From Gelidibacter sp. (lineage in GTDB: Bacteria > Bacteroidota > Bacteroidia > Flavobacteriales > Flavobacteriaceae): a DNA stretch of 64,000 nt. This document shows positions 1-64,000 of this stretch, in pieces. Below the pieces are notes generated by a model. The model saw only the letters and a list, made by a program, of their open reading frames with translations. It was not told the DNA's origin and made no database searches. Numbering within the stretch: position 1 is the stretch's first letter; every line of letters begins with the position of its first letter. Location: positions 185 through 64,184 of the forward strand of contig NZ_DATJCY010000077.1 in assembly GCF_035577925.1 (NCBI RefSeq), read 5' to 3'. The position numbers and the translations under genes are program-made.

Positions 1-81
1 ACCACGTTGACCTAAACGCAAAGCCAATAAGCTGCCGCAAAGTCCGGCACCAATGATGAGTATGTTTTGTTGTTTTTTCAT
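1..81 (-). CDS. kmo: Kynurenine 3-monooxygenase-like FAD-dependent monooxygenase, N-terminal fragment (runs off window edge)
   Basis: Not in ORF track. Reverse complement from ATG at 81 reads MKKQQNILIIGAGLCGSLLALRLGQRG (GxGxxG FAD-binding start), directly downstream of kynureninase on the same strand. Confidence 0.75.
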   Translation of the reverse strand, partial: MKKQQNILIIGAGLCGSLLALRLGQRG

Positions 82-86
82 GGTAT

Positions 87-133
87 TTCCCGCGAAGGCA
101 GGAATTTTATTAACTTCCTGCGAAGGCAGGAAT
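87..133. repeat. Two copies of REP/dRS3-like palindrome TTCCYGCGAAGGCAGGAAT
   Basis: ttcccgcgaaggcaggaat (87-105) and ttcctgcgaaggcaggaat (115-133); fits the ATTCCC-N8-GGGAAT hairpin form. Confidence 0.75.
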
Positions 134-153
134 CTTATTATTGTTGTTATTAG

Positions 154-227
154 ACCTACAAGGTTTTTGAAACCTTGCAGGTTTGTTTTTGGAACCTTGC
201 AAGTCCGTTTTGAAAACCTTGCAGGTT
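154..227. repeat. Palindromic tandem repeat, 3 x 22 bp, core AACCTTGCAGGT
   Basis: aaccttgca core at 171, 193 and 215 (exact 22-bp period); acctacaaggttt-ttg-aaaccttgcaggt forms a hairpin; last unit abuts the kynU stop codon. Confidence 0.75.
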
Positions 228-1494
228 ATTTTAATATGTTCTTCAATTTCTCCACTAAATAATATACATCCTGAAACGAATTGTACAATGGCACAGGTGC
301 ACAACGAATGACATCAGGCTCGCGCCAATCACTGATAACGCCAGTTTCCGTAAGTTGATGATGTAAATTTTTATCAGCATTTTTTACTTGAATGGATAAT
401 TGGCATCCACGTTCGTCAGGATTTGATGGTGTGATGATTTTGATGGCGTCATTATTCAATTCATTGATTAAAAACTCAAAATATCCTGTAAGCTTTTTTG
501 ATTTTTCTATGAGTTTATCCATACCAACTTCTTCAAAAATAGCCAAAGACGCTCTGATAGCAGCCATTGATAAAATTGGCGGATTGCTCAATTGCCAACC
601 TTCAGCTCCTGGAAGTTGGTCAAATTGATCGCGCATTTTAAAACGTGTTTCCTTGTTATGGCTCCACCAACCCGCAAAACGGTTGAGATTTTTGTTATAA
701 GCATGACGTTCATGCACAAAACAACCTCCCAAACTTCCTGGGCCCGAATTGAGATATTTATAAGTACACCAAACGGCAAAATCAGCACCAGAATCATGAA
801 GGTCCAATTTCACATTTCCAGCGCCATGAGCACAGTCAAATCCAACCATGCAGCCGTGTTTATGACTGAGTTGTGTAATCCGTTTTAAATCGAAAAGCTG
901 TCCGGTATAATAATTAACACCACCAATCATGACTAAAGCGATTTCATGACCTTGCGTTTCCAGAATCGATTCGAAATCGTCATAATTGGCTAATTCTTCA
1001 TTTTTTCTAGCTTTCCAAAGAATTATGCCATCTTTTGGATCAAAACCATGATGGCGTAATTGGGTTTCTACAGCATATTTATCGGATGGAAAAGCATCGG
1101 CCTCAATCAGGATTTTGTAACGTTTTTTAGTGGGTCTATAAAAGGATACCATCATCAAATGAAGATTGGCTGTCAAGGTGTTCATGACGACAACTTCAAT
1201 GGGTTTTGCGCCAACTACTTTGGCCATGCTTTCAGTTAAAAATTCGTGGTAACCTATCCAAGGATGTTTGGCTTGCGTATGACCTTCTACACCTAAATTT
1301 GCCCAATCGTCCAGTTCTTGTTTAATATAATCGGCGGTTGATTTCGGCTGGAGTCCAAGTGAGTTCCCGGTCATATAGATCAAATCCTTTCCATGTTTGT
1401 CTTTAGGAATGTAAAAACGATTTCTGTACGATGCTAAAGTATCGTTTTGATCCTGTTGTTTAGCGTAGTCTATACCTGGTTTATAGTGTGACAA
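226..1494 (-). CDS. kynU: Kynureninase
   Basis: YMTGNSLGLQP, FDCAHGAGN, AVWCTYKYLNSGPG (PLP lysine) and AGWWSH motifs. Start placed at TTG 1494 (ORF track starts at 1521). Confidence 0.95.
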   Translation of the reverse strand: MSHYKPGIDYAKQQDQNDTLASYRNRFYIPKDKHGKDLIYMTGNSLGLQPKSTADYIKQELDDWANLGVEGHTQAKHPWIGYHEFLTESMAKVVGAKPIEVVVMNTLTANLHLMMVSFYRPTKKRYKILIEADAFPSDKYAVETQLRHHGFDPKDGIILWKARKNEELANYDDFESILETQGHEIALVMIGGVNYYTGQLFDLKRITQLSHKHGCMVGFDCAHGAGNVKLDLHDSGADFAVWCTYKYLNSGPGSLGGCFVHERHAYNKNLNRFAGWWSHNKETRFKMRDQFDQLPGAEGWQLSNPPILSMAAIRASLAIFEEVGMDKLIEKSKKLTGYFEFLINELNNDAIKIITPSNPDERGCQLSIQVKNADKNLHHQLTETGVISDWREPDVIRCAPVPLYNSFQDVYYLVEKLKNILK

Positions 1495-1651
1495 GTTGTG
1501 TTGTTTTTCGGATTCACACAAAAATAGGAATTATAAGTATAAAAATGATGCCTGAAAAGCATGGATATCAAATGAAAAAAATATTCAGTAATTAAAAATG
1601 AATTAACGATAAAACCAGTTTGTAATCATTGTTTTGGATGAATATCAAAAC

Positions 1652-1688
1652 AAAAAGAACTTCAACTTTATAAAGTGGAAGTTCTTTT
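1652..1688 (-). terminator. Intrinsic terminator hairpin downstream of the lipoprotein gene
   Basis: aaaagaacttc-aactttataaagtg-gaagttctttt inverted repeat with A/T tracts on both sides. Confidence 0.7.
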
Positions 1689-1795
1689 AATATATAGACG
1701 CAAACTGCGGAATAGTTTTTTAAGATATAATATATACGATTTTTAACGCAGTTTTGGATGTCGTTTTTATGAACTTTACTTGATTTTTTTAATAA

Positions 1796-2461
1796 TTAAT
1801 TTTCAACTTTGATATTGGTAAAATGGAGTTTCCAATTGGCATTAGGTTGTTTGTGGGTTTTTGCGATTTTTATACCATTAAAATCCTCATAATCTTCCCA
1901 AGTTGCAATTAATGAAGGTTCAGCTGAATTTCCTTTCCTATAAATCCATTCTTTTAAGAGGAAATCATCACCAAAATATAAGTCATACGCATCGCCAGGC
2001 GTGTAACCACCTTCATTAGGATAGGTAATTGTTATTTTGTTCAATTGGGATTTGCTAATAGGAGCTTCAGTTATAGAGGATTCGGAAATGGTGGCTGAGG
2101 TATCCCAAACCAATTGAAAAGGTACCAACAACCAAAATTTATCGTTGATAAAGGCTTTGTCAGCATTCATAGAAGTGCTATCCACCGATTTTCGATTATA
2201 AACCACGGTGTCATTTTTTGAAATCAATCTGATGTCATCTGTTTTGGGATTCCAGTTCCAAGATCTTTTAAAATGGGTGGTATCTCTTTCAACATTAAAG
2301 GTAAATTGGATTTCAGATACGTTTTTCCAATTTTGAAAACCATTGGCATTGGCTATTTTTTCAGCCGTTGACCATTCTTTTTCAATGGTTTTTGGTTTTT
2401 CTTCATGTTTACAAGAAAAAAGAAAGGCTAGAGCTCCAAATAAAATCAGTGTGTTTTTCAT
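1796..2461 (-). CDS. Hypothetical lipoprotein
   Basis: 221 aa ORF with lipobox FLFSC; predicted beta-rich (WNWNP, FxNDKFWLLVPF, TPGDAYDLY); no function recognised. Confidence 0.8.
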   Translation of the reverse strand: MKNTLILFGALAFLFSCKHEEKPKTIEKEWSTAEKIANANGFQNWKNVSEIQFTFNVERDTTHFKRSWNWNPKTDDIRLISKNDTVVYNRKSVDSTSMNADKAFINDKFWLLVPFQLVWDTSATISESSITEAPISKSQLNKITITYPNEGGYTPGDAYDLYFGDDFLLKEWIYRKGNSAEPSLIATWEDYEDFNGIKIAKTHKQPNANWKLHFTNIKVEN

Positions 2462-2513
2462 TGGTTTAATTTTATATAAAGTTAAGAATATATGATTGAG
2501 TAGTTTTGAAAAC

Positions 2514-3164
2514 TTATTCTTTTATTAACTCTGGGAATTTTGCTTTAAAGCGTTCATATCTTGGGATGGATACATTTTTGATATATGGATCATCGGGATG
2601 TTTTTTTTCATAATCCTGATGGTAATCTTCCGCAACCCAAAATTTCTGAAATGGATAAATTTCTGCCGCAATGGTTGCATTTAGTTTTTTGGCCAACGCC
2701 GTTTTCTTTGCTTCAATAATTTCTTTTTGTTCGGCATTTTGATAAAAAATAATAGAGCGGTATTGTGAGCCTTTATCATTGCCTTGACCATTGATCTGCG
2801 TCGGGTTTTGGGATGCGAAATAGACATCTACCAAGGTTGAAAAACTGATAATTTTTGGATCGTAAATAACTTCTACAGTTTCGGCATGTCCAGTTTTTCC
2901 GGTATTACTAGATTCATACGTTGGATTTTTGGTATGACCGCCGGAATAACCGCTAATAACTTCGTTCACGCCTTTAATGTGTTCATAAATGTTTTCAACG
3001 CACCAAAAACAGCCACTTGCAAAATAGGCTTTTGCATTTCCGTTTTGGAGTGGTATTTCAATTGGTGCCGCCGTTACAACAGCTTGTTGTTTAGGATTGG
3101 TTTGTGCCTTGTTTTGACAGCTGAATAAAAATATAACGGATATTGATAAGACAAGTGATTTCAT
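2514..3164 (-). CDS. msrA: Peptide-methionine (S)-S-oxide reductase MsrA, lipoprotein
   Basis: YFASGCFWCVE, SGYSGG, TGHAETVEV, QYRSIIF and AEDYHQDY motifs; N-terminal lipobox FLFSC. Confidence 0.95.
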   Translation of the reverse strand: MKSLVLSISVIFLFSCQNKAQTNPKQQAVVTAAPIEIPLQNGNAKAYFASGCFWCVENIYEHIKGVNEVISGYSGGHTKNPTYESSNTGKTGHAETVEVIYDPKIISFSTLVDVYFASQNPTQINGQGNDKGSQYRSIIFYQNAEQKEIIEAKKTALAKKLNATIAAEIYPFQKFWVAEDYHQDYEKKHPDDPYIKNVSIPRYERFKAKFPELIKE

Positions 3165-3240
3165 AACTTTGGATTTGATCCTAAACGATAGGTTTATCTT
3201 GTAAAACTTAAGATTTACGTACTAAAGTTACGTTAAAATA

Positions 3241-3269
3241 AAAAGCCCTTACAATATGTAAAGGCTTTT
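3241..3269 (-). terminator. Intrinsic terminator after the nif3/zinc-ribbon operon
   Basis: aaaagccctta-caatatg-taaaggctttt hairpin, 20 bp below the stop at 3289. Confidence 0.65.
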
Positions 3270-3288
3270 AACTCTAATTTATAATTGT

Positions 3289-4071
3289 TTAGCTTAATTT
3301 TGCAAACAGTTTTTCCATTTTTTCTCTTTGTTCGTCAGCCAGTTCCGCATCAACCAAAATACGTCCACTATGCTCATCGGTAATCACTTTTTTACGAGAA
3401 GCAATCTCAACTTGTACTTGTGGCGGTATGGTGAAGAAAGAACCACCAGAAGCGCCTCTTTCAATAGCCACAACGGCTAAGCCATTTTTAACGTTTTGTC
3501 TAATTCTGCGGTAAGCATTCACCAAACGTTCATCAATTGAATTTTGATATTCTTCAGATTTTTTAATCAATGCGTTTTCTTCTTTTTCAGTTTCGGCCAA
3601 AATAGCATTCAACTCACCTTTTTTGTGTTTTAAATGAGATAAACGATCTTTTAAACGCTCTTTTGTTTCAGAAATAACTTCTTTTTTCTGTTCTATTTGA
3701 ACTTTAAATTCTTTGATGTGCTTTTCCGCTAATTCAATTTCCAGTTCTTGAAATTCAATTTCTTTTGTAATCGAATTGAACTCTCTGTTATTTCTAACGT
3801 TTTCTTGCTGTTCAGCGTATTTTTTGATCAAGGCTTTTGCTTCCTCAATAAGATTCTTTTTTGATTTGATGTTCTCATCAAACAAGGTAAGGCCATCATT
3901 TAATTTCTCAAGTCTAGTATTAAGTCCTTCAACTTCATCTTCTAAATCTCTTACTTCTAAAGGAAGTTCACCTCTAATATTTCGGATTTCGTCAACTCTT
4001 GAATCAATAAGTTGTAAGTCGTACAATGCTCTTAATCTGTCTTCAATAGAAAGTTCAGCTTTTTTTGCCAT
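3289..4071 (-). CDS. Coiled-coil protein with C4 zinc-ribbon-type C-terminus (DUF164/CT398-like; Cys residues absent)
   Basis: Long heptad coiled coil LQxIDSxxDEIRxxRGELPxEV...; C-terminal RGASGGSFFTIPPQ...TDEHSGRIL; follows nif3. Confidence 0.85.
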   Translation of the reverse strand: MAKKAELSIEDRLRALYDLQLIDSRVDEIRNIRGELPLEVRDLEDEVEGLNTRLEKLNDGLTLFDENIKSKKNLIEEAKALIKKYAEQQENVRNNREFNSITKEIEFQELEIELAEKHIKEFKVQIEQKKEVISETKERLKDRLSHLKHKKGELNAILAETEKEENALIKKSEEYQNSIDERLVNAYRRIRQNVKNGLAVVAIERGASGGSFFTIPPQVQVEIASRKKVITDEHSGRILVDAELADEQREKMEKLFAKLS

Positions 4072-4073
4072 AA

Positions 4074-5168
4074 TTATAAATACTTTACAGGATTGGTGTT
4101 TATCGTCGATAAAACGACTGCAAAATTAGTAATTTTTTTTGAGAGATACTCAGCTAAAAAGTTTTTTGTGAACTGCTCACTTTCATAATGGCCAATGTCG
4201 GCTAAAATCACCTCGTTTTCGGCAGAAAAAAAGTCGTGGTATTTTAAATCTGAAGTGATAAAAACATCCGCCTTTGCTGACTTTGCCGCCGAAATAGCAA
4301 AACTTCCAGAGCCTCCAAGTACAGCAATTCGCTTGACTTTATTTTTAGTTAATTTTGAGTGTTTTATACAAGAAACATTCATTTTTTGCTTTACAAAATC
4401 TAGGAATTCTTCGGTTTTTATGTCTTTTTCAAGTTCGCCGACCATTCCCATCCCAATATGTTGGTTGTAATTGTCTAAAGTGGTGATTTCAAACGCTACT
4501 TCTTCATAGCTATGATTTTCAAAAAGTGCTTTGAGGATGTTGCGTTCCAAGTGTTTTTGGAAGGTGACAGAAATTTGGGTTTCTTGTTCTTTCATATATT
4601 CGCCACGTTGACCAACTTTTGGATTCGATATTTCATTGCCTTTAAAAGTGCCAATGCCATTGGTATTAAAACTACAATTTTCATAATTTCCAATGTTGCC
4701 GGCACCTGCATCAAACAATGCTTTTCTTAAGGTTTCGGCTTCCATTTGTGGGACATAAGTGGTGAGTTTTTTGATGGTCGAAGGTTGAGGTAAGAGAATT
4801 TTTTTATTTTTTATACCCAAAGTATCGCAAATAATGCTGTTAACACCTTTAAAACAATTGTCTAATGCAGTATGTATGGCATAAATGGCAATGTCGTGTT
4901 TAATAGCTTTAAGCACAGTGCGTTCTACGTAATTTGAGCCGTTAAGTTTTTTTATACCTTTGAAGATGATGGGATGAAAGCTGACAATCAGATTGCATTT
5001 TTCTGCAATAGCCTCATCAACAACGCTTTCTAGAGTATCTAAAGTAATTAAAACACCAGTAAGTGGCGTATTTCTATTTCCTACCAGTAAGCCAACATTG
5101 TCAAAATCTTCGGCATATGTAAGTGGTGCCAATTCTTCAAGATAGGTGATCACATCCTGGATTATCAT
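4074..5168 (-). CDS. Nif3-like dinuclear metal center hexameric protein (YbgI/YqfO family)
   Basis: AEDFDNVGLLVG, SFHPIIF, IHTALD, GAGNIGNY, HSYEEVA and DIGHYESE motifs. Start ATG 5168 chosen because a TATCTTTG element lies at 5195-5202. Confidence 0.92.
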   Translation of the reverse strand: MIIQDVITYLEELAPLTYAEDFDNVGLLVGNRNTPLTGVLITLDTLESVVDEAIAEKCNLIVSFHPIIFKGIKKLNGSNYVERTVLKAIKHDIAIYAIHTALDNCFKGVNSIICDTLGIKNKKILLPQPSTIKKLTTYVPQMEAETLRKALFDAGAGNIGNYENCSFNTNGIGTFKGNEISNPKVGQRGEYMKEQETQISVTFQKHLERNILKALFENHSYEEVAFEITTLDNYNQHIGMGMVGELEKDIKTEEFLDFVKQKMNVSCIKHSKLTKNKVKRIAVLGGSGSFAISAAKSAKADVFITSDLKYHDFFSAENEVILADIGHYESEQFTKNFLAEYLSKKITNFAVVLSTINTNPVKYL

Positions 5169-5194
5169 ATAGTTTTTAGTTTTTAGGTTCTTCA

Positions 5195-5202
5195 CAAAGA
5201 TA
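5195..5202 (-). promoter_or_regulatory. Bacteroidota sigmaA -7 element TATCTTTG (nif3 operon)
   Basis: CAAAGATA on + strand, 27 bp upstream of ATG 5168; matches TAnnTTTG. Confidence 0.6.
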
Positions 5203-5242
5203 AATTATTATACTTTCGTAGTAAACAAGTACTTTGATTATT

Positions 5243-5791
5243 ATGAAATACACACTTATTCTCGTTTTTTTGATTAGTTTATTGAGTTGTCAGTCTGGCA
5301 AAAAACAAGCCTCCGAAGGTGATGCTTTACCAATGGAACTTCCAGATTCTGATGCGGAACTGCCCAATACCGATTTGTATGAACCTTTAGAAAGTGAAAT
5401 GTCTTCTGCTGATGAAAATTATCAAGCTGGACTTGATTTTATCAATTCATATATTGAAAGTATTGGCCAACTTGAAATTTTGGAATTCGTTAAAAATTCG
5501 CCACTTGCCACTGAAAAACTAAAATCGGAATTGGAAAATATGTTAATTGCAGCTTGGGAGGAAAACCCTAAAATAGGCTTCTTATCGGACCCTTTGTTTG
5601 ATGCGCAAGATTATCCGCCAATGGGTTTTGAGCTTGATGAGTTTGATCCAGAAACAGGTTATCTTCTTGCAAAAGGTATTGAATGGGAGGATTTTAAAGT
5701 TGCTTTGAGAGTCGTGAATGTAGATGGTCATATTTTGGTAGATGGCTGTGGCGAAGTTAATATTCCTGAAGGCAAGCGAGCCGAACGCTAA
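5243..5791 (+). CDS. Acidic hypothetical lipoprotein (possibly DUF3828/YbjP-like)
   Basis: Lipobox LLSC; DPLFDAQDYP motif; very D/E-rich. Start ATG 5243 preferred over TTG 5234. Confidence 0.75.
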   Translation: MKYTLILVFLISLLSCQSGKKQASEGDALPMELPDSDAELPNTDLYEPLESEMSSADENYQAGLDFINSYIESIGQLEILEFVKNSPLATEKLKSELENMLIAAWEENPKIGFLSDPLFDAQDYPPMGFELDEFDPETGYLLAKGIEWEDFKVALRVVNVDGHILVDGCGEVNIPEGKRAER

Positions 5792-5862
5792 TATTTTCTG
5801 AGCATTGTTGTTTATAAAACATAATTGTCGGTATTTTCCTAATCTGCTATAAGTTTATCTTC

Positions 5863-6873
5863 ATGATAAAAATATTAAGATATTTACTTTTTCCGATTGT
5901 TCCCATTTATTACTTGGTAACCTGGTTGCGAAATAAACTCTATGATTTCGGAATTAAAAAATCTACGTCGTATGATTTTCCAGTGATTTGTGTTGGAAAT
6001 TTGAGTGTTGGCGGCACAGGAAAAACGCCAATGATTGAATATTTAATTCGTTTATTAAAAACCGATTACCGTATTGCCACGCTAAGTAGAGGCTATAAAC
6101 GGCAAACTAAAGGTTTTGTTGTGGCCGATACAAATGCGACTGCAAATACCATAGGTGATGAGCCTTTTCAGTTTTATCAAAAGTTTGATGACGTCATAGT
6201 CAGTGTGGATGCCGATAGAGTCCACGGTATTTCAGAATTAATGGCATTACAAAATCCGCCAGAAATGATATTGCTTGATGATGCATATCAGCATCGAAAA
6301 GTCAAAGCTGGTTTTTATATCTTATTAACCTCTTATGATGATATTTATACAGATGATATCTTATTGCCAACAGGCAATTTAAGAGAACCTAGACAAGGTG
6401 CAAGGCGTGCCGATATTATTGTGGTGACCAAATGTCCAGAAAATTTATCGGAATCAGATAAGGAAAAAATCAGACGTAAAATTAATCCTTTGCAACATCA
6501 GGAGGTGTTTTTTGCAAGTATTTCTTATTCTGAATATATAAGTAATAGTGAGCATCAAATGGATTTAAAAATCCTAAATAATAAACCATTTACATTGGTT
6601 ACTGGGATTGCCAATCCAAAGACTTTGGTAAGTTATTTAAAGTCGTTGAACTTGGAGTTCGAACATTTAAATTTTAAGGATCATCACGATTTTAGTGCAA
6701 TGGAAATTGACCGTTTAAAACAAAAATCGCTGATTGTTACAACAGAAAAAGATATGATGCGACTCCAACCTTATTTTAATAAAGAGGAAGCCATTTATTG
6801 TCTTCCTATCGAAATAAAAATCGATAGGCCAATTCAATTTAATGCTTTAGTAAGGAGTTTTGTTAAATCTTAG
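5863..6873 (+). CDS. lpxK: Tetraacyldisaccharide 4'-kinase
   Basis: VGNLSVGGTGKTP P-loop, LSRGY, GDEP, LLDDAYQH, LLPTGNLREP, DHHDF and TTEKD motifs. Confidence 0.96.
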   Translation: MIKILRYLLFPIVPIYYLVTWLRNKLYDFGIKKSTSYDFPVICVGNLSVGGTGKTPMIEYLIRLLKTDYRIATLSRGYKRQTKGFVVADTNATANTIGDEPFQFYQKFDDVIVSVDADRVHGISELMALQNPPEMILLDDAYQHRKVKAGFYILLTSYDDIYTDDILLPTGNLREPRQGARRADIIVVTKCPENLSESDKEKIRRKINPLQHQEVFFASISYSEYISNSEHQMDLKILNNKPFTLVTGIANPKTLVSYLKSLNLEFEHLNFKDHHDFSAMEIDRLKQKSLIVTTEKDMMRLQPYFNKEEAIYCLPIEIKIDRPIQFNALVRSFVKS

Positions 6874-9091
6874 TCGAATTAGTTGCCTTTTTTAGCACGT
6901 TATACAGTTTGTTTTCAAAATCTTCTTGCTTGAAAGGTTTGGAGATGATGTCATCAAATCCTGCATCTTCAAATTCCTGCATTTTATCTTCAATGGTAAC
7001 AGCCGTTAGCGCAAAAATTGTAAGTTCCTTATCAAAGGTCCTAATAATTTTTGTGGCTTCAATACCACTAATTCCTGGCATGTGAATGTCCATTAAAACA
7101 ATGTCATATTGTTCTAATTTAACACGATCCACTGCATCTTCACCGTTATCAACAACATCACAGTAAAGGTTCATTTTGTTTAAAATCTTCCGGGTTATCA
7201 TTTGGTTGATCTTGTTGTCTTCCACAACCAAAATTTTGATGTTCGTCAAGTCCAAAGTACTAATTTTATTAAGGGTTTTTGGTTTCTCGGTGATTGAAGG
7301 TTCCGGTGTAAATGTCATCGGAATTTCAAAAGTAAAGGTCGATCCTTTGCCAAGTTCGCTGGTTAAGTAAATTTTTCCTTTTAATATGTCAATTAATCCT
7401 TTTACGATAGAAAGTCCAAGTCCAGTACCACCGTATTTTCTGTTGATTTGAATAGAACCTTGTGAAAAACTTTCGAACATGTGCTCTTGTTTTTCTTTTG
7501 TAATTCCGATGCCGTTATCTTCTATTTCAAATCTTATGACATAATTATCGCCTTCTTGACTTTGTTTTGATAATCGTATCCATATATCTCCATTTTTTGT
7601 GAATTTGATAGCATTTCCGATAAGATTTATCAAAATTTGGGAGATTTTCAATTGGTCGGCTACATAAGTTAGCGGAAGATCGGGGTCATATTTATAGTGA
7701 AGTTTCGTATTATTATCTGCTGCCGAATTACTCAAAGCAGCGATAACATTTTTTACTTTTTTATTGAGATTGAACAGTTCAGGATCCAATTCTACCTTAT
7801 TGGCTTCAATCTTATTAATTTGGAGAATGTCATTTATGAAGGTCAGTAGATATTCTCCTGAAAATTTCAAGGATTTGAGGTGGGACAACTGATGTGGTTT
7901 TGGGTCTTCTTCCAAAAGCATATTGGTCAATCCGGTAACGGCGTACAAAGGCGTTCTTAGTTCGTGCGTTACTGTAGATAAAAAGTTGGCCTTTGTTTTA
8001 GAGGCCAGTTCAGCCTTTTCTTTGGCAATAATAAGCTCCTCGTTTTTTTTGTGGAGCATATTGTTGATTTTGAGCCTGATATTGTTGTTTTTATAAAGCG
8101 ATAAAGTTAACAGTGATAAAATTGTAATCAATGCTATACTTAGTATAGTTGTAATTCTTGTTAGGTTATTTGAAGCATCGGCCTCTTCGAGCTTTACTTC
8201 CATTTGTTTGAATTCGGATTCTTTATATTTATTTATAACCTGAGAATTGCTTTGTGGATATAGCGTTTTTTGTTTGATGTCAGATAGTGAATCGGATAGG
8301 GCTATGTATTTTTTTAAATACTCGTTAGCAAGTTTATAGTTTTCTTTCTCTTGATAAATTTCACTAAAATTAAAATAACTGTCGTTGATCTGTTCTGGAG
8401 TGTTATTGCTTTTTGCCAATTTAAAGCCTTGTTCTGTATCAGAAAGTGCTAAGTCTAAATTTCCAAGTTTGTAATGGACCTTTCCGCTTAGGATATAGGC
8501 GTTGCCCAAAACAACCGATTGTTTGTGTTTTTTGGCTAAAACGATCGTTTTTTCTAATATTGATTTTGCTGTTTTATAATCTTCCAGCAATACATAAACT
8601 TTAGCTTCGTTTAAACTGATGTCTGTTATTTGACGTTCAAGATTTTCATCTTCAAGCAAAGACTTTGCTGAATGAAAGTAGTCTAAGGCAGTTTGATACT
8701 CTTTATTACTTGTGTTAAGGATGCCGTGCACATTATAGGTGATGGCCAAATTGGCATAATCGTTGGTTTCTCTTTGTAGTTCAGCAGCTTTGGTAAGCGA
8801 AACTAAGGCATCTTCAACGTTTTCGGCGATAAACTGTATTTTAGCAATTCTTGTAAGTATGATACCTTGCTGTTTTTTGTCATCAATCTTTTTTGAAAGT
8901 TCTAAGGCCTTGTAAAGGTTTTCGTTGGCATTAAAATAATCACCGCGCTCCATTTCAAAACTAGATTGTGTTATGAAGTTTTGAATGTTCATTTGAAGAA
9001 TATCAATATCTTCTTCCATGACGCTTTGTGAAAGCAATGTAGAGGTGAATAATACTAAAAAAGTAACAATATAGAATTTTAATCGAGGCAT
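6863..9091 (-). CDS. Hybrid sensor histidine kinase (signal peptide, TPR sensor, TM, HisKA, HATPase, receiver)
   Basis: TPR-like helical repeats, one TM, THELRTPL, NLIGNAIKFT, DNGIGI, GGTGLGL; receiver with VEDN, DIVLMDIHMP and KP. Confidence 0.93.
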   Translation of the reverse strand: MPRLKFYIVTFLVLFTSTLLSQSVMEEDIDILQMNIQNFITQSSFEMERGDYFNANENLYKALELSKKIDDKKQQGIILTRIAKIQFIAENVEDALVSLTKAAELQRETNDYANLAITYNVHGILNTSNKEYQTALDYFHSAKSLLEDENLERQITDISLNEAKVYVLLEDYKTAKSILEKTIVLAKKHKQSVVLGNAYILSGKVHYKLGNLDLALSDTEQGFKLAKSNNTPEQINDSYFNFSEIYQEKENYKLANEYLKKYIALSDSLSDIKQKTLYPQSNSQVINKYKESEFKQMEVKLEEADASNNLTRITTILSIALITILSLLTLSLYKNNNIRLKINNMLHKKNEELIIAKEKAELASKTKANFLSTVTHELRTPLYAVTGLTNMLLEEDPKPHQLSHLKSLKFSGEYLLTFINDILQINKIEANKVELDPELFNLNKKVKNVIAALSNSAADNNTKLHYKYDPDLPLTYVADQLKISQILINLIGNAIKFTKNGDIWIRLSKQSQEGDNYVIRFEIEDNGIGITKEKQEHMFESFSQGSIQINRKYGGTGLGLSIVKGLIDILKGKIYLTSELGKGSTFTFEIPMTFTPEPSITEKPKTLNKISTLDLTNIKILVVEDNKINQMITRKILNKMNLYCDVVDNGEDAVDRVKLEQYDIVLMDIHMPGISGIEATKIIRTFDKELTIFALTAVTIEDKMQEFEDAGFDDIISKPFKQEDFENKLYNVLKKATNSTKI

Positions 9092-9110
9092 TTTTGGCTA
9101 CTTTGTAAAA

Positions 9111-9118
9111 CAAATATA
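9111..9118 (-). promoter_or_regulatory. sigmaA -7 element TATATTTG (hybrid kinase)
   Basis: CAAATATA on + strand, 20 bp upstream of the ATG. Confidence 0.5.
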
Positions 9119-9140
9119 ATTATTTATTCGACAAAAGTAT

Positions 9141-10136
9141 TTATTTCCTCGACAAATTACGTATTAAATCTAAAATTCTACTGGAATATCCTGTTTCGTT
9201 ATCATACCAACCTATAATTTTGATCATCTTGCCAATAACGGAGGTCATTTGTGCATCAAAAATACAAGAGTGGGTATTGCCAACAATGTCTATAGAAACT
9301 ATAGGATCTTCGGTATATTCCAAGATGCCTTTTAAGTAGGTTTCGGAAGCTTTTTTAAAGGCCAAGTTAATATCTTCGATAGATACGGTTTTTTCAACAT
9401 TAAAGGTGATATCGGTTAAAGAGCCATTTGGAACTGGAACTCGAATACCACAGCCCCCAATAACATCTTGAAGTTCCGGAAAAATTTTAGTCAGCGCTTT
9501 AGCAGCTCCCGTTGTAGTGGGTACTATAGATTGGCCGGCGGCACGGGCGCGTCTAAGGTCTTTGTGTGGTTGATCATGCAGGCTTTGGTCGGTAGTATAT
9601 GAATGTACCGTTGTGATGTATGCTTGTTTAACGCCACAAAGCTCATTGATAACGGCTATCATTGGTGCAGCATTATTGGTAGTGCATGAAGCATTTGAAA
9701 TGATAAGTTCGTCGCCATTTAAGCTGCTGTCGTTAACACCCAAAACGATTGTTTTTATGGAGTCATCTAACGGTGGTACAGACAAGATAACACGTTTTGC
9801 GCCGTTTTTAATGTGTTTATCTAAATCAGTTGTGGTTTTAAATTTTCCGGTAGATTCAATAACAAAATCTACATTATAAGGCGACCAGTTAATGGTGTCA
9901 ATCTGTTTTTCGTTTAACAGAGGAATTTTTTGATCGTCAAAAATGATATCATTACCATCATGTGAAATATTGTTTTTTAAAACACCGTGAATACTATCGT
10001 ATTTTAATAAATGACTTAAGGTTCTTGCATCGGCCAAATCATTAATGGCAACAACCTGAATATCCTTTTGTTCCTGAATAAGTCTGAATATGCGCCGACC
10101 TATTCTTCCAAATCCGTTAATAGCCACTCTGATCAT
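9141..10136 (-). CDS. gap: Type I glyceraldehyde-3-phosphate dehydrogenase
   Basis: INGFGRIGR, ESTGKF, SNASCTTN, DLRRARAA and GWYDNETGYS motifs. Confidence 0.95.
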   Translation of the reverse strand: MIRVAINGFGRIGRRIFRLIQEQKDIQVVAINDLADARTLSHLLKYDSIHGVLKNNISHDGNDIIFDDQKIPLLNEKQIDTINWSPYNVDFVIESTGKFKTTTDLDKHIKNGAKRVILSVPPLDDSIKTIVLGVNDSSLNGDELIISNASCTTNNAAPMIAVINELCGVKQAYITTVHSYTTDQSLHDQPHKDLRRARAAGQSIVPTTTGAAKALTKIFPELQDVIGGCGIRVPVPNGSLTDITFNVEKTVSIEDINLAFKKASETYLKGILEYTEDPIVSIDIVGNTHSCIFDAQMTSVIGKMIKIIGWYDNETGYSSRILDLIRNLSRK

Positions 10137-11014
10137 TAATAAATGTGTTTTTGTGCTTTGTAGGAAGATCTTACCAGGGCACTGCTTTCAACATGTCTAA
10201 AACCAAGCTCCAAACCGATGGTTTCATATTCTTTAAATTGCTCCGGAAGGATAAACTGCTTGACAGGTAAATGTTTTTTACTTGGCTGTAAGTATTGACC
10301 TATAGTTACCACATCAACATCGTTAGCTCTTAAATCATGAAGAGTTTCAATTACTTCTTCGCGCGTTTCACCCAGGCCTAACATTATACCCGATTTTGTG
10401 CGGCGTTGGCCTTGTGATTTCAAATAGTTTAGGACGCCTAGACTTCGGTCATATTTGGCTTGTATCCTGACTTCTCTTGTCAGTCGTCTAACAGTTTCAA
10501 TATTATGCGAAACTACTTCGGGAGCAACATCAACAATTCGATCAATATGATGTTCTATGCCCTGAAAATCGGGAATTAAAGTTTCTATGGTGATTTCTGG
10601 ATTCATGCGTCGAACTGCTTTTACCGTTTCTGACCACATGATGCTTCCCATGTCTTTTAAATCATCTCTATCCACACTGGTTAGCACAGCGTGTTTAATG
10701 TTCATGAGTTTTATGGAGCGTGCTACTTTTTCGGGTTCGTCCCAATCTAAACTTTCTGGACGTCCTGTTTTTACACCACAAAAGCCACATGACCGTGTGC
10801 ATATATTTCCTAAAATCATGAATGTGGCAGTTCCTTCACCCCAACATTCGCCCATATTTGGGCAACTTCCTGAAGTACAAATGGTGTTGAGTTTGTAACG
10901 ATCAACCAAGCTTCTAAGTTCTGTATATTTTTTGCCAATTGGAAGTTTTACCTTTATCCATTTTGGTTTGGCTTGGCGTTCGGGAATGCTATTTGAAACC
11001 GATTGTGTACTCAT
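10136..11014 (-). CDS. lipA: Lipoyl synthase
   Basis: [12 protein letters not shown] (CX4CX5C), CTRSCGFC radical SAM motif, RSSY. Start trimmed from 11089 to ATG 11014 (11020 also possible) because of the promoter element at 11037-11044. Confidence 0.96.
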
Positions 11015-11036
11015 TGTCATTGAAAATTTGCAATGG

Positions 11037-11044
11037 CAAAGATA
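11037..11044 (-). promoter_or_regulatory. sigmaA -7 element TATCTTTG (lipA-gap)
   Basis: CAAAGATA on + strand, just upstream of the lipA start. Confidence 0.6.
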
Positions 11045-11067
11045 CGAAGTAAAATTGTAAAAATGGG

Positions 11068-12282
11068 TTATAGTGTGGTGAGATACCAAATACTAAAGCC
11101 TATTAAAAATAGAATTCCTAACCAGCTCAAGATGTGGATGAACATGGATGGTCGCCATTGGGCGGGTGTGTGTTTGCTGCTGATTAGAATATAATTAATA
11201 ATGGCATAAAAAGGTGCTGTCAAAAATGAAATTATGGTGGCAATTTGTATCAGAAGTCCCATTTCAGATGCTAAAAATACAAATACAGAAATGGTTCCTA
11301 CGATTAAAATAGAAACCCATAATAAATAATTATGCTTTGAAAATCTATTAAAAAGCAATTCCGAAGTTCTTGCCATAGTTCTTGGTGACGCATCCAAGGT
11401 GGTAAGCGTTGTGCTAAACATGGTAGTAAAGGCAGCAATACCAATAATAAGATAAGACCAATTGCCTAAACTTTTTGTGTACATGGCGATTAGTTGGTTG
11501 GAAAATTCATCCGCTTTGTTACTAAAAGTATCACCACTATGAAACATGACAAGGGCGCCTAATGAGATAAATCCAAGACCTACTATTATGGTGGCAACGT
11601 ATCCTACGTTAAAATCGAACAATGACGATTTAACGCCGTAATCCTTATTCACCTTTTGTTTTTCAAGAGCCCAAAGTGATTGCCACACCGAAACATCCAA
11701 CGGTGCTGGCATCCATCCCATAAAAGCAATCAAAAAGCCGATTTCCAGAGCGTTTTTTGGTAGTACTTGAATAAATGAAGGAGGCTGTCCACTTGTGTTA
11801 AAAGCAAGGGCAACAGCAATAATTGTACTTATAGTTAGTGTGATTACAATAACTTTCATCAATTGATCAAGAAACTTGTACTTTCCTCTAATAAGGATAA
11901 GGGTACAAATGGCAAGGATGATGATAGCCCATAATTCTGTAGAAATAATGTTTCCAAAAAGTGATGAAGCAATGCCGGCTGTGACAATGGTTACCGTAGT
12001 TTGAATGGTAAACATTGTAGCAAATGTGATGATAAAATAAACAATTAAAACACCTTTACCCAATCTTTTATAACCATCCAATAAGCTTTCGCCGGTTGCT
12101 AAAGCGTATTTTGGACCAAATTGGAAAAACGGATATTTAAAAATATGTACTATCAATAATGCCCAAACTAGTCCGTAGCCAAAATCGGCCCCTGCTCTTG
12201 TAGATTGCACCAAATGGGAAACTCCAATGGCAGCTCCGGCAAATAATAATCCCGGTCCTAATTTTTTTAAACTAATGGACAT
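11068..12282 (-). CDS. NRAMP-related (APC superfamily) divalent cation-type transporter
   Basis: About 11 hydrophobic segments; [23 protein letters not shown] and KYPFFQFG motifs; canonical DPGN absent. Confidence 0.75.
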
Positions 12283-12288
12283 TACTGG

Positions 12289-12831
12289 CTATTTAGATAA
12301 TATTTCAGCTAATAGTTTTTTAGCTCTTAAAAGTTTTACTTTCACATTGTTTATCGGTTCATTAAGTTCTTCAGAAATTTCCTTATAGGTTAATTCTTGA
12401 AAATATCTTAAGTTGATAACTTCCTGATAATGTGGTTTTAATTTTTTAATATCACGCAGTAATTTGGCCAGGTTTTGCTTGGTGATCAATTCGTCTTCTG
12501 GAGAAGGTGATTCATCAATTATATTATGAAAATCATCGCTGTTGTCATGACTCGACTTTTGGATTGAAGATTTTCTTTTTCTTATCAAGTCAACATGGAT
12601 GTTTTTTGAAATGGTCGTCAGCCAAGTTTTAAACTCATACGCTTCGTTGTAGGTATCAATTTTATCAAAGGCTTTCGAAAATGTTTGTATGGTAATATCT
12701 TCAGCATCATTCTCATTTTCTGTACGCTTCAATTGAAAGCCATAGATGTCATTCCAAAAAAAATCTAACAAGGCATTAAATGCAGATTGGTCGTTCTTTT
12801 TTGCCTTCTTGATAATGTCCTTTATTTCCAA
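12289..12831 (-). CDS. ECF RNA polymerase sigma factor
   Basis: DAEDITIQTFSKAF (region 2), FKTWLTTISKN, LRYFQELTYKEISEELNEPINNVKVKLLRAK (region 4). Confidence 0.93.
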   Translation of the reverse strand: MEIKDIIKKAKKNDQSAFNALLDFFWNDIYGFQLKRTENENDAEDITIQTFSKAFDKIDTYNEAYEFKTWLTTISKNIHVDLIRKRKSSIQKSSHDNSDDFHNIIDESPSPEDELITKQNLAKLLRDIKKLKPHYQEVINLRYFQELTYKEISEELNEPINNVKVKLLRAKKLLAEILSK

Positions 12832-13934
12832 TGAGTGGGTTTTGAGATGAGATTTTTTATAAATATAGAAAATTGTACTAAAATTAAAAATATTTCAAGA
12901 AAAGGAAGAAAAGGAATAAGGTCTTTTTCGCCTAGTTTTTTGGCAGCCAAGGTGACCGAAATAAATGACGCTAAATACCTAACACCTATTAATCCAACAA
13001 CTATTTCCCAATTAAATAATGTGATAAGTAGGGCAGTGCCTAAAGCCACAAATAGAAATTGTGAAATATAAAATGTTGATAAAATAGCTTTGTGTTTTGA
13101 TTTATAATGTTTTGCCGTAGTAATGTGTCGGCTTTTTTGTGTTATCCAATCATTGAATGATGTTTTTGGAGTGGATTCTGTGAAGCTATTATTTGATAAA
13201 CAAATGGTTGTGTTTTCAGCCGATGCAATCTGATTGACAAAAAGATCGTCATCTCCCGATTTGATATGCATGTGATCCATAAAACCTCGGGCTTCAAAAA
13301 ACAAATCCTTGGTATATGCCATGTTTCTCCCAACACCCATATAAGGATGTCCCAACTTAGCATACGAAAAGTATTGGATGGCGGTCATTAAAGTTTCAAA
13401 TCGAACTAATTTATTCAAAAATGAGTTTTTAATTTTTGAATAAGCACCATAACCCAAAACAATTTGGTGCGAAGCTGTAAAATGACTGGCCATTTCACTA
13501 ATCCATTGATTGGAAACGGGTTTGCAATCGGCATCTGTAAATAAGAGGTGGTTATGTGTTGCGGCTTTAATGCCTAAGGTGAGTGCGTATTTTTTGTTGC
13601 CCCAAAAGGTTTCAATAGTTTTTACATTTACAATTTTGATGTTGCTATGCTTTGCTTTAAAACGTTCCATGACACTTAACGTTGTGTCGGTAGAGCCATC
13701 ATTGATTAATACCAATTCAAAATTTGGATAATCTTGATCCAAAATACTCGGTAAAAACAGGTTTAAATTCTCGGCTTCATTTTTGGCACAAACCACCACA
13801 GAAATTGGAGGCTTATTGGTAGCCACAGTATTTTCTTTTTTCTGTTTTACTTTAGAAAAAATATAGGCGTAAAAAAAAAGTTGAACGCAAATAACTACAA
13901 TAAAAATGTAGAAAAGTACATACAATACGATCAT
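12822..13934 (-). CDS. Membrane glycosyltransferase family 2
   Basis: ISVVVCAKNE, NDGSTD, GNKKYAL, FTDADC, SGDDDLFV and QKSRH (QxxRW-like) motifs; N- and C-terminal TMs. Confidence 0.92.
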   Translation of the reverse strand: MIVLYVLFYIFIVVICVQLFFYAYIFSKVKQKKENTVATNKPPISVVVCAKNEAENLNLFLPSILDQDYPNFELVLINDGSTDTTLSVMERFKAKHSNIKIVNVKTIETFWGNKKYALTLGIKAATHNHLLFTDADCKPVSNQWISEMASHFTASHQIVLGYGAYSKIKNSFLNKLVRFETLMTAIQYFSYAKLGHPYMGVGRNMAYTKDLFFEARGFMDHMHIKSGDDDLFVNQIASAENTTICLSNNSFTESTPKTSFNDWITQKSRHITTAKHYKSKHKAILSTFYISQFLFVALGTALLITLFNWEIVVGLIGVRYLASFISVTLAAKKLGEKDLIPFLPFLEIFLILVQFSIFIKNLISKPTHWK

Positions 13935-13940
13935 TAACCC

Positions 13941-14147
13941 TTAAGAATGTTGCGGTTCGTTACAGTTTTCAAATTGATCTGGAGTTTTTCCACAGAATCC
14001 ACATGAGACACCTTCTTTATTGAGCATAGGATTTTGGCTGGCGCAAGTGCCTGCAAATTTCCCGTCTTTTTTTGCCCATAATTTTATAGCAATGCCAGCA
14101 ACGCCAAGTCCTAAAAGTAGTAATGTAATGAGTAAAAGTTTCATCAT
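13941..14147 (-). CDS. Small Cys-rich membrane-anchored protein
   Basis: 68 aa; one TM, then AGTCASQ...SCGFCG...C; own TATCTTTG element at 14161-14168. Confidence 0.8.
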   Translation of the reverse strand: MMKLLLITLLLLGLGVAGIAIKLWAKKDGKFAGTCASQNPMLNKEGVSCGFCGKTPDQFENCNEPQHS

Positions 14148-14160
14148 CTAAAAGTTTATA

Positions 14161-14168
14161 CAAAGATA
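14161..14168 (-). promoter_or_regulatory. sigmaA -7 element TATCTTTG
   Basis: CAAAGATA on + strand, 14 bp upstream of ATG 14147. Confidence 0.6.
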
Positions 14169-14324
14169 CATATTTTATATAAGTTAGATTATTTAATCAA
14201 CCAGTATTTTGACTTAATAAAACATCAAGATTAAAATATTTTGAATCTCATAAATTAGATAACAAAAATCTAAAAATTTAAATATTATTTACTTAGATTT
14301 AAGTCTATTAACAATCAAACTTAA

Positions 14325-15014
14325 ATTAAGAAAAAACTATTAGCAGAATTTTTTGGAACTTTTTGGCTCGTTTTCGGTGGTTGTGGAAGTGCAATTTTTG
14401 CAGCTGGATTTCCGAATCTCGGTATTGGGTTTGTTGGTGTTGCACTGGCATTTGGTTTAACGGTATTGACCATGGCGTATGCTGTTGGACACATTTCGGG
14501 TGCTCATTTTAATCCAGCGGTAACCTTGGGTTTGTGGGCCGGTGGAATGTTTCCCGCCAAAGAGTTAGTTGGTTATATTGTAGCACAATTGATAGGCGCT
14601 ATTGCTGCGGCAGGAGTATTATATCTTATTGTTTCAGGCAAATCGGACTTTGAGAGTATTGGTGGTTTTGCAGCCAATGGCTATGGTGAATTATCTCCAG
14701 GTGGTTATAGCATGGTTTCTGTATTGATTGCAGAATTTGTGTTGACCATGTTTTTCCTGCTTATTATTCTGGGAAGTACCTATCCAAAAGCTCCAGAAGG
14801 TTTTGCCGGAATTGCAATCGGACTGGCTTTAACTTTAATTCATTTAATTAGCATTCCTATTTCTAATACTTCGGTTAATCCAGCAAGATCTACAAGTCAG
14901 GCGTTATTTGCCGGGGGCGATTATACCGCGCAATTATGGTTGTTTTGGTTAGCACCAATAGCAGGAGCAATAGTTGCAGGGTTTTTGCATAAAACATTTT
15001 TCAGCAAACATTAG
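14325..15014 (+). CDS. aqpZ: Aquaporin Z with non-canonical or mutated start (ATT/AAG)
   Basis: Frame is open from 14325: (I)[27 protein letters not shown]...[10 protein letters not shown]...SVNPARS. The ORF track starts only at TTG 14466 and misses the conserved N-terminal helices; in-frame TAA at 14322. Confidence 0.9.
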
Positions 15015-15031
15015 GTTGATAAAAATAAAAT

Positions 15032-15053
15032 AGGTTGCCTTTTTAGACAGCCT
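15032..15053. terminator. Imperfect hairpin between convergent aqpZ and anti-sigma gene
   Basis: aggttgcct-tttt-agacagcct. Confidence 0.4.
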
Positions 15054-15099
15054 CATTCATTGCAATTTAGAGCCTGTATAAAAATTATAGTTTAAATTT

Positions 15100-15915
15100 T
15101 TAATCGTTTTTTAAGGTGATTTCAGCTACAGAATTGTCGGTATGTGCATTATCCGTAGGTGATCCCGATTTCGGTTCGATGGTAATGCTCAAGCCTAAAG
15201 CATTTTCCATATAAGGAATGGTTTTTAGTTTGTTGCGTTCCGATTCATCCAAGATTCCAAGATTTACCATTCGATCCTGTAATTCTGCCCAGATTTGATA
15301 GGTTTGATTTTCAGGTAGTTTTGGCAATGAAACCACATCAATCATTGATGTTTTGTCAACCGCATTGATATATGCCACGGTTTTAAGATTTTTTGCTCTT
15401 GAATTGCCTCTTAAAACGTATTTTTCAGTTTCTGGATTGTTCAATTTCATAAACTGGAGCATGACGTTCTCAAGTTTATTGTTATTGTCTTCAATGTCAC
15501 TTCTTAAATCAAAAATTTCGTCAACTACCACTTGGTTTTCATGGGCTAATGATATGTTTTGTTTGTAAAGTAACAGGGACATTCCGGCAAATATCAATGC
15601 CGCAATACTTGCCGCAATGCTATACCAAGGCGTACGACTGTGAGTAGGAGCAGAAGATAGCTGAATGACAGGTTGGTCTTCTGTGTTTTTAGCGATTTCT
15701 TTAATAACTTCATCCAAAATAAACTTTGGAGCTTTTACAGTGTGCGCTTTTGCTAAGATTTCTAGATTATTTTGAAGTCTTTCAAATTCGGCTTCTACTT
15801 CAGGAAATTCAGCAATATAACTTTCAACTTCTAAGTTTTCATTAGGAGTTGTGGTGCCTAGGATATAGCTGTCCAAGAGGCCCGATTCCATAAAAATTTG
15901 TAACTTATTTTCCAT
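15100..15915 (-). CDS. Anti-sigma factor (RskA-like C-terminal domain)
   Basis: N-terminal ESGLLDSYILG helix, single TM (WYSIAASIAALIFAG), coiled coil, LPENQTYQIWA...LSITIEPKSGS; directly after an ECF sigma gene. Confidence 0.85.
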   Translation of the reverse strand: MENKLQIFMESGLLDSYILGTTTPNENLEVESYIAEFPEVEAEFERLQNNLEILAKAHTVKAPKFILDEVIKEIAKNTEDQPVIQLSSAPTHSRTPWYSIAASIAALIFAGMSLLLYKQNISLAHENQVVVDEIFDLRSDIEDNNNKLENVMLQFMKLNNPETEKYVLRGNSRAKNLKTVAYINAVDKTSMIDVVSLPKLPENQTYQIWAELQDRMVNLGILDESERNKLKTIPYMENALGLSITIEPKSGSPTDNAHTDNSVAEITLKND

Positions 15916-15926
15916 AATTATAATCT

Positions 15927-16457
15927 TTAAGGGTTGAAGAGTTTTCGTAAGTCTCTCAAACCAATTTTCAACCTCGATTTTATGGTACCTAATGGAATAT
16001 CTAATTCGTCACTTGCTTCTTGCTGCGTCATACCTTCAAAAAACAAGGCATTTAGAACTATCTGGTACTTTTCTTCTAGTTTGGTAACGTGTTCTTTTAA
16101 ATCAAGAACATCCTGATTTAAGCTAACCGTTGGAAGAATATATACGTCTGATTTGTCAATTTGGACTTCTTTATGATAACGATTGTTAAAGCTTCTTAAT
16201 TTATCGATGGCGGTGTTGCGCGCAATTCGATATAGCCAAGTGAAAAGCTTTGCTTTTTTCGAATCGTATCTTTTTGCATTTTTCCAAACTTTCACAAAGG
16301 TTTCTTGCAAGGCGTCTTGGGCCAATTCTTCGTTGTTTGTGATTTTCAAAATGACGCCATAAAGACTGTCCGAATAATTTTCATAAAGTAAATTAATCGC
16401 AGCTTCGTCTTCTTTTTCAAGAAGTTGAATGATATGTTCTTCTATTGAATAGCTCAA
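15927..16457 (-). CDS. ECF RNA polymerase sigma factor (SigK-like)
   Basis: AQDALQETFVKVWKN, LFTWLYRIARNTAIDKLR, EGMTQQEASDELDIPLGTIKSRLK. Confidence 0.93.
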   Translation of the reverse strand: MSYSIEEHIIQLLEKEDEAAINLLYENYSDSLYGVILKITNNEELAQDALQETFVKVWKNAKRYDSKKAKLFTWLYRIARNTAIDKLRSFNNRYHKEVQIDKSDVYILPTVSLNQDVLDLKEHVTKLEEKYQIVLNALFFEGMTQQEASDELDIPLGTIKSRLKIGLRDLRKLFNP

Positions 16458-16684
16458 AAGTTAAAATTTATTTTTAATGTCAGGTTTTAAAAGTCTATCA
16501 GCGGTTAATGGACTTGTCTTCTCATAATAGAAGACAAAACTACAAATAATCTACTTTATTATATGATTATTGTAAAGGTATCTATAAGGTCTCTTTTTTA
16601 ATTGAAATGAAAATGTAATTATTGATTGCTTTATGCCATGTTTATATCATTTTTAAGGCTTCAGACAAATGTTCTGAAGCCTTG

Positions 16685-17698
16685 CTAAATGATGTTTACT
16701 TCTGTTTCAACAGTAATCCCAAAAATTAATTGGATTGTTTTCTGAATGAGCACAGCCAAAGCTAGGATGTCAGATCCTTTGGCACCGCCATAATTGACCA
16801 ATACCAAAGCTTGTTTTTTATGGACACCGTAATTGGTGAAGGTTTTGCCTTTAAAACCAGATTTTTCTATTAACCAACCTGCTGGGACTTTAATTTCGTT
16901 TGCCGATACAACATAACTCGGTATGTCTGGAAAGTTAACTTTTAGTTTTTCAAAATGAATTTTGGAAATGACCGGGTTTTTAAAAAAACTGCCACTGTTT
17001 CCAATGTCTTTCGGATTTGGAAGTTTACTTTCCCTAATAGAAATTACGGCATTTGAAATGTCCTTGATACTCGGGTTGGTAATTCCCATGCTTTCTAATT
17101 GCGAAGTAATAGCACCATAATCCATATGTAATTGATGCTGTGTTTTCGTCAACCTTAATGTGGTGCTTAAAATAACGTATTGGTTTTTTTTACCTTGCTT
17201 AAATACCGATTCCCGATACCCAAATTGACAAGCATCTTTAGTGAATACTTCAATCTCTTTGGTATGGATATTCAGTGCTTCACAAGATTCAAAAACATCT
17301 TTGATTTCAACGCCGTAGGCTCCAATATTTTGAATGGGAACAGCGCCCACACTGCCAGGAATTAGAGATAGATTTTCAATGCCACCAAAATTACGGTCCA
17401 AACACCATAAGACAAATTGGTGCCAATTTTCGCCCGCACTGGCTTTTACGAGAACGTTGTTTTCGTTTTGGGAAACAATTTCAATACCTTTTAATGCTAC
17501 GTGTATGACCAAGCAGTTAAGATCCTTAGTGAGCAACATATTGCTGCCCCCACCCAAAATAAATTTTTCAGGATAAGCCTCCAAGCTTAAAGCTGCCTTT
17601 AAGTCTTGAAGGCTTTCAACCTTTACAAAATAGCGGGCATGAGCATCTAACCCAAATGTGTTATAGGGTTGTAATGATATGTTTTCTTGAATATGCAC
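16685..17698 (-). CDS. murB: UDP-N-acetylmuramate dehydrogenase
   Basis: YNTFG, LGGGSNML, IPGSVGAVPIQNIGAYG, FGYRESVFK, GNSGSFFKNP, HKKQALVLVN; GTG start overlaps the upstream TAG. Confidence 0.96.
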   Translation of the reverse strand: MHIQENISLQPYNTFGLDAHARYFVKVESLQDLKAALSLEAYPEKFILGGGSNMLLTKDLNCLVIHVALKGIEIVSQNENNVLVKASAGENWHQFVLWCLDRNFGGIENLSLIPGSVGAVPIQNIGAYGVEIKDVFESCEALNIHTKEIEVFTKDACQFGYRESVFKQGKKNQYVILSTTLRLTKTQHQLHMDYGAITSQLESMGITNPSIKDISNAVISIRESKLPNPKDIGNSGSFFKNPVISKIHFEKLKVNFPDIPSYVVSANEIKVPAGWLIEKSGFKGKTFTNYGVHKKQALVLVNYGGAKGSDILALAVLIQKTIQLIFGITVETEVNII

Positions 17699-18888
17699 TA
17701 GTTTGGGTAAACTTTTAACGCTTCTTTTAAAATGTGAACCGCTTTGATCAAACTTTCTTCATTGAGCACATAAGCAATCCTGATCTGGTTGAGACCTACG
17801 TTTGGCGACGAATAAAATCCTGCTGCAGGAGCTACCATGACGGTTTCTTTATTAAGGTCGTAGCTTTCCAGCAACCATTGTGCAAAATGATCGGCACTTT
17901 TAACGGGAAGTTCCACAATACAATAAAAAGCACCTTTAGGTTCGGCTATTTTAAGACCTTCAATCGTTTTTAATTCACGGATCAATGTGTTTCTACGTTT
18001 GACGTATTCTTCAATGACATCATCAAAATAGCTTTGTGGTGTATCAAGCGCGGCTTCACTTGCAATTTGTGCTAAGGTTGGTGGACTTAATCGCGCTTGT
18101 GCAAATTTAAGTGCCGTTTGGATGACTTCTTTGTTTCTTGACACAAAATATCCAATTCTTGCACCACACATGCTGTATCGCTTAGATACTGAATCGATCA
18201 TAATTGCGTGGTCTTCCAAACCTTCTTCTTGCATGATGGAGTAAAACTCATTGCCATCATAAACAAATTCTCTGTAAACTTCGTCTGCAATTAGGAAAAG
18301 ATCGTGTTTTTTAACCAAATCGGCCAGTTGTTTAATTTCTTCCCTAGAGTAAAGATAACCAGTTGGATTACCAGGATTACAAATTAAAATAGCTTTGGTT
18401 TTATCGGTAATCAGTTTTTCAAATTCTGAAATTGGAGGTAATGCAAAATTGTCTTCAATTTTGGAAATCACCGGAACAACGTTTATATCAGACGCTGTCG
18501 AAAAACCGTTATAATTAGCATAAAACGGTTCAGGAATGATAATTTCATCGCCTGAATCCATAATGCTTCCAAAAGCAAATAGTAAAGCTTCGCTGCCGCC
18601 AGTAGTTACAATGATGTCGTTGTGGCCAACATGGATATTGTTTTTAGCATAATAATTGGCTATCTTTTTTCTATATTCTTCTGAACCTTCAGATCGTGAA
18701 TATGCCAAAATATCCACGGAAGTTGCTTTTACGGCATCCATGGCTATTTTTGGGGTTTTTATGTCGGGTTGTCCAATGTTTAAATGATATACAGTTTTAC
18801 CGTCCTTGTACGCCTGTTCTGAGTAAGGGACTAACTTTCTGATAGGTGAAGAAGGCATTAATTGGCCTTTCTTTGAAATTTTTGGCAT
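17698..18888 (-). CDS. PLP-dependent aminotransferase class I/II (aspartate aminotransferase-like)
   Basis: LNIGQPD, TTGGSEAL, CNPGNPTG, ADEVYREF, DSVSKRYSMCGARIG motifs. Confidence 0.93.
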   Translation of the reverse strand: MPKISKKGQLMPSSPIRKLVPYSEQAYKDGKTVYHLNIGQPDIKTPKIAMDAVKATSVDILAYSRSEGSEEYRKKIANYYAKNNIHVGHNDIIVTTGGSEALLFAFGSIMDSGDEIIIPEPFYANYNGFSTASDINVVPVISKIEDNFALPPISEFEKLITDKTKAILICNPGNPTGYLYSREEIKQLADLVKKHDLFLIADEVYREFVYDGNEFYSIMQEEGLEDHAIMIDSVSKRYSMCGARIGYFVSRNKEVIQTALKFAQARLSPPTLAQIASEAALDTPQSYFDDVIEEYVKRRNTLIRELKTIEGLKIAEPKGAFYCIVELPVKSADHFAQWLLESYDLNKETVMVAPAAGFYSSPNVGLNQIRIAYVLNEESLIKAVHILKEALKVYPN

Positions 18889-19090
18889 GATGTTTATAAT
18901 TTAAGGTGGTAAAGTTCTGAAATTTATCTCAAAGATTCCTGAAAATGATCAGCGAATAAAAGAATGGTGTCCTATAGATTTTTAAATTGGCTGAATACTA
19001 TGTTTTAGGCCGCTGAGAATGAAAATATTTGTTTTTTTTGGAGCTTGGTCTTCTATTCTTTTTTAAGTTGCAAATTACTTGTATTTGCAT

Positions 19091-19117
19091 AAAAAAACCC
19101 TCAACTAAGAGGGCTTT
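19091..19117 (-). terminator. Intrinsic terminator after the DUF1573 gene
   Basis: Minus strand aaagccctc-ttagtt-gaggg-ttttttt. Confidence 0.75.
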
Positions 19118-19162
19118 CAAATTATTTAAACAAGAGTATAGGCATTAAAACCGGCTCTTTTT

Positions 19163-19552
19163 TTAAAGATTCGTTTTTTGGACAACTTCACCTTTAATCT
19201 TAAGTGCTACAATAGGCGTGTCGGCATTAGAAACTACTGTAATGGTTTTTCTTATCGGATTAACAAGTTGCGTGTCATATTTTACTTCTATTTCACCTTT
19301 TTCGCCGGGAAGAATTGGTTTTTCAGGTTTTTTAGGAATTGTACAACCACAAGTTGAAGTGACTCTAGTGATAATTAATGGGGCTGTACCTGTATTTGTA
19401 AATTCAAAAACACGAACGCCATTAGCTCCTTTTTCAATTGTGCCATAATCAATGACGTCAGTTTTAAATTGAATCTTAGCGACTTTTTCTTGTGCATAAA
19501 CAGAAACGCCTAACATTCCTACAAATAACATTACTACTAAATTTTTCATCAT
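19163..19552 (-). CDS. DUF1573 domain secreted protein
   Basis: Signal peptide; DYGTI...FEFTNTGTAPLII...STCGCTIP...PILPGEKGEIEVKYDT Ig-like signature. Confidence 0.88.
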   Translation of the reverse strand: MMKNLVVMLFVGMLGVSVYAQEKVAKIQFKTDVIDYGTIEKGANGVRVFEFTNTGTAPLIITRVTSTCGCTIPKKPEKPILPGEKGEIEVKYDTQLVNPIRKTITVVSNADTPIVALKIKGEVVQKTNL

Positions 19553-19701
19553 TTTATGTTTTAAATTGATTAAATCAAAATTAGTTACTTTTAATTAGTT
19601 CACAAAATTTTTTAGTTGAACTGCATTATTCTTTTAAAAATCGGAGTCTGAATTTAGATGAATATTTGTTTTTATAATTTCACTCAAAACAGAAATATAA
19701 G

Positions 19702-19709
19702 TAACTTTG
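19702..19709 (+). promoter_or_regulatory. sigmaA -7 element TAACTTTG (valS)
   Basis: Matches TAnnTTTG, 31 bp upstream of ATG 19740. Confidence 0.6.
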
Positions 19710-19739
19710 CAGGTTATTATACAAAAACAGTACCAAAGT

Positions 19740-22370
19740 ATGCATATTCCAACAAAATACTCCGCTTCATATGTAGAGGATAAATGGTATTCCTATTGGA
19801 TGGAACACAATTATTTTAAGTCGGTTCCTGATGAAAGAGAACCTTACACAATTGTTATTCCGCCACCAAACGTTACCGGAGTTTTGCACATGGGGCATAT
19901 GCTCAACAATACCATTCAGGATGTGCTTATCCGTCGTGCACGTTTACAAGGTAAAAATGCGTGCTGGGTGCCGGGTACCGACCATGCCTCAATAGCCACC
20001 GAAGCAAAAGTTGTTGCCAAGCTTAAAGAACAAGGTATTGACAAAAGTTCATTGTCGCGCGAGGAGTTTTTGAGTCATGCTTGGGAATGGACTCATGAAT
20101 ATGGCGGTGTTATTTTAGAACAATTAAAAAAATTAGGATGTTCATGCGATTGGGATCGTACTAAATTTACGATGGATCATGAAATGAGCGAATCCGTGAT
20201 TGCTGTTTTTGTCGATCTGTATAATAAAGGATTGATTTATCGGGGTTACCGCATGGTCAATTGGGATCCTGAAGCCAAGACCACATTGTCTGATGAAGAG
20301 GTGATCCATATTGAGCGCACCGATAAATTGTACTATGTAAAGTATCAAATTGAAAACGAAGATGGTTTTGTAACCATCGCTACGACACGCCCAGAAACCA
20401 TCTTGGGAGATACTGCTGTTTGCGTAAACCCTAATGATGAGCGTTTTAAACATTTGGTTGGAAAAAATGTCATTGTACCTATTTGCAACAGGGTCGTTCC
20501 TATTATTGCAGATGATTATGTAGATATGGAATTTGGTACAGGATGTCTGAAAATTACACCTGCACACGATGTTAATGATAAAGAAATTGGTGATCGGCAC
20601 CATTTGGAAGTCATCGATATTTTAAATGAAGACGCAACCTTAAACAATTTTGGTTTGCATCATCAAGGAAAAGATAGGGTAGTGGCTCGAAATGATGTTG
20701 CGCAAGAATTGAAGGATTTGGGCATTCTTGATAAAACTGAAGATATTGTCCATAAAGTCGGCACAAGTGAGCGTACCAAAGCGGTGATAGAACCGCGTCT
20801 TTCCGATCAGTGGTTTTTGAAAATGGAAGAGTTGGCAAAACCCGCTATTAAAGCCGTTTTGGAAGATGAAGAGGTGAAATTATTTCCTAAACGATTTAAT
20901 AATACCTATCGCCATTGGATGGAAAATATCCGTGATTGGAATATTTCACGTCAGCTACTTTGGGGACAGCAAATTCCTGCCTATTTCTATGGCGAAGGGA
21001 AAAATGATTTTGTGGTGGCGCAAAACATTAAGAAAGCCCTAATATTAGCCCGAGAAAAAACAAATAATCCAGAACTTACTATTGATGATTTAAAGCAAGA
21101 TGAAGATGCTTTGGATACTTGGTTTTCGTCATGGATTTGGCCAATAAGTGTTTTTGATGGCATTCGTCATCCCAATAATCCAGAAATAGAATATTATTAT
21201 CCCACCAACGATTTGGTCACCGGACCGGATATTCTGTTCTTTTGGGTAGCGCGAATGATCATTTCTGGTTATGAATACCGAAATGAACGACCGTTTCAAA
21301 ACGTTTACCTCACTGGATTGGTGCGTGATAAACAACGTCGAAAAATGAGCAAATCCTTGGGGAATTCTCCAGATGCTCTAAAATTGATTACGGATTATAG
21401 TGCCGATGGTGTTCGTGTGGGATTATTGCTGAGTTCGGCGGCCGGAAACGATTTGATGTTTGATGAAGAATTGTGCAATCAAGGAAAAGGTTTTGCAAAC
21501 AAAATCTGGAATGCCTTCCGATTGGTAAAAGGTTGGGAAATTGCTGAAATAGCTCAACCAGAAGCTTCAAAAATTGCCATTGAATGGTACCAAGCAAGAT
21601 TTCAGCAAGCGTTCTCGGAAATTGAAGATCATTATAGCAAATACAGATTGTCTGATGCGCTTATGGGAATTTACAAGTTGGTTTGGGATGATTTCTGTTC
21701 GTGGTTATTGGAAATCATCAAACCGGAATATAAACAACCTATCGATTCAAAAACATTTAATAGTGTAATTGAAATTTTTGAATCCAATTTAAAACTGCTT
21801 CATCCATTTATGCCTTTTTTAACGGAAGAAATCTGGCATTTTATTGCTGAACGTACGCCCGAAGAGGCCTTGATTGTTGCTAAATATCCGGAGATTCAAC
21901 CATTTGATGCACAATTAATTTCTGATTTTGAACTAGTAAAAGAGGTGGTTTCAGGAATACGAACTATTAGGAAGGATAAAAATATTTCCTTTAAAGACAG
22001 TATTGAACTGTCATTTATCAATAATGAAAATCTACCTGAAAGTTATAATTCGGTTATTGCAAAGATGGGAAATGTATCCACAATAACATCTGTTAATGAA
22101 GCTGTTGATGGCGCCTTAAGTTTCAGGGTCCATTCCAATGAATATTTTATTCCTATTTCTGGAGCTATTAATGTTGAAGAAGAAATCAAAAAACTGAATG
22201 ACGAATTAAAATATACGGAAGGTTTCTTGAAATCAGTTCAAAATAAGTTGGCCAATGAGCGTTTTGTAAATAATGCACCAGCACAAGTTTTGCAAAATGA
22301 ACGTAATAAGGAGGCCGATGCATTAGCTAAAATAGAAACACTTAAAGCTAGCTTGGCGAACTTGACATAG
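19740..22370 (+). CDS. valS: Valine--tRNA ligase
   Basis: [13 protein letters not shown] (HIGH), [14 protein letters not shown]-terminal coiled coil. Start ATG 19740 preferred over TTG 19707. Confidence 0.97.
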
Positions 22371-22430
22371 AAGAAATCGTTTTGTGCTATTTGTAAAGTT
22401 AGATTTTGGGTGGATTTTTAAATGATGATT

Positions 22431-23708
22431 TTACCATTCATTAATTCTGTTAGAATCTAACTTAACAAAAATAAACAGCAAAATGGTAAATGCCCAAAGT
22501 GCAGAACCGCCATAGCTAAAAAACGGAAGTGGAATACCGATAGTTGGAATAAGTCCCATGACCATGCCAATATTGATCATAAAATGGATGAATAGGATGG
22601 AGGCCACACAATACCCATAAATACGGCTGAATTGTGATTTTTGCAATTCGGCCAAATATAAAATCCGGAGGAGCAGCGCAACAAAAAGCAGGACGACCAA
22701 CGCACTGCCCATAAAGCCCCATTCTTCGCCCACGGTGCTAAAAATATAATCGGTATGTTGCTCAGGAACAAATTTACCGGTCGTTCTAGTGCCTTGTAAA
22801 AAACCTTTTCCTGTCAAACCTCCAGAGCTTATTGCTTTTTCAGATTCGTGCAAGTTATAAAGGATGGTTTGTTTCATTTCATGAAGTGCATCTGGATCGC
22901 GCTCTAGCCTTAACCAAATGCCTATTCTGTCTTTTTGATGGACTTGTAAAATAGAATTATAAAAATATTTAACTCCAAAAGACACCACAATACATGCTAA
23001 AAGAATGGCGATAGGTTGAACAATATTTGGACGTTTTTTTTGTCCAAAATAGTGATGTCCAAAAATTAAAATGGCCGAAACCATAACTGCAACTGTCACA
23101 TTAAATTTAAGGGCCAATATTGATAGCATAATTAAGAAGACGGCAATGACAAGGTATATTTGCTGTAAACCTTCTCTATAAAATACAAAAAAGAAAGCCG
23201 CATAAACCACGGTGCTACCAGCATCATTTTGTAGTAAGATGAGCATGGCGGGTACCACAATAATACCAACGGTTTTAAGTTGATCTTTAAAAGTTTTCAT
23301 GTTGGTTTGAAGATCGCTCATATATTTTGCAACGGCTAGGGACGTTGCAAATTTTGCAAACTCACTGGGCTGCAATGTCATTCCTCCAATGGAATACCAC
23401 GCTGTGGCACCATTGACGTTTTTTCCGAAAATGAATAATCCTGCCAGCGAAATGAGTGATACAATATAAAAAACACTCGCAAAGCGTTCATAGAATTTAG
23501 CGTCCAAAGCTAAAACAAGAATGACTAAAACAAAAGTTAGTATAATGAATACCAATTGTTTTCCATAAGGTTGGCTGGTATCAAAATAACTCGTTATTTC
23601 TCCAGAATGGGAGGCCGATATAATGTTGAGCCATCCAAAACCAAGGAGCAACAAAAATAGGACAATGATGATCCAATCAAAATTTAATCCTCTATGATCT
23701 CTTTGCAT
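22431..23708 (-). CDS. rodA: Rod shape-determining SEDS glycosyltransferase RodA
   Basis: LQPSEFAK, LLQNDAGS, FVPEQHTDYIFS, GEEWGF, GIPLPFFSYGGS; follows PBP2. Confidence 0.95.
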   Translation of the reverse strand: MQRDHRGLNFDWIIIVLFLLLLGFGWLNIISASHSGEITSYFDTSQPYGKQLVFIILTFVLVILVLALDAKFYERFASVFYIVSLISLAGLFIFGKNVNGATAWYSIGGMTLQPSEFAKFATSLAVAKYMSDLQTNMKTFKDQLKTVGIIVVPAMLILLQNDAGSTVVYAAFFFVFYREGLQQIYLVIAVFLIMLSILALKFNVTVAVMVSAILIFGHHYFGQKKRPNIVQPIAILLACIVVSFGVKYFYNSILQVHQKDRIGIWLRLERDPDALHEMKQTILYNLHESEKAISSGGLTGKGFLQGTRTTGKFVPEQHTDYIFSTVGEEWGFMGSALVVLLFVALLLRILYLAELQKSQFSRIYGYCVASILFIHFMINIGMVMGLIPTIGIPLPFFSYGGSALWAFTILLFIFVKLDSNRINEW

Positions 23709-25652
23709 TTAGTTTAACTTAAATGGTGATGGTGCATTAATTGGATTTGATGTTGTATCCGGCTTTATCTTATCAATAACCTGTAATGCCGATTCTCTAT
23801 TAATGCCAAATGGTTTTCCTGAATAAGGTTTCGCATATTCATTTTCTAAACTATGCGTTAAAATCCAGTTTTCCATAGCGGTCATTGTGACGTTTCCTTT
23901 AATATATTTCTCGATCATCAAACTGGCTATACGACCAGCAAACCGACTTCCCCAGTAACCATTTTCAACAAAAACCGCAATGGCAATTTTTGGATCGTCT
24001 TTTGGCGCAAAAGCTACAAAAATCGAATGGTCAGTTAATTGAGTGGTCTTTCCATCGATCTTCATAAAGTTTTCAGCAGTACCGGTTTTACCACAAATGT
24101 CAATACCAGGCACTCTAAGGGTAGCGGCTGTTCCTACATTATAAGCATCAAACATGCCTTGAACAATAGGTTCAAAATGTTCTTTGTCGATAGTGGTATA
24201 GTTGGGCGTTGTATATTTTTTGTCAATTTCGCCACCTTCAATTTGTTTGATAATGTGCGGTGTGTAAAAATAGCCACGATTACTGATAGCTGCTACCATG
24301 TTAGCCAATTGAATTGGTGTGGCAACAACTTCACCTTGACCAATAGAATTAGAAATATTGTAGGTGGACGACCAGCGGTTTGCGCCATACCATTTGTCAT
24401 AAAAATCACCATCAGGAATATGTCCTTTATTTCCAATTTTAAGGTCGTAGCCTAAATAATTACCCAATCCAAAACTTTTCACATGATTGCTCCATACATC
24501 CATGCCTTCTTTTGGTTTGGCATATTTTTCTATAATACGGCGATAGACATTTACAAAATAAGCATTGCAAGATTGTGCAATACCGGTATTCATGGCCAAT
24601 GGACTAGCATGGCTGTGACATCCTGTCAAACGTCTGTTTCCTAAATAATACCCGTGCCTACACGTAAATTGTTCTTGAGTGGTCACCACCTTTTCCTGGA
24701 GGCCTATCAATGCAGTTAATACTTTAAAGGGCGATCCTGGTGGGTATTGTGCTTGTAAACTTCGGTCATAGAGTGGTTTTGCAATCGTATCGTTATATAA
24801 CTTGGAAAAATTTCTGGAGCGCTGTCTTCCAACCAACAAATTGGGATTATAAGATGGTGCCGAAACCATGGCAAGAATCTCTCCCGAACTTGGTTCTATG
24901 GCAATAATACCACCGTGTTTTTGGGTCATTAAAAGTTCACCGTATTTCTGCAGTTCAGAATCAATGGTAATGCTGATATCTTTTCCTGGAACTGGTAAAG
25001 TGTCATAAATACCTTCTTTATAAGGGCCGATATCTCGGTTAAATCTGTCTTTTTGGATGAATTTAATTCCTTTTACACCACGTAATACTTCTTCATAAGA
25101 CAATTCAACACCTTGTTTTCCTATTAAATCTCCACTTTTATAATAAGGATCGTTTTCAATGATATAATTGTTGACTTCTCCAATATCTCCCAAAACATTC
25201 GCTCCAATATTAGTTTGATAATCTCTCAAAGACCGTTTCTGAATATAGAAACCTTCATATTTGCGTATTTTTTCCTGCAAAACGGCATATTCAATTCTTG
25301 ACAGCTGAGGTATAAATACAGATGGCAATCGGGGTGAATAGCGGTAGGCTTTATTGTAGAAGTTGATAAAATCTTCTTTTGTAATTTTTAAAAGATTACA
25401 AAATTCCAAAGTATCCATTTCTTTTACTTCCCTAGGGATGAACATCACATCATAAGATGGTTGGTTGGCAACGAGCAATTTGCCGTTTCTGTCATAAACG
25501 TAACCTCGTTTTGGATAATCATAGACTTTTCTGATGGCATTGTCATCTAGCAAGCTATAGGAATCTTCATTGTACACTTGCAGATAAAACAAGCGTGCAA
25601 TAAAAACCAAGCCCACAAAAACTATAGTTAAAAGAAGGAGCAGTTTTCTCAT
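23709..25652 (-). CDS. mrdA: Penicillin-binding protein 2
   Basis: PKRGYVYDRNG, PGSPFK (SxxK), SCN (SxN), KTGTAE (KTG). Confidence 0.95.
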   Translation of the reverse strand: MRKLLLLLTIVFVGLVFIARLFYLQVYNEDSYSLLDDNAIRKVYDYPKRGYVYDRNGKLLVANQPSYDVMFIPREVKEMDTLEFCNLLKITKEDFINFYNKAYRYSPRLPSVFIPQLSRIEYAVLQEKIRKYEGFYIQKRSLRDYQTNIGANVLGDIGEVNNYIIENDPYYKSGDLIGKQGVELSYEEVLRGVKGIKFIQKDRFNRDIGPYKEGIYDTLPVPGKDISITIDSELQKYGELLMTQKHGGIIAIEPSSGEILAMVSAPSYNPNLLVGRQRSRNFSKLYNDTIAKPLYDRSLQAQYPPGSPFKVLTALIGLQEKVVTTQEQFTCRHGYYLGNRRLTGCHSHASPLAMNTGIAQSCNAYFVNVYRRIIEKYAKPKEGMDVWSNHVKSFGLGNYLGYDLKIGNKGHIPDGDFYDKWYGANRWSSTYNISNSIGQGEVVATPIQLANMVAAISNRGYFYTPHIIKQIEGGEIDKKYTTPNYTTIDKEHFEPIVQGMFDAYNVGTAATLRVPGIDICGKTGTAENFMKIDGKTTQLTDHSIFVAFAPKDDPKIAIAVFVENGYWGSRFAGRIASLMIEKYIKGNVTMTAMENWILTHSLENEYAKPYSGKPFGINRESALQVIDKIKPDTTSNPINAPSPFKLN

Positions 25653-26155
25653 TTACGTTTTTGACTAAAAAGAATTGTGATTATTAGACAAAGAATAATA
25701 GTGAAAATCCCAGAGAATAATGTGTTTTTAAGTATTAAAATTATTTTGGAAATGTTAAAAATTTCGAGTGAAAACAGGATCAGATGATGGATAAAAATCA
25801 TTGCCGAAAAATACGTCAGTTTACTTCCAAAATCGATCTGGTCAAATTTCACCGATTGATAGTCATACACGGTTCCAAAAGTGAATTTTAGAAACACAGG
25901 TCTTATATACGCAATGATCACGCAGGCCGCAGCATGTATGCCTCCCGAATCTGAAAATACATCTATACACAAACCAAGCAAAAATGCAAGAAACACAAAT
26001 GCCGTTCGGTTGCTGTTTGCCGGATATAAAATAATAAATAAAATATAGATATAAGGGTTGATATGGCCCATGAAATTGATCCGGTTAAAGATCAATGCCT
26101 GTAACAAAACCAGAATGATAAACCTTGCGGCCATGTTTAGGGTAATCTTAGTCAT
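25649..26155 (-). CDS. mreD: Rod shape-determining protein MreD
   Basis: Hydrophobic 168 aa with FLLGLCIDVFSDSGGIHAAA; between mreC and mrdA. Confidence 0.9.
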   Translation of the reverse strand: MTKITLNMAARFIILVLLQALIFNRINFMGHINPYIYILFIILYPANSNRTAFVFLAFLLGLCIDVFSDSGGIHAAACVIIAYIRPVFLKFTFGTVYDYQSVKFDQIDFGSKLTYFSAMIFIHHLILFSLEIFNISKIILILKNTLFSGIFTIILCLIITILFSQKRK

Positions 26156-26972
26156 CTCTAGGTTTTTGTAATGATTTTATCTCTGGAGCTTGTAAGTTTT
26201 CAATAACATAGACATGGCCAATATTGGTCATGTCGTTAAACAACTTTACGTTTACGATGTAAGTATCACCACCTGTATCAAGCTTGTAGGAGTCTATAGT
26301 GCCTATTAAAATGCCTTTTGGGAAAATAGTAGATTGTCCACCTGTTATGATAGTGTCGCCAATTGTAACTGGTGCGAATTTTGAAATATCAATAAGTTGG
26401 GCAAGTTCTGTGGATTCTGTATCCCACACCAAAGAACCGATATGATTGGTCTTTTTTAACTGTGCATTTATTCGGCTTCGGGTGTTTAAAATGGATAGAA
26501 CGGAAGAAAAATTGTTAGATGTGTTTTCAATAATTCCAACAATTCCTTTCGATGTAACCACACCTTGGTCTATTTTGATACTGTCTTTTTTTCCTTTATT
26601 TATAGTGAGATAATTGGTCGTTTGAGAATAACTATTTTTATAAACATCGGCCGTCCTAAATCTAAAATGCTCATTTAATATCAAACTGTCTTTTAAATGA
26701 TGGGTTATGGTGTCCACGCCCCAATTGTGAACAATCGATTTCAACATTCGGTTTTCTTCCAAGAGTGCTGAATTTTCTTTTCTTAAATTGAAGTACTGTC
26801 CAATACCGTTGGAAAATTGGTACAACGTTCCTGTAACTGCATTTGAGGAATTGATGAATTTACTTTTGTGATACGAATGTGATTGAATAGTTAAAAACAA
26901 AGACAATCCAAGCAGCAACAAAAACACAAGAAAAGTTTTGTTCCTAAGTACAAAGTTTATGATTTGTTGCAT
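26148..26972 (-). CDS. mreC: Rod shape-determining protein MreC
   Basis: TM, coiled coil LRKENSALLEEN, LTINKG, GIVGII, TIITGG...FPKGILIG. Confidence 0.93.
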   Translation of the reverse strand: MQQIINFVLRNKTFLVFLLLLGLSLFLTIQSHSYHKSKFINSSNAVTGTLYQFSNGIGQYFNLRKENSALLEENRMLKSIVHNWGVDTITHHLKDSLILNEHFRFRTADVYKNSYSQTTNYLTINKGKKDSIKIDQGVVTSKGIVGIIENTSNNFSSVLSILNTRSRINAQLKKTNHIGSLVWDTESTELAQLIDISKFAPVTIGDTIITGGQSTIFPKGILIGTIDSYKLDTGGDTYIVNVKLFNDMTNIGHVYVIENLQAPEIKSLQKPRDD

Positions 26973-26981
26973 TCGGGTTCA

Positions 26982-28010
26982 CTATTTTATCAGGATACTC
27001 TTGAATTTTGGAAGGTTTTTTAATACAATACCTGTTCCTCTTACAACAGCTCTCAAAGGATCTTCGGCAATATAAACAGGCAAATCTGTTTTTTGTGACA
27101 GACGTTTGTCTAAACCTCTTAACATTGACCCTCCTCCAGCAAGATAAATTCCGGTATTGTAAATGTCGGCAGCCAGTTCTGGCGGTGTTTGCGACAAGGT
27201 TTCCATAACCGAATCTTCAATACGTAAAATAGATTTATCGAGCGCTTTTGCAATTTCACGATAAGAAATTTGAACCTGTTTAGGTTTTCCTGTTAAAAGG
27301 TCACGACCTTGAACACTCATTTCATCTGGCGGTAATTCCAAATCTTCAGTAGCAGCTCCGATTTGGATTTTAATTTTTTCTGCGGTGCGCTCTCCAACAT
27401 ATAAGTTGTGCTGTGTACGCATATAATAAACAATATCGTTGGTAAATACATCACCAGCCACTTTAACCGATTTATCACATACAATCCCGCCTAATGCAAT
27501 TACTGCAATTTCGGTAGTACCACCTCCTATGTCCACAATCATATTTCCCTTGGGTTGCATGATATCAATACCAATACCAATTGCTGCAGCCATAGGTTCG
27601 TGGATCAAATATACTTCCTTCCCATTAACACGCTCACAAGATTCTTTAACAGCACGCATTTCAACTTCTGTAATTCCAGAAGGAATACAAACAACCATTC
27701 GTAATGCTGGCGTAAAAAACTTTTTCTTTAAGGCAGGAATGTTTTTAATAAACAAATTGATCATTTGCTCAGAGGCATCAAAATCAGCAATAACCCCATC
27801 TTTTAAAGGTCGAATGGTTTTAATGTTCTCATGTGTTTTACCCTGCATCATATTGGCTTCTTTACCAACGGCAATTATTTTTCCTGAAATTCGGTCTCTT
27901 GCAACAATTGAAGGACTATCTACAACCACTTTATCGTTGTGAATAATTAATGTGTTGGCAGTTCCTAAATCTATGGCTATTTCCTCAGTTAAGAAGTCAA
28001 AAAATCCCAT
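26982..28010 (-). CDS. mreB: Actin-like rod shape protein MreB
   Basis: IAIDLGTANT, PLKDGVIADF, VDIGGGTTE, LAGGGSML. Confidence 0.97.
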   Translation of the reverse strand: MGFFDFLTEEIAIDLGTANTLIIHNDKVVVDSPSIVARDRISGKIIAVGKEANMMQGKTHENIKTIRPLKDGVIADFDASEQMINLFIKNIPALKKKFFTPALRMVVCIPSGITEVEMRAVKESCERVNGKEVYLIHEPMAAAIGIGIDIMQPKGNMIVDIGGGTTEIAVIALGGIVCDKSVKVAGDVFTNDIVYYMRTQHNLYVGERTAEKIKIQIGAATEDLELPPDEMSVQGRDLLTGKPKQVQISYREIAKALDKSILRIEDSVMETLSQTPPELAADIYNTGIYLAGGGSMLRGLDKRLSQKTDLPVYIAEDPLRAVVRGTGIVLKNLPKFKSILIK

Positions 28011-28120
28011 GTGTGTTATTGATTGTTTAGGTTGATGATTCGTTTGTTTTTGATATTGTTGTAAATGTAATAAAACTTCATAAATATAAAGGGTTTATTA
28101 CAAATGTGTTTTTTTGTCTT

Positions 28121-29650
28121 TTAATGTTTAAAATGACGTGTTCCTGTCATTACCATAGCCATATTATTGGCATTGCAATAATCCACACTCAAATCGTCTT
28201 TAATAGAACCTCCAGGTTGGATTACAGCTGTAATACCCGCGTTTTTTGCAATTTCCACACAATCAGGGAACGGAAAAAAAGCATCACTAGCCATCACTGC
28301 ACCTTTCAAATCAAAATTAAATGACTGTGCTTTATGGATGGCTTGGTTAAGCGCATCCACACGACTGGTTTGTCCGGTTCCGCTAGCGCACAATTGTTGG
28401 TTTTTAACTAATACAATTGTGTTCGATTTGGTGTGTTTGCAAATTTTTGAAGCGAATATTAAATCTTCTAACTCATTTTGAGTAGGTTTATTGTTGGTCG
28501 AATAGGTTAAATCTGAAATAGCATCCGTAATATTATCTCTATCTTGAACCAAAATTCCGTTCAAACAAGTTCTAACCGTTGTTTGCGAAAGTTCTACGTC
28601 TTTTTGTACCAATAAAATTCTGTTTTTCTTACTTTCTAGAATTTCTCTCGCTTCCGCAGAAAAGCTAGGAGCTATGACCACTTCACAAAATAAACTATTG
28701 ATTTCTTGAGCAGTTGTTTCGTCAATTTCGGTATTGGCAATTAAAATACCACCAAACGCCGAAACTGGATCGCCAGCCAAAGCATCTACATAAGCTTGGT
28801 GCAAGGTTGGACGTTGTGCAAATCCGCAGGCATTATTATGTTTTAAAATAGCAAATGTTGGCGCTTCACCTTTAAATTCGTTCATTAAATTAACAGCGGC
28901 ATCAACATCTAATAAGTTGTTATAGCTTAATTCCTTACCATGAAGTTGATCGAACATCGCATTAAAATCGCCATAGAAATATCCTTTTTGATGTGGGTTT
29001 TCGCCATAACGAAGTTCTTTACCATTAGTTTCACTAATTTTTAAAACCGTTTCTTGCTGATCGCTATTGAAATAGTTGAAAATAGAGGTGTCATAATGTG
29101 ACGACACATTAAACGCCTTGGCCGCAAAACGTTTTCTGTCTGCGCTTGTGGTCTCACCTTTCTTGGATTGTAACAATTCCAAAAACTCGGCATAATCATC
29201 AACTGAGGCTACACAAACCACGTCTTCATAGTTTTTGGCTGCAGCTCTGATCAAAGAAATTCCGCCAATATCTATTTTTTCAATAATATCTTCATGACTT
29301 GAACCTGACGCTACGGTTTTTTCAAATGGATATAAGTCCACGATGACCAAATCAATTTGTGGGATATTGTAGTCTGCCAATTCTGAAATGTCTTGGGCAT
29401 TATTTTGACGGTTCAAAATGCCACCAAAAATTTTTGGATGCAATGTTTTGACACGTCCGCCCAAAATAGAAGGATAAGAAGTTACCTTTTCTACAGGAAT
29501 AACGTTGATGTTTAGTGCTTTAATAAAGCTTTCAGTGCCTCCGGTAGAATAAATCGTAACGCCTAACCGGTCTAATTCTTTAACAATAGGTTCTAATCCG
29601 TCTTTACTGAAAACAGAAATTAAGGCAGTTGAAATGGTTTTGTTATTCAT
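28121..29650 (-). CDS. purH: Bifunctional AICAR transformylase/IMP cyclohydrolase
   Basis: STGGT, GGRVKTLHP, IDIGG, LRYGENPHQ, KHNNACG, GQTSRVD, ASDAFFPF, QPGGS. Confidence 0.97.
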   Translation of the reverse strand: MNNKTISTALISVFSKDGLEPIVKELDRLGVTIYSTGGTESFIKALNINVIPVEKVTSYPSILGGRVKTLHPKIFGGILNRQNNAQDISELADYNIPQIDLVIVDLYPFEKTVASGSSHEDIIEKIDIGGISLIRAAAKNYEDVVCVASVDDYAEFLELLQSKKGETTSADRKRFAAKAFNVSSHYDTSIFNYFNSDQQETVLKISETNGKELRYGENPHQKGYFYGDFNAMFDQLHGKELSYNNLLDVDAAVNLMNEFKGEAPTFAILKHNNACGFAQRPTLHQAYVDALAGDPVSAFGGILIANTEIDETTAQEINSLFCEVVIAPSFSAEAREILESKKNRILLVQKDVELSQTTVRTCLNGILVQDRDNITDAISDLTYSTNNKPTQNELEDLIFASKICKHTKSNTIVLVKNQQLCASGTGQTSRVDALNQAIHKAQSFNFDLKGAVMASDAFFPFPDCVEIAKNAGITAVIQPGGSIKDDLSVDYCNANNMAMVMTGTRHFKH

Positions 29651-29734
29651 GGTGTTGTGTGTTTGTTTTAGCTTTATTTATGATAAAAGCCTATGAGAAA
29701 AATAATATTTAGTAAAAAAGTGATTTTTAAAGTG

Positions 29735-29742
29735 CAAAAGTA
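29735..29742 (-). promoter_or_regulatory. sigmaA -7 element TACTTTTG (purH)
   Basis: CAAAAGTA on + strand; a divergent TAAATTTG at 29828-29835 would serve the ABC permease gene. Confidence 0.5.
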
Positions 29743-29855
29743 CATATTCTTCAAGACAATTAAAGACAAGATCCTAGAGTTTATTTATGTTTTTTGTAAC
29801 AAAAAAATATTAAAAACGTCCTATCTTTAAATTTGTTTTAAAACACCAAGAATCG

Positions 29856-31106
29856 ATGCTGCTTTACCTTCGTTTATTTAAAGAAAGTTTTTCATTTGCC
29901 ATCAATGCGCTCACCACTAATAAACTGCGTACATTTTTGTCGCTATTGGGTGTGACCATCGGTATTTTTTCGATTATTGCTGTTTTGGCGGCGGTTGATT
30001 CTTTAGATAGAAATATTCAAGATCAGCTTTCTGGCTTAGATAAGAATACCATCTATTTAACTAAGTTTTCATTTGGTCCAACGTCGGTGCCACGTTGGCA
30101 GCGGGATAATTTTCCACAGACGGAATATGGTGATTTTGAATTTGTAAGACGAAATGTGCCAGATATTGCAGCTTCTGCATATACTATTTTTGGAAATCCA
30201 CAAACGGTGAGATACGGGTCGGAGACTATTTCGGGAGTAGATATAAGTCCGGTGTCCAATGAAATTTATGAAATTGAAAACATCAAAATTGAAAACGGTC
30301 GATTTTATACCGAATCAGAATCAAATAATGGCTCTCCGGTCATTGTTCTTGGACATTCTATTGCCGAGAATTTATTTGGAAACTCCAATCCCATCGGAAA
30401 GCAAATTAGAGTTTACGGTCGTAAGTTGACCGTTATTGGTGTTATAAAAAAAATGGGAGGTGGCTTAGGTGGAGGTCCTGATGATAAAGGTTTTGTTCCT
30501 GCAAATTTTGTCCGACGTTTTCAAACTGGTGGTATTGGTGGTATTCCTGGGGCTATTATTATAAAACCCAAAAAAGGCGTCGATATGGGGGCTTTTGAAA
30601 ATGTTTTAAAACAAAAATATAGAGTTTATAGGGGTTTGAAAGCAGGTGAGCCTGATAATTTTTTTGTAAATAAAATGTCTGGTTTTACGGATGCTATTGA
30701 CGGTATTATTGGGACAATGAACGCTATGGGATGGATTATTAGTGGTTTTTCACTATTAGTTGGAGGATTCGGAATTGCAAATATTATGTTTGTGAGCGTA
30801 AAAGAACGTACAAATCTTATTGGAATACAAAAGTCATTAGGCGCAAAAAACAGATTTATCCTGTTCCAGTTTTTGTTTGAAGCGGTTATTTTAGCAGTCA
30901 TTGGCGGTCTTGTAGGTCTCTTTTTTGTATGGATAGGATCATTGATTGCCTCACAGTTTACTGGCGATTTTGAATTTGTACTTTCTACCGGAAATATGTT
31001 TTTAGGATTTATGCTTTCTACACTTATCGGATTGATTTCAGGGGTAATTCCAGCTATTTCAGCATCAAAATTAGATCCTGTGGAAGCAATCAGAACAGGA
31101 ATGTAG
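29856..31106 (+). CDS. MacB/FtsX-family ABC transporter permease (no adjacent ATPase)
   Basis: NKLRTFLSLLGVTIGI, periplasmic core GRFY, VGGFGIANIMFVSVKERT, ASKLDPVEA. Confidence 0.92.
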   Translation: MLLYLRLFKESFSFAINALTTNKLRTFLSLLGVTIGIFSIIAVLAAVDSLDRNIQDQLSGLDKNTIYLTKFSFGPTSVPRWQRDNFPQTEYGDFEFVRRNVPDIAASAYTIFGNPQTVRYGSETISGVDISPVSNEIYEIENIKIENGRFYTESESNNGSPVIVLGHSIAENLFGNSNPIGKQIRVYGRKLTVIGVIKKMGGGLGGGPDDKGFVPANFVRRFQTGGIGGIPGAIIIKPKKGVDMGAFENVLKQKYRVYRGLKAGEPDNFFVNKMSGFTDAIDGIIGTMNAMGWIISGFSLLVGGFGIANIMFVSVKERTNLIGIQKSLGAKNRFILFQFLFEAVILAVIGGLVGLFFVWIGSLIASQFTGDFEFVLSTGNMFLGFMLSTLIGLISGVIPAISASKLDPVEAIRTGM

Positions 31107-31340
31107 ATTGTAAACTCCTAAATAAATTATCTAAATTTTACACGAATTTTTAAAAAAGAATCTGTGTGTTTGAGTTAAAACTCCTCTGTGTCCTATGACA
31201 ATAGAACACTGATGACGCTGATTAGGCGGATTTTCATTGATTTTTTAGACAAGAATCGCACTAATTTTGCGGATTTCAAAAAAAACATTGAGTTTAAGTG
31301 AAAGCACTAATACACAAGTGTTTCTAGAGCTTATTTGTGA

Positions 31341-31358
31341 TCCCGATAGCTATCGGGA
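31341..31358. repeat. Perfect 18-bp palindrome TCCCGATAGCTATCGGGA (Flavobacteriaceae-type extragenic repeat)
   Basis: Perfect self-complementary sequence in a 390-bp intergenic region. Confidence 0.75.
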
Positions 31359-31494
31359 GTGGCCTTTAAAATATACGTCCTGCGAGCATTATTTCATTGA
31401 GGTGCACTGAGGGAATACGAAGTGTTTTTTACTTCTCCCTAGTTGTTTAGATCGATTTCAATTTCGACTTCAACTTCAATTTCTCAGAGTTACC

Positions 31495-31950
31495 CTAAAG
31501 TATTGAAGCCACTCTAGCGCAAACAAACTCCAAAAAGCGTTCATCCTTTTCAGTAAACGGATCAATCGTATTAGAATCAATATCAATTTGCCCAATATTT
31601 TTGCCATTTACAAAAATCGGAATCACAATTTCTGATTTTACCGTAATACTGCACGCTATATAATTATCTTGTGCAGACACATCCGGAACGACAAAGTTTT
31701 TATTGCTAACCGCCACTTGTCCACAAATCCCTTTTCCAAAAGGAATAATCGTATGATCGGTAGGTGCGCCAACATAAGGGCCTAATTTTAATTCGTTTTT
31801 ATCGCCGTTTTTAAAGTAAAACCCAACCCAATTATAATAATCAACATGCGATTCCAACACCTCACATACCGCAAGCAAACGCTCATCGACAGAACGTTCT
31901 TGATCTGAAATTATAGAATTGATGAGAGGTTTAAGTTTTTCTAATGCCAT
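31495..31950 (-). CDS. msrC: Stand-alone GAF protein, free methionine-R-sulfoxide reductase-like
   Basis: WVGFY, LGPYVG, FGKGICGQVA, YIACS, SEIVIP and GQIDIDS motifs. Confidence 0.8.
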   Translation of the reverse strand: MALEKLKPLINSIISDQERSVDERLLAVCEVLESHVDYYNWVGFYFKNGDKNELKLGPYVGAPTDHTIIPFGKGICGQVAVSNKNFVVPDVSAQDNYIACSITVKSEIVIPIFVNGKNIGQIDIDSNTIDPFTEKDERFLEFVCARVASIL

Positions 31951-32040
31951 TGTTTAAAAGTTTTGGTAAAAGTATTCAAAAACTACCGCTTCAATTCTGC
32001 TTTTTGTATATTTTTAACAGCATATATAAAAACACTTTTT

Positions 32041-32592
32041 TTGAAGAATCTTTTCATAAAATATAAATCGGTTATTAAGTTTATTGGGACTTTTTTATTG
32101 GTTTATGCTACATTGAGTTTTATCTACAAATTGTATTTGGATTTTTCCGATGGTTCAACCTATTATCCCGATTATTTTACCAATTTGGTTTCAAAACAAA
32201 CCAATGCCTTTTTGCATACTTTGGGTTATGATTCGCAAATAGTGAATCATCCAGATGAACCTTCAATGAAACTTATAATCAATGGCCAATTTGTTTTACG
32301 ATTAATTGAAGGTTGTAATTCCATAAGTGTTGTCATTTTATTTGGGTCATTTGTAACTGCGTTTGCCGATAGATTCAAACCTACTTTTTTGTATGTTTTG
32401 GCAGGCAGTGTGCTTATTTACATCGTTAATTTAGTGCGACTTGTGATTTTATCATTAGGATTATATCATTATCCGTCGCGACAAGAGGTAATGCATAGCG
32501 TTATTTTTCCATTGATTATCTATGGAATGGTTTTTTTGCTTTGGATATTTTGGATCAAGAGGCTTTCAAATTTAAACCGAACCAATGCGTAG
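32041..32592 (+). CDS. xrtF: Exosortase family protein XrtF
   Basis: IEGCNS (Cys), NLVR (Arg), MHSVIFPLIIYG (His) triad; YYPDYFTNLV motif. Start TTG 32041 preferred over 31963. Confidence 0.9.
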   Translation: MKNLFIKYKSVIKFIGTFLLVYATLSFIYKLYLDFSDGSTYYPDYFTNLVSKQTNAFLHTLGYDSQIVNHPDEPSMKLIINGQFVLRLIEGCNSISVVILFGSFVTAFADRFKPTFLYVLAGSVLIYIVNLVRLVILSLGLYHYPSRQEVMHSVIFPLIIYGMVFLLWIFWIKRLSNLNRTNA

Positions 32593-33022
32593 TATTACTA
32601 AGCTGATAGCGCTTTTAGTACTTTTCGGGTTATTGGTGCTGATACGCGCTTTTGAAAACCAATTATTCTATGATCCTTACCTCAATTTTTTCAAAAATGA
32701 CTATTTGTATATCGATAATCCCCGCCGTGAAGTTTTTAAAGTGACACTTTTTACTGCATTGAGATATTTTCTGAATTCTATAATCTCATTGGGCATTATT
32801 TTTATTTTATTTAAAGATAGAAGTATGATTAAGTTTTCGGCACTTATTTATGTCTTGTCTTTTTTTGTATTATTGACGTTTTTTCTATATTTCGTAATCA
32901 ATCCAAAACAAGAAGATTATTACATTTTCTTTAATATTAGACGTTTTTTGATCCAACCTATTTTGTTATTGCTTTTATTGCCAGCTTTTTATTATGATCA
33001 ATTAAAATTCAAAAAACACTGA
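32585..33022 (+). CDS. Exosortase F system-associated membrane protein
   Basis: IRAFENQLFYDP, RYFLNSIISL, RRFLIQP; overlaps the xrtF stop. Confidence 0.88.
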   Translation: MRSITKLIALLVLFGLLVLIRAFENQLFYDPYLNFFKNDYLYIDNPRREVFKVTLFTALRYFLNSIISLGIIFILFKDRSMIKFSALIYVLSFFVLLTFFLYFVINPKQEDYYIFFNIRRFLIQPILLLLLLPAFYYDQLKFKKH

Positions 33023-33057
33023 TTTTTTATGGTAAGTTGGGATAAAATGTTTTTTTG

Positions 33058-33065
33058 TAATTTTG
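33058..33065 (+). promoter_or_regulatory. sigmaA -7 element TAATTTTG (HYC_CC_PP operon)
   Basis: Consensus match ending 7 bp before ATG 33072. Confidence 0.55.
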
Positions 33066-33071
33066 CATCGA

Positions 33072-33479
33072 ATGAATCAAAAAGGCGTCCATAAAATCCT
33101 TTCCTTGGCAATGGCAATTTTACTGCTCTTGTCCACCAATTCATTTATTTTGGAGAAGCATTTTTGTGGTGATGTTTTGATCGATACATCAATTTTTTCC
33201 AAGGCAAATTCCTGTGATGTTGATGAAACGTCCAAAGCCGCTTTAGAAAAAAAATCATGTTGCGAAAACGAACTTGAGATTGTCAAAGGTCAGGACAAGC
33301 TAAAAAAGGCATCTTCCGAAGATTTGCAAATTGACCAACATTTTTTAATAACTACTTTTATATTTTCCTATATTAATCTTTTTGAAGGATTACCTGAACA
33401 GGTTATTCCTCATAAAGATTATTCTCCACCTACTTTGGTCACCGATATACAGGTTTTGAACCAAGTATTCACCATTTGA
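33072..33479 (+). CDS. HYC_CC_PP family protein
   Basis: N-terminal hydrophobic helix, KHFCGD, KSCCE, C-terminal DYSPP...QVFTI; upstream of a TonB receptor. Confidence 0.85.
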   Translation: MNQKGVHKILSLAMAILLLLSTNSFILEKHFCGDVLIDTSIFSKANSCDVDETSKAALEKKSCCENELEIVKGQDKLKKASSEDLQIDQHFLITTFIFSYINLFEGLPEQVIPHKDYSPPTLVTDIQVLNQVFTI

Positions 33480-33759
33480 TTCTTTAATTCAAAAAAATGT
33501 AGTGGCGCAGTGGCGTTAATTACATTAATAATTGAACCATCAAATAGTTTACAAGAAAATCTTAGAATACAGCAAAAAGTTTCGAACAAATTAATTTAGA
33601 GAAGAACGAAAAGTTTCGATTTTTCACGGATTTATTGAAATTATAATCAAAAGTGTTATTAAAAAACATTTCAAAAATCCTTGATAGATATATTTTTTTA
33701 AAGTGTATTTATTTGCTCGTAAATCTCTTAAGTTTTTAAATATCAATAGAAATTAATAA

Positions 33760-36012
33760 ATGAAAAATATACTTTACAGCTTCATGTTCCTGCCGATATT
33801 TATTTTTTCACAAGAAAAAATAGAAGGAATCATTGTTGAAATAACCGAACAAAAACAAACTTTGCCACTTCCGGGTGCCAATGTATATTGGCTGGATTCC
33901 ACTATTGGTGCAACAACCGATATTGATGGGAAATTCAGTATTCCCTATCAAAAGGAATTTACAAAACTGGTGATTAGTTACGTGGGTTATAAAACAGATA
34001 CCTTAACGGTTATTTCTCCAAAATATATCAAACATTCCTTAAGACCAACCAGTGAGTTGGACGAAATTACCGTTACTTCAAGAAAACAAGCCACTTCAAA
34101 ATCGTATATGCAATCGGCCAATGTGACGTTTATAAGTAGTGACGAATTATTGAAAGCCGCCTGTTGCAATTTGTCCGAAAGTTTTGAAACCAATCCTTCA
34201 ATCGATGTTAATTTTGCAGATGCCGTGACAGGCACACGCCAGATAAAAATGTTGGGATTGACCAGTCCGTATATCTTGATTACTGCTGAAAATATCCCTA
34301 CTATTCGTGGTGCTTCGCAAGCTTACGGACTGAGTTTTACGCCAGGAACTTGGGTAGAAAGTATCCAAATTACCAAAGGTGCCGGAAGTGTGGTCAATGG
34401 TTTTGAAAGTATTGCCGGACAAATTAATACAGAACTCGTGAAACCTACGACAGACAACAGGTTTTTTGTTAATCTTTATGGTGGAAATAATGAACGGTTT
34501 GAAGCCAATGTGCATTTAAACACCAAAGTCAGTGAAAAATGGAGTACAGGATTGTATCTTCATGGTAATACACAGAACAAAAAGCACGATGTTAATGACG
34601 ACGGATTTATGGATATGCCTATTTATGATCAAATAAATTTCATGAACCGCTGGCAATATACCAATCCAGAAAAAGGTTTTGTAAGTTTTATCAATTTCAG
34701 CTATTTGGACGATTCAAAACAAACAGGACAGCTCAATTTTAATCCCGATACGGATAAGTTGACCACCAATGCTTGGGGTAGTGAAATTGATACCAAAAGA
34801 GTTGATGTTTCGGTTAAAACAGGATACGTAAATCCTAATATCCCTTGGCAAAGTATTGGCATTCAAACCGCATTTATCAGTCATAAACAAAACTCCTATT
34901 TTGGATTGAATCTTTATGATATTTTGCATAACAGTTTATATGTTAATGGTATTTATAACACGATTATAAGTGATTCACGACATAAAATCAAAACAGGAAT
35001 TAGCTATACTTATGATCATTATGATGAGTTGGTACTTATTGAAGATTTTGAACGAACCGAGAATTCAATAGGAGCCTTCATGGAATATAATTTTGATAAT
35101 TTGGAAAACCTGAATTTAACGGCAGGTGTTCGTATTGACCATCATAATGTGTTGGGGACTTTTGTGACACCTCGGTTTCATGCGCGTTATACACCTTGGG
35201 AAAAATCTGCTTTTAGGATTTCTTTTGGGCGAGGAAAACGAAGCGCGAATATTTTTGCCGAAAATCAAAATATTTTTGCGACCTCAAGAACTTTGTTAAT
35301 TGATGGTGGTATGCCTTTGGGTAGCTTAAAAGGTGCTTATGGTCTGGACCCTGAAATAGCATGGAATTATGGTATTTCATTTTTACAAGGTTTTAATCTT
35401 TTTGGAAATAAGGGCGACGTGACCTTTGATTATTATAGAACGGATTTCCAAAATCAGATTGTGGTTGATTTTGAAAATCCACGACAGTTAAATTTTTATA
35501 ATCTTGATGGCGATAGTTATGCCAATAGTTTTCAGATAGAATTTAATTATAATGTTTTTCAAGGTTTTGATTTAAGAACGGCGTATAAGTTTTCTGATAT
35601 CAAAACTCAATATAATTCAGGAAAGTTGGAAAAACCATTAACAGCTAAGCATCGTTTATTTGCAAATTTGGCTTATGAAACAAAGATGAAAGATAATCTT
35701 GCACACTGGCGATTTGATGTTACTTATAATTGGTTGGGCAAGCAAAGATTTACATCAACAGCATCAAATCCTAGTGCATACCAATTGCCAGAATATACGC
35801 CAACTGTAGGTACGTTGAATGCTCAGATTACCAAAGTGTTTTCTGAGAAATTTGAAATATATTTAGGTGGAGAAAACATGACCAATGTGAGGCAAAATAA
35901 TCCAATTTTAGGTGCAGACGATCCATTTGGAGCCAATTTTGATACGACATTTGTGTACGGACCAATTTTTGGAAGTATGTATTATGCAGGACTCAGATTT
36001 AAAATAAAATAG
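33760..36012 (+). CDS. TonB-dependent receptor with CC-containing plug
   Basis: Signal peptide, carboxypeptidase-regulatory-like domain (LPGANVYW...TDIDGKFSI), plug LLKAACCNLSESFETN, C-terminal YAGLRFKIK. Confidence 0.93.
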   Translation: MKNILYSFMFLPIFIFSQEKIEGIIVEITEQKQTLPLPGANVYWLDSTIGATTDIDGKFSIPYQKEFTKLVISYVGYKTDTLTVISPKYIKHSLRPTSELDEITVTSRKQATSKSYMQSANVTFISSDELLKAACCNLSESFETNPSIDVNFADAVTGTRQIKMLGLTSPYILITAENIPTIRGASQAYGLSFTPGTWVESIQITKGAGSVVNGFESIAGQINTELVKPTTDNRFFVNLYGGNNERFEANVHLNTKVSEKWSTGLYLHGNTQNKKHDVNDDGFMDMPIYDQINFMNRWQYTNPEKGFVSFINFSYLDDSKQTGQLNFNPDTDKLTTNAWGSEIDTKRVDVSVKTGYVNPNIPWQSIGIQTAFISHKQNSYFGLNLYDILHNSLYVNGIYNTIISDSRHKIKTGISYTYDHYDELVLIEDFERTENSIGAFMEYNFDNLENLNLTAGVRIDHHNVLGTFVTPRFHARYTPWEKSAFRISFGRGKRSANIFAENQNIFATSRTLLIDGGMPLGSLKGAYGLDPEIAWNYGISFLQGFNLFGNKGDVTFDYYRTDFQNQIVVDFENPRQLNFYNLDGDSYANSFQIEFNYNVFQGFDLRTAYKFSDIKTQYNSGKLEKPLTAKHRLFANLAYETKMKDNLAHWRFDVTYNWLGKQRFTSTASNPSAYQLPEYTPTVGTLNAQITKVFSEKFEIYLGGENMTNVRQNNPILGADDPFGANFDTTFVYGPIFGSMYYAGLRFKIK

Positions 36013-36017
36013 CTTAA

Positions 36018-36038
36018 TTTCTGCGAAGGAGGAAATCT
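36018..36038. repeat. Degenerate copy of the TTCCYGCGAAGGCAGGAAT repeat
   Basis: tttctgcgaagg-aggaaatct, just after the receptor stop codon. Confidence 0.5.
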
Positions 36039-36177
36039 AATTAACAAGAACACAATAGTACCCGCCAGAAACACGCTAATATTTTTTACAATACATTAGT
36101 GTATTCGTGGCAAAAAAACAAAAACTATCAATTACTAACAGATTCCTTCCTTTGAAGGAATGAAAAAGCAAAGCATC

Positions 36178-36540
36178 ATGAAAAAATTAATTTTTGTATT
36201 AACATTATTACTTGGAACCGTAACTTTTGCACAGAATAAAAATGCCAAAGCTACGATAGAAGTGGACGGCGTGTGCAATATGTGCAAGGAGCGTATTGAA
36301 AAAGCGGCCATAAAAGCCAAAGGTGTCAAAATTGCCAATTGGGACGTCAATACCCATGAGTTACAATTGATTTTTGACGAACGTAAAACCAGTTTGAAAG
36401 CCATCCAACAAAGTATAGCCCAAGCTGGTCACGACACCAAAGAAATTAGGGCTACTGATGAGGCATACTTGAGTTTGCATACCTGTTGTCTATACAGAGA
36501 TGATGCGGTGAGAGAAGATCATAAAGACAATAAGCAATAA
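36178..36540 (+). CDS. Secreted heavy-metal-associated (HMA) domain protein
   Basis: Signal peptide MKKLIFVLTLLLGTVTFA; GVCNMCKERIE (CxxC); C-terminal LHTCCLYR. Start 36178 preferred over 36160. Confidence 0.9.
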   Translation: MKKLIFVLTLLLGTVTFAQNKNAKATIEVDGVCNMCKERIEKAAIKAKGVKIANWDVNTHELQLIFDERKTSLKAIQQSIAQAGHDTKEIRATDEAYLSLHTCCLYRDDAVREDHKDNKQ

Positions 36541-36585
36541 TTGATTTTTCACAACATCCTTATGTTTTTAGAGGTTGAAACCTAT

Positions 36586-36625
36586 AAAAGAGCCGGATAG
36601 TTTTGGTGTCCGGCTTTTATTTTTT
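36586..36625. terminator. Bidirectional intrinsic terminator between HMA gene and chaN-like gene
   Basis: aaaagagccgga-tagttttggtg-tccggcttttattttt. Confidence 0.75.
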
Positions 36626-36640
36626 GTAAGATTTTTTAAA

Positions 36641-37525
36641 TTATCCTTTTGTCATCGTCATGCTGTCCGCCACTACAATAATGTAGTTAGCTATCTCGGA
36701 TTTGTCTTCTTTACTCATCTCATCCCATTCCGATTGCATAAGTGTAGTAATGGATTTGATTTTCAATCCAGGTTGTATTTTGTTAATCCACCAAATAATG
36801 CCTTGGTTGTAGTTAGAGTGGTAAGAGCCTTCAAAATGAAATAGAAAATCTCCAGGATTAAAATTTTTAAGAGAAAAATGCGCCATGGTAGCATCTTTTG
36901 AAGCCTGTGAAAGTTGGATGTTTAACATATTATCAGGAATGTGGCCACCCATTTTATCGGCCATTTCAGCATAAGCTTTAACAGTTGGGTCGAATAGGGC
37001 TTCTAAATCTGGTCCAATCATGGCAAGGGCTTCCGGACTTAATTCTTTTAAAGCATCCATTCCTTTTTTATACAACATTGAAGCATAGCGTCGGGGAATA
37101 TTAGTAGCAATAAAACGTAAGTTGTGGTCTTTGGCAAAATTGAGCAACGGTTTGTAATCGGTTTTGTAATTGCTCCATAATTGCGTGATTTCAGGAAGCA
37201 TTTTATCTTCAGGATAAAAGTCGTTCAGATATTCGTCCAAAACCAATTGGTTACCGTTTTCAAACATTTCAGCACCAAAAAACAGTTTTTCTCCTTTAAT
37301 ATCAAAAAAACTTTTGCTCATTTCCAATTGAAGCCAATGCGAAATAGGATTATTATGATATTCACCAAAAAACACCATGTCGCTGTCGGCCAAATCCTTG
37401 ATCATCTTTTCATAATCTGCGACTTTTCCATTGTTTTTAAAAAGTTGGTAAGCAGGTTTACTTTGGGAAGTTGCTACCGTTGTAAAAGCTAAAATAACGA
37501 ATGCGATAAGTACTAATTGTTTCAT
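36641..37525 (-). CDS. ChaN-family (EreA-like/Tiki fold) iron-regulated protein
   Basis: Signal peptide; VFFGEYHNNPISHWLQ, GAEMFE, ATNIPRRYA, KDATMA, GSYHS. Confidence 0.8.
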   Translation of the reverse strand: MKQLVLIAFVILAFTTVATSQSKPAYQLFKNNGKVADYEKMIKDLADSDMVFFGEYHNNPISHWLQLEMSKSFFDIKGEKLFFGAEMFENGNQLVLDEYLNDFYPEDKMLPEITQLWSNYKTDYKPLLNFAKDHNLRFIATNIPRRYASMLYKKGMDALKELSPEALAMIGPDLEALFDPTVKAYAEMADKMGGHIPDNMLNIQLSQASKDATMAHFSLKNFNPGDFLFHFEGSYHSNYNQGIIWWINKIQPGLKIKSITTLMQSEWDEMSKEDKSEIANYIIVVADSMTMTKG

Positions 37526-37630
37526 GATATTTAAATGTTTTTAGGTTTATTTCTGAATCGAAGTTTTGATTTTTTCAATTAAATAAATTTAGTACAATCT
37601 ACAATAAAAAGGTATAATTTTCATGAAATG

Positions 37631-37661
37631 AAAAACGCCTCAATTTTTGTTGAGGCGTTTT
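37631..37661 (-). terminator. Intrinsic terminator after groEL
   Basis: aaaaacgcctcaa-ttttt-gttgaggcgtttt. Confidence 0.85.
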
Positions 37662-37703
37662 ACTAATTTTAAAAGTTTCCTTTTAAGGGCTTTTAGTTGA
37701 TTT

Positions 37704-39374
<1,671 letters not shown>

Positions 39375-39452
39375 TTGAATTTGTTTATTGTTTGTTTTTG
39401 AAATTTTCTCCAGATAGTTATAGTTATCTAGATTGAGGAAATAATTTTATTT

Positions 39453-39728
39453 CTAGACGATTGCCAAGATGTCGCTTTCGCGCATGATGAGGTAGTCTTT
39501 GCCTTGAAGTTTTAGTTCTGTTCCGGCATATTTTCCGTAAAGAACAGTTTCACCAACTTTTACGGTCATTGGATTTTTTTTGGTACCTGCACCAACGGCA
39601 ACAATTTTTCCTTTTTGAGGTTTTTCCTTAGCGTTGTCTGGAATGATAATTCCTGATGCTGTTTTTGTTTCTGCCTCTACAGGTTCAATAAGAACTCTGT
39701 CTGCCAATGGCTTAATGTTTAATCCCAT
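39453..39728 (-). CDS. groS: Co-chaperonin GroES
   Basis: [37 protein letters not shown]. Confidence 0.99.
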
Positions 39729-39798
39729 AGTTGTATTGTTTGTTTAATTCACGCAATGCGTGATAGGTTAATTATTTTAATTTATTCGGATACAAGAT

Positions 39799-39814
39799 TG
39801 CGAAAAATGTGCCA
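39799..39814 (-). promoter_or_regulatory. Putative sigma54 (-24/-12) promoter of groESL
   Basis: Minus strand TGGCACATTTTTCGCA = GG-N10-GC with TGGCAC core, about 70 bp upstream of groES and just past the secG terminator. Confidence 0.65.
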
Positions 39815-39844
39815 TGAGCACTGAACTGACAAAGTTTCAGTAAT

Positions 39845-39876
39845 AAAAAAGTGCCAACAAAATTGTTGGCACTTTT
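39845..39876 (-). terminator. Intrinsic terminator after secG
   Basis: aaaaaagtgccaac-aaaatt-gttggcactttt. Confidence 0.85.
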
Positions 39877-39903
39877 GATATTTTTTAGATCTATTATTCC
39901 TTA

Positions 39904-40254
39904 TTATTCGTTTGGAGTTTCAGCAGGTGTTACCGGCTCGGTCGTAACTGGTTTAACGGGTGCAGGCATAGTGCTTGTTGCACCAGGATCCAATGCTTTT
40001 GATTCTGAAGTACCAGTTGCACCGTCAATAGCAATGTTTGATACCAATATCAATACCAATAATATTGTTGCTAGAACCCAAGTACTCTTATCTAAAAAGT
40101 CGGTTGTTTTCTTAACACCACCCAATTGTTGGGTTCCGCCGCCTCCAAATGAAGAAGATAAACCTCCACCTTTTGGGTTTTGAACCATGACGACTACCAC
40201 CAATAAAAATGAAACAATGATGATAAGGACTAGAAATATTGTAAACGTACTCAT
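39904..40254 (-). CDS. secG: Preprotein translocase subunit SecG
   Basis: VMVQNPKGGGLSSSFGG...FLDKSTW; two TMs. Confidence 0.95.
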   Translation of the reverse strand: MSTFTIFLVLIIIVSFLLVVVVMVQNPKGGGLSSSFGGGGTQQLGGVKKTTDFLDKSTWVLATILLVLILVSNIAIDGATGTSESKALDPGATSTMPAPVKPVTTEPVTPAETPNE

Positions 40255-40257
40255 GTG

Positions 40258-41202
40258 CTATTTGGTATTATTTTCTTGTAATTGTTTTACCGCTTTAATT
40301 TGGTCTGCAAAGAAACTACTTTTTTCTGGATATTTCAAAATTAATATTTTATAAGATTGAATTGCTTTGTCATAATTTTTTTGCTCTAAATAGATTCTCG
40401 CTAATGTCTCGGTCATTAAACTATCATTTTGGACCAATTTCGGTTTGTCCATATTAATGGTAGGCGTATAGTTTTTAACCGGCTGTATTTTTGGGTTTGA
40501 TTGTATGAACTTATCAATCAAATCGAACTTTTTTTCAAGTGGTGACTCTATTTTTGATTCTTTAATTATCTCCTCTGTCTGAGGTGGCAAAGTACTAATA
40601 GTTTCATCATCCGTTCGACGAATAGGTTTGAAACTCGTAATTGTTAACCATTCTGAAAACGAGCGTGATTCGTTTTTGTCAAATTCCAAAGGTTTGCCAA
40701 TGCCCAATTGTTCTTCGGGCGATGGCTGGATGTTTTTGAAATCAATATCAATAATACTCTGTTCTTGATTGATGTCAGTTGGTTCAGATGGTTTTTTTTC
40801 AAATAAATCTGGATCAAATATGCCTTCACTATCTTGGATATGTTGATCACTAACTACTTCTATCAACACATTTTTGTCCAATGAAATATCATTGGCATCT
40901 TTAACTTCAATGTTTTTTAGTAATTCTGTATTTTGCTTGATGAGTCTCGAAACTTCGTTTTGATTAAATGCTTCGGAAGTTATAAAATCAAATAGAATAC
41001 TTCTATCGGTTGTGTAAGCAGCGGTAACTCTAAGTTCTTGATTGTATTTAAAACTAGCTATTGCTTTTAAACCTTTTAAATAAAGTGCTCTTGCTGGTTG
41101 AAAATAGGGGTACTCTGCAACAATGTCACCAATCGTGGAGGTTTGGTCCGATGACAATTGCTCGGGATGGCTAAGCAGGTATGTAAATTCTTGTTTGTTC
41201 AC
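40258..41202 (-). CDS. Conserved Bacteroidota TPR-containing protein
   Basis: N-terminal YPYFQPARAL...AAYTTDRSILF; C-terminal MTETLARIYLEQKNYDKAIQSYKILILKYPEKSSFFA. GTG 41202 start preferred. Confidence 0.8.
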   Translation of the reverse strand: MNKQEFTYLLSHPEQLSSDQTSTIGDIVAEYPYFQPARALYLKGLKAIASFKYNQELRVTAAYTTDRSILFDFITSEAFNQNEVSRLIKQNTELLKNIEVKDANDISLDKNVLIEVVSDQHIQDSEGIFDPDLFEKKPSEPTDINQEQSIIDIDFKNIQPSPEEQLGIGKPLEFDKNESRSFSEWLTITSFKPIRRTDDETISTLPPQTEEIIKESKIESPLEKKFDLIDKFIQSNPKIQPVKNYTPTINMDKPKLVQNDSLMTETLARIYLEQKNYDKAIQSYKILILKYPEKSSFFADQIKAVKQLQENNTK

Positions 41203-41210
41203 TGTATCAA

Positions 41211-41717
41211 CTACCATTTGCCCAATGTGGCGTTTAAAATATCTTGTGTTATGCGTTCAAAAATTTCGTTGATTGCAGTTTCTTTCTGGCCACCAGTTAA
41301 TTGCGCAGTTCCTGGATAATCATAAAAGAATGAAAATTGTTGATTTAGGTCTTCGTCGGGGTTATTTTTGTCATAATAGCGCAAGCGTACACCAATGGTC
41401 AAGCGGTTTTGAGCAGCAGTATTATCGGCCGTTGCCGTTGTTGGTGAAATGCGGTATTCAGTTATTTCTCCTTCATAAGTGATGTCTCCTCCAGAGGTTA
41501 CCAACTGCAAGCTGGTTTGGTTTTGGATCATATCTGCAAGCATATTTGTAAAAGTACGCTCAATGCCGGGTTCAATTAATGGGGCATCATTTTGAAAATA
41601 GTTAACTTGATATGTTCTGGTGCCAGCTGGTAAAGAAATTCCTGTAAAAGAATAATACCCACATCCTGTAAATATGGTAAGACCAATAATAAGGGCTAAT
41701 GATTTAAGTTTTTTCAC
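41211..41717 (-). CDS. lptE: LptE-family lipoprotein
   Basis: Lipobox FTGC-GYYSFTG; FQNDAPL, YEGEITEY, RLTIGVRLRY, ITQDILNATLGKW. GTG 41717 start preferred over 41795. Confidence 0.8.
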   Translation of the reverse strand: MKKLKSLALIIGLTIFTGCGYYSFTGISLPAGTRTYQVNYFQNDAPLIEPGIERTFTNMLADMIQNQTSLQLVTSGGDITYEGEITEYRISPTTATADNTAAQNRLTIGVRLRYYDKNNPDEDLNQQFSFFYDYPGTAQLTGGQKETAINEIFERITQDILNATLGKW

Positions 41718-41742
41718 TTTTAGTGTTTTGATAACTGATAGC

Positions 41743-43011
41743 TTATAAATCGAATTGTTTGATTTTTCTATATAATGTACGCTCACTAATGCCAAGTTCG
41801 GCGGCGGCTAATTTGCGTTTTCCTTGATGGCGTTCTAATGATTTTTTTATCAATTCCAGTTCTTTGTCATGTAAAGATAAGGTTTCTTCTTCTTCAACTT
41901 CTTCCGCAAAATGGTATTTGTCATTGCGATCTTCATGAATTTCGGAAACTGAATTTGTTTTCTCAGGAATTGACAATACTTCAAAATCTTCGATGGCGCC
42001 ATCATCATAATCTTCAGCTTCGTCACTGCCGTAAATTTTTTGGATCAGGCTTTCATTTTTCTTTTGTACTTCATTAACGTTTCCGCTTTTCATGAGTTCC
42101 ATGGTCAGTTTCTTTAGGTCGTTAAGATCGTTTTTCATATCGAAAAGCACTTTGTAAAGAATTTCGCGCTCACTGCTAAAATCGCTGTCACTTTTTGAAT
42201 TTTTAATTACAGCAGGCAAATTATCACCTTGACTTGGCAAATAGCTATTTAAGGTTGCTGCATTTATGGTTCTGGTTTGTTCTAAGACAGATATTTGCTC
42301 GGCAGCATTGCGCAATTGCCTGATGTTGCCATTCCATCTGTTTTTTAAAAGTACATCAACGGCTTCATCAGTTAACTTAATGGTTGGCATTTTATATTTT
42401 AGAGCAAAATCACTCGCAAACTTTCGGAATAACAAATGGATATCCTCTTTGCGTTCTCTTAACGGAGGCAAATGGATTTCAATAGTGCTCAATCTGTAAT
42501 AAAGATCTTCCCTGAACTTTTCTTTTTTAATGGCTTCAAACATATTTACGTTTGTGGCCGCTACAATTCTGACATTGGTTTTTTGGACTTTACTGGAACC
42601 TACTTTTATGAATTCGCCATTTTCCAAAACACGCAATAAACGAACTTGAGTGGTTAATGGAAGTTCACCAACTTCATCTAAAAAAATAGTACCACCATCG
42701 GCCACTTCAAAATAGCCTTCGCGTGTATTTGTCGCGCCCGTAAATGCGCCTTTTTCGTGACCAAAAAGTTCACTGTCAATTGTTCCTTCTGGTATGGCAC
42801 CGCAGTTAACTGCAATGTATTTGCCATGTTTGCGATGTGATAATTGATGTATGATTTTTGGAATACTTTCTTTACCCACACCACTTTCTCCGGTCACCAA
42901 AACCGAAATATCCGTTGGGGCAACTTGAATCGCTTTTTCAATCGCGCGATTGAGTTTTGGGTCATTTCCAATAATTCCGAAACGTTGTTTTATGACTTGA
43001 ATTGATTCCAT
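41743..43011 (-). CDS. Sigma54-dependent enhancer-binding protein with no N-terminal sensor domain (AAA+ plus Fis HTH)
   Basis: GESGVGKE, FGHEKGAFTGA, FLDEVGE, AATN, FREDLYYRL, WNGNIRQL, AAAELGISERTLYRKIK; AAA+ core starts at about residue 12. Confidence 0.93.
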   Translation of the reverse strand: MESIQVIKQRFGIIGNDPKLNRAIEKAIQVAPTDISVLVTGESGVGKESIPKIIHQLSHRKHGKYIAVNCGAIPEGTIDSELFGHEKGAFTGATNTREGYFEVADGGTIFLDEVGELPLTTQVRLLRVLENGEFIKVGSSKVQKTNVRIVAATNVNMFEAIKKEKFREDLYYRLSTIEIHLPPLRERKEDIHLLFRKFASDFALKYKMPTIKLTDEAVDVLLKNRWNGNIRQLRNAAEQISVLEQTRTINAATLNSYLPSQGDNLPAVIKNSKSDSDFSSEREILYKVLFDMKNDLNDLKKLTMELMKSGNVNEVQKKNESLIQKIYGSDEAEDYDDGAIEDFEVLSIPEKTNSVSEIHEDRNDKYHFAEEVEEEETLSLHDKELELIKKSLERHQGKRKLAAAELGISERTLYRKIKQFDL

Positions 43012-43085
43012 TTTAATATTTAAAGTTATAAATCAAGGATGAATTTTGGGATTTGTGATGAAATAATACCGATAAGTTGGTTTTA

Positions 43086-44528
43086 TTATTGGTCGGCGTA
43101 GCCAACAGCAATGCCAATTAAAGTAGCACTGGTGCAATCTTTTACGTCAACATTTACCAAATCACCAACCTTGTAATGTTCTTTAGGAAAAACCGCTACA
43201 ATGTTTTGCGATGTTCTTCCTGACCACTCTTGATCTGATTTTTTTGATTCGCGTTCAATCAAAACTTCAACCGTGGTATTCAAATAGGCTTTTGTTCTGA
43301 TTTCGCTATGTTCTCTTTGCAATTGGACAATATCATCCAAGCGTCTTTTCTTTACTTCTTCAGGAACGTCATCTTCCAGTTTGCGCTCGGCCAAAGTGCC
43401 CGGACGCTCGGAGTAGGTAAACATATAGCCAAAGTTATATTTTACATAGTCCATTAAGCTTAAGGTATCTTGATGGTCGGCTTCAGTTTCTGTCGGGAAT
43501 CCTGCTATCATATCTTGTGAAATGGCGCACTCAGGGATTATACGTCTGATGTTGTCTATCAATTCAAAATATTCTTCCCTAGTATGCAATCGGTTCATTT
43601 CTTTGAGAATACGATTGCTGCCGCTTTGCACGGGTAGGTGGATATGTTTACATATGTTTTTATGTTTTGCCATGGTTTCGATCACGTCCAAAGTTAAATC
43701 TTGCGGATTGGAAGTTGAAAACCGAATGCGCATTTTTGGATAGGCTTTTGCACATAAATCCAACAAGTTAGAAAAATTAATAGCTGTTGCTTTTTGGATA
43801 TCGCTCGCTTTTTCAAAGTCTTTTTTCAATCCGCCGCCATACCATAAATAGCTGTCCACATTCTGGCCTAACAACGTGATTTCTTTAAAACCTTTGTTCC
43901 AAAGATCATGGACTTCTTCTAAAATACTTTGCGGGTCCCTGCTGCGTTCGCGACCACGAGTGAACGGCACCACGCAAAATGTGCACATATTATCACAGCC
44001 TCTGGTAATGGATACAAAAGCCGAAACACCATTGCTGTTCAATCGAACCGGTGAAATATCACCATAAGTTTCATCTTTACTTAAAATGACGTTAATAGCA
44101 TCTCGACCTTCGTCAACTTCCGCCAATAAATTGGGGAGGTCTTTGTAAGCATCCGGGCCAACAACAAGATCTACTATTTTTTCTTCTTCTAGAAGTTTGC
44201 TTTTTAAACGTTCGGCCATACATCCCAAAACGCCTACTTTCATTTTTGGATTACTGCGTTTTACAGCATTGAATTTCTCCAATCGTTTTCGGATGGTCTG
44301 TTCTGCTTTGTCCCTAATGGAACAAGTGTTGATTAAAACCAAATCGGCATCTTCTAATTTTTCTGTAGTGTTGTAGCCTTCTTTATATAATATGGAAGCC
44401 ACGATTTCGCTATCGCTAAAATTCATGGAACAGCCGTAGCTTTCAATAAAAAGCTTACGTTGATTTTCTTTTTTTTGTTCGAGTATGAGATGTTCGCCTT
44501 GCTTACTTTCTATAATAATCTTTTCCAT
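43086..44528 (-). CDS. miaB: tRNA-2-methylthio-N6-dimethylallyladenosine synthase
   Basis: SYGCSMN, NTCSIRDKAE, GCDNMCTFCVVP, GRERSR, C-terminal TRAM domain. Confidence 0.97.
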   Translation of the reverse strand: MEKIIIESKQGEHLILEQKKENQRKLFIESYGCSMNFSDSEIVASILYKEGYNTTEKLEDADLVLINTCSIRDKAEQTIRKRLEKFNAVKRSNPKMKVGVLGCMAERLKSKLLEEEKIVDLVVGPDAYKDLPNLLAEVDEGRDAINVILSKDETYGDISPVRLNSNGVSAFVSITRGCDNMCTFCVVPFTRGRERSRDPQSILEEVHDLWNKGFKEITLLGQNVDSYLWYGGGLKKDFEKASDIQKATAINFSNLLDLCAKAYPKMRIRFSTSNPQDLTLDVIETMAKHKNICKHIHLPVQSGSNRILKEMNRLHTREEYFELIDNIRRIIPECAISQDMIAGFPTETEADHQDTLSLMDYVKYNFGYMFTYSERPGTLAERKLEDDVPEEVKKRRLDDIVQLQREHSEIRTKAYLNTTVEVLIERESKKSDQEWSGRTSQNIVAVFPKEHYKVGDLVNVDVKDCTSATLIGIAVGYADQ

Positions 44529-44583
44529 AAGACCTCTAAATCGTCTGTAATTATTTTGTTGTGCCCTGTTGAAAAGGCAGCTG

Positions 44584-44617
44584 CAAAGATATGATTATTT
44601 TTAATGATTGTGACAAA
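44584..44617 (-). promoter_or_regulatory. sigmaA promoter of the miaB operon (-7 TATCTTTG; -33 TTTG)
   Basis: CAAAGATA at 44584-44591 and CAAA at 44614-44617 (22-bp spacer). Confidence 0.55.
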
Positions 44618-44699
44618 GTGACAGTGTATAAAAATGTTTTGATAATGTTAAAAAATTATGTTTTCTTTGAGCCCAAACTACCTATAAAATAATTACACA

Positions 44700-45482
44700 A
44701 TGACCCCATCAGAATTTCAATTAAAAGTTTCAAATGCAAAAGATTTGGATTTTGGAACCATTATTAGCCAATCTATAGAACTATTTAAAAAAAGCTGGCT
44801 ACAGGGTTTTTTACTTCAGTTGTTTGTCATGATTTTGGTTCTTCCTTTTTTTATTGTACTATATGTACCGATCATTATGTTGGCGGTTTCACAGGCCGAA
44901 TCTGGAAATTTTGACCCCGATGACATGAATGGTTTATTTGAAGGTTTTTCTGTGCTTTATTTAATTGTGCTTTTTATTGGCATCTTTATTATAGGAGTTG
45001 TTCAGGTAGCGCTCACTTCAGCATTTTTCAGAATATTGAAAACACTGGATCAGGGTGGTGAAGTAAAAACTTCAGATTTGTTTTACTTTTTGAAAAAGCA
45101 ATATGTCGGTAAGATTTTAGTATTGATGCTAGCTTCCATTTTAATTGCGATACCGGCAGTTTTGTTTTTTTACCTTCCATTTATTTATGTCTTTGTGCCC
45201 ATGTCATTCTTTTTGATTGTTTTTTCTTTTAATCCGGAATGGACTGTTGGTGATGTTGTTGGAAACAGTTTCAGGATCGGAAACAAAAAATGGCTTTTGA
45301 CTTTTGGTTTGTTTCTGATTAGCTATATGGCTATTACGGTATTGTCTTTTGTGAGTTGTGGTCTTGGAAGTTTGTTTTTGGCGCCATTTTTATACCATCC
45401 CATCTATTTTATATATAAGGAAACTATTGGGTTTGATGATGTGAGTGAGTTGGATCAAATAGGTAAAGACACAGTTTTCTAA
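44700..45482 (+). CDS. Hypothetical integral membrane protein
   Basis: 260 aa with 5-6 TMs; DFGTIISQSIELFKK start, similar to small multi-TM families; function not recognised. Confidence 0.8.
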   Translation: MTPSEFQLKVSNAKDLDFGTIISQSIELFKKSWLQGFLLQLFVMILVLPFFIVLYVPIIMLAVSQAESGNFDPDDMNGLFEGFSVLYLIVLFIGIFIIGVVQVALTSAFFRILKTLDQGGEVKTSDLFYFLKKQYVGKILVLMLASILIAIPAVLFFYLPFIYVFVPMSFFLIVFSFNPEWTVGDVVGNSFRIGNKKWLLTFGLFLISYMAITVLSFVSCGLGSLFLAPFLYHPIYFIYKETIGFDDVSELDQIGKDTVF

Positions 45483-45545
45483 ATCAACCAAAATAAAAGT
45501 ATTTACTAAGCTTTAGTAATTGTATATTCAAAAATATTTTTTTGT

Positions 45546-45572
45546 AAAAGCCTGAATTTTCAGGCTTTTTTT
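45546..45572 (+). terminator. Intrinsic terminator
   Basis: aaaagcctgaa-tt-ttcaggctttt-ttt. Confidence 0.75.
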
Positions 45573-45650
45573 GTGGTTATTGAATCATCGTTTAAAGGCA
45601 TATAAATAGGTTTAAAAAATTTAAATTAGGCTGAATACTATTTTTTCATA

Positions 45651-45658
45651 TACATTTG
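45651..45658 (+). promoter_or_regulatory. sigmaA -7 element TACATTTG (topA)
   Basis: Consensus match 20 bp upstream of the ATG. Confidence 0.6.
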
Positions 45659-45677
45659 TACCAACAAAAAATGTAAT

Positions 45678-48191
45678 ATGGCGAAAAACTTAGTTATTGT
45701 CGAGTCTCCTGCAAAGGCTAAAACAATTGAAAAATTTTTAGGAAAAGAGTATAGAGTAGAGTCCAGTTTTGGGCACATTGCCGATTTGCCTTCTAATGAA
45801 TTGGGCGTAAATGTTGATGGAGATTTTAAACCAAAATATGAAGTTTCCAAAGATAAAAAAGCAATTGTCAAAAAACTAAAAGATTTGGCAAAAGATGTCG
45901 ATACCGTTTGGCTGGCCAGTGATGAGGACCGGGAGGGTGAGGCTATTGCTTGGCATTTGGCCGAAGTTTTAAAATTGGACAAGTCAAAAACTAAACGCAT
46001 TGTTTTTCACGAAATTACAAAAACGGCAATTCAAAAAGCAATTGAAAATCCACGAGATATTGATTACCATTTGGTGGATGCCCAACAAGCACGACGTGTG
46101 CTGGATAGGATTGTGGGTTATGAATTGTCGCCGGTGTTGTGGCGCAAGGTAAAGGGCGGATTATCAGCAGGCCGTGTACAATCGGTGGCGGTGCGGTTAA
46201 TCGTTGAGCGTGAACGCGAAATTCAAGAATTTGTGCCGGTAGCATCTTATAGAATTGACGCCGAATTTAAGAATGAAAACGGTCAGAGTTTTAAGGCAAA
46301 ACTGCCAAAGAACTTCGCCACCAAAGAAGAGGCATATCAGTTTCTGGAATCTAATGCTGCTGCTGCTTTTAAAGTTGCAGAATTAGATAAAAAACCTGCT
46401 AAAAAATCGCCAGCTGCTCCATTTACCACATCTACTTTACAACAAGAAGCATCGCGTAAGCTTTATTTTTCGGTTTCAAAAACCATGACCATGGCGCAAC
46501 GCTTATATGAAGCGGGTTTGATTACTTATATGAGAACGGATAGCGTTAACTTATCTGACGAAGCACGTAAAGGCGCTGAAGAAAAAATTAAAGACGCTTA
46601 CGGCGCAAAGTATAGTAAACCTCGTAATTATACCAGTAAAACAAAAGGTGCGCAAGAAGCGCACGAGGCCATTAGACCAACTGATTTTTCAGTGCACTCC
46701 GTTGACATTGATAGAGATCAGGCACGGTTATATGATTTGATCTGGAAACGTGCCATCGCATCACAAATGAGTGAAGCTGAATTGGAGCGTACCAATGTGA
46801 AAATTAGTGCTAATACTCATAATGAATTGTTTACGGCCAATGGTGAGGTGATTACTTTTGATGGATTCTTAAAAGTCTATCTGGAAGGAACCGACGACGA
46901 AGATTCAGAGCAAGATGGCATGTTACCAGCAATGAAAATTAACGAAACGTTGGTCAATTCTTATATTACAGCAACGCAGCGTTACACGCGGCCACCTTAT
47001 AGATATACCGAAGCATCCTTGGTAAAACAGTTGGAGGAATTAGGTATTGGTCGTCCATCTACTTATGCGCCAACAATTTCGACAATTCAAAATAGAAATT
47101 ATGTTGAAAAAGGAACCATCGAAGGTGTAGATCGAGATTATACGCAACTGACCTTAAAAGGAGGAAAGTTAAAAGATCAAATTCTTACTGAAAAAGTGGG
47201 ATCCGATAAAGGAAAACTGGTGCCAACTGATGTTGGAACCATTGTGACTGATTTTTTGGTCAACCATTTTGAGACCATTTTGGATTATAATTTTACGGCA
47301 AAGATGGAAGCCGATTTTGACGAAATTGCCGAAGGCAACGAAGACTGGACCAAATTGATGAAAGATTTTTACAAAGATTTTCATCCACAGGTTAAAGATG
47401 TTCAAGAAAATGCAGACCGCGAATCGGGTGAGCGTATTTTAGGGAAAGATCCAAAAACAGGACGGCAAGTTAGTGTGCGTTTGGGAAGGTTTGGTCCTAT
47501 GGTGCAAATCGGAACTGTTGACGAAGAAGAAAAACCTTTGTTTGCCAGTTTATCTCCAGATCAGCAATTAGCCACCATTACTTATGAAGAAGCGATGGAT
47601 CTTTTTCAACTGCCTAAAACATTGGGTACTTATAATGATGAAACCGTTGAGGTGAATAATGGGCGTTTTGGTCCTTATGTAAAGTATGGCGATAAATTTG
47701 TGTCGCTTCCTAAAGGCATGGAGGCTCTGAGTGTTGAACTTGATCTAGCCATTGAGCTAATCAAGGAAAAGGAAAAAGCAGACGCTCCTATATATATGTA
47801 TAAAGATTTGCCGGTTCAAAAAGGAAAAGGTCGGTTTGGTCCCTTCATTAAATGGAACGAGATGTTCATCAATGTCAATAAAAAATATGATTGGGATAAT
47901 TTATCCGATTCGGATATTGTTGAATTGATTGAAGACAAAATCCAAAAAGAAATTGATAAGGTAGTCCATAATTGGGAAGAAGAAGGCATTCGTGTGGAAA
48001 AAGCGCGTTGGGGAAGGCATAATCTCATAAAAGGTAAGTTGAAAATTGAGCTTCCTAAAACCTTTGATGTTTCAAAATTAACCTTGGAAAATGCTATAGT
48101 CATGATTGAAGAAAAAACTCCAAAAAAGAAAGTAGCTAAAAAGAAAGCACCCGCTAAAACAGCAAAGAAAGCAACATCCACTAAGAAATAA
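45678..48191 (+). CDS. topA: DNA topoisomerase I
   Basis: VIVESPAKAKTI, ASDEDREGE, SAGRVQS, ITYMRTDS (catalytic Tyr), GIGRPSTYA; C-terminal repeats and Lys-rich tail. Confidence 0.98.
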   Translation: MAKNLVIVESPAKAKTIEKFLGKEYRVESSFGHIADLPSNELGVNVDGDFKPKYEVSKDKKAIVKKLKDLAKDVDTVWLASDEDREGEAIAWHLAEVLKLDKSKTKRIVFHEITKTAIQKAIENPRDIDYHLVDAQQARRVLDRIVGYELSPVLWRKVKGGLSAGRVQSVAVRLIVEREREIQEFVPVASYRIDAEFKNENGQSFKAKLPKNFATKEEAYQFLESNAAAAFKVAELDKKPAKKSPAAPFTTSTLQQEASRKLYFSVSKTMTMAQRLYEAGLITYMRTDSVNLSDEARKGAEEKIKDAYGAKYSKPRNYTSKTKGAQEAHEAIRPTDFSVHSVDIDRDQARLYDLIWKRAIASQMSEAELERTNVKISANTHNELFTANGEVITFDGFLKVYLEGTDDEDSEQDGMLPAMKINETLVNSYITATQRYTRPPYRYTEASLVKQLEELGIGRPSTYAPTISTIQNRNYVEKGTIEGVDRDYTQLTLKGGKLKDQILTEKVGSDKGKLVPTDVGTIVTDFLVNHFETILDYNFTAKMEADFDEIAEGNEDWTKLMKDFYKDFHPQVKDVQENADRESGERILGKDPKTGRQVSVRLGRFGPMVQIGTVDEEEKPLFASLSPDQQLATITYEEAMDLFQLPKTLGTYNDETVEVNNGRFGPYVKYGDKFVSLPKGMEALSVELDLAIELIKEKEKADAPIYMYKDLPVQKGKGRFGPFIKWNEMFINVNKKYDWDNLSDSDIVELIEDKIQKEIDKVVHNWEEEGIRVEKARWGRHNLIKGKLKIELPKTFDVSKLTLENAIVMIEEKTPKKKVAKKKAPAKTAKKATSTKK

Positions 48192-48194
48192 GTT

Positions 48195-49361
48195 ATGACG
48201 TTTAATTTTTTGTCGCCGGTTTCTGATAAGGTCTTGTCTAGCATTGAGCTTTTGTCATCACAAGCGTTTGGGAATAAATTGAAGATTCATACTGTTCAAG
48301 ATGGTCTTCCCGACCTTAACGATGTACAGATTGCCATTATTGGTGTTTTAGAAAACAGAAATGATGTTAATTATTCTGGAGAAGATATTCAATTGGATAC
48401 TATTAGAAATGTGCTTTATAGTTTGTTTCCTGGCAATTGGCACACTCGGGTTGCCGATTTGGGGGACATCCTTAAGGGCGATAGCGTTGAAGATTCCTAT
48501 TTTGCACTAAAGACAACGGTTGCAGTATTACTCGAAAACCAAATTATCCCTATCATTCTTGGAGGAAGTCAAGATTTGACCTACCCTAATTATAGGGCCT
48601 ACGATGGTATTTTGCCAATGGTCAATATTGTAAGTGTGGACAGTAATTTTGATTTGGGTGATTCTACTTTGCCTATTAAAAACAATAGTTATTTGGGAAA
48701 GATCATATTAGAGCAACCTTATAACTTGTTTAATTATTCGACCATTGGTTATCAAACATATTTTAATTCGCAAGAAGAAATAGATCTTATGGAGAAGCTT
48801 CATTTTGAAGCCTATCGATTGGGCGAAATTTCAAAATCTATCAATCTTGTCGAACCGGTCATGCGAGATGCCCATATTGTGAGTATCGATTTAAAGGCGG
48901 TCAAAGCCTCTGAAGTGTCTTCAAAACAAAAATATTCGCCGAACGGATTGGACGGAAAAGAAATTTGTGCCATTGCTAGATATGCTGGAATAAGTAATAA
49001 AGTGTCCTCATTTGGTGTGTATGAGTATCAGCGTTCAAAAGACGACCAAATCACCTCAATGCTTGTGGCACAAATGTTATGGTACTTTATTGAAGGTGTT
49101 AATTGTAGGGTTAAGGAAGATCCTTTAAAAGACGAGCATAACTATCAGAAATTCAATGTTTTGATTGAAGATGATGAGCTAATATTCTATAAAAGCATAA
49201 AAACAGGCCGCTGGTGGATTGAAATTCCGTTTTTGCCAGAGGTTAATAATAAATTGAAACAGCATACGTTATTACCATGTATGCATGAAGATTACACCGA
49301 AGCTATGCAAGGAAAAATACCAGAAAGATGGTATAAAGCCTATAGGAAAAACAGCTTCTAG
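48195..49361 (+). CDS. Arginase/formimidoylglutamase-fold protein with degenerate metal site
   Basis: ADLGDI, ILGGSQDLTY, VDSNFD, SIDLK, PNGLDG; about 100-aa C-terminal extension (GRWWIEIP, LLPC...PERWYK). Confidence 0.85.
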   Translation: MTFNFLSPVSDKVLSSIELLSSQAFGNKLKIHTVQDGLPDLNDVQIAIIGVLENRNDVNYSGEDIQLDTIRNVLYSLFPGNWHTRVADLGDILKGDSVEDSYFALKTTVAVLLENQIIPIILGGSQDLTYPNYRAYDGILPMVNIVSVDSNFDLGDSTLPIKNNSYLGKIILEQPYNLFNYSTIGYQTYFNSQEEIDLMEKLHFEAYRLGEISKSINLVEPVMRDAHIVSIDLKAVKASEVSSKQKYSPNGLDGKEICAIARYAGISNKVSSFGVYEYQRSKDDQITSMLVAQMLWYFIEGVNCRVKEDPLKDEHNYQKFNVLIEDDELIFYKSIKTGRWWIEIPFLPEVNNKLKQHTLLPCMHEDYTEAMQGKIPERWYKAYRKNSF

Positions 49362-49525
49362 TTGCTAGTGTAAACGGTTTTTCATCGATGAAACGCCCTC
49401 TTTTTAGGATGAAATGCAAAAAAAAGTAAAAAAAAATTGTTTTTTAAAAAATATATAGATATGTTTACTCCCTCAAAAATTAGTAACTCAAATTTTACTA
49501 CTAAATAATTTAACCTCGAGTTTTT

Positions 49526-50902
49526 ATGAATATGAAGAAGTTCGCTTTATTAACCGCTGTTTTAGCTCTATTGGCAAGTTGTAATTCTGGAGACAGAGGA
49601 GAACTGGTTGGAGTTAAAGGAAAGAAATGGCATCCAGAAAAACCTTACGGAATGACACTTGTCCCAGGTGGTTCATTCATCATGGGTAAATCGGATGATG
49701 ATTTGGCTGGTATCCACGATGCGCCAACCAAAACTGCAACTGTTAGGGCCTTTTACATGGACGAAACTGAAATCACAAATAGTGAGTACCGTCAGTTTGT
49801 CAACTGGGTAAGAGATTCTATCATCAGAACAAAATTGGCTATTATGGCCGATGAGATTGGTGAAACGCCCGGAAATGGTGGCATTGGAGAATTTGCGTTT
49901 AGAGATGCAGATCCTGAAAAAATGACTGTCTATGAAAAGTACATGTACGATAATTATAGTGGTTTAGGACCAACCGGCTTTGAGGGTCGACCTTTAAACA
50001 AAAAGGTGAAGCTCATTTTTGATACTAGTAAGTATCCGGATGAGTATTATGCTGAGGTAATGGATACCATGTATTTGTCATTGGAAGAATCGTATAACGG
50101 ACAACGTACCTGGGACGTTACAAAATTTAAGTATAAATATACTGAAATGGATATCCAAAAAGCGGCCAAAAACAGAAACTTAAAGCGTAAAGATGCTTTG
50201 ATGACTCAAGAAATTCAAATTTATCCGGATACAACCGTGTGGATTAGAGATTTCGCGTATTCCTATAATGAGCCAATGCACAATGATTATTTTTGGCACG
50301 AAGCTTATGGCGCCTATCCAGTTGTAGGAGTGTCTTGGAAACAGGCCAATGCATTTTGTAACTGGAGGACTTTATATAAAAATGCCTATCAAAAAAGTAA
50401 AGGTGCACGAAATGTAAACTCATTCAGATTGCCTTCAGAGGCGGAGTGGGAATATGCGGCCAGAGGTGGTTTACAAGGTGCAACATTCCCATGGGGAGGA
50501 CCTTATGCTAAAGACGATAGAGGTTGTTTCTTGGCAAACTTTAAACCATTGCGTGGCGATTATGCAGCAGATATGGCACTCTATACTGTTGAAGCAAAAT
50601 CATATGAGCCTAATGATTTTAACCTATACAACATGGCGGGTAACGTATCCGAATGGGTACAAGGATCATATGACCCGGCATCTTATGAATATATGTCAAC
50701 CATCAATCCTAACGTGAATGATCCTGATAACCAACGTAAAGTGGTAAGAGGTGGTTCATGGAAAGATGTTGCTTATTTCCTACAGGTAAGTTCAAGAGAC
50801 TATGAATATGCCGACTCTTCACGTAGCTATATTGGCTTCAGAACCGTACAAGATTATATGGGAACTGATATCACAGCTAATGCAGCTACAAATAAAAACT
50901 AG
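49526..50902 (+). CDS. gldK: Gliding motility/T9SS lipoprotein GldK
   Basis: Lipobox LLASC; FGE-sulfatase fold (FYMDETEITN, RLPSEAEWEYAARGG, NMAGNVSEW, VVRGGSW, IGFR). Confidence 0.96.
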   Translation: MNMKKFALLTAVLALLASCNSGDRGELVGVKGKKWHPEKPYGMTLVPGGSFIMGKSDDDLAGIHDAPTKTATVRAFYMDETEITNSEYRQFVNWVRDSIIRTKLAIMADEIGETPGNGGIGEFAFRDADPEKMTVYEKYMYDNYSGLGPTGFEGRPLNKKVKLIFDTSKYPDEYYAEVMDTMYLSLEESYNGQRTWDVTKFKYKYTEMDIQKAAKNRNLKRKDALMTQEIQIYPDTTVWIRDFAYSYNEPMHNDYFWHEAYGAYPVVGVSWKQANAFCNWRTLYKNAYQKSKGARNVNSFRLPSEAEWEYAARGGLQGATFPWGGPYAKDDRGCFLANFKPLRGDYAADMALYTVEAKSYEPNDFNLYNMAGNVSEWVQGSYDPASYEYMSTINPNVNDPDNQRKVVRGGSWKDVAYFLQVSSRDYEYADSSRSYIGFRTVQDYMGTDITANAATNKN

Positions 50903-50972
50903 TATTTTATTAACCAAAACTAAATATTTAATCTACTTAAAGAATTTTTAACTTAACTAAAAAACAGAAATT

Positions 50973-51614
50973 ATGGCACAATCACGAGTAAGAAAAAGAA
51001 TTATGGTAATGACCTATGGTCTAGGCGCCGCTGTAGTAATCCTAGGAGCATTATTTAAATTGATGCACTGGCCTTTCGGTAACGAAATGTTAATTATCGG
51101 TTTAGTTGTAGAATCGATAGTATTCGCAGTATCCGCATTTGAACCCATTGAAGATGATTTAGATTGGTCATTGGTATATCCTGAATTAGCGGGAGGTCCA
51201 GCCAATAACAATAAGAAAGTAGCAGCATTAGAGCCTAAGGACGCAGAAGGTCTTTTGTCTAAAAAATTAGACGAGTTACTTAAAGATGCCAAAATTGATG
51301 GTGAGCTTATGGCCAGCCTGGGCAATAGCATTAAAAACTTTGAAGGTGCTGCCAAAGGCATTAGCCCTACGGTAGATTCAATGGCTGCAACCAGAAAATA
51401 CAGTGAAGAAATGTCATTGGCGGCTGCACAAATGGAATCATTGAACAGTTTGTATAAAGTTCAAATGGAATCTGCAACCCGTCAAGCGGCAATCAATGAG
51501 GAAGCTGTTGAAAATGCAGCAAAACTTAAAGATCAAATGCAATCTTTAGCGTCTAACTTATCATCATTAAATGGTGTTTATGGAGGAATGCTTTCTGCGA
51601 TGAACAGAAACTAA
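50973..51614 (+). CDS. gldL: Gliding motility/T9SS motor protein GldL
   Basis: YGLGAAVVILGALFKLMHW, SAFEP, DWSLVYPEL, C-terminal NGVYGGMLSAM. Confidence 0.96.
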   Translation: MAQSRVRKRIMVMTYGLGAAVVILGALFKLMHWPFGNEMLIIGLVVESIVFAVSAFEPIEDDLDWSLVYPELAGGPANNNKKVAALEPKDAEGLLSKKLDELLKDAKIDGELMASLGNSIKNFEGAAKGISPTVDSMAATRKYSEEMSLAAAQMESLNSLYKVQMESATRQAAINEEAVENAAKLKDQMQSLASNLSSLNGVYGGMLSAMNRN

Positions 51615-51653
51615 TTAGTAGTCATATAAACCAACAATTAAAACTAATTAGAA

Positions 51654-53192
51654 ATGGCAGGAGGAAAACAGTCCCCGAGACAGAAAATGATTAACCTTAT
51701 GTATTTGGTGTTCATCGCAATGATGGCACTTAATATGTCAAAAGAAGTGCTCTCGGCATTTGGGTTAATGAACGAAAGAATCAGTGATTCTAACGCATCG
51801 GCTACGGTTCGTAACAATGCATTTATGCAAGGATTGGCAGATAAAGTTGCTGAACAACCGGCAAAATATCAGCCTATAAAAGCAAAGGCCGATCAGATTG
51901 ATCAACTTTCATCAACATTTAATAACTATATAGAAGGTGTTAAAACAGAAATGTTGAAAACTGTTAAAGATCCATCAAATTATGAGGAAATGGATAGAAC
52001 AGATCACTTGGATCAGAAATGGTTCAGCGCTGATAATATGAGTAAAGATGGCCAGGAGTTTTTGAATCAAATCAAAGCTTATAGAGAAGGCGTTATCCAA
52101 GTATTAGGTGAAGAGAATAAAGATATCCAAGCCGATATCATGAAGAAATTTGCGACTGATGATGTCAAAACATCTGAAGGTATCACCAAAGGATGGTTAA
52201 ACTATCATTTTGCAGGTTTCCCAATGGTAGCTTCATTAACGAAGCTTACACAGATGCAAGCCGATGTTAAAACGATTGAGTCTGAAGTATTGTCTTCGAT
52301 GTTAGCCGGTGAGCAGGTTAAACAATTATCCATGAGAAATTACTCGGCAATTGTAATTCCTGAAAAAACAGCATTCTTTAGTGGTGAAAACTTCAAAGGA
52401 AAAGTAGTTTTAGGACGTTTTGACAATACACTTAATTTTGAAAACGTTGTGATCAACGGAAACAAATTAGAGAATATTGAAGGCGGCCAAGTTGTGCTAG
52501 ATTTCCCTGCAGGTGCAGTGGGTGAGCGTGACATTAAAGGTACTTTACAGTTTAAGGAAGGCGACGAAATTGTTGATATTCCTATTGTAAGCAAATATGC
52601 CGTAGTTCCTAAACCAAACTCAGCAACAATTTCAGCAGATAAGATGAATGTGGTTTACCGTGGTGTTGATAACCCAATGACTATTTCGTTTGCAGGTGTT
52701 TCAGATAATAATGTAAATGCTACTGCTCCTGGATTGTCAAAAGGATCAGGCACTGGTAAGTATGTTATGAGACCGGGGGCTGGTAAAGAAGTGACGATTA
52801 ATGTTGTGGGAAAACTGCCTGATGGAAGTTCAGTGAGCGACAAATCGACCTTTAGAATCAAGGATATCCCTAAACCAGCTGGTACCATTGCAGGGCAAGC
52901 TGATAACGTAAGTTTACCTAAAAACAATGTTGAAATTGCAACAGTCGCTGCTAAATTATTTGATTTTGATTTTGATTTAGATATTAATGTAACATCATTC
53001 AAAATTAAAGTTCCTGGACAACCAACAGTAAGTGTTAATGGCAACCGGATGAGTGACCAAGCGAAAAACGCTTTACGTAAAGCACCTCGTGGAGAGTCTG
53101 TACAAATTTTCGATATCAAATCAGAAATCAAAGGAAATAGTAGTATTAAATTGCTTCCAGCGTCGCCAGTGTTTATTGAAATATCAAACTAA
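51654..53192 (+). CDS. gldM: Gliding motility/T9SS motor protein GldM
   Basis: SPRQKMINLMYLVFIAMMALNMSKEVL, SADKMNVVYRGVDNP, FRIKDIPKP. Confidence 0.97.
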   Translation: MAGGKQSPRQKMINLMYLVFIAMMALNMSKEVLSAFGLMNERISDSNASATVRNNAFMQGLADKVAEQPAKYQPIKAKADQIDQLSSTFNNYIEGVKTEMLKTVKDPSNYEEMDRTDHLDQKWFSADNMSKDGQEFLNQIKAYREGVIQVLGEENKDIQADIMKKFATDDVKTSEGITKGWLNYHFAGFPMVASLTKLTQMQADVKTIESEVLSSMLAGEQVKQLSMRNYSAIVIPEKTAFFSGENFKGKVVLGRFDNTLNFENVVINGNKLENIEGGQVVLDFPAGAVGERDIKGTLQFKEGDEIVDIPIVSKYAVVPKPNSATISADKMNVVYRGVDNPMTISFAGVSDNNVNATAPGLSKGSGTGKYVMRPGAGKEVTINVVGKLPDGSSVSDKSTFRIKDIPKPAGTIAGQADNVSLPKNNVEIATVAAKLFDFDFDLDINVTSFKIKVPGQPTVSVNGNRMSDQAKNALRKAPRGESVQIFDIKSEIKGNSSIKLLPASPVFIEISN

Positions 53193-53261
53193 TATACTAT
53201 TGGTAGCGTTGTAACGTTGAACATAACAATGTAGGTAATGTCCCAAATAATAATTAAAAAT

Positions 53262-54161
53262 ATGAAATTAAAATATTGTTTATTAACCGTTTTAAGTATT
53301 GGCTTTGCCGTGAGTTCATTTGGACAAGCAAACTTGCTCAATGCAAAAACACCCGATGAAATTGGTGTAAAATCTGATGCCCAAAAGGCTCTGGATAACG
53401 ACAGACCGCTTGAATACGGTTATGTTGATGATAGGGATATCATGTTTTCAAAAATGACCTGGGAAAAAGTGGTTCTTGACGAACGTGTCAACTTCCCTTT
53501 ATATTACCCAATTGACACCAATAATATTGGCCCGGAAAGACGCTCTTTATTTGACGTATTATGGAAAAACGTAAGAGAAGGGAAAATTCAAAATGTTTAT
53601 GACGACTCTTACTTTACCGTTAAACGTCAATTGGGAGATATCCAAGCTACCATGTCAAAAGTTGATACTTTAGATATTGGATACCAACAATATAACTCTG
53701 AAGGCTTTGTATCGCCGGAATATATCGTAAAAAGAGATATTCAAGCGTATGACATCAGTGCCTACCTTATTAAAGGATTGTGGTATTTTGACAAACGTCA
53801 AGGCGAATTGAAATACAGACTTTTAGGAATTGCACCAGCGGCACCGGATGTTAACTTTATTGACTCAGACAATGAAGCCAATAAAGAGCCTATCGCTTTG
53901 TTCTGGGTGTTTTATCCAGAAGTTAGAAATGTGTTGCACGAAGCCAAAGCGTTCAATAACCAAAATAGCGCGATGCCTTTCTCATTTGACCATTTGTTGA
54001 ATTCTCGACGATTCAACGGTTATATGTATAAGGAAGAAAACGTGTATGGTGACCGAGAAGTGAGCGAGTACATTGCTGAAAACGCCTTGATGCAGCTCAT
54101 GGAATCTGACCGAATTAAAGAAAAGATTCGTGATTTTGAACAAGATATGTGGGCATATTAA
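53262..54161 (+). CDS. gldN: Gliding motility/T9SS protein GldN
   Basis: LDERVNFPLYYP, WYFDKRQGELKYRLLGIAP, LFWVFYPE, FDHLLNSRRF, FEQDMW. Start ATG 53262 (53238 possible). Confidence 0.95.
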   Translation: MKLKYCLLTVLSIGFAVSSFGQANLLNAKTPDEIGVKSDAQKALDNDRPLEYGYVDDRDIMFSKMTWEKVVLDERVNFPLYYPIDTNNIGPERRSLFDVLWKNVREGKIQNVYDDSYFTVKRQLGDIQATMSKVDTLDIGYQQYNSEGFVSPEYIVKRDIQAYDISAYLIKGLWYFDKRQGELKYRLLGIAPAAPDVNFIDSDNEANKEPIALFWVFYPEVRNVLHEAKAFNNQNSAMPFSFDHLLNSRRFNGYMYKEENVYGDREVSEYIAENALMQLMESDRIKEKIRDFEQDMWAY

Positions 54162-54185
54162 TTGCTCCTCATTAAAATTAATTAG

Positions 54186-54214
54186 AAACGCCCGCTCAAA
54201 AGTGGGCGTTTTTT
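54186..54214 (+). terminator. Intrinsic terminator of the gldKLMN operon
   Basis: aaacgcccgct-caaa-agtgggcgttt-ttt. Confidence 0.85.
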
Positions 54215-54256
54215 GGTTTAAAATAAATTCTAAATAGAGGATTGAACTTAGAATTG

Positions 54257-54264
54257 TATTTTTG
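54257..54264 (+). promoter_or_regulatory. sigmaA -7 element TATTTTTG
   Basis: Consensus match ending 6 bp before ATG 54270. Confidence 0.5.
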
Positions 54265-54269
54265 CGATT

Positions 54270-55319
54270 ATGGAAGAAGTTGATTATATCATTGTAGGTT
54301 GTGGACTGGCAGGTGTGTCTTTTTGTGAACAACTAAGAGCACATAATAAATCGTTTGTAGTCTTTAACGACGATTCTCAGCAATCGTCGGTCGTTGCTGC
54401 AGGTTTGTATAATCCGGTTATATTAAAACGCTTTACTGGCGTTTGGAAAGCCAAAGAACAATTGAAAATGGCCAAGCTGTTTTATGCAGAACTTGAAACC
54501 TTGTTAGGTGTTAAACTCGATTATGAATTGCCGCTTTATAGAAAATTTGCATCTATTGAAGAACAAAACGAATGGTTTAATGCTTCTGATAAACCAACTT
54601 TAGAAGCATACCTGTTTCCGAAAATTGTAAAAAATGACAATCCATTTGTTAATGCATCTTTTGGTTTTGGAAAGGTTCTGGAAACCGGTCGGTTGGATAC
54701 GTCTGCTTTGTTAAAACACTATATACTTTATTTAAAGAGTATCGATTCTTATCAAAATGAATCGTTTGATTATTCTGTTTTGAATATTCAGGACAATGTC
54801 ATCATGTACAAAAATATTCGTAGCAGAGTCATTGTTTTTGCCGAAGGATTTGGCATGGTCAAAAATCCATATTTTAAAAATCTACCATTGAATGTTGCCA
54901 AAGGAGAAGTTCTAACTATAAAAGCTCCCGATTTAAAAATTGATTTTATATTAAAATCTTCGGTATTTGTGGTTCCAGAAGGCGATGATCTTTATTCGGT
55001 GGGTGCCACTTATAATTGGGAAGATAAAACCAATGAGGCAACTGAAGCTGCAAAAGATGAATTGCTAACCAAGTTAAACGAACTTATCAGCTGTGATTAT
55101 GAGGTGGTCCACCAAGTGGCGGGTATTCGTCCAACCGTTAAAGATAGACGACCTATTGTTGGGTCACATACAGATTACAAAAACGTAGTTATCTTAAATG
55201 GATTGGGAACGCGTGGTGTGATGATCGGGCCTTATGTCGCCAAACAATTATATGACCATTTAGAGCATAATTTACCTTTGGAATCTGAAATCGATATCGA
55301 ACGTTTTCAGTCCCGATAA
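54270..55319 (+). CDS. FAD-dependent oxidoreductase (DAO/glycine oxidase-like)
   Basis: IIVGCGLAG, SVVAAGLYNP, KGEVL, VGATY, AGIRPTVKDRRP, NGLGTRGV. Confidence 0.9.
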   Translation: MEEVDYIIVGCGLAGVSFCEQLRAHNKSFVVFNDDSQQSSVVAAGLYNPVILKRFTGVWKAKEQLKMAKLFYAELETLLGVKLDYELPLYRKFASIEEQNEWFNASDKPTLEAYLFPKIVKNDNPFVNASFGFGKVLETGRLDTSALLKHYILYLKSIDSYQNESFDYSVLNIQDNVIMYKNIRSRVIVFAEGFGMVKNPYFKNLPLNVAKGEVLTIKAPDLKIDFILKSSVFVVPEGDDLYSVGATYNWEDKTNEATEAAKDELLTKLNELISCDYEVVHQVAGIRPTVKDRRPIVGSHTDYKNVVILNGLGTRGVMIGPYVAKQLYDHLEHNLPLESEIDIERFQSR

Positions 55320-55336
55320 ATTCCTTTGATTTTAAA

Positions 55337-55732
55337 TTATTGATGAACTTGTTTGTCAACTAAATTTTTATCCACATGGATAAAAATATTGACCCAAATC
55401 GTTCTGGAAATACGCATTATAAATGGCATAAATACAACAAGTGTGGCAATAATGGCAATAAATGCCGTATTTAAAGAAGAACTGAAAATAAAGTAACTTA
55501 TAATAAATGCAGCAACGGCAAAAGCAATTCCAACACCATAACTAACATACATGGATCCAAAAAAGAAAGAGGGTTCCAAGCGGTATTTGGTTTGACAATG
55601 CGAACATTTTTCCTTTACTTTTAAAGTATCTCTTAAATTATATGGATTCGGATTGACATACATTGATTCCATATTGCATTTTGGGCAAGTATCGGTTAAT
55701 ATACTATATAGTTTAGTTCCTTTTTTTATCAT
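55337..55732 (-). CDS. DUF983 family zinc-ribbon membrane protein
   Basis: TCPKC...CSHC, EPSFFFGSMYVSY, two TMs, RISRTIW. Confidence 0.88.
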   Translation of the reverse strand: MIKKGTKLYSILTDTCPKCNMESMYVNPNPYNLRDTLKVKEKCSHCQTKYRLEPSFFFGSMYVSYGVGIAFAVAAFIISYFIFSSSLNTAFIAIIATLVVFMPFIMRISRTIWVNIFIHVDKNLVDKQVHQ

Positions 55733-55742
55733 GGTTTTTGAT

Positions 55743-55775
55743 TACTTTTGCGTTTTCAAATAAAACACAAAGTTA
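55743..55775. promoter_or_regulatory. Face-to-face -7 elements: TACTTTTG (+, 55743-55750) and TAACTTTG (-, 55768-55775)
   Basis: Two TAnnTTTG matches in the 85-bp spacer between the divergent DUF983 and ABC-F genes. Confidence 0.5.
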
Positions 55776-55817
55776 AGATTTTTAAAATCAATAACTTGTT
55801 GCAATACTCCTAAAATA

Positions 55818-57725
55818 ATGCTCAATATACATAATCTTTCTATTTCTTTTCAGGGCGAATTTCTTTTTGAAGACATCACTTTCAGGCTTGGTGCCGGAGA
55901 TAGAATTGGACTTATCGGCAAAAATGGTGCTGGCAAATCAACCATGCTCAAAATTCTTTCAAAAGAAATGGAGCCAGATACTGGTCAAATTGCTGCTGAT
56001 AAAAATTTGAGTATCGGATTTCTAAAACAAGATATTGATTTCGTTTTAGGAAGAACTGTTCTTGAAGAAGCTTACGAGGCCTTTGAAGAAATCAGAATGC
56101 TGGAAGCCAAAATAGATGATATTAATCATCAGTTAGTGGAGCGAACCGATTATGAAAGTGAAATATACCATCAGCTCATGGTCGATTTGAATGATGTTCA
56201 GCATCAATATGAAATCATAGGCGGTTATAATTATCAAGGTGAAACAGAGAAAATCCTTCAAGGTTTGGGTTTTAAACGCGAAGATTTTAATAAACTTACT
56301 GATACGTTTTCCGGTGGATGGCGCATGCGTATTGAACTCGCCAAACTATTATTGCAAAACAATGATATTCTACTTTTGGACGAGCCAACCAACCATTTGG
56401 ATATTGAATCTATTATTTGGTTGGAAGGTTTCTTGAAGACCTATATTGGCGCAGTAGTTATTGTGTCGCACGATAAAATGTTTTTGGATAATGTCACCAA
56501 TCGGACGATAGAAATTTCGCTTGGACGAATTTACGATTATAAAAAACCATATTCGCAATATTTGGTGCTTCGCAATGAAATCAAAGAGCAGCAACTCGCT
56601 TCACAAAAAAATCAGCAAAAGCAGATTGAACAAACCGAAAAGTTGATTGAAAAATTTAGAGCAAAAGCATCTAAAGCGACTATGGCACAATCGCTCATTA
56701 AAAAACTCGACCGCATGGATCGGATTGAAGTTGATGAGGATGATAACAGTGTGATGACGCTTAACTTTCCCGTATCTGTTATTCCCGGAAAAGTAGTGGT
56801 TGAAGCACATCATATTTCAAAAAAATATGGCGATTTAAGAGTCCTTAGCAATATTGATCTTAATGTTGAGCGCGAAAGTAAAATTGCATTTGTAGGTCAA
56901 AACGGTCAAGGTAAATCTACGTTGGCTAAAATCATTGTTGGTGAGCTCAAGCACGAAGGCCATTTGAAACTTGGCCATAATGTGCAGATTGGATATTTTG
57001 CCCAAAACCAAGCCGAGTATTTAGATGGTAATAAAACCGTACTCGACACTATGATAGATGCTGCCAATGAAAAGAATAGAAGTAAGGTGCGTGATATTTT
57101 AGGATCGTTTTTGTTTAGGGGCGATGAGGTCGAAAAATATGTAAAAGTACTTTCGGGTGGTGAACGAAACCGCTTGGCATTGGCCAAATTATTATTACAG
57201 CCCTTCAACGTATTGGTCATGGATGAGCCGACCAACCATTTGGATATCAAATCGAAAAATGTGTTGAAAGAAGCTTTGAAGCGTTTTGAAGGTACGTTGA
57301 TTTTGGTGTCGCACGATAGAGATTTTCTTCAAGGATTGACCAAAAGTGTTTATGAGTTTAAAGATCAAAAAATCAAAGAGTATTTAGGAGATATTGATTT
57401 TTATCTGGAACAGCGCAATGTCGAAAATTTACGTGAGGTTGAAAAGCGCGATGTGGTTAAAGAAGTGCCTAAAGAAACCAATAAACAATCGTACGAAGAT
57501 CAAAGAAAATCAAAATCCCTGAACAATAAGTTGAGTAATATTGAAGCTGAAATAAGCCAATATGAAAAGGAAATTAAGGTCATGGATGTTAATCTCGAAA
57601 CAGATTACGACAAAACGGTTGCTGATCCTAAGTTTTTTGAACGCTACGAATTCAAAAAGAAAAAACTGAATGCCTTAATGACCGAATGGGAAACTATTCA
57701 TGAAGAGCTTGAAGCTATTGGGTAA
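55818..57725 (+). CDS. ABC-F family ribosome-associated ATPase
   Basis: Two NBDs (GKNGAGKST/FSGGW/LDEPTNHLD; GQNGQGKST/LSGGE/MDEPTNHLD), helical interdomain linker, C-terminal coiled coil, no TM. Confidence 0.95.
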   Translation: MLNIHNLSISFQGEFLFEDITFRLGAGDRIGLIGKNGAGKSTMLKILSKEMEPDTGQIAADKNLSIGFLKQDIDFVLGRTVLEEAYEAFEEIRMLEAKIDDINHQLVERTDYESEIYHQLMVDLNDVQHQYEIIGGYNYQGETEKILQGLGFKREDFNKLTDTFSGGWRMRIELAKLLLQNNDILLLDEPTNHLDIESIIWLEGFLKTYIGAVVIVSHDKMFLDNVTNRTIEISLGRIYDYKKPYSQYLVLRNEIKEQQLASQKNQQKQIEQTEKLIEKFRAKASKATMAQSLIKKLDRMDRIEVDEDDNSVMTLNFPVSVIPGKVVVEAHHISKKYGDLRVLSNIDLNVERESKIAFVGQNGQGKSTLAKIIVGELKHEGHLKLGHNVQIGYFAQNQAEYLDGNKTVLDTMIDAANEKNRSKVRDILGSFLFRGDEVEKYVKVLSGGERNRLALAKLLLQPFNVLVMDEPTNHLDIKSKNVLKEALKRFEGTLILVSHDRDFLQGLTKSVYEFKDQKIKEYLGDIDFYLEQRNVENLREVEKRDVVKEVPKETNKQSYEDQRKSKSLNNKLSNIEAEISQYEKEIKVMDVNLETDYDKTVADPKFFERYEFKKKKLNALMTEWETIHEELEAIG

Positions 57726-57834
57726 AAATTTTTTACTAAGGTCCTACTAAAAACTGCTATTATTCTCCGTTTCAACATTAAAGTATTGTAAAATAAGAAG
57801 TTGTCATTATTGATATCAGCCTCTTTTTTATAAT

Positions 57835-57842
57835 TATCTTTG
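57835..57842 (+). promoter_or_regulatory. sigmaA -7 element TATCTTTG (DUF2851)
   Basis: Consensus match 44 bp upstream of the ATG. Confidence 0.5.
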
Positions 57843-57885
57843 TATCCTTGTAAAAGGCATTCATTATTATCTTAACTTTAATGAC

Positions 57886-59157
57886 ATGCAAGAGGATTTT
57901 CTACATTACGTTTGGCAGTTTAAAAGGTTTGATGTTGCTCATTTACGAACGACAACAAACGAGGTCATTACTTTGCTTAATACCGGTTGGCCCAATTTGA
58001 GTGGCGGTCCAGATTTTTTCAATGCACAACTTAAAATTGATGATCAGTTATGGGCCGGAAATGTTGAAATTCATATCAAAACAAGTGATTGGTATGTCCA
58101 TAACCATGAAGTTGATCCAGCGTATGACAATGTGATTTTGCATGTTGTGTATGATCATGATATTGATGTTTTTAGAAAAGATAATTCCTTGATTCCTACT
58201 TTAGAGTTGAAGAATTTGATTCATAAAAATGTAGTTGAGAATTATCAAAAACTGTTAACATCACCCCACAAATGGATCAATTGTGAAAATGATTTTGCTG
58301 AGGTCGATGATTTTGTAATCTCCAATTGGTTAGAGCGTTTGTATATTGAACGGCTTGAACGAAAATCAAAAAACATAGAAGTATTGCTACAATCTTCAAA
58401 AAACGATTGGGAAGCTGTTTTGTTTAAACTTTTGACAAAAAATTTTGGACTTAAAGTTAATGGTGATGCATTTTTGAGCTTGGCCAATTCGTTTGATTTC
58501 TCAATTGTTAGAAAAATACAATCAAAATCCTTGCAACTGGAAGCTTTGTTTTTTGGGCAATTTGGATTATTGGATAGACAAATCGAGAGCTCGTATTATG
58601 TGACGCTATCCAAAGATTATAATTTTTTAAAACAGAAGTTCAATTTGTCAAACAGTCAAGTGATGCCGCTTCAGTTTTTTAGGTTGAGACCGCCTAATTT
58701 TCCAACCATTAGATTATCGCAATTGGCCATGCTTTATCATCAACATACGAGTTTGTTTACAAAAATCATATCGGCTGAAAGCATTGAAGCGTTGTATGAA
58801 TTATTTGATATTTCAACTTCCGAATTTTGGAACACCCATTTTACGTTTGAAAAAACATCCCGGTTTGTGAAGAAAAAGCTCACAAAAAGCTTTATAGACT
58901 TACTGCTCATTAATACCATTCTTCCATTAAGATTCTGTTATCAACGGCATTTGGGTCAAAACGCCTCAGAATCCAGTTTGTTGATGGCACAAAAAATAGC
59001 ATCAGAGCAAAACGCAATTATCAAAGGTTTTAACAATTTAAGACCAATTTCAAATTCTGCACTGACCTCACAGGCATTGATTCAGTTAAAAACAGAATAT
59101 TGTGATAAAAACAGGTGTATGAGTTGCGCTATTGGTAATTCGGTTTTATTGACATAA
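57886..59157 (+). CDS. DUF2851 family protein
   Basis: MQEDFLHYVW, GPDFFNA, WAGNVEIH, DPAYDNVILHVV, RPPNFPTIRLSQLA, C-terminal YCDKNRCMSCAIG. Confidence 0.9.
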   Translation: MQEDFLHYVWQFKRFDVAHLRTTTNEVITLLNTGWPNLSGGPDFFNAQLKIDDQLWAGNVEIHIKTSDWYVHNHEVDPAYDNVILHVVYDHDIDVFRKDNSLIPTLELKNLIHKNVVENYQKLLTSPHKWINCENDFAEVDDFVISNWLERLYIERLERKSKNIEVLLQSSKNDWEAVLFKLLTKNFGLKVNGDAFLSLANSFDFSIVRKIQSKSLQLEALFFGQFGLLDRQIESSYYVTLSKDYNFLKQKFNLSNSQVMPLQFFRLRPPNFPTIRLSQLAMLYHQHTSLFTKIISAESIEALYELFDISTSEFWNTHFTFEKTSRFVKKKLTKSFIDLLLINTILPLRFCYQRHLGQNASESSLLMAQKIASEQNAIIKGFNNLRPISNSALTSQALIQLKTEYCDKNRCMSCAIGNSVLLT

Positions 59158-59208
59158 CGCCAATACGATTGATACTTCGTAAATCGTAAAATAATAGTAA
59201 CTTGCGGC

Positions 59209-59436
59209 ATGAATATTTTTTATAGGGCCTTATTATATTTTCAAAAACGTGGTTACTACGTTTGTCAGCGTATTGCCGATAGATTGGGAATACGGGCCAA
59301 GGTAGTGCGCACCTCTTTTATGTACCTCACTTTCGTAACACTTGGTTTTGGATTTGCTTTATATTTATTTATTGCCTTTTGGATGCGCATTAAAGATTTG
59401 ATTTATACAAAACGATCTTCTGTTTTCGATTTGTAA
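59209..59436 (+). CDS. PspC domain protein
   Basis: GYYVCQRIADRLGI...VRTSFMYLTF...LYLFIAFW; single TM. Confidence 0.85.
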   Translation: MNIFYRALLYFQKRGYYVCQRIADRLGIRAKVVRTSFMYLTFVTLGFGFALYLFIAFWMRIKDLIYTKRSSVFDL

Positions 59437-59445
59437 ATTGTCGTT

Positions 59446-59470
59446 TGGTGTTTATTGAACACCATTTTTT
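59446..59470 (+). terminator. Intrinsic terminator after the PspC gene
   Basis: tggtgtt-tattg-aacacca-tttttt. Confidence 0.7.
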
Positions 59471-59799
59471 AGTAAACACCCTATAAAACTGAACCGAATG
59501 CATCAGTTTTAAAATTTAATAAACGGTTCGATATATTGGGTTACCCAGTTTAAATATGCTGGTTTTTAGAGTTGAATGGAAGGCATAATATCTAATTGCA
59601 ATTCAGGTTTATATACTGTTTTATTCATTATACATGCGGTCTAATTTTAAGTTAATAATTTGAAAGATTAGAAACAACTTAACCTTATGGGGTATTTGTC
59701 TAATTTTCTTTTTAACAACTAAAATCTTATAAAATCATTTTTTTTTAGCATCTTGTGATGTTTTTTAAACAATTCTAACTAACCGCATAATAAAAACTT

Positions 59800-61872
59800 A
59801 TGAAGAACTATCTTCTTGCTCTAATTAGTGCATTATTGCCAATTTTCATTTTTGCCCAAGATTTAAATATCAAAGGAGAAACATTTAACCCCTCAGCCAA
59901 CATCAACGACGGGGTGATTAAAATAAATGTCAACGGTGGTGTTCCGCCTTATACTTACAGGTGGGACAATCAAAGTACAACATTAAGCTCAAATGAGGCG
60001 ACAGGTTTAACAGAAGGAGTGCCTTATACCGTTATTGTTACAGATGCTGTTGGAAATACAGAAACAGCGGTTTATACAGTAAATAGCGAAGCTATCACAG
60101 AGATTTTTAATGGGTTGATGACGCCAGCAGTAAGTGCTTTGGGCGGTGTTTTGTTTTGGGATCCATTTGCAGCAATCGGTGTTTATGACCCTGTTGTTTA
60201 TTCTGATTTTGAGCATGTTGGCGTTCCTGGTTGGGTGAGTGGCATAGATGATAAATTTACACTTAAGAATTGGTTGCAGCCAAACGAAGCTCATGTTTCT
60301 GTTGATACTCCTATTGCAGTTATTACAGATAGAAACGGGAATGAAATATTGGTCACTTCAAATGCTCAAGGTAAGTTAGAGCACCTTCTTGAAGATGGCC
60401 AAACAATTTATGATTCAGAAAACAAACATCATGTCATTGAAGTTGGTGCACATAATTTTGCTAATATTATCTATGATTCGCCGATAGTATTGACCCATCC
60501 TAATGGTGATCCAATAAAAAAGCCTATTCCTTTTATTGTAATTTGGCTGGTGTTGGGTGCTGCGTTTTTTACGGTCAGAATGGGCTTTATAAACATTCGT
60601 GGTTTTAGGCATGCGATCGATTTAGCTCGTGGAAAATATGACGATCCGAATGCTCCAGGTGAGTTAACTCACTTTCAAGCTTTGGCGACCGCCGTTTCAG
60701 GAACTGTCGGTCTAGGTAATATTGCAGGTGTTGCAGTTGCCGTATCACTCGGTGGTGCAGGTGCAACTTTTTGGATGATTGTATGTGGATTGTTGGGAAT
60801 GTCTACAAAATTTGTGGAATGTACTTTAGGTGTAAAATATAGAGATATTCTTCCTGACGGTCGTGTTTTTGGTGGACCGATGAATTATTTGCGGTACGGA
60901 CTTGAAAAGCGAAATATGAAAGGTTTCGGCAAATTTTTAGCAGGTTTGTTTGCGGTTTTAGCTGTAGGTGCTTCTTTTGGTGGCGGTAATATGTTTCAGG
61001 CTAATCAATCGTTTGAACAGTTGGCAGGGCAATTTCCGGCAATGGCAGATTATGGGTTTTGGTTCGGGATTTTTACGGCTGTATTAGTTGGTGTTGTGAT
61101 TATTGGTGGTATTAATAGTATTGCTAGAGTTACAGGTAGAGTGGTGCCAATCATGGCATCAATTTATATAGTGGCATCATTGGTCATTATTATTATGAAT
61201 ATTGAAAATATTGGCCCAGCTTTCACAGCAATTGTAGATGGTGCCTTTACGCCATCGGCATTAAAAGGTGGTGTGATTGGGGTTTTGGTCGTTGGTTTCC
61301 AAAGGGCAGCCTTTTCTAATGAGGCTGGTGTAGGATCGGCAGCAATTGCACATAGTACCGCAAAGACTAATAATCCACCTTCAGAAGGTTTTGTGGCATT
61401 GATGGAACCCTTTATTGATACCGTTGTAGTTTGTACATTGACCGCTTTGGTTATTATATTTACAGGAATGCACGAGGCTGAAGGTGTTATGGGGGCTCAG
61501 TTGACTTCAAATGCCTTTGGAAGCCAAATTTCGTGGTTTACTTATATATTGACTTTAGCAATTTTCTTATTTGCATTTTCAACCATGATTTCGTGGTCTT
61601 ATTATGGCATGAGAGCTTGGACGTATTTGTTTGGGAAAAGCAAAAAAATGGAATTTGTCTATAAAATGTTATTCTTGGTTTTCGTGGTTATTGGAGCTTC
61701 CGTGAGTTTAGGTGCCGTTCTGGACTTTTCGGATATGATGATTTTGGCCATGTCTTTCCCTAATATTATCGGATTGTACATCATGTCAAAAGAAGTAAAG
61801 TTTGATCTCGATTCGTATCTTCAGAAAATAAAAGCCAACTTGCTTTATAAAAATCAAGGGCCAAATAAATAG
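59800..61872 (+). CDS. Alanine/glycine:cation symporter (AGCS) with extra N-terminal extracytoplasmic domains
   Basis: [80 protein letters not shown]; about 240-aa N-terminal extension. Confidence 0.92.
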
Positions 61873-61881
61873 AAATATAAC

Positions 61882-62766
61882 ATGATACTAAAATCCCATT
61901 TCAAGTTTTCTAACAGTCAACGGAATGGGATTTTTTTATTGGCTATTCTTATTGTTGTTTTTCAATGTATTTATGTTTTTGTTGATTTTTCTTCGGAAGA
62001 AACCCAGGAGGATTACGTAGTTTTAGAAAAGTTCAGACAGCAAGTAGATTCGTTAAAGCGGGTAAAAGCTGAAATAGAAAAGCCGAAAGTTTATCCTTTT
62101 AATCCTAATTATATTACTGACTTTAGAGGTTATACCTTAGGAATGTCGGTGGATGAAATTGACCGGTTGCTGGAGTTTAGAGCAAAAAATCAATGGATCA
62201 ATTCGGCAAAACAATTTCAGGAAGTAACCAAAATTTCCGATTCTTTATTGGCTGTTTTAGAACCGTCGTTCAGTTTTCCGGCGTGGATTTCCAATACAAA
62301 ACCTTCAATTGACAATTCAAAAAACACCGATCCAAATGCGTTCAAACTAAAATCTTTTGAACAAAAAATAGATTTGAATACTGCCACAGCTCAAGACCTT
62401 CAAAAAGTCAATGGTATTGGACCTAAACTCTCTGAAAACATTATAAAATATCGAAATAAATTTAAAGGAGGTTTCATTTCTGAAATCCAGCTTCAGGATA
62501 TTTATGGTTTGTCGCCAGAGGTTATTGAACGTATTAAAAATGATTTTGCAGTAAAAACGCCGAGAATTATCGAAAAGATAAATCTCAATACCGCTACAAG
62601 AGAGCAATTGGTCACAATTCAGCATATTGATTATGAGATAGCACATTATATTATTGAACAAAGGACGTTGAGAGACAGCTTTAAATCATTTGATGAGTTA
62701 TTGCGTGTTAAAAACTTTCCAATCCAAAAATTTGAGATAATTAAGTTATATTTGACGCTCAATTAA
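61882..62766 (+). CDS. Helix-hairpin-helix (ComEA-like) membrane-anchored DNA-binding protein
   Basis: TM; FNPNYITD; IDLNTATAQDLQKVNGIGPKLSENII; INLNTATREQL. Confidence 0.88.
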   Translation: MILKSHFKFSNSQRNGIFLLAILIVVFQCIYVFVDFSSEETQEDYVVLEKFRQQVDSLKRVKAEIEKPKVYPFNPNYITDFRGYTLGMSVDEIDRLLEFRAKNQWINSAKQFQEVTKISDSLLAVLEPSFSFPAWISNTKPSIDNSKNTDPNAFKLKSFEQKIDLNTATAQDLQKVNGIGPKLSENIIKYRNKFKGGFISEIQLQDIYGLSPEVIERIKNDFAVKTPRIIEKINLNTATREQLVTIQHIDYEIAHYIIEQRTLRDSFKSFDELLRVKNFPIQKFEIIKLYLTLN

Positions 62767-62781
62767 TGACAAATACTGCAT

Positions 62782-63948
62782 ATGAACAGCATGTACTTCA
62801 CAGAAGAACATCAACTTTTTAGACAAAGTTTACAGAATTTTTTAAAAAAAGAGGTCGTACCTCATATTGATAAATGGGAAAAAACTGGAACCATTGAACG
62901 CTTTATTTGGAAAAAATTTGGCGACATGGGTTTTTTTGGAATTAATTACCCAGAAGCTTATGGAGGCCTTAATCTAGACTTGTTTTACACGGTGATCTTT
63001 CTTGAGGAATTGCAAAAAATAAACTCCGGAGGTTTTGCGGCTGCTATGTGGGCGCATGCTTATCTTGCTATGACCCATCTTAATAAAGAAGGGAGCCATG
63101 AGATAAAAGAACGGTATTTAGTACCTAGCATTGCTGGCGATAAAATAGGTTGTTTGTGCATAACAGAACCTTTTGCTGGGAGTGATGTTGCCGGCATGCG
63201 CACAACTGCCGAAAAAGTTGGAGACACATACATTATCAATGGTTCAAAGACTTTTATCACCAACGGCGTGTATAGTGATTATTTGGTGGTTGCTGCCAAA
63301 ACTGATGTAGAAGCCGGGCATAAAGGCATGAGTATATTTGTGATGGATAGAAGTACGCCGGGAATTTCGGCGTCCAAACTTGATAAATTGGGATGGAGAG
63401 CATCAGATACCGGAGAGATTTCATTTGATAATGTAGTTATTCCTGCCGATCAACTTATGGGCGAAGAAGGAAAGGGATTTCCATACATTATGCAACATTT
63501 TGCTTTAGAACGATTGATTATGGGCATTAATGCACATGCAAGAGCGGAGTTTGCTTTGGAATATACCCTTAAATATATGTCAGAACGAACCGCTTTTGGT
63601 AAAACTATTGATAAGTTTCAGGCATTACGTCATAAAATTGCCGATTTTTATTCGGAAATGGAAATCAGTAAAGAATTTAATTACTCAGTAGCTTATCGTT
63701 TAAACAAAGGAGAGTATGTGGTCAAGGAAGCGACGATGTCAAAATTGCATGCTACCAAAATGGCCGATGAGGTCATTTATGGTTGCCTTCAGTTTTTAGG
63801 AGGATATGGCTATATGGAAGATTATCCATTGGCACGTTTGCTTCGCGATAGCCGACTTGGACCAATTGGTGGAGGCACTTCTGAAATTTTGAGAGAAATT
63901 ATCGCTAAAATGGTGATTGATAAAAAGGACTATAAACCAGTGACTTAA
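62782..63948 (+). CDS. Acyl-CoA dehydrogenase
   Basis: CITEPFAGSDVAG, INGSKTFITNG, KLGWRASDT, FALERL, QFLGGYGYM, PIGGGTSEI. Confidence 0.95.
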   Translation: MNSMYFTEEHQLFRQSLQNFLKKEVVPHIDKWEKTGTIERFIWKKFGDMGFFGINYPEAYGGLNLDLFYTVIFLEELQKINSGGFAAAMWAHAYLAMTHLNKEGSHEIKERYLVPSIAGDKIGCLCITEPFAGSDVAGMRTTAEKVGDTYIINGSKTFITNGVYSDYLVVAAKTDVEAGHKGMSIFVMDRSTPGISASKLDKLGWRASDTGEISFDNVVIPADQLMGEEGKGFPYIMQHFALERLIMGINAHARAEFALEYTLKYMSERTAFGKTIDKFQALRHKIADFYSEMEISKEFNYSVAYRLNKGEYVVKEATMSKLHATKMADEVIYGCLQFLGGYGYMEDYPLARLLRDSRLGPIGGGTSEILREIIAKMVIDKKDYKPVT

Positions 63949-64000
63949 TTTATTTGAATCATCGTTTTAGCGAAAATACAATTCATTTACGCTAAAATGG

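Follow-up and report, generated by a model that had tools for sequence, protein, structure and literature searches.

HYC_CC_PP as a candidate metal-sensing leader 5' of a TonB receptor and HMA gene pair in Gelidibacter and at the head of metal operons in Bacteroidota

The window, as the whole stretch of DNA analysed here is called, comprises 64,000 nt of Gelidibacter sp. (Flavobacteriaceae; contig NZ_DATJCY010000077.1). The locus of interest extends from a promoter element to a terminator-like hairpin and contains the following features:

33058-33065, + strand: promoter element TAATTTTG, a Bacteroidota -7 box (TAnnTTTG match), 6 nt 5' of the ATG at 33072
33072-33479, + strand: HYC_CC_PP ORF, 135 aa, TGA stop at 33477-33479 (NCBIfam NF047658 match)
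33159-33167, + strand: HFC, aa 30-32, by motif position in the ORF
33258-33263, + strand: CC, aa 63-64, by motif position in the ORF
33417-33431, + strand: DYSPP, aa 116-120, by motif position in the ORF
33426-33431, + strand: codons of Pro119-Pro120, by motif position; the previously suggested stall site
33432-33479, + strand: C-terminal tail TLVTDIQVLNQVFTI and TGA stop, by peptide conservation in orthologs
33474-33545, + strand: predicted three-tier RNA hairpin (dG -20.1 kcal/mol, z -3.0)
33480-33759, + strand: AT-rich spacer of 280 nt with no -7 box, C>G bias or detectable gene remnant
33760-36012, + strand: TonB-dependent receptor with CarbopepD_reg_2 (PF13715), Plug (PF07715) and barrel (PF00593) domains, by Pfam matches
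34156-34170, + strand: plug motif KAACCNLSESFETN with AACCN, aa 133-137, by motif position in the receptor
36160-36540, + strand: secreted HMA-domain protein (PF00403 match) with CNMC at aa 39-42 (36274-36285)
36478-36498, + strand: HTCCLYR of the HMA protein (HTCC 36478-36489), by motif position
36588-36618, + strand: terminator-like hairpin (12 pairs) with a T-run after it; the HMA and ChaN genes converge on it

The promoter element, the 135-aa ORF and its HFC, CC and DYSPP motifs were found where a preliminary description of this DNA had placed them, and the TonB receptor with AACCN in its plug, the HMA protein with CxxC and HTCC and the terminator that it had listed were all present. In a profile search the ORF matched NF047658 (HYC_CC_PP) over profile positions 1-130 of 131 with 116.5 bits and an E-value of 1.1e-33, the curated cut-off being 28 bits, and it carries all three motifs of the family name (H-[YF]-C, CC and PP). 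The precomputed Pfam assignment of the family is PF26622. The encoded protein begins with a putative signal peptide (~aa 1-25), followed by HFC (aa 30-32), C48 and CC (aa 63-64), and its C-terminal half contains a moderately hydrophobic helix (~aa 87-105), SPP (aa 118-120) and a conserved 15-aa tail. The N-terminal segment is strongly hydrophobic, with its peak at ~aa 11-21 in a 15-residue window profile, and distant members have SPI-like sites, for example STGA|T. The window protein has no CxxC; many distant members carry CxxCGM at the position of C48. A literature search returned no paper that names HYC_CC_PP, and the locus is absent from a copper-genome paper on Bizionia.

The motif TAnnTTTG occurred 99 times in the whole window, where 98.6 matches were expected, so a lone match carries no meaning. 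TAATTTTG gains meaning because the position of the box is conserved in relatives: a -7 box ended 1-8 nt 5' of an in-frame start codon in 97 of 181 family genes, as compared to 19 of 1243 other genes (1.5%). As the box abuts the start codon, leaderless mRNA is implied for the family, and judged from the same position the window mRNA, predicted to start at ~33070, would be near-leaderless. The 'nearly leaderless' ORF of the preliminary description would fit the placement of the box, but two low-depth metatranscriptome contigs start at 33050 and 33059, 5' of the predicted transcription start, and argue against a strict leaderless reading.

The AACCN plug motif was near-invariant, with KAACC invariant, in a set of 20 partner receptors whose identity ranged down to 31%. 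The window receptor, for which a structure search found no close solved structure, is probably a copper-type outer-membrane receptor. The HMA protein scored 35.3 bits against PF00403 (cut-off 24.8), and receptors of 850-883 aa in other Bacteroidota carry a CC[LH]YR module as an N-terminal fusion. The putative leader, the Cys-plug TonB receptor and the HMA protein make up a conserved three-part module, which is a candidate copper-type uptake route of Bacteroidota; literature searches found no study on such a route.

HYC_CC_PP was present in 116 of 401 Bacteroidota genomes (~29%), often in 2-5 copies, and the family comprises 2598 clusters at 50% identity. The genome of the window carries a second copy, which precedes CusA/CzcA. 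Across 85 family genes from diverse genomes, many of them from related loci so that the counts are not independent, the next gene lay on the same strand in 82 and was nearly always a metal gene. In these 82 loci HYC_CC_PP was the first gene of a metal-homeostasis operon, with a gap of <1 kb, which in the window measures 280 nt; it was last or alone in none of the 85. At least eight types of neighbour followed it, namely CusA (26), small HMA-like genes (18), AACCN receptors (12), HMBD (6), DUF3347 (5) and, further, MbnP, OEP, thioredoxins and others, and in relatives the genes 3' of it overlap or abut in an operon-like manner. HYC_CC_PP therefore precedes uptake and efflux genes alike, and because efflux pumps also follow it, the gating proposed for uptake genes is not a dedicated one.

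The leader position suggested in the preliminary description is supported by comparison in the family, where HYC_CC_PP lies 5' of same-strand metal genes and has its own promoter box, but it is less plain in the window. At the position of the spacer relatives have an HMA-MauE gene, a CopA gene or a gap of ~75-110 nt, and by sequence comparison the 280-nt spacer of the window is a derived state; the link between HYC_CC_PP and the receptor is for this reason less clear here than in relatives. A separate receptor promoter, sought by the -7 box, was not found in the window spacer, which, as had been described, has no TAnnTTTG on the + strand in 33480-33759, and the box occurred in 3 of 149 family gaps to the next gene, with ~12 expected. 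A remnant of an HMA-MauE gene was rejected after tblastn gave no meaningful match, as was a Rho-type C-rich region (C 10%, G 12%, no C>G stretch), and an Rfam scan of 32950-33850 returned only miRNA matches at chance level.

The closing helix of the hairpin predicted at the end of the ORF pairs AUUUGAU, which comprises the last codon, the stop codon and one further base, with AUCAAAU (33539-33545). Among strains the sequence of the outer helices is conserved, whereas that of the apical helix varies while remaining self-complementary, as read by eye and not by a formal count. ATCAAAT was present in 28 of 112 regions 3' of HYC genes and in 5 of 777 control windows. Folding z averaged -2.76 in family gaps and -1.89 in control gaps (p = 3e-5), scores that T-rich 5' and A-rich 3' gap ends may have inflated, and a gap-spanning closing helix was predicted in 66% of HYC gaps versus 26% of controls. 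This helix starts at or just 3' of the stop codon and, in short-gap relatives, ends ~10 nt 5' of the next start codon. In the window its 3' arm lies 214 nt from the receptor start, and coupling may therefore be weakened or transcriptional in nature.

In the diverse alignment A2, C32, C63, C64 and P119 are invariant and P120 is near-invariant. The proline motif of the family is YSPP, NAPP or HSPP, with no Arg. The distance from CC to PP is 53-54 aa in 142 of 182 members, and 137 of 182 have 15-16 residues after PP. Constraint extends over the last ~25 residues, the CC-to-PP distance and the choice of TGA as stop; after PP the peptide is conserved and its codons vary synonymously. TGA ends 78 of 80 orthologs versus 3-11 of 75-78 genes at each neighbouring position, where TAA is used. 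Pairing of the stop codon was rejected as the general cause of TGA, with an exact partner in only 27 of 108 ATTTGAT loci, no covariation with other stop contexts and a mean duplex z of ~-0.5. Read-through past TGA was dismissed because the length of the open frame after the stop, read by eye, varies from 2 to ~39 codons.

Three of these results weigh against the simple stall at SPP that had been put forward. PP is missing in 10 of 192 members (~5%), including a whole paralog group, with all other features kept; the tail after PP is conserved; and a ribosome at PP would still have ~48 nt to go to the stop and would stay clear of the gap helix.

We estimate the chances to be about even that HYC_CC_PP is a cis-acting leader ORF, the Sec-exported Cys/His-rich nascent chain of which senses periplasmic metal, probably copper, and sets downstream expression. 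The N-terminal part of the chain would be translocated, and its HxC and CC sites would bind metal. Metal binding would then alter the speed of the ribosome in reaching or leaving UGA through the C-terminal module (IPHKDYSPP and the tail). The closing helix would be opened, and the initiation region of the next gene freed, only once a ribosome has come to the end of the ORF; a pause at PP would therefore keep the downstream genes off, while they would stay on if termination at UGA were slow. In the window the genes so regulated would encode the TonB receptor with the AACCN plug and the HMA protein that partners it. Counted against this model are stop-region pairing with a downstream partner that is clear in only ~1/4 of loci, low-depth metatranscriptome contigs that do not span the 280-nt spacer, and a same-strand gene close upstream of HYC_CC_PP in some genomes (Porin_10, P1B-ATPase).

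HYC_CC_PP may instead act in trans, as a periplasmic or membrane-associated metal-binding protein with a CusF-like handover of copper-type metal to or from neighbouring transporters, its 5' place reflecting operon order; we regard this as a serious contender, although the less likely of the two. CusF is a periplasmic Cu(I)/Ag(I) chaperone of cus operons, and the likeness lies in a small secreted metal-binding protein encoded beside a CusA-type pump. The putative signal peptide, the invariant Cys and His, selection on the peptide over its full length including the tail after PP, the dispensability of PP in some members and the co-encoded periplasm-facing metal machinery all agree with a trans-acting protein. 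AlphaFold2 gave a pLDDT of 50 in a first run with a shallow alignment and of 72 with a diverse one, in which only a small three-stranded sheet was modelled, with HxC and CC falling on adjacent strands. A pLDDT of 72 and a small beta-sheet are also expected of a stable protein, and were counted against the leader model. The C-terminal 30 aa, however, were of low confidence and did not pack against the modelled domain, and Foldseek and PDB sequence searches found no relative of HYC_CC_PP; unlike CusF, it has no fold or sequence match to solved structures and also precedes receptors and other gene types. A protein acting in trans would need very different partners (RND pumps, TonB receptors, MbnP, DUF3347, thioredoxins). 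It would also leave unexplained the constrained TGA and the stop-proximal helix, and the strictly 5' place in the 85 loci and a leaderless-type promoter almost unique to HYC_CC_PP speak against it.

Regulation without ribosome arrest, either by an exported signal to another regulator or by plain translational coupling or mRNA stability in which the nascent chain senses nothing, appears improbable. It would fit the operon-head position and the structured gap, and a few loci have AraC-type genes in the vicinity, but no regulator gene is consistently linked, and plain coupling would leave the Cys/His sites, the fixed CC-to-PP spacing and the C-terminal peptide unexplained. It is very improbable that the adjacent exosortase XrtF has HYC_CC_PP as its substrate or partner and that the link to metal genes is incidental. 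In the window, and in 78 of 80 Flavobacteriaceae loci, the genes immediately 5' are those of XrtF and its associated membrane protein, but this synteny is limited to Flavobacteriaceae. XrtF is missing near all other Bacteroidota loci and near the paralogs, which retain their linkage to receptor/HMA or CusA; in two Algibacter loci XrtF is gone although the receptor and HMA genes are still there; and the HYC_CC_PP tail is unlike a hydrophobic PEP-CTERM-like anchor.

For the leader reading the closest precedent is CruR (Bp2923, DUF2946) of Bordetella pertussis, a small ORF 5' of bfrG/crtA (PMC9426467). Both are small ORFs with an export signal and Cys residues, putative ligands in HYC_CC_PP, at conserved spacing from a PP motif, both stand first in an operon before a TonB-dependent transporter, and both families head varied copper-related operons, including those with MbnP- and AhpC/TSA-type genes. 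They differ in that PP lies 15-16 residues before the stop in HYC_CC_PP, with a conserved tail after it, and 3 residues in CruR; HYC_CC_PP also has no Arg-Ala before PP, a leaderless-type promoter, short structured gaps in relatives and, in the window, a spacer with no C-rich Rho signature. A conserved tail after PP is absent from the known PP/RAPP arrest leaders, the motif of which lies a few residues from the stop. Among 21 HYC_CC_PP members no Pfam match was found at E-values up to 10, PF11162 (DUF2946) included, hhalign gave a 1.4% homology probability to the DUF2946 profile, and the DUF2946 trait of a RAPP or PP-rich motif <=15 residues from the stop was not found in HYC_CC_PP. As there is no detectable DUF2946 homology, 'independent analogue', the earlier term, is a fair description. 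In the 401 genomes PF11162 matches sit elsewhere than HYC genes. Bacteroidota also have DUF2946-like RAPP/RGPP ORFs (L191-L200), with CxxC, R-[AG]-P-P 2-5 residues before the stop and a weak PF11162 match, 5' of genes of ~740-790 aa; they occupy different places from the HYC_CC_PP genes in the same genomes and represent the true RAPP/RGPP leaders of the phylum.

In Rhodobacter capsulatus the exported nascent chain of CutF is a periplasmic copper sensor (PMC9973294; bioRxiv 10.1101/2025.02.05.636593), and a survey of CutF-like proteins, which started from DUF2946-like seeds and required PP <=15 residues from the C-terminus, already found many in Bacteroidota. HYC_CC_PP shares with CutF a C-terminal proline motif, a short gap with a stem-loop beside the downstream initiation region and neighbours that include CusA/CzcA, OEP and TonB-type genes, but differs in its motifs (HxC, CC), conserved tail and conserved TGA. 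The layout also resembles that of SecM, MifM and VemP, with no similarity in sequence. These force-sensing arrest peptides, which monitor the export machinery and not metal, have an exported N-terminus and a conserved C-terminal segment of ~20-25 residues near the stop, and the paused ribosome opens a downstream RNA structure. Bacteroidota do not rely on Shine-Dalgarno pairing, and the HYC gap structure would therefore mask the initiation region and not a Shine-Dalgarno site.

We tentatively propose, as a possibility that we hold with less confidence than the leader reading itself, that HYC_CC_PP represents an independently evolved second class of exported nascent-chain metal sensor, spread over the whole phylum, which would be translated from leaderless mRNA, would carry a conserved C-terminal module of 25 residues that pauses the ribosome at or near the RF2-only UGA and not at PP alone, the paused ribosome keeping a stop-codon helix open and thereby switching on the next gene, and would serve both uptake (AACCN receptor and HMA) and efflux (CusA, CopA) operons. 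If true, this would assign a function to a large family, with its 2598 clusters and its presence in ~29% of the sampled Bacteroidota genomes. Exported nascent chains would also have evolved at least twice as post-transcriptional metal sensors, the second of these working in a phylum without Shine-Dalgarno initiation and through an arrest module unlike RAPP.

The motif coordinates of the preliminary description were checked, and all motifs named in it are present at their positions in the window. The locus is organized as follows:

31963-33022, directly upstream of HYC_CC_PP: exosortase XrtF (TIGR04128) and associated membrane protein (TIGR04127)
33058-33065, + strand: TAATTTTG box, promoter element
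33072-33479, + strand: HYC_CC_PP ORF, 135 aa (NF047658, 116.5 bits, cut-off 28)
33474-33545, + strand: three-tier hairpin, -20.1 kcal/mol, z -3.0
between HYC_CC_PP and the receptor, + strand side: spacer of 280 nt
33760-36012, + strand: TonB-dependent receptor, 750 aa
36160-36540, + strand: secreted HMA protein, 126 aa
36588-36618, + strand: hairpin plus T-run
36641-37525, - strand: ChaN / Cofac_haem_bdg family protein, convergent with the HMA gene

Downstream of the HMA gene, ChaN and GroEL are encoded on the opposite strand; the ChaN / Cofac_haem_bdg gene was found beside the HMA gene in some relatives only. The plug motif KAACCNLSESFETN (34156-34170) is a twin-Cys site in a receptor type without a close solved structure. 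It was near-invariant, with KAACC invariant, in a set of 20 partner receptors whose identity went down to 31%. The motif CC[LH]YR near the end of the HMA protein (36478-36498) also occurred in the N-terminal extension of 850-883-aa AACCN-plug receptors (Bacteroidota comparison loci L148, L152, L161 and L167), a gene fusion which argues that the receptor and the HMA protein work together.

Of 401 sampled Bacteroidota genomes, 116 carried the family according to the NF047658 model, often with 2-5 copies each. When 1.84 billion representative proteins were searched with a profile, 2598 clusters matched at E ≤ 0.001; the length was mostly 120-150 aa among the 150 matches listed. The layout was constant across 192 unique members: a signal peptide, H-[YF]-C, a single Cys (within CxxCGM in many lineages), CC, a stretch that varies and includes a moderately hydrophobic helix, [SA]-P-P and a tail with [FY]-x-I at its end. 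In a diverse alignment, C32, C63, C64 and P119 were invariant. AlphaFold2 reached a pLDDT of 50 with 21 close sequences and of 72 with 30 diverse ones. The latter model contained a small sheet (25-41 plus 64-71), with HFC and CC on neighboring strands, a helix at 89-103 and 30 low-confidence C-terminal residues. Foldseek and PDB sequence searches returned no relative.

The gene order XrtF, partner, HYC_CC_PP, ..., receptor, HMA was kept in 80 Flavobacteriaceae loci, and the genes following HYC_CC_PP overlap or abut one another in an operon-like manner. Between HYC_CC_PP and the receptor, 10 loci had no gene and a gap of 73-108 nt, 17 loci (the type of the window) a gap of 131-500 nt, and 44 loci a 240-aa HMA-MauE fusion; in 7 loci there was a P1B-type ATPase (CPC, YN, MxxSS), or HMA-MauE together with a Cu/Zn-efflux-like permease. 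The fusion, which has a MauE-like membrane domain, stands there in most Flavobacteriaceae relatives (6477-7205 of comparison locus L007 and about 44 other loci) and is missing in the window. Synteny with XrtF and TIGR04127 was found in 78 of the 80 loci; among the Bacteroidota loci compared, the XrtF linkage was absent outside Flavobacteriaceae. In 80 further loci across the phylum, the next gene lay on the same strand for 82 of 85 HYC_CC_PP genes. It encoded a CusA/CzcA pump (26), a small HMA-like protein (18), a receptor of the window type (12), HMBD (6), DUF3347 (5) or, for the rest, MbnP, OEP and others. A second copy in the same genome (L099, contig C252, 1477-1899) is followed, after 143 nt, by a CusA/CzcA pump. 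These neighbors point to copper-type metals. Beside the second copy (L099, 1-3395) there is an ISAon1/ISL3 transposase fragment, as well as an ANT(6)-like nucleotidyltransferase (279.7 bits, under the 420-bit cut-off). In one genome group (several of L148-L168) a Porin_10 gene stands 15-178 nt upstream on the same strand, overlapping HYC_CC_PP by 11 nt in one locus; HMA-like and thioredoxin-like genes come next.

A TAnnTTTG box ending 1-8 nt before an in-frame start was present in 97 of 181 HYC_CC_PP genes (68/119 in Flavobacteriaceae, 29/62 in others), and in only 19 of 1243 other genes of the same loci. Bacteroidota promoters have a -33/-7 geometry, and this box position would therefore let transcription begin at the start codon or right beside it. 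[quoted passage not shown] Two low-depth metatranscriptome contigs start at 33050 and 33059, which argues weakly against a strictly leaderless start in the window; none of these contigs spans the 280-nt spacer.

Gaps of 45-140 nt were folded and compared with dinucleotide shuffles, using same-strand gaps as controls. With many of the loci mutually related, HYC_CC_PP gaps had a mean z of -2.76 (62% under -2) versus -1.89 in controls (p = 3e-5), and the first paired base lay a median of 3 nt past the stop. A closing helix between stop-proximal bases and bases ≤25 nt from the next start occurred in 66% of HYC_CC_PP gaps and 26% of controls; end pairing may be promoted here where gaps are T-rich at the 5' end and A-rich at the 3' end. 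In the window, AUUUGAU, with the stop inside, pairs with AUCAAAU at 33539-33545. Strains of the closest clade share conserved outer helices and differ in the apical helix, which is still self-complementary, as judged by eye and not by pair counts. ATCAAAT was found in 28 of 112 regions downstream of HYC_CC_PP and in 5 of 777 control windows; no more than roughly one locus in four showed clear stop-region pairing. The 3' arm of the window helix lies 214 nt ahead of the receptor start, which makes control of the receptor at this locus less certain than in short-gap relatives.

The CC-to-PP distance was 53-54 residues in 142 of 182 members, and 15 or 16 residues followed PP in 137 of 182. The peptide sequence of the tail after PP is conserved, its codons varying synonymously. 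PP was missing in 10 of 192 members (SP, PS, RP, VP, TP, SV); the rest of the protein was kept and these members still precede intact pumps or receptors. The stop was TGA in 78 of 80 orthologs, usually TGAT, compared with 3-11 of 75-78 in each neighboring orthologous gene; it was TGA in 10 of 11 paralogs and in 45% of distant Bacteroidota members against a 23% background. The conserved tail, the PP-less members and the constrained TGA would not be expected under simple arrest at PP. A stall at SPP relieved by translocation, as first proposed, is only one of two workable geometries. With PP 48 nt before the stop, a ribosome paused there would not touch the helix, which would stay closed and leave the downstream genes off. 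The helix would be opened by a ribosome that has arrived at the stop, and it would be kept open if termination at UGA were slow while the conserved tail occupied the exit tunnel.

We consider a cis-acting nascent-chain sensor the best fit, with an even chance of being correct. The reasons are that HYC_CC_PP keeps its 5' position in front of changing partners, has a leaderless-type promoter of its own and is followed by structured gaps without promoters, and that its spacing is fixed, its stop is constrained and no known fold matches it. A serious rival, judged less likely, is a periplasmic metal-binding protein that acts in trans: the peptide is conserved over its full length and a small domain is predicted.

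The principle is already known from CruR and CutF (PMC9973294; bioRxiv 10.1101/2025.02.05.636593). HYC_CC_PP had no Pfam match at E up to 10, and PF11162 matches in Bacteroidota were other ORFs, which have CxxC and, 2-5 residues ahead of the stop, RAPP/RGPP. Such canonical DUF2946-like ORFs (L191-L200, from other Bacteroidota genomes, one of them Flavobacteriaceae) precede genes of about 740-790 aa. When the two sets were compared profile to profile, the homology probability was 1.4%, so the CruR-like leaders and HYC_CC_PP coexist within Bacteroidota as separate families. The RAPP of CruR lies three residues from the end (PMC9426467), whereas the PP of HYC_CC_PP lies 15-16 residues from it. 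With a filter that required PP within 15 residues of the C-terminus, the CutF survey reported numerous CutF-like proteins from Bacteroidota, and its list may include HYC_CC_PP; in the literature searched, no paper naming HYC_CC_PP and no description of the family, its motifs, the leaderless arrangement, the post-PP tail with UGA or the receptor-HMA module was found. HYC_CC_PP would be a variant, as yet unproven, of the CruR/CutF-type principle.

Follow-up and report, generated by a model that had tools for sequence, protein, structure and literature searches.

A sigma-54 promoter at groES of Gelidibacter, a phase-locked TGWCA box at chaperone genes and a candidate sensor-less activator

According to our analysis, the groES-groEL operon of Gelidibacter sp. 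carries a sigma-54 type promoter and, exactly 12 nt upstream of it, a short dyad of TGWCA half-sites that recurs in the same register at other chaperone genes. We consider it probable that this promoter, the regulon to which it belongs, an HTH_8 enhancer-binding protein (bEBP) placed on the box near -45 and the autoregulation of that protein constitute one circuit. To our knowledge, the regulator that switches on the heat-shock genes of Bacteroidota has not been named, and the literature that we searched holds neither a named heat-shock bEBP of this phylum nor a mention of the TGWCA box. Sigma-54 control of chaperonin genes is itself already published, and the Gelidibacter promoter joins a known kind; relative to the literature searched, what is likely to be new is the phase-locked box together with the sensor-less activator that probably belongs to it. 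Positions given without a contig name are those of the window, i.e. of the whole 64-kb stretch of DNA that was analysed, and the features described with them lie on its minus strand.

The promoter, TGGCACATTTTTCGCA (39799-39814), has a GG-N10-GC structure, with GG at 39813/39812, GC at 39801/39800 and a spacing of exactly 10 nt, and it departs from the sigma-54 consensus by one mismatch, TCGCA instead of TTGCA. Reading along the minus strand, the secG stop codon is followed by a terminator (39876-39847), the box CTGAAACTTTGTCAG (39840-39826), 12 nt, the promoter, 70 nt and the groES ATG (39728), which opens groES (39453-39728; Pfam Cpn10, E 1.5e-34) and, behind it, groEL (37704-39329; Pfam Cpn60_TCP1, E 1e-77). 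A preliminary description of this DNA had proposed a TGGCAC-type GG-N10-GC element, insulated from secG by a strong terminator, in a spacer lacking TAnnTTTG and CIRCE, and all of these points hold: the coordinates and sequence of the element are correct, the terminator is an intrinsic one with a 13-bp stem, a 4-nt loop and a T run, and TAnnTTTG, TAnnTTG and CIRCE are all absent from the secG-groES spacer (39729-39903), in which a sigma-70 consensus scan gave nothing relevant. Transcription is predicted to start at 39787-39788, 12-13 nt downstream of the GC. The genome encodes rpoN (PF04552 match on C210, E 9.9e-52) together with five full-length PF00158 proteins, i.e. bEBPs.

Taken alone, the -24/-12 motif is not above chance within the window, where TGGCAY-N5-TNGCW has 1 match against 0.56 expected and at least one match appears in 44 of 100 shuffles; its significance comes from the context. 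When 15 genomes of the genus are aligned, the 16-nt promoter is invariant except for one base in one genome, and the start region and the 10 nt between box and promoter vary. An ECF-type reading of the GAAACTT in the box was rejected, its would-be -10 region being a variable part of the same alignment. With one genome taken per genus, TGGCAY-N5-T.G was found upstream of groES in nearly all of the 16 Flavobacteriales genera sampled and also in the other sampled orders of Bacteroidia. Since the motif is exact and intergenic, has no competing sigma-A box or CIRCE, is conserved in Flavobacteriales and in other orders of Bacteroidia and is accompanied by rpoN, we are highly confident that groES has a sigma-54 promoter.

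The RNA data, which are contigs assembled from four metatranscriptome runs, bound the 5' end of the groES transcript and do not map its start. Contigs matching groES perfectly end at 39778, 39764 and 39758, which is 10-30 nt inside the predicted start; none covers 39792-39975, and neither the promoter nor the terminator is crossed by any. The genes secG and groES occur on separate RNA contigs, with a depth of 7.6 vs 120 in one run. These ends are compatible with a start near 39787-39788 and with an effective terminator.

The 5' UTR of groES, of about 60 nt, holds an element at 39749-39773 that came out of the genus alignment, namely AATTAACC (39773-39766), invariant in the genus, followed by a hairpin of 6-7 bp, TCACGCAtTGCGTGA (39763-39749). 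Across the 15 genus genomes 96% of the cells of this hairpin are paired, vs 13-60% in slid controls, and compensatory changes occur at two pairs (UA to CG in 6 genomes). The element was not seen outside the genus, and an Rfam search of 39000-40500 at permissive thresholds gave matches at chance level only, among them no known thermometer or leader. Conceivable roles of the element are stabilisation of the mRNA, processing or temperature sensing. As a separate observation, the secG terminator stem, TGCCAAC..GTTGGCA, is found in all genomes of the genus (39847-39876 here, loci L003-L015 elsewhere), and its pentamers TGCCA/TGGCA equal the half-sites of the boxes at htpG and grpE, which is probably a coincidence.

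The box at groES (CTGAAACTTTGTCAG, 39826-39840) has the core TGAAACTTTGTCA at 39827-39839, of the form TGWCA-N3-TGWCA, and lies 12 nt upstream of TGGCAC; the near-palindrome of TGACA-N3-TGTCA type noticed earlier at 12 bp from the promoter is thus borne out to the nucleotide. Counting from a start at 39788, its centre is at about -45, and the 16-nt box region is invariant in the 15 genomes of the genus. Within the window the pattern of box plus TGG has 1 match vs 0.51 expected, and it is the whole genome that gives it weight. There are 150 boxes TGACA-N3-TGTCA there (at most 1 mismatch, both strands), and TGGCA comes exactly 12 nt after four of them, vs about 0.09 expected; each of these four precedes a chaperone gene: groES (TGAAACTTTGTCA), dnaK (TGACACCTTGTCA), htpG (TGCCATCTTGTCA) and grpE (TGACATTTTGGCA). 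A targeted look at clpB added TGACTTTTTGTCC, 12 nt and then TGGTAA, so that five promoters have the box at an identical spacing. The same four box promoters are present in every genome of the genus, and in 31 related genomes the joint pattern of box and promoter occurs about 100 times, vs about 10 times for a reversed control, i.e. about tenfold more often. As a half-site TGWCA reads alike on both strands, which accounts for the occurrence of direct boxes (TGTCA..TGTCA) as well as inverted ones (TGACA..TGTCA). We think it very probable that the box is the site of a specific regulatory protein.

Not every copy keeps the same geometry. The hsp20 gene has its box, TGACATAATGTCT, 43 nt and not 12 nt upstream of TGGCA (C147:6422-6493), at the clpC-like gene the distance is 22-23 nt, and lon gives a weak match only. 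At dnaK a second box stands 22 bp further upstream, centre to centre (TGTCAAAGTTTTA and TGACACCTTGTCA; C147:19952-20020). Both the 22 bp between the dnaK boxes and the 31 nt extra at hsp20 are near whole helical turns. Three further intergenic boxes (C1:16888-16930, C34:20275-20330 and C160:1456-1502) have a weak TGG..-N..-TTG 11-19 nt on and precede two unannotated ORFs of about 250 aa and a UbiE/MenG methyltransferase gene; they may be further members of the regulon or chance matches.

A sigma-54 regulon of chaperones had been suggested on the basis of the groES promoter, and this suggestion stands as far as the motif is concerned, which we find at dnaK, htpG, grpE, lon, hsp20 and clpB; its newness does not stand, such a regulon having been published already. 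In the whole-genome scan, we collected intergenic motifs that had no more than 1 mismatch and lay within 300 nt of a gene, and the downstream ORFs were annotated without preselection. This motif-first procedure returned DnaK, HtpG, GrpE, Lon and Hsp20 in addition to GroES; ClpB, which passes the TIGR03346 cut-off, and a ClpC-like gene, probably a member too, came from a targeted inspection. The strict pattern TGGCAY-N5-T.GC had to be relaxed, since the -12 element is here often TTGAC or TTGAA and the majority of the chaperone promoters escape the strict form. In the scan that had been recommended for dnaK, clpB, grpE, lon and htpG, a -24/-12 element was found at all five and the box at 12 nt at all except lon. 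Beside this set, TGGCACATTTTTTTCT (C17:4703-4718) is separated by 35 nt from a downstream 103-aa ORF without a Pfam match, located directly upstream of another bEBP gene (C17:3308-3802), and this may be a separate small sigma-54 unit.

Start sites have been mapped in Flavobacterium psychrophilum by Guerin et al. (2021, ISME Commun, PMC9723704), where the motif SM4 equals the sigma-54 -24/-12 consensus and SM4 promoters were assigned to groES-groEL, lon, dnaK, grpE-dnaJ, htpG, skp and clpB. Gelidibacter shares with it the SM4 gene set and the order bEBP, lptE, secG, groS, groL; F. psychrophilum is another genus, and the mapped starts are its own, whereas the start given here is predicted. The box can be read in the published sequences as well: in Table S2 of that paper the groS promoter, AAAaaatgtcagttttaaatccTTGGCATAATTTCTGAAAAG..., has TGTCA, 12 nt and TGGCA, and the clpB promoter, ..ACATTTTGTCC, has a TGTCC half-site, 12 nt and TGGAAT. 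Its authors do not mention a box or palindrome; they list three PF00158 proteins and suggest distinct activators for distinct co-expression clusters, with no activator assigned. A later survey (PLoS One 2025, PMC12316311) reports an enrichment of predicted sigma-54 promoters at GroEL, GroES, DnaK, DnaJ, GrpE, IbpA, Lon and Clp, highest in Flavobacteriia, then in Bacteroidia and Cytophagia. Its analysis deals with promoters only, and the passages found by a term search describe no enhancer motif, spacing or cognate bEBP for the chaperone genes.

Upstream of groES on the same strand there is a gene cluster (39904-44528) of miaB (43086-44528, its first gene), a bEBP gene (41743-43011), lptE (41211-41795), a gene of a TPR protein (40258-41217) and secG (39904-40254). 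The bEBP, which we propose as the candidate activator, has no N-terminal regulatory or sensory domain; its AAA+ domain begins at residue 13 (PF00158, E 7.8e-68), and GESGVGKE and FLDEVGE (Walker A/B) and GAFTGA can be read in the translation. A conserved helical segment (about 276-328) is followed by an acidic variable linker (about 329-363) and by HTH_8 at 383-420. The segment at about 276-328 does not vary among 14 orthologs, which come from about 10 genera of the family and are 86-92% identical to the protein overall. The protein scores below the cut-off of every NCBIfam equivalog, and the source databases give it generic names only; by the names of its homologs the genome belongs in or near Gelidibacter. 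A PDB sequence search covered only the AAA+ core, with no match to residues 263-383, and an AlphaFold model built with 14 close homologs was unusable (mean pLDDT 43.8, pTM 0.26), the linker being not interpretable in it.

Several lines of evidence tie this HTH_8 protein to the box. In 26 of the 30 genomes that have both genes, which represent 13 families, its ortholog and groES share a strand, with the ortholog 2-3.2 kb upstream; in the other four the genes are on different contigs (three genomes) or a contig end cuts the locus (one). This synteny is mostly lost outside Flavobacteriales. An unbiased genome scan returned a second box in the window, TGTCACTTTGTCA (44611-44623), which overlaps the -33 region of a sigma-A type promoter upstream of miaB, whose -7 box, TATCTTTG, follows 19 nt downstream; the box is present at this promoter in 17 of 20 relatives (10 in the genus and 7 in 7 further genera). 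A box was also looked for directly upstream of the bEBP start codon, and none was found there. The other bEBP conserved across the order, a 387-aa protein with REC and AAA+ domains and GAFTSA (C253:10265-11428; L042:1081-2244), has no DNA-binding domain and so cannot itself read a box, which leaves the HTH_8 protein as the only conserved bEBP with such a domain. Two complete genomes of 1.6 Mb have kept rpoN, with the groES-linked activator as their only bEBP; one of them has box and -24/-12 element at groES, and the other (G020, locus L022) has no recognisable element or box, which speaks against the proposed circuit. With groES linkage, the box at the miaB promoter, the lack of a DNA-binding domain in the REC-AAA+ protein and the retention of a single bEBP in these two genomes in its favour, we hold with moderate confidence that the HTH_8 bEBP binds the box; as there are five bEBPs in the genome, assignment by neighbourhood is not a proof.

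We propose the following mechanism. Sigma-54 polymerase would form a closed complex at 39799-39814 and transcribe groES-groEL from near 39787-39788, as one unit of a protein-quality-control regulon that also comprises dnaK, grpE(-dnaJ), htpG, clpB, lon, hsp20 and probably the clpC-like gene. A dimer or a higher oligomer of the activator would sit on the TGWCA dyad about one turn upstream of -24, on a fixed face of the helix, and the long linker would allow its AAA+ ring to reach sigma-54 at -12 without DNA looping, ATP hydrolysis then opening the promoter. Classical bEBP enhancers are located 80-150 bp upstream and act by looping, and the present dyad, centred near -45 at a fixed 12-nt spacing, lies much closer. 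This speaks against the proposed mechanism, as do the lon and hsp20 boxes, weak or differently spaced. An unusually proximal activator site, as proposed in the preliminary description, is all the same a plausible reading of this arrangement.

PspF and NtrC autoregulate through sites at their own promoters, in PspF overlapping its sigma-70 promoter, and we infer that the box at 44611-44623, which overlaps the -33 element of the activator operon's own sigma-A promoter, would serve autoregulation in a similar way. Because the protein has no sensor domain, the signal must arrive otherwise; as a speculation, heat or unfolded protein may be signalled in trans, by titration of a chaperone as in PspA-PspF, or may be perceived by the helical segment.

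PspF of the E. coli psp system is one of the closest likenesses, being sensor-less, with an N-terminal AAA+ domain, a C-terminal HTH and a stress regulon, and the AAA+ domain of the Gelidibacter protein aligns from position 1 of the PspF profile. The score of 269.6 bits is below the cut-off of 443.55, and the protein is unlike PspF in having a conserved insert of 100 residues, helical and acidic, before the HTH. The two systems also differ in geometry, with the box centre near -45 here vs -80 to -126 with IHF for PspF, and in that PspF has the inhibitor PspA, to which we identified no counterpart here.

The most serious alternative to activation by the HTH_8 protein keeps the sigma-54 promoter and gives the box to some other protein, such as a heat-shock repressor or a small factor gating the activator, with the REC-AAA+ protein or another bEBP as the activator. 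Fixed phasing is met more often with repressors and with sigma-70 class I/II activators; the -45 position and constant spacing would suit a repressor or class I activator, and the overlap of the miaB box with a sigma-A -33 element is likewise a repressor-like position. The REC-AAA+ gene is located about 4-7 kb from the box and sigma-54 promoter of grpE(-dnaJ) here and in at least 14 related genomes, and activators without a DNA-binding domain work enhancer-free in Helicobacter and Chlamydia; the REC-AAA+ protein may activate the chaperone promoters, or other sigma-54 promoters, independently of an enhancer. We nevertheless regard this alternative as unlikely: no gene that is a candidate for such a repressor is linked to the regulon, the box stands at the promoter of the very operon that encodes the HTH_8 bEBP, the two genomes with a single bEBP retain just the one bearing an HTH, and a repressor is less needed at sigma-54 promoters, which cannot act without an activator and are silent in its absence.

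Much less probable is that the box is an architectural element, a bend, an HU/IHF-like site or an UP-like contact of the alpha subunit, which aids the closed complex. Its fixed distance from -24, its A/T-rich centre and its presence at what would be the most highly expressed sigma-54 promoters would agree with such a role, yet the conserved letters are those of the G/C-containing TGWCA half-sites and not of the A/T centre, a sigma-A promoter has this dyad too, placed differently, and the non-chaperone sigma-54-like sites that we examined by eye (an OEP gene and T9SS cargo genes) have no box there. That groES has only a chance -24/-12 match and owes its transcription to another promoter, for example an ECF-type one with GAAACTT as its -35, or to read-through from secG, is hardly credible: one match in 64 kb is what chance would give and GAAACTT does resemble ECF -35 elements, but TGGCACATTTTTCGCA is invariant in the genus and its motif conserved across orders, the homologous start site has been mapped in F. 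psychrophilum, and the strong terminator is crossed by no RNA contig.

The activation of groES by the HTH_8 protein, as favoured here, may also be compared with the HrcA/CIRCE system, to which it is similar as a dedicated cis-control of the groESL operon. HrcA represses a sigma-70 promoter, whereas here activation would go through sigma-54, and the CIRCE sequence TTAGCACTC-N9-GAGTGCTAA is absent upstream of groES. The other classes of the phylum were sampled with 15 groES loci, of which 8 have a canonical CIRCE (L064-L069, L071, L075) and the other 7 a -24/-12 element, e.g. TGGTACGGTAGTTGCA (L063, L070, L072-L074, L076, L077). This mixture indicates that heat-shock control has switched between HrcA and sigma-54 within the phylum. 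The presence of the bEBP ortholog, set against CIRCE and sigma-54 genomes across the phylum, does not give a clean profile.

We may go one step further and propose, tentatively and with slightly less than even confidence, that the HTH_8 activator serves Flavobacteriales, and probably much of Bacteroidia, as master heat-shock regulator, that it would act from -45 without looping and repress itself through the box, and that its signal would come from the helical segment or from a titratable chaperone. Bacteroidota make up a major part of the communities of gut, soil and sea. The evidence points to one gene (41743-43011) and one 13-bp operator, which makes the question of their heat-shock control testable at the bench. 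The fixed -45 geometry, if true, would be an unusual working mode for an enhancer-binding protein. If the master-regulator reading is true as well, these bacteria would have a fifth bacterial heat-shock circuit, beside those of sigma-32, HrcA, CtsR and HspR, with a defined regulator and a defined operator.

Follow-up and report, generated by a model that had tools for sequence, protein, structure and literature searches.

The archetypal bacterial enhancer-binding protein (EBP) without a sensor is PspF, the phage-shock activator of Escherichia coli, which consists of an AAA+ core with the GAFTGA loop and a C-terminal helix-turn-helix (HTH), has no N-terminal regulatory domain, serves a stress regulon, is negatively autoregulated and has its activity set in trans. 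Sensor-less EBPs such as PspF and HrpR/S are controlled in trans by inhibitors (PspA, HrpV). An EBP also serves the heat-shock response in Myxococcus xanthus, where the HsfA/HsfB system drives the heat-shock gene lonD from a σ54 promoter; HsfA belongs to the NtrC-type response regulators, with a receiver (REC) domain and a partner kinase. Elsewhere, master control of groESL, dnaK, grpE, dnaJ, htpG and clpB is the role of σ32 (RpoH), HrcA–CIRCE or HspR–HAIR. Among the Bacteroidota are major commensals of the gut, pathogens of fish and of the mouth, polymer degraders from the sea and nutritional symbionts of insects; for the control of their chaperones, only a σ54 promoter motif in front of the genes had been reported. 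That σ54 controls flavobacterial chaperone genes is already published: in Flavobacterium psychrophilum, the SM4 (σ54) promoters carry the same −24/−12 motif as found here and precede mapped start sites of groES-groEL, lon, dnaK, grpE-dnaJ, htpG, skp and clpB, three EBPs were left unassigned to promoters, and σA, σ54 and ECF factors are the only sigma factors reported (Guerin et al. 2021, PMC9723704). Chaperone COGs are likewise enriched behind predicted σ54 promoters in Bacteroidota (PMC12316311). The start-site study (PMC9723704) makes no mention of the palindrome ahead of these promoters, of the miaB-promoter box or of what minimal genomes retain, all of which are presented below; Bacteroidetes, miaB and lptE go unmentioned in Francke et al. 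(2011). In the literature that we searched, nothing published was found on the activator, the box or their retention in minimal genomes, and the role of heat-shock activator is assigned to no Bacteroidota protein. Here we propose that a sensor-less EBP encoded close to groES in Gelidibacter sp. is most likely, with a probability of roughly three in four, the dedicated σ54 activator of the heat-shock regulon in the Flavobacteriales and probably across the Bacteroidota.

The gene occupies positions 41,743–43,011, stop codon included, of the window, i.e., the whole stretch of 64,000 nucleotides that was analysed, and lies on the minus strand, as do all features given below. Its product has 422 amino acids, in which Pfam recognizes Sigma54_activat (PF00158) at residues 13–180 (E = 7.8e-68, a full-length match, 1–168 of 168) and AAA_lid_14 (PF25601) at residues 185–263, so that the AAA+ σ54 interaction domain plus lid spans residues 13–263 (42,223–42,975), and in the whole protein no REC, GAF or PAS domain was detected by Pfam. 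The preliminary description, which had placed the AAA+ domain at about residue 12 with no sensor in front of it, was correct on this point, and orthologues from the whole phylum share this short N-terminus, which puts the protein with the sensor-less EBPs of the PspF and HrpR/S type. The GAFTGA loop, the σ54 contact motif (residues 88–93 of the translation; 42,733–42,750), is intact as had been claimed; G88, F90, T91, G92 and A93 do not vary among 32 orthologues, and the symbiont-sized genomes G111 and G238 have GSFTGA instead. The Walker A (GESGVGKE, residues 41–48) and Walker B (D112-E113) motifs are equally invariant in the 32 orthologues, as are R167, R173, G228-N229 and R231, as expected for arginine fingers and sensor II; little or no variation is seen in the FREDLYYRL and GNIRQL motifs. 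The protein ends in a Fis-type HTH DNA-binding domain (residues 380–422; 41,746–41,874; PF02954, HTH_8, matched at residues 383–420, E = 1.4e-11), nearly invariant in the same orthologues and modelled by AF2 with a pLDDT of about 85, although the model as a whole, built from a shallow alignment, is poor (mean pLDDT 60.6). The best PDB matches of residues 15–262 are the AAA+ domains of Aquifex NtrC1 and NtrC4 (E from 1e-71 to 2e-73), which are REC-regulated, unlike this protein, and those of FleQ, ZraR and PspF are also among the closest solved structures; residues 263–380 are covered by no PDB match. The protein scores 269.6 bits against the PspF equivalog TIGR02974 (cut-off 443.55) and 306.2 bits against the NtrC-type TIGR01818 (cut-off 558.6), has no REC domain, and is assigned to neither. 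Judged from its sequence, the gene product is a true bacterial EBP that lacks a sensor domain.

Compared with PspF, the protein is about 100 residues longer, and the additional length holds two distinct elements. A long acidic linker before the HTH had been described, and the acidic stretch is real, with net charges of −8 at residues 331–345 and −5 at residues 361–375; however, it is preceded by a conserved, helical, leucine-zipper-like block at residues ~276–327 (42,031–42,186), which the preliminary description had not separated from it. In this block L285, L289, M292, L296, L299 and L306 follow a leucine-zipper spacing, the best heptad register is hydrophobic at 8 of 16 positions, and AF2 places helices at 281–309, 312–318 and 320–327 with a pLDDT of 50–60. 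The helix is strongly conserved phylum-wide and is retained even in insect-symbiont-sized genomes of 345–634 kb. The tether that follows (residues 328–378; 41,878–42,030) is disordered, with a pLDDT below 50, and variable, the variable acidic portion being confined to residues ~328–362: it holds 9–15 D/E per 31–45 residues in free-living species as against 2–3 in 0.6-Mb genomes, and the acidic stretch is missing from the EBPs of the symbiont family. An EVLxIPE motif of the tether was considered as a docking site and discarded, being restricted to Flavobacteriaceae and unconserved in other orders.

The gene order on the minus strand is miaB-EBP-lptE-TPR-secG followed by groES-groEL, which agrees with the earlier assignment and is supported by open reading frames, Pfam and TIGRFAM. 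The operon of the EBP begins with miaB (43,086–44,528; TIGR01574, 440 bits). The EBP is followed by the LptE lipoprotein gene (41,211–41,716; PF04390), whose start is most likely the GTG at 41,716, 26 nt past the EBP stop, rather than an overlapping TTG at 41,795; by a gene for a cytoplasmic TPR-like protein (40,258–41,217), identified by synteny and by a weak TPR_6 match of 23.3 bits, below the cut-off of 26.3; and by secG (39,904–40,254; PF03840, TIGR00810). A GC-rich hairpin with a T-run, resembling a terminator, separates secG from the groES promoter (39,845–39,872), and equivalent hairpins are found in most of 79 Flavobacteriaceae loci. The presumed target operon, groES-groEL (37,704–39,728; groES 39,453–39,728, groEL 37,704–39,329), starts 2.0 kb from the EBP stop, the distance that had been given. 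The sequence between miaB and the EBP varies, and in several relatives it is no longer than 4–10 nt, which makes co-transcription of the two genes likely; comparison of the relatives' gaps revealed no conserved internal promoter. In F. psychrophilum, where the neighbourhood is the same (EBP THC0290_0733, LptE 0732, groES 0729), an internal promoter of EBP and lptE has been mapped (PMC9723704), and the box at the miaB promoter may thus not be the sole control of the EBP level. Orthologues are 79–92% identical across Flavobacteriaceae and 45–65% across the phylum, where full-length sensor-less orthologues in miaB-EBP-lptE-TPR synteny are found throughout.

In front of groES, a σ54-type −24/−12 promoter (TGGCACATTTTTCGC; 39,800–39,814) has TGGCA and G14 conserved in 79 of 79 Flavobacteriaceae loci. 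Twelve nucleotides upstream of its −24 element lies a putative operator box (TGAAACTTTGTCA; 39,827–39,839), a 13-bp inverted repeat of the form TG(A/C/T)CA-N3-TGTCA, ideally TGACA-N3-TGTCA, which is unlike CIRCE or HAIR; among the 79 loci, the columns of TGTCA at −17 to −13 are conserved in 72–77 and those of CTG at −26 to −24 in 46–77. The centre of the box lies ~20 bp ahead of the −24 element, at about −45 relative to the start site, and a dimer of the EBP would bind the box through the HTH. As EBPs usually have several distal sites, a lone dimer site this near the promoter is unusual and counts against the assignment.

The same arrangement of box and −24/−12 promoter, with a spacing of 12–13 nt, precedes groES, dnaK, htpG, grpE-dnaJ and yidC in the Gelidibacter genome, which has one rpoN (contig C210). 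Of the 40 intergenic boxes of the genome, the promoter follows at the right distance in only four, each of them before a chaperone gene. Among 31 genomes of the family, 55 such composites were counted as against one in the reversed control, and 30 sampled composites all stood before proteostasis genes (14 htpG, 12 dnaK, two small heat-shock protein genes, one grpE and one yidC), which supports a predicted regulon wider than groESL that takes in the whole chaperone set. The strict promoter pattern TGGCAC-N5-TTGC[AT] picked up groES and grpE; dnaK, htpG and lon, with TTGA as their −12 element, escaped it, and the short peptide signatures used for locating chaperone genes were noisy. Here lon and one small heat-shock protein gene have −24/−12-like elements with no box upstream. 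In the symbiont-sized genomes, a second strict σ54 match turned out to be the antisense of the universal 519 region of 16S rRNA, a false positive.

The box also marks the operon of the regulator itself. At the miaB operon promoter, a copy (TGTCACTTTGTCA; 44,611–44,623) overlaps the −33 region upstream of a conserved σA-type −7 box (TATCTTTG; 44,584–44,591), for which the consensus is TAnnTTTG (PMC9723704). A box lies 17–19 nt upstream of the −7 box of the miaB operon in 77 of 78 Flavobacteriaceae loci, and it is present in five distant Bacteroidia genomes, from other orders, and in the 634-kb genome G111. Its location over the −33 region of the EBP's own σA promoter suggests autoregulation, and an EBP bound there would presumably repress its own operon, as is the case for PspF. 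The overlap with the −33 element is also a classic position for a repressor, and the box might instead be the operator of another DNA-binding protein, e.g., a heat-shock repressor, with the EBP acting from solution or from other sites, as some EBPs (in Chlamydia and Helicobacter) act without binding DNA; a centre ~20 bp ahead of −24 would suit a repressor or co-factor as well, and the boxes at lon lie downstream of the putative lon promoter. We hold this to be improbable: where an operator precedes an operon that encodes a regulator, it typically belongs to that regulator, HrcA is absent from this genome and from 20 relatives, and the box resembles neither CIRCE nor HAIR. The box also persists in reduced genomes that have very few regulators, and the nearly invariant HTH is kept even in the 345-kb genome, a sign that it is in use. 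A search with an RpoH-box regular expression, a weak test, gave no match within any σ-like open reading frame.

The reduced genomes likewise speak for assigning the sensor-less EBP to the chaperone promoters, an assignment that is the most likely one by co-occurrence, position and parsimony. An orthologue is present in 293 of 301 Flavobacteriales genomes and is the sole EBP in many of the small ones. The symbiont-sized genomes (the 0.6-Mb ones tested and the 345-kb G017) retain rpoN and exactly one EBP, the sensor-less orthologue; the EBP is still found upstream of groES in G111, G238 and G017, and the groES −24/−12 promoter is retained. In two of these genomes the box occurs genome-wide four times (G111) and three times, with none in the controls: at groES, at grpE-dnaJ, once within a gene in each, and at miaB in G111 only. 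The grpE-dnaJ box has its −24/−12 element 12–13 nt away, whereas the groES box stands 23–43 nt from the promoter instead of the 12 nt seen elsewhere, and the fixed composite TGTCA-N12-TGGYA is not kept in the symbiont-sized genomes. In the 345-kb genome the −24 element of grpE is TTGCAT, one G of the GG being lost. A σ54 promoter cannot fire without an EBP, and the persistence of rpoN, a single EBP and the groES and grpE-dnaJ promoters in such genomes supports the sensor-less protein as their activator. The earlier suggestion that it activates the σ54 promoter of groESL is strongly supported by this comparative evidence, together with the conserved promoter and box.

The Gelidibacter genome encodes five EBPs, only one of which is sensor-less; the other four have REC domains, three of them with an HTH, and one is cut by a contig end. 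It is conceivable that in free-living flavobacteria a REC-containing EBP drives the chaperone promoters and that the sensor-less one controls, e.g., envelope genes linked to lptE and secG, since the neighbours to which it has been linked longest are miaB, lptE and TPR, not groES, four candidates are at hand, one of which, a REC-AAA+ protein without an HTH, is encoded 4 kb downstream of grpE-dnaJ, and the σ54 promoters of F. psychrophilum fall into several co-expression clusters (PMC9723704). We consider this very improbable, because REC-type EBPs are missing from many small genomes and from those of 345–634 kb that retain the groES/grpE σ54 promoter and box, because no −24/−12 promoter was seen before lptE, TPR or secG, and because the box marks the operon of the sensor-less EBP; the candidate near grpE lacks a DNA-binding domain, which rules it out as the box-binding protein. 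Any of the four other EBPs could still contribute in free-living species.

If the sensor-less EBP is the activator, a dimer of its HTH would bind the inverted repeat, and the AAA+ ring would assemble, spend ATP and open the σ54 closed complex. Since the centre of the site is a mere ~20 bp from −24, the helix and tether, ~120 residues together, may carry the ring to σ54 with no need for the usual DNA loop. The predicted operator differs from the distal UAS sites of PspF, which work with IHF, in being a single promoter-proximal palindrome, and the predicted targets are cytoplasmic chaperones, not psp genes. The EBP also differs from HsfA, having neither a receiver domain nor a linked kinase. With respect to σ32, HrcA and HspR, the proposed regulator would be an ATP-driven σ54 activator instead of an alternative factor of the σ70 family or a repressor, but the logic of feedback through the chaperones is probably shared.

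How the activity is set is the most speculative part of our proposal. We envisage that, as for σ32, HspR and HrcA, the folding state of the cell acts in trans: DnaK/DnaJ or GroEL would hold the activator inactive until unfolded proteins titrate the chaperones away, and the conserved zipper-like helix would be the likely control surface. The preliminary description had likewise put forward titration of chaperones or proteases, or the TPR protein, as possible gates. The helix might instead be an intrinsic thermosensor that melts or re-pairs with temperature and so sets the balance between AAA+ dimer and hexamer. Coiled-coil thermosensors such as TlpA exist, the hydrophobic a/d positions are invariant over four heptads phylum-wide, and the block is retained in symbiont-sized genomes that have neither acidic stretch nor TPR gene. 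This is unlikely, given that plain dimerisation of the DNA-binding arms explains the conservation equally well, that AF2 confidence is low for this block, and that heat is not the only inducing condition reported for F. psychrophilum, blood agar and osmotic stress being others (PMC9723704). The TPR-like neighbour, whose gene adjoins lptE and is co-linear with the EBP across the class, is a further candidate, as a PspA-like inhibitor acting in trans and docking on the acidic stretch. TPR clamps bind acidic peptides such as EEVD, and both the TPR gene, absent from six genomes of the symbiont family, and the acidity of the tether are lost where constitutive chaperone expression would be expected. 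The co-loss is, however, probably a single evolutionary event in one family, EVLxIPE and acidity are unconserved in other orders that retain the gene, and the TPR assignment is itself weak, which leaves such an inhibitor quite improbable. Returning to the sensor-less EBP as heat-shock activator, its boldest form, an indispensable, loop-free master regulator that replaces σ32 and HrcA phylum-wide, with the zipper helix as a switch that is either chaperone-titrated or temperature-sensitive, is put forward tentatively and as a whole is rather doubtful.

With a candidate activator and operator named, there is one gene to deplete and one 13-bp site to mutate. If correct, the proposal explains why an alternative sigma factor and a single AAA+ activator survive in extremely reduced flavobacterial symbionts, and it offers a natural case of an EBP working from a site close to the promoter. 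That yidC belongs to the putative regulon, and that the regulator sits inside a miaB-lptE-secG operon, hints at a coordination of cytoplasmic folding with envelope protein biogenesis. As for the groES 5′ UTR, a palindrome considered there as a conserved hairpin proved absent or displaced in many loci and was set aside; a short CGTTAA-like element is all that recurs.

The ORF at 41743-43011(-) of this Gelidibacter-like flavobacterium encodes 422 residues and is 89-92% identical in protein sequence to its closest related loci, those of Gelidibacter species. Its Pfam matches comprise a full-length sigma-54 interaction domain (residues 13-180, E 7.8e-68), an AAA+ lid (185-263) and a Fis-type HTH (383-420), and the same search found no domain in the N-terminus, which upholds the preliminary description of a sensor-less AAA+ activator with an intact GAFTGA. 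Across 32 orthologues, little or no variation is seen in Walker A and B, GAFTGA, the arginine fingers or sensor II. By sequence it belongs fully to the bacterial enhancer-binding protein (EBP) family and, there, to the sensor-less group of which PspF is the type, but it is no PspF equivalog, its score being far below the cut-off; the other NCBIfam equivalog models (NtrC, NifA and NorR among them) were not near their cut-offs either, and matched the AAA+ core only. The nearest solved structures are the AAA+ domains of NtrC1, NtrC4, FleQ, ZraR and PspF. The genome has a single rpoN and five true EBPs, and since each of the remaining four has a REC domain (one is cut by a contig end), this ORF is its only sensor-less EBP. 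REC-type EBPs may provide extra inputs in free-living species; one, outside the window (contig C253, 10027-11190(+)), is a 387-aa REC-AAA+ protein with a GAFTSA variant loop and without a DNA-binding domain, encoded 4 kb downstream of grpE-dnaJ between an ABC transporter pair and a PPK2-like gene.

The -24/-12 promoter of groES (TGGCACATTTTTCGC, 39800-39814(-)) has TGGCA and a G at position 14 in 79/79 loci, and 12 nt upstream of it lies a second conserved block, CTG(A/C)AAnTTTGTCAG, whose TGTCA is kept in 72-77 of the 79. This block forms the right-hand half of a 13-bp inverted repeat, here called the box, whose ideal form is TGACA-N3-TGTCA. Elsewhere in the genome, as at groES (box TGAAACTTTGTCA, promoter TGGCAC...), a promoter stands 12-13 nt downstream of the box: at dnaK (TGACACCTTGTCA, TGGCAC...), htpG (TGCCATCTTGTCA, TGGCAT...), grpE-dnaJ (TGACATTTTGGCA, TGGCAG-N5-TTTGCA) and yidC (TGCCACTATGGCA, TGGATG-N5-TTTGC), while clpB has a degenerate version of the box. 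Forty intergenic box matches were obtained in this genome, four of them flagged with a promoter at 12-13 nt, and all four belong to chaperone genes. Across 31 Flavobacteriaceae genomes the composite of box and promoter turned up at 55 sites, compared with one in the reversed control, and the 30 composites inspected precede htpG (14), dnaK (12), a small heat-shock protein gene (2), grpE (1) and yidC (1). The site of yidC, the membrane protein insertase gene, is identical on contigs C6 and C63, outside the window, with 13 nt between the box and the -24/-12 element TGGATGCATTTTTGC; since another genome of the family also gave a yidC match, yidC is apparently part of the regulon. At lon (contig C71, about 13000-13200(+), outside the window) a -24/-12-like element, TGGCATAACTATTGA, has no upstream box and is followed by two TGTCA/TGACA palindromes, one just 39 nt before the likely true start (MTPEDEEK...). 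Neither this genome nor 20 relatives have HrcA.

In Flavobacterium psychrophilum, starts of the sigma-54 type (SM4) have been mapped for groES-groEL, lon, dnaK, grpE-dnaJ, htpG, skp and clpB (Guerin et al., PMC9723704), and a 2025 survey found predicted sigma-54 promoters in Bacteroidota to be enriched for chaperone COGs downstream (PMC12316311), so sigma-54 control of these genes is already published. Three EBPs were recorded in F. psychrophilum, none of them assigned (Guerin et al., PMC9723704), and our literature search found no publication on the activator of flavobacterial chaperone promoters. What is new relative to the literature searched is that an activator is assigned, that its operator is described along with the fixed phase, and that minimal genomes are seen to retain the arrangement. 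The role of the EBP would parallel that of the sigma-32, HrcA and HspR circuits, with different machinery.

The order miaB-EBP-lptE-TPR-secG followed by groES-groEL, as first described, holds in 78/80 Flavobacteriaceae loci; miaB-EBP-lptE-TPR persists throughout Bacteroidia and in certain further classes of the phylum, with adjacent groES less universal than this block. LptE probably starts at GTG 41716. Downstream of secG comes a GC-rich hairpin with a T-run, so that groES is transcribed from a promoter of its own. A box also precedes miaB (TGTCACTTTGTCA, 44611-44623), and a sigma-A type -7 box, TATCTTTG, follows it after 19 nt; the pair recurs in 77/78 Flavobacteriaceae loci, five distant genomes of Bacteroidia and the 634-kb genome G111. 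As no -24/-12 element is present at this promoter, the box reads as an independent operator and not as part of sigma-54 promoter recognition; that it covers the -33 region points to repression. Between miaB and the EBP the spacer sequence varies, with a length of just 4-10 nt in several genomes, and hence the miaB promoter probably drives the EBP; in F. psychrophilum an internal start site also lies in front of the EBP. Divergent from miaB, with its start 77 nt from the box, is a gene for a 260-aa multi-pass membrane protein (44700-45482(+)) with no Pfam match.

An orthologue of the EBP was found in 293/301 Flavobacteriales genomes, and it is the sole EBP in many small ones. One family comprises single-contig genomes of about 0.6 Mb, likened to Blattabacterium by size alone, together with one of 345 kb. 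Five of these were tested and retain rpoN, and all have exactly one EBP (61-63% full-length identity in the two aligned). In three of these reduced genomes the EBP lies just upstream of groES, in the order EBP, lptE remnant, secG, groES (G111 and G238) or miaB, EBP, secG, groES (the 345-kb genome), and the groES promoter retains TGGCAT-N5-TGG(C/A). Genome-wide box scans gave four sites in the 634-kb genome, three in the 345-kb genome and none in controls: groES, grpE-dnaJ with a -24/-12 element 12-13 nt after the box, miaB (634-kb genome only) and one intragenic match each. Sigma-54 initiation needs an EBP, so that, on genome content, the only one available must serve these promoters. A 0.3-Mb genome of the same family, G288, gave no rpoN match and a weak EBP match (E 8e-42), and may represent a lineage losing the pair.

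Domain content, promoter and operator architecture and distribution are thus established at the sequence level, and they lend good support to the earlier proposal that this EBP activates the groESL sigma-54 promoter. With comparable support, it would bind the palindrome through its HTH, activate sigma-54 at the other chaperone promoters and autoregulate its own operon. Of the long acidic linker originally placed before the HTH, only residues ~328-362 are variable, disordered and acidic; the stretch at ~276-327 (DFSSEREILYKVLFDMKxDLNDLKKLTMELMK...LIQKIYG) shows strong conservation throughout the phylum, symbiont-sized genomes included, with hydrophobics at heptad spacing (L285, L289, M292, L296, L299, L306). 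The AF2 model, weak overall, places low-confidence helices within 281-327, residues 263-380 have no PDB match, and the C-terminal ~60 residues, HTH included, are almost invariant. The linker is therefore best described, from sequence and model, as structured in part. The operator is centred at about -45, much nearer than usual enhancer sites, and by this geometry the helix and tether (~120 residues) would be long enough for the AAA+ ring to contact sigma-54 with no DNA loop. For stress sensing our leading candidate is chaperone titration, in analogy to sigma-32, HspR and HrcA, and we place after it the use of the coiled coil as an intrinsic thermosensor. Gating by the TPR neighbour is likewise ranked lower: conservation of the EVLxIPE motif of the acidic stretch does not follow that of the TPR gene, and the joint absence of TPR gene and acidic tether from the symbiont family is likely a single evolutionary event. 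In a 1.5-Mb relative (L131, G208:C1, about 1221300-1222300) part of the lptE-secG interval is N (masked or withheld), so that the seeming lack of a TPR gene at this locus says little by itself; a whole-genome search likewise found none in this relative.

Some minor features of these loci were also recorded. In the symbiont-sized genomes (L104, L106, L108) the universal 16S rRNA 519 region, when read on its antisense strand (GCTGCTGGCACGGAGTTTGC), matches the sigma-54 consensus almost perfectly; we rejected it as a promoter, a false positive to be expected in any -24/-12 scan. The secG terminator stem (39845-39872(-), with equivalents in loci L012-L091) is often TGCCAAC...GTTGGCA and holds the half-site-like pentamers TGCCA and TGGCA, and symbiont-sized genomes have a short TGNCA-N3-TGNCA palindrome at the position of the terminator of free-living species. 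Finally, the groES 5' UTR (39735-39790(-), and the same region of those loci) contains in many relatives a palindrome (AACGCTTAAGCGTT; here CACGCATTGCGTG), or at the minimum a CGTTAA-like element 10-30 nt past the -12 element, which varies in place and sequence and is missing from some loci.
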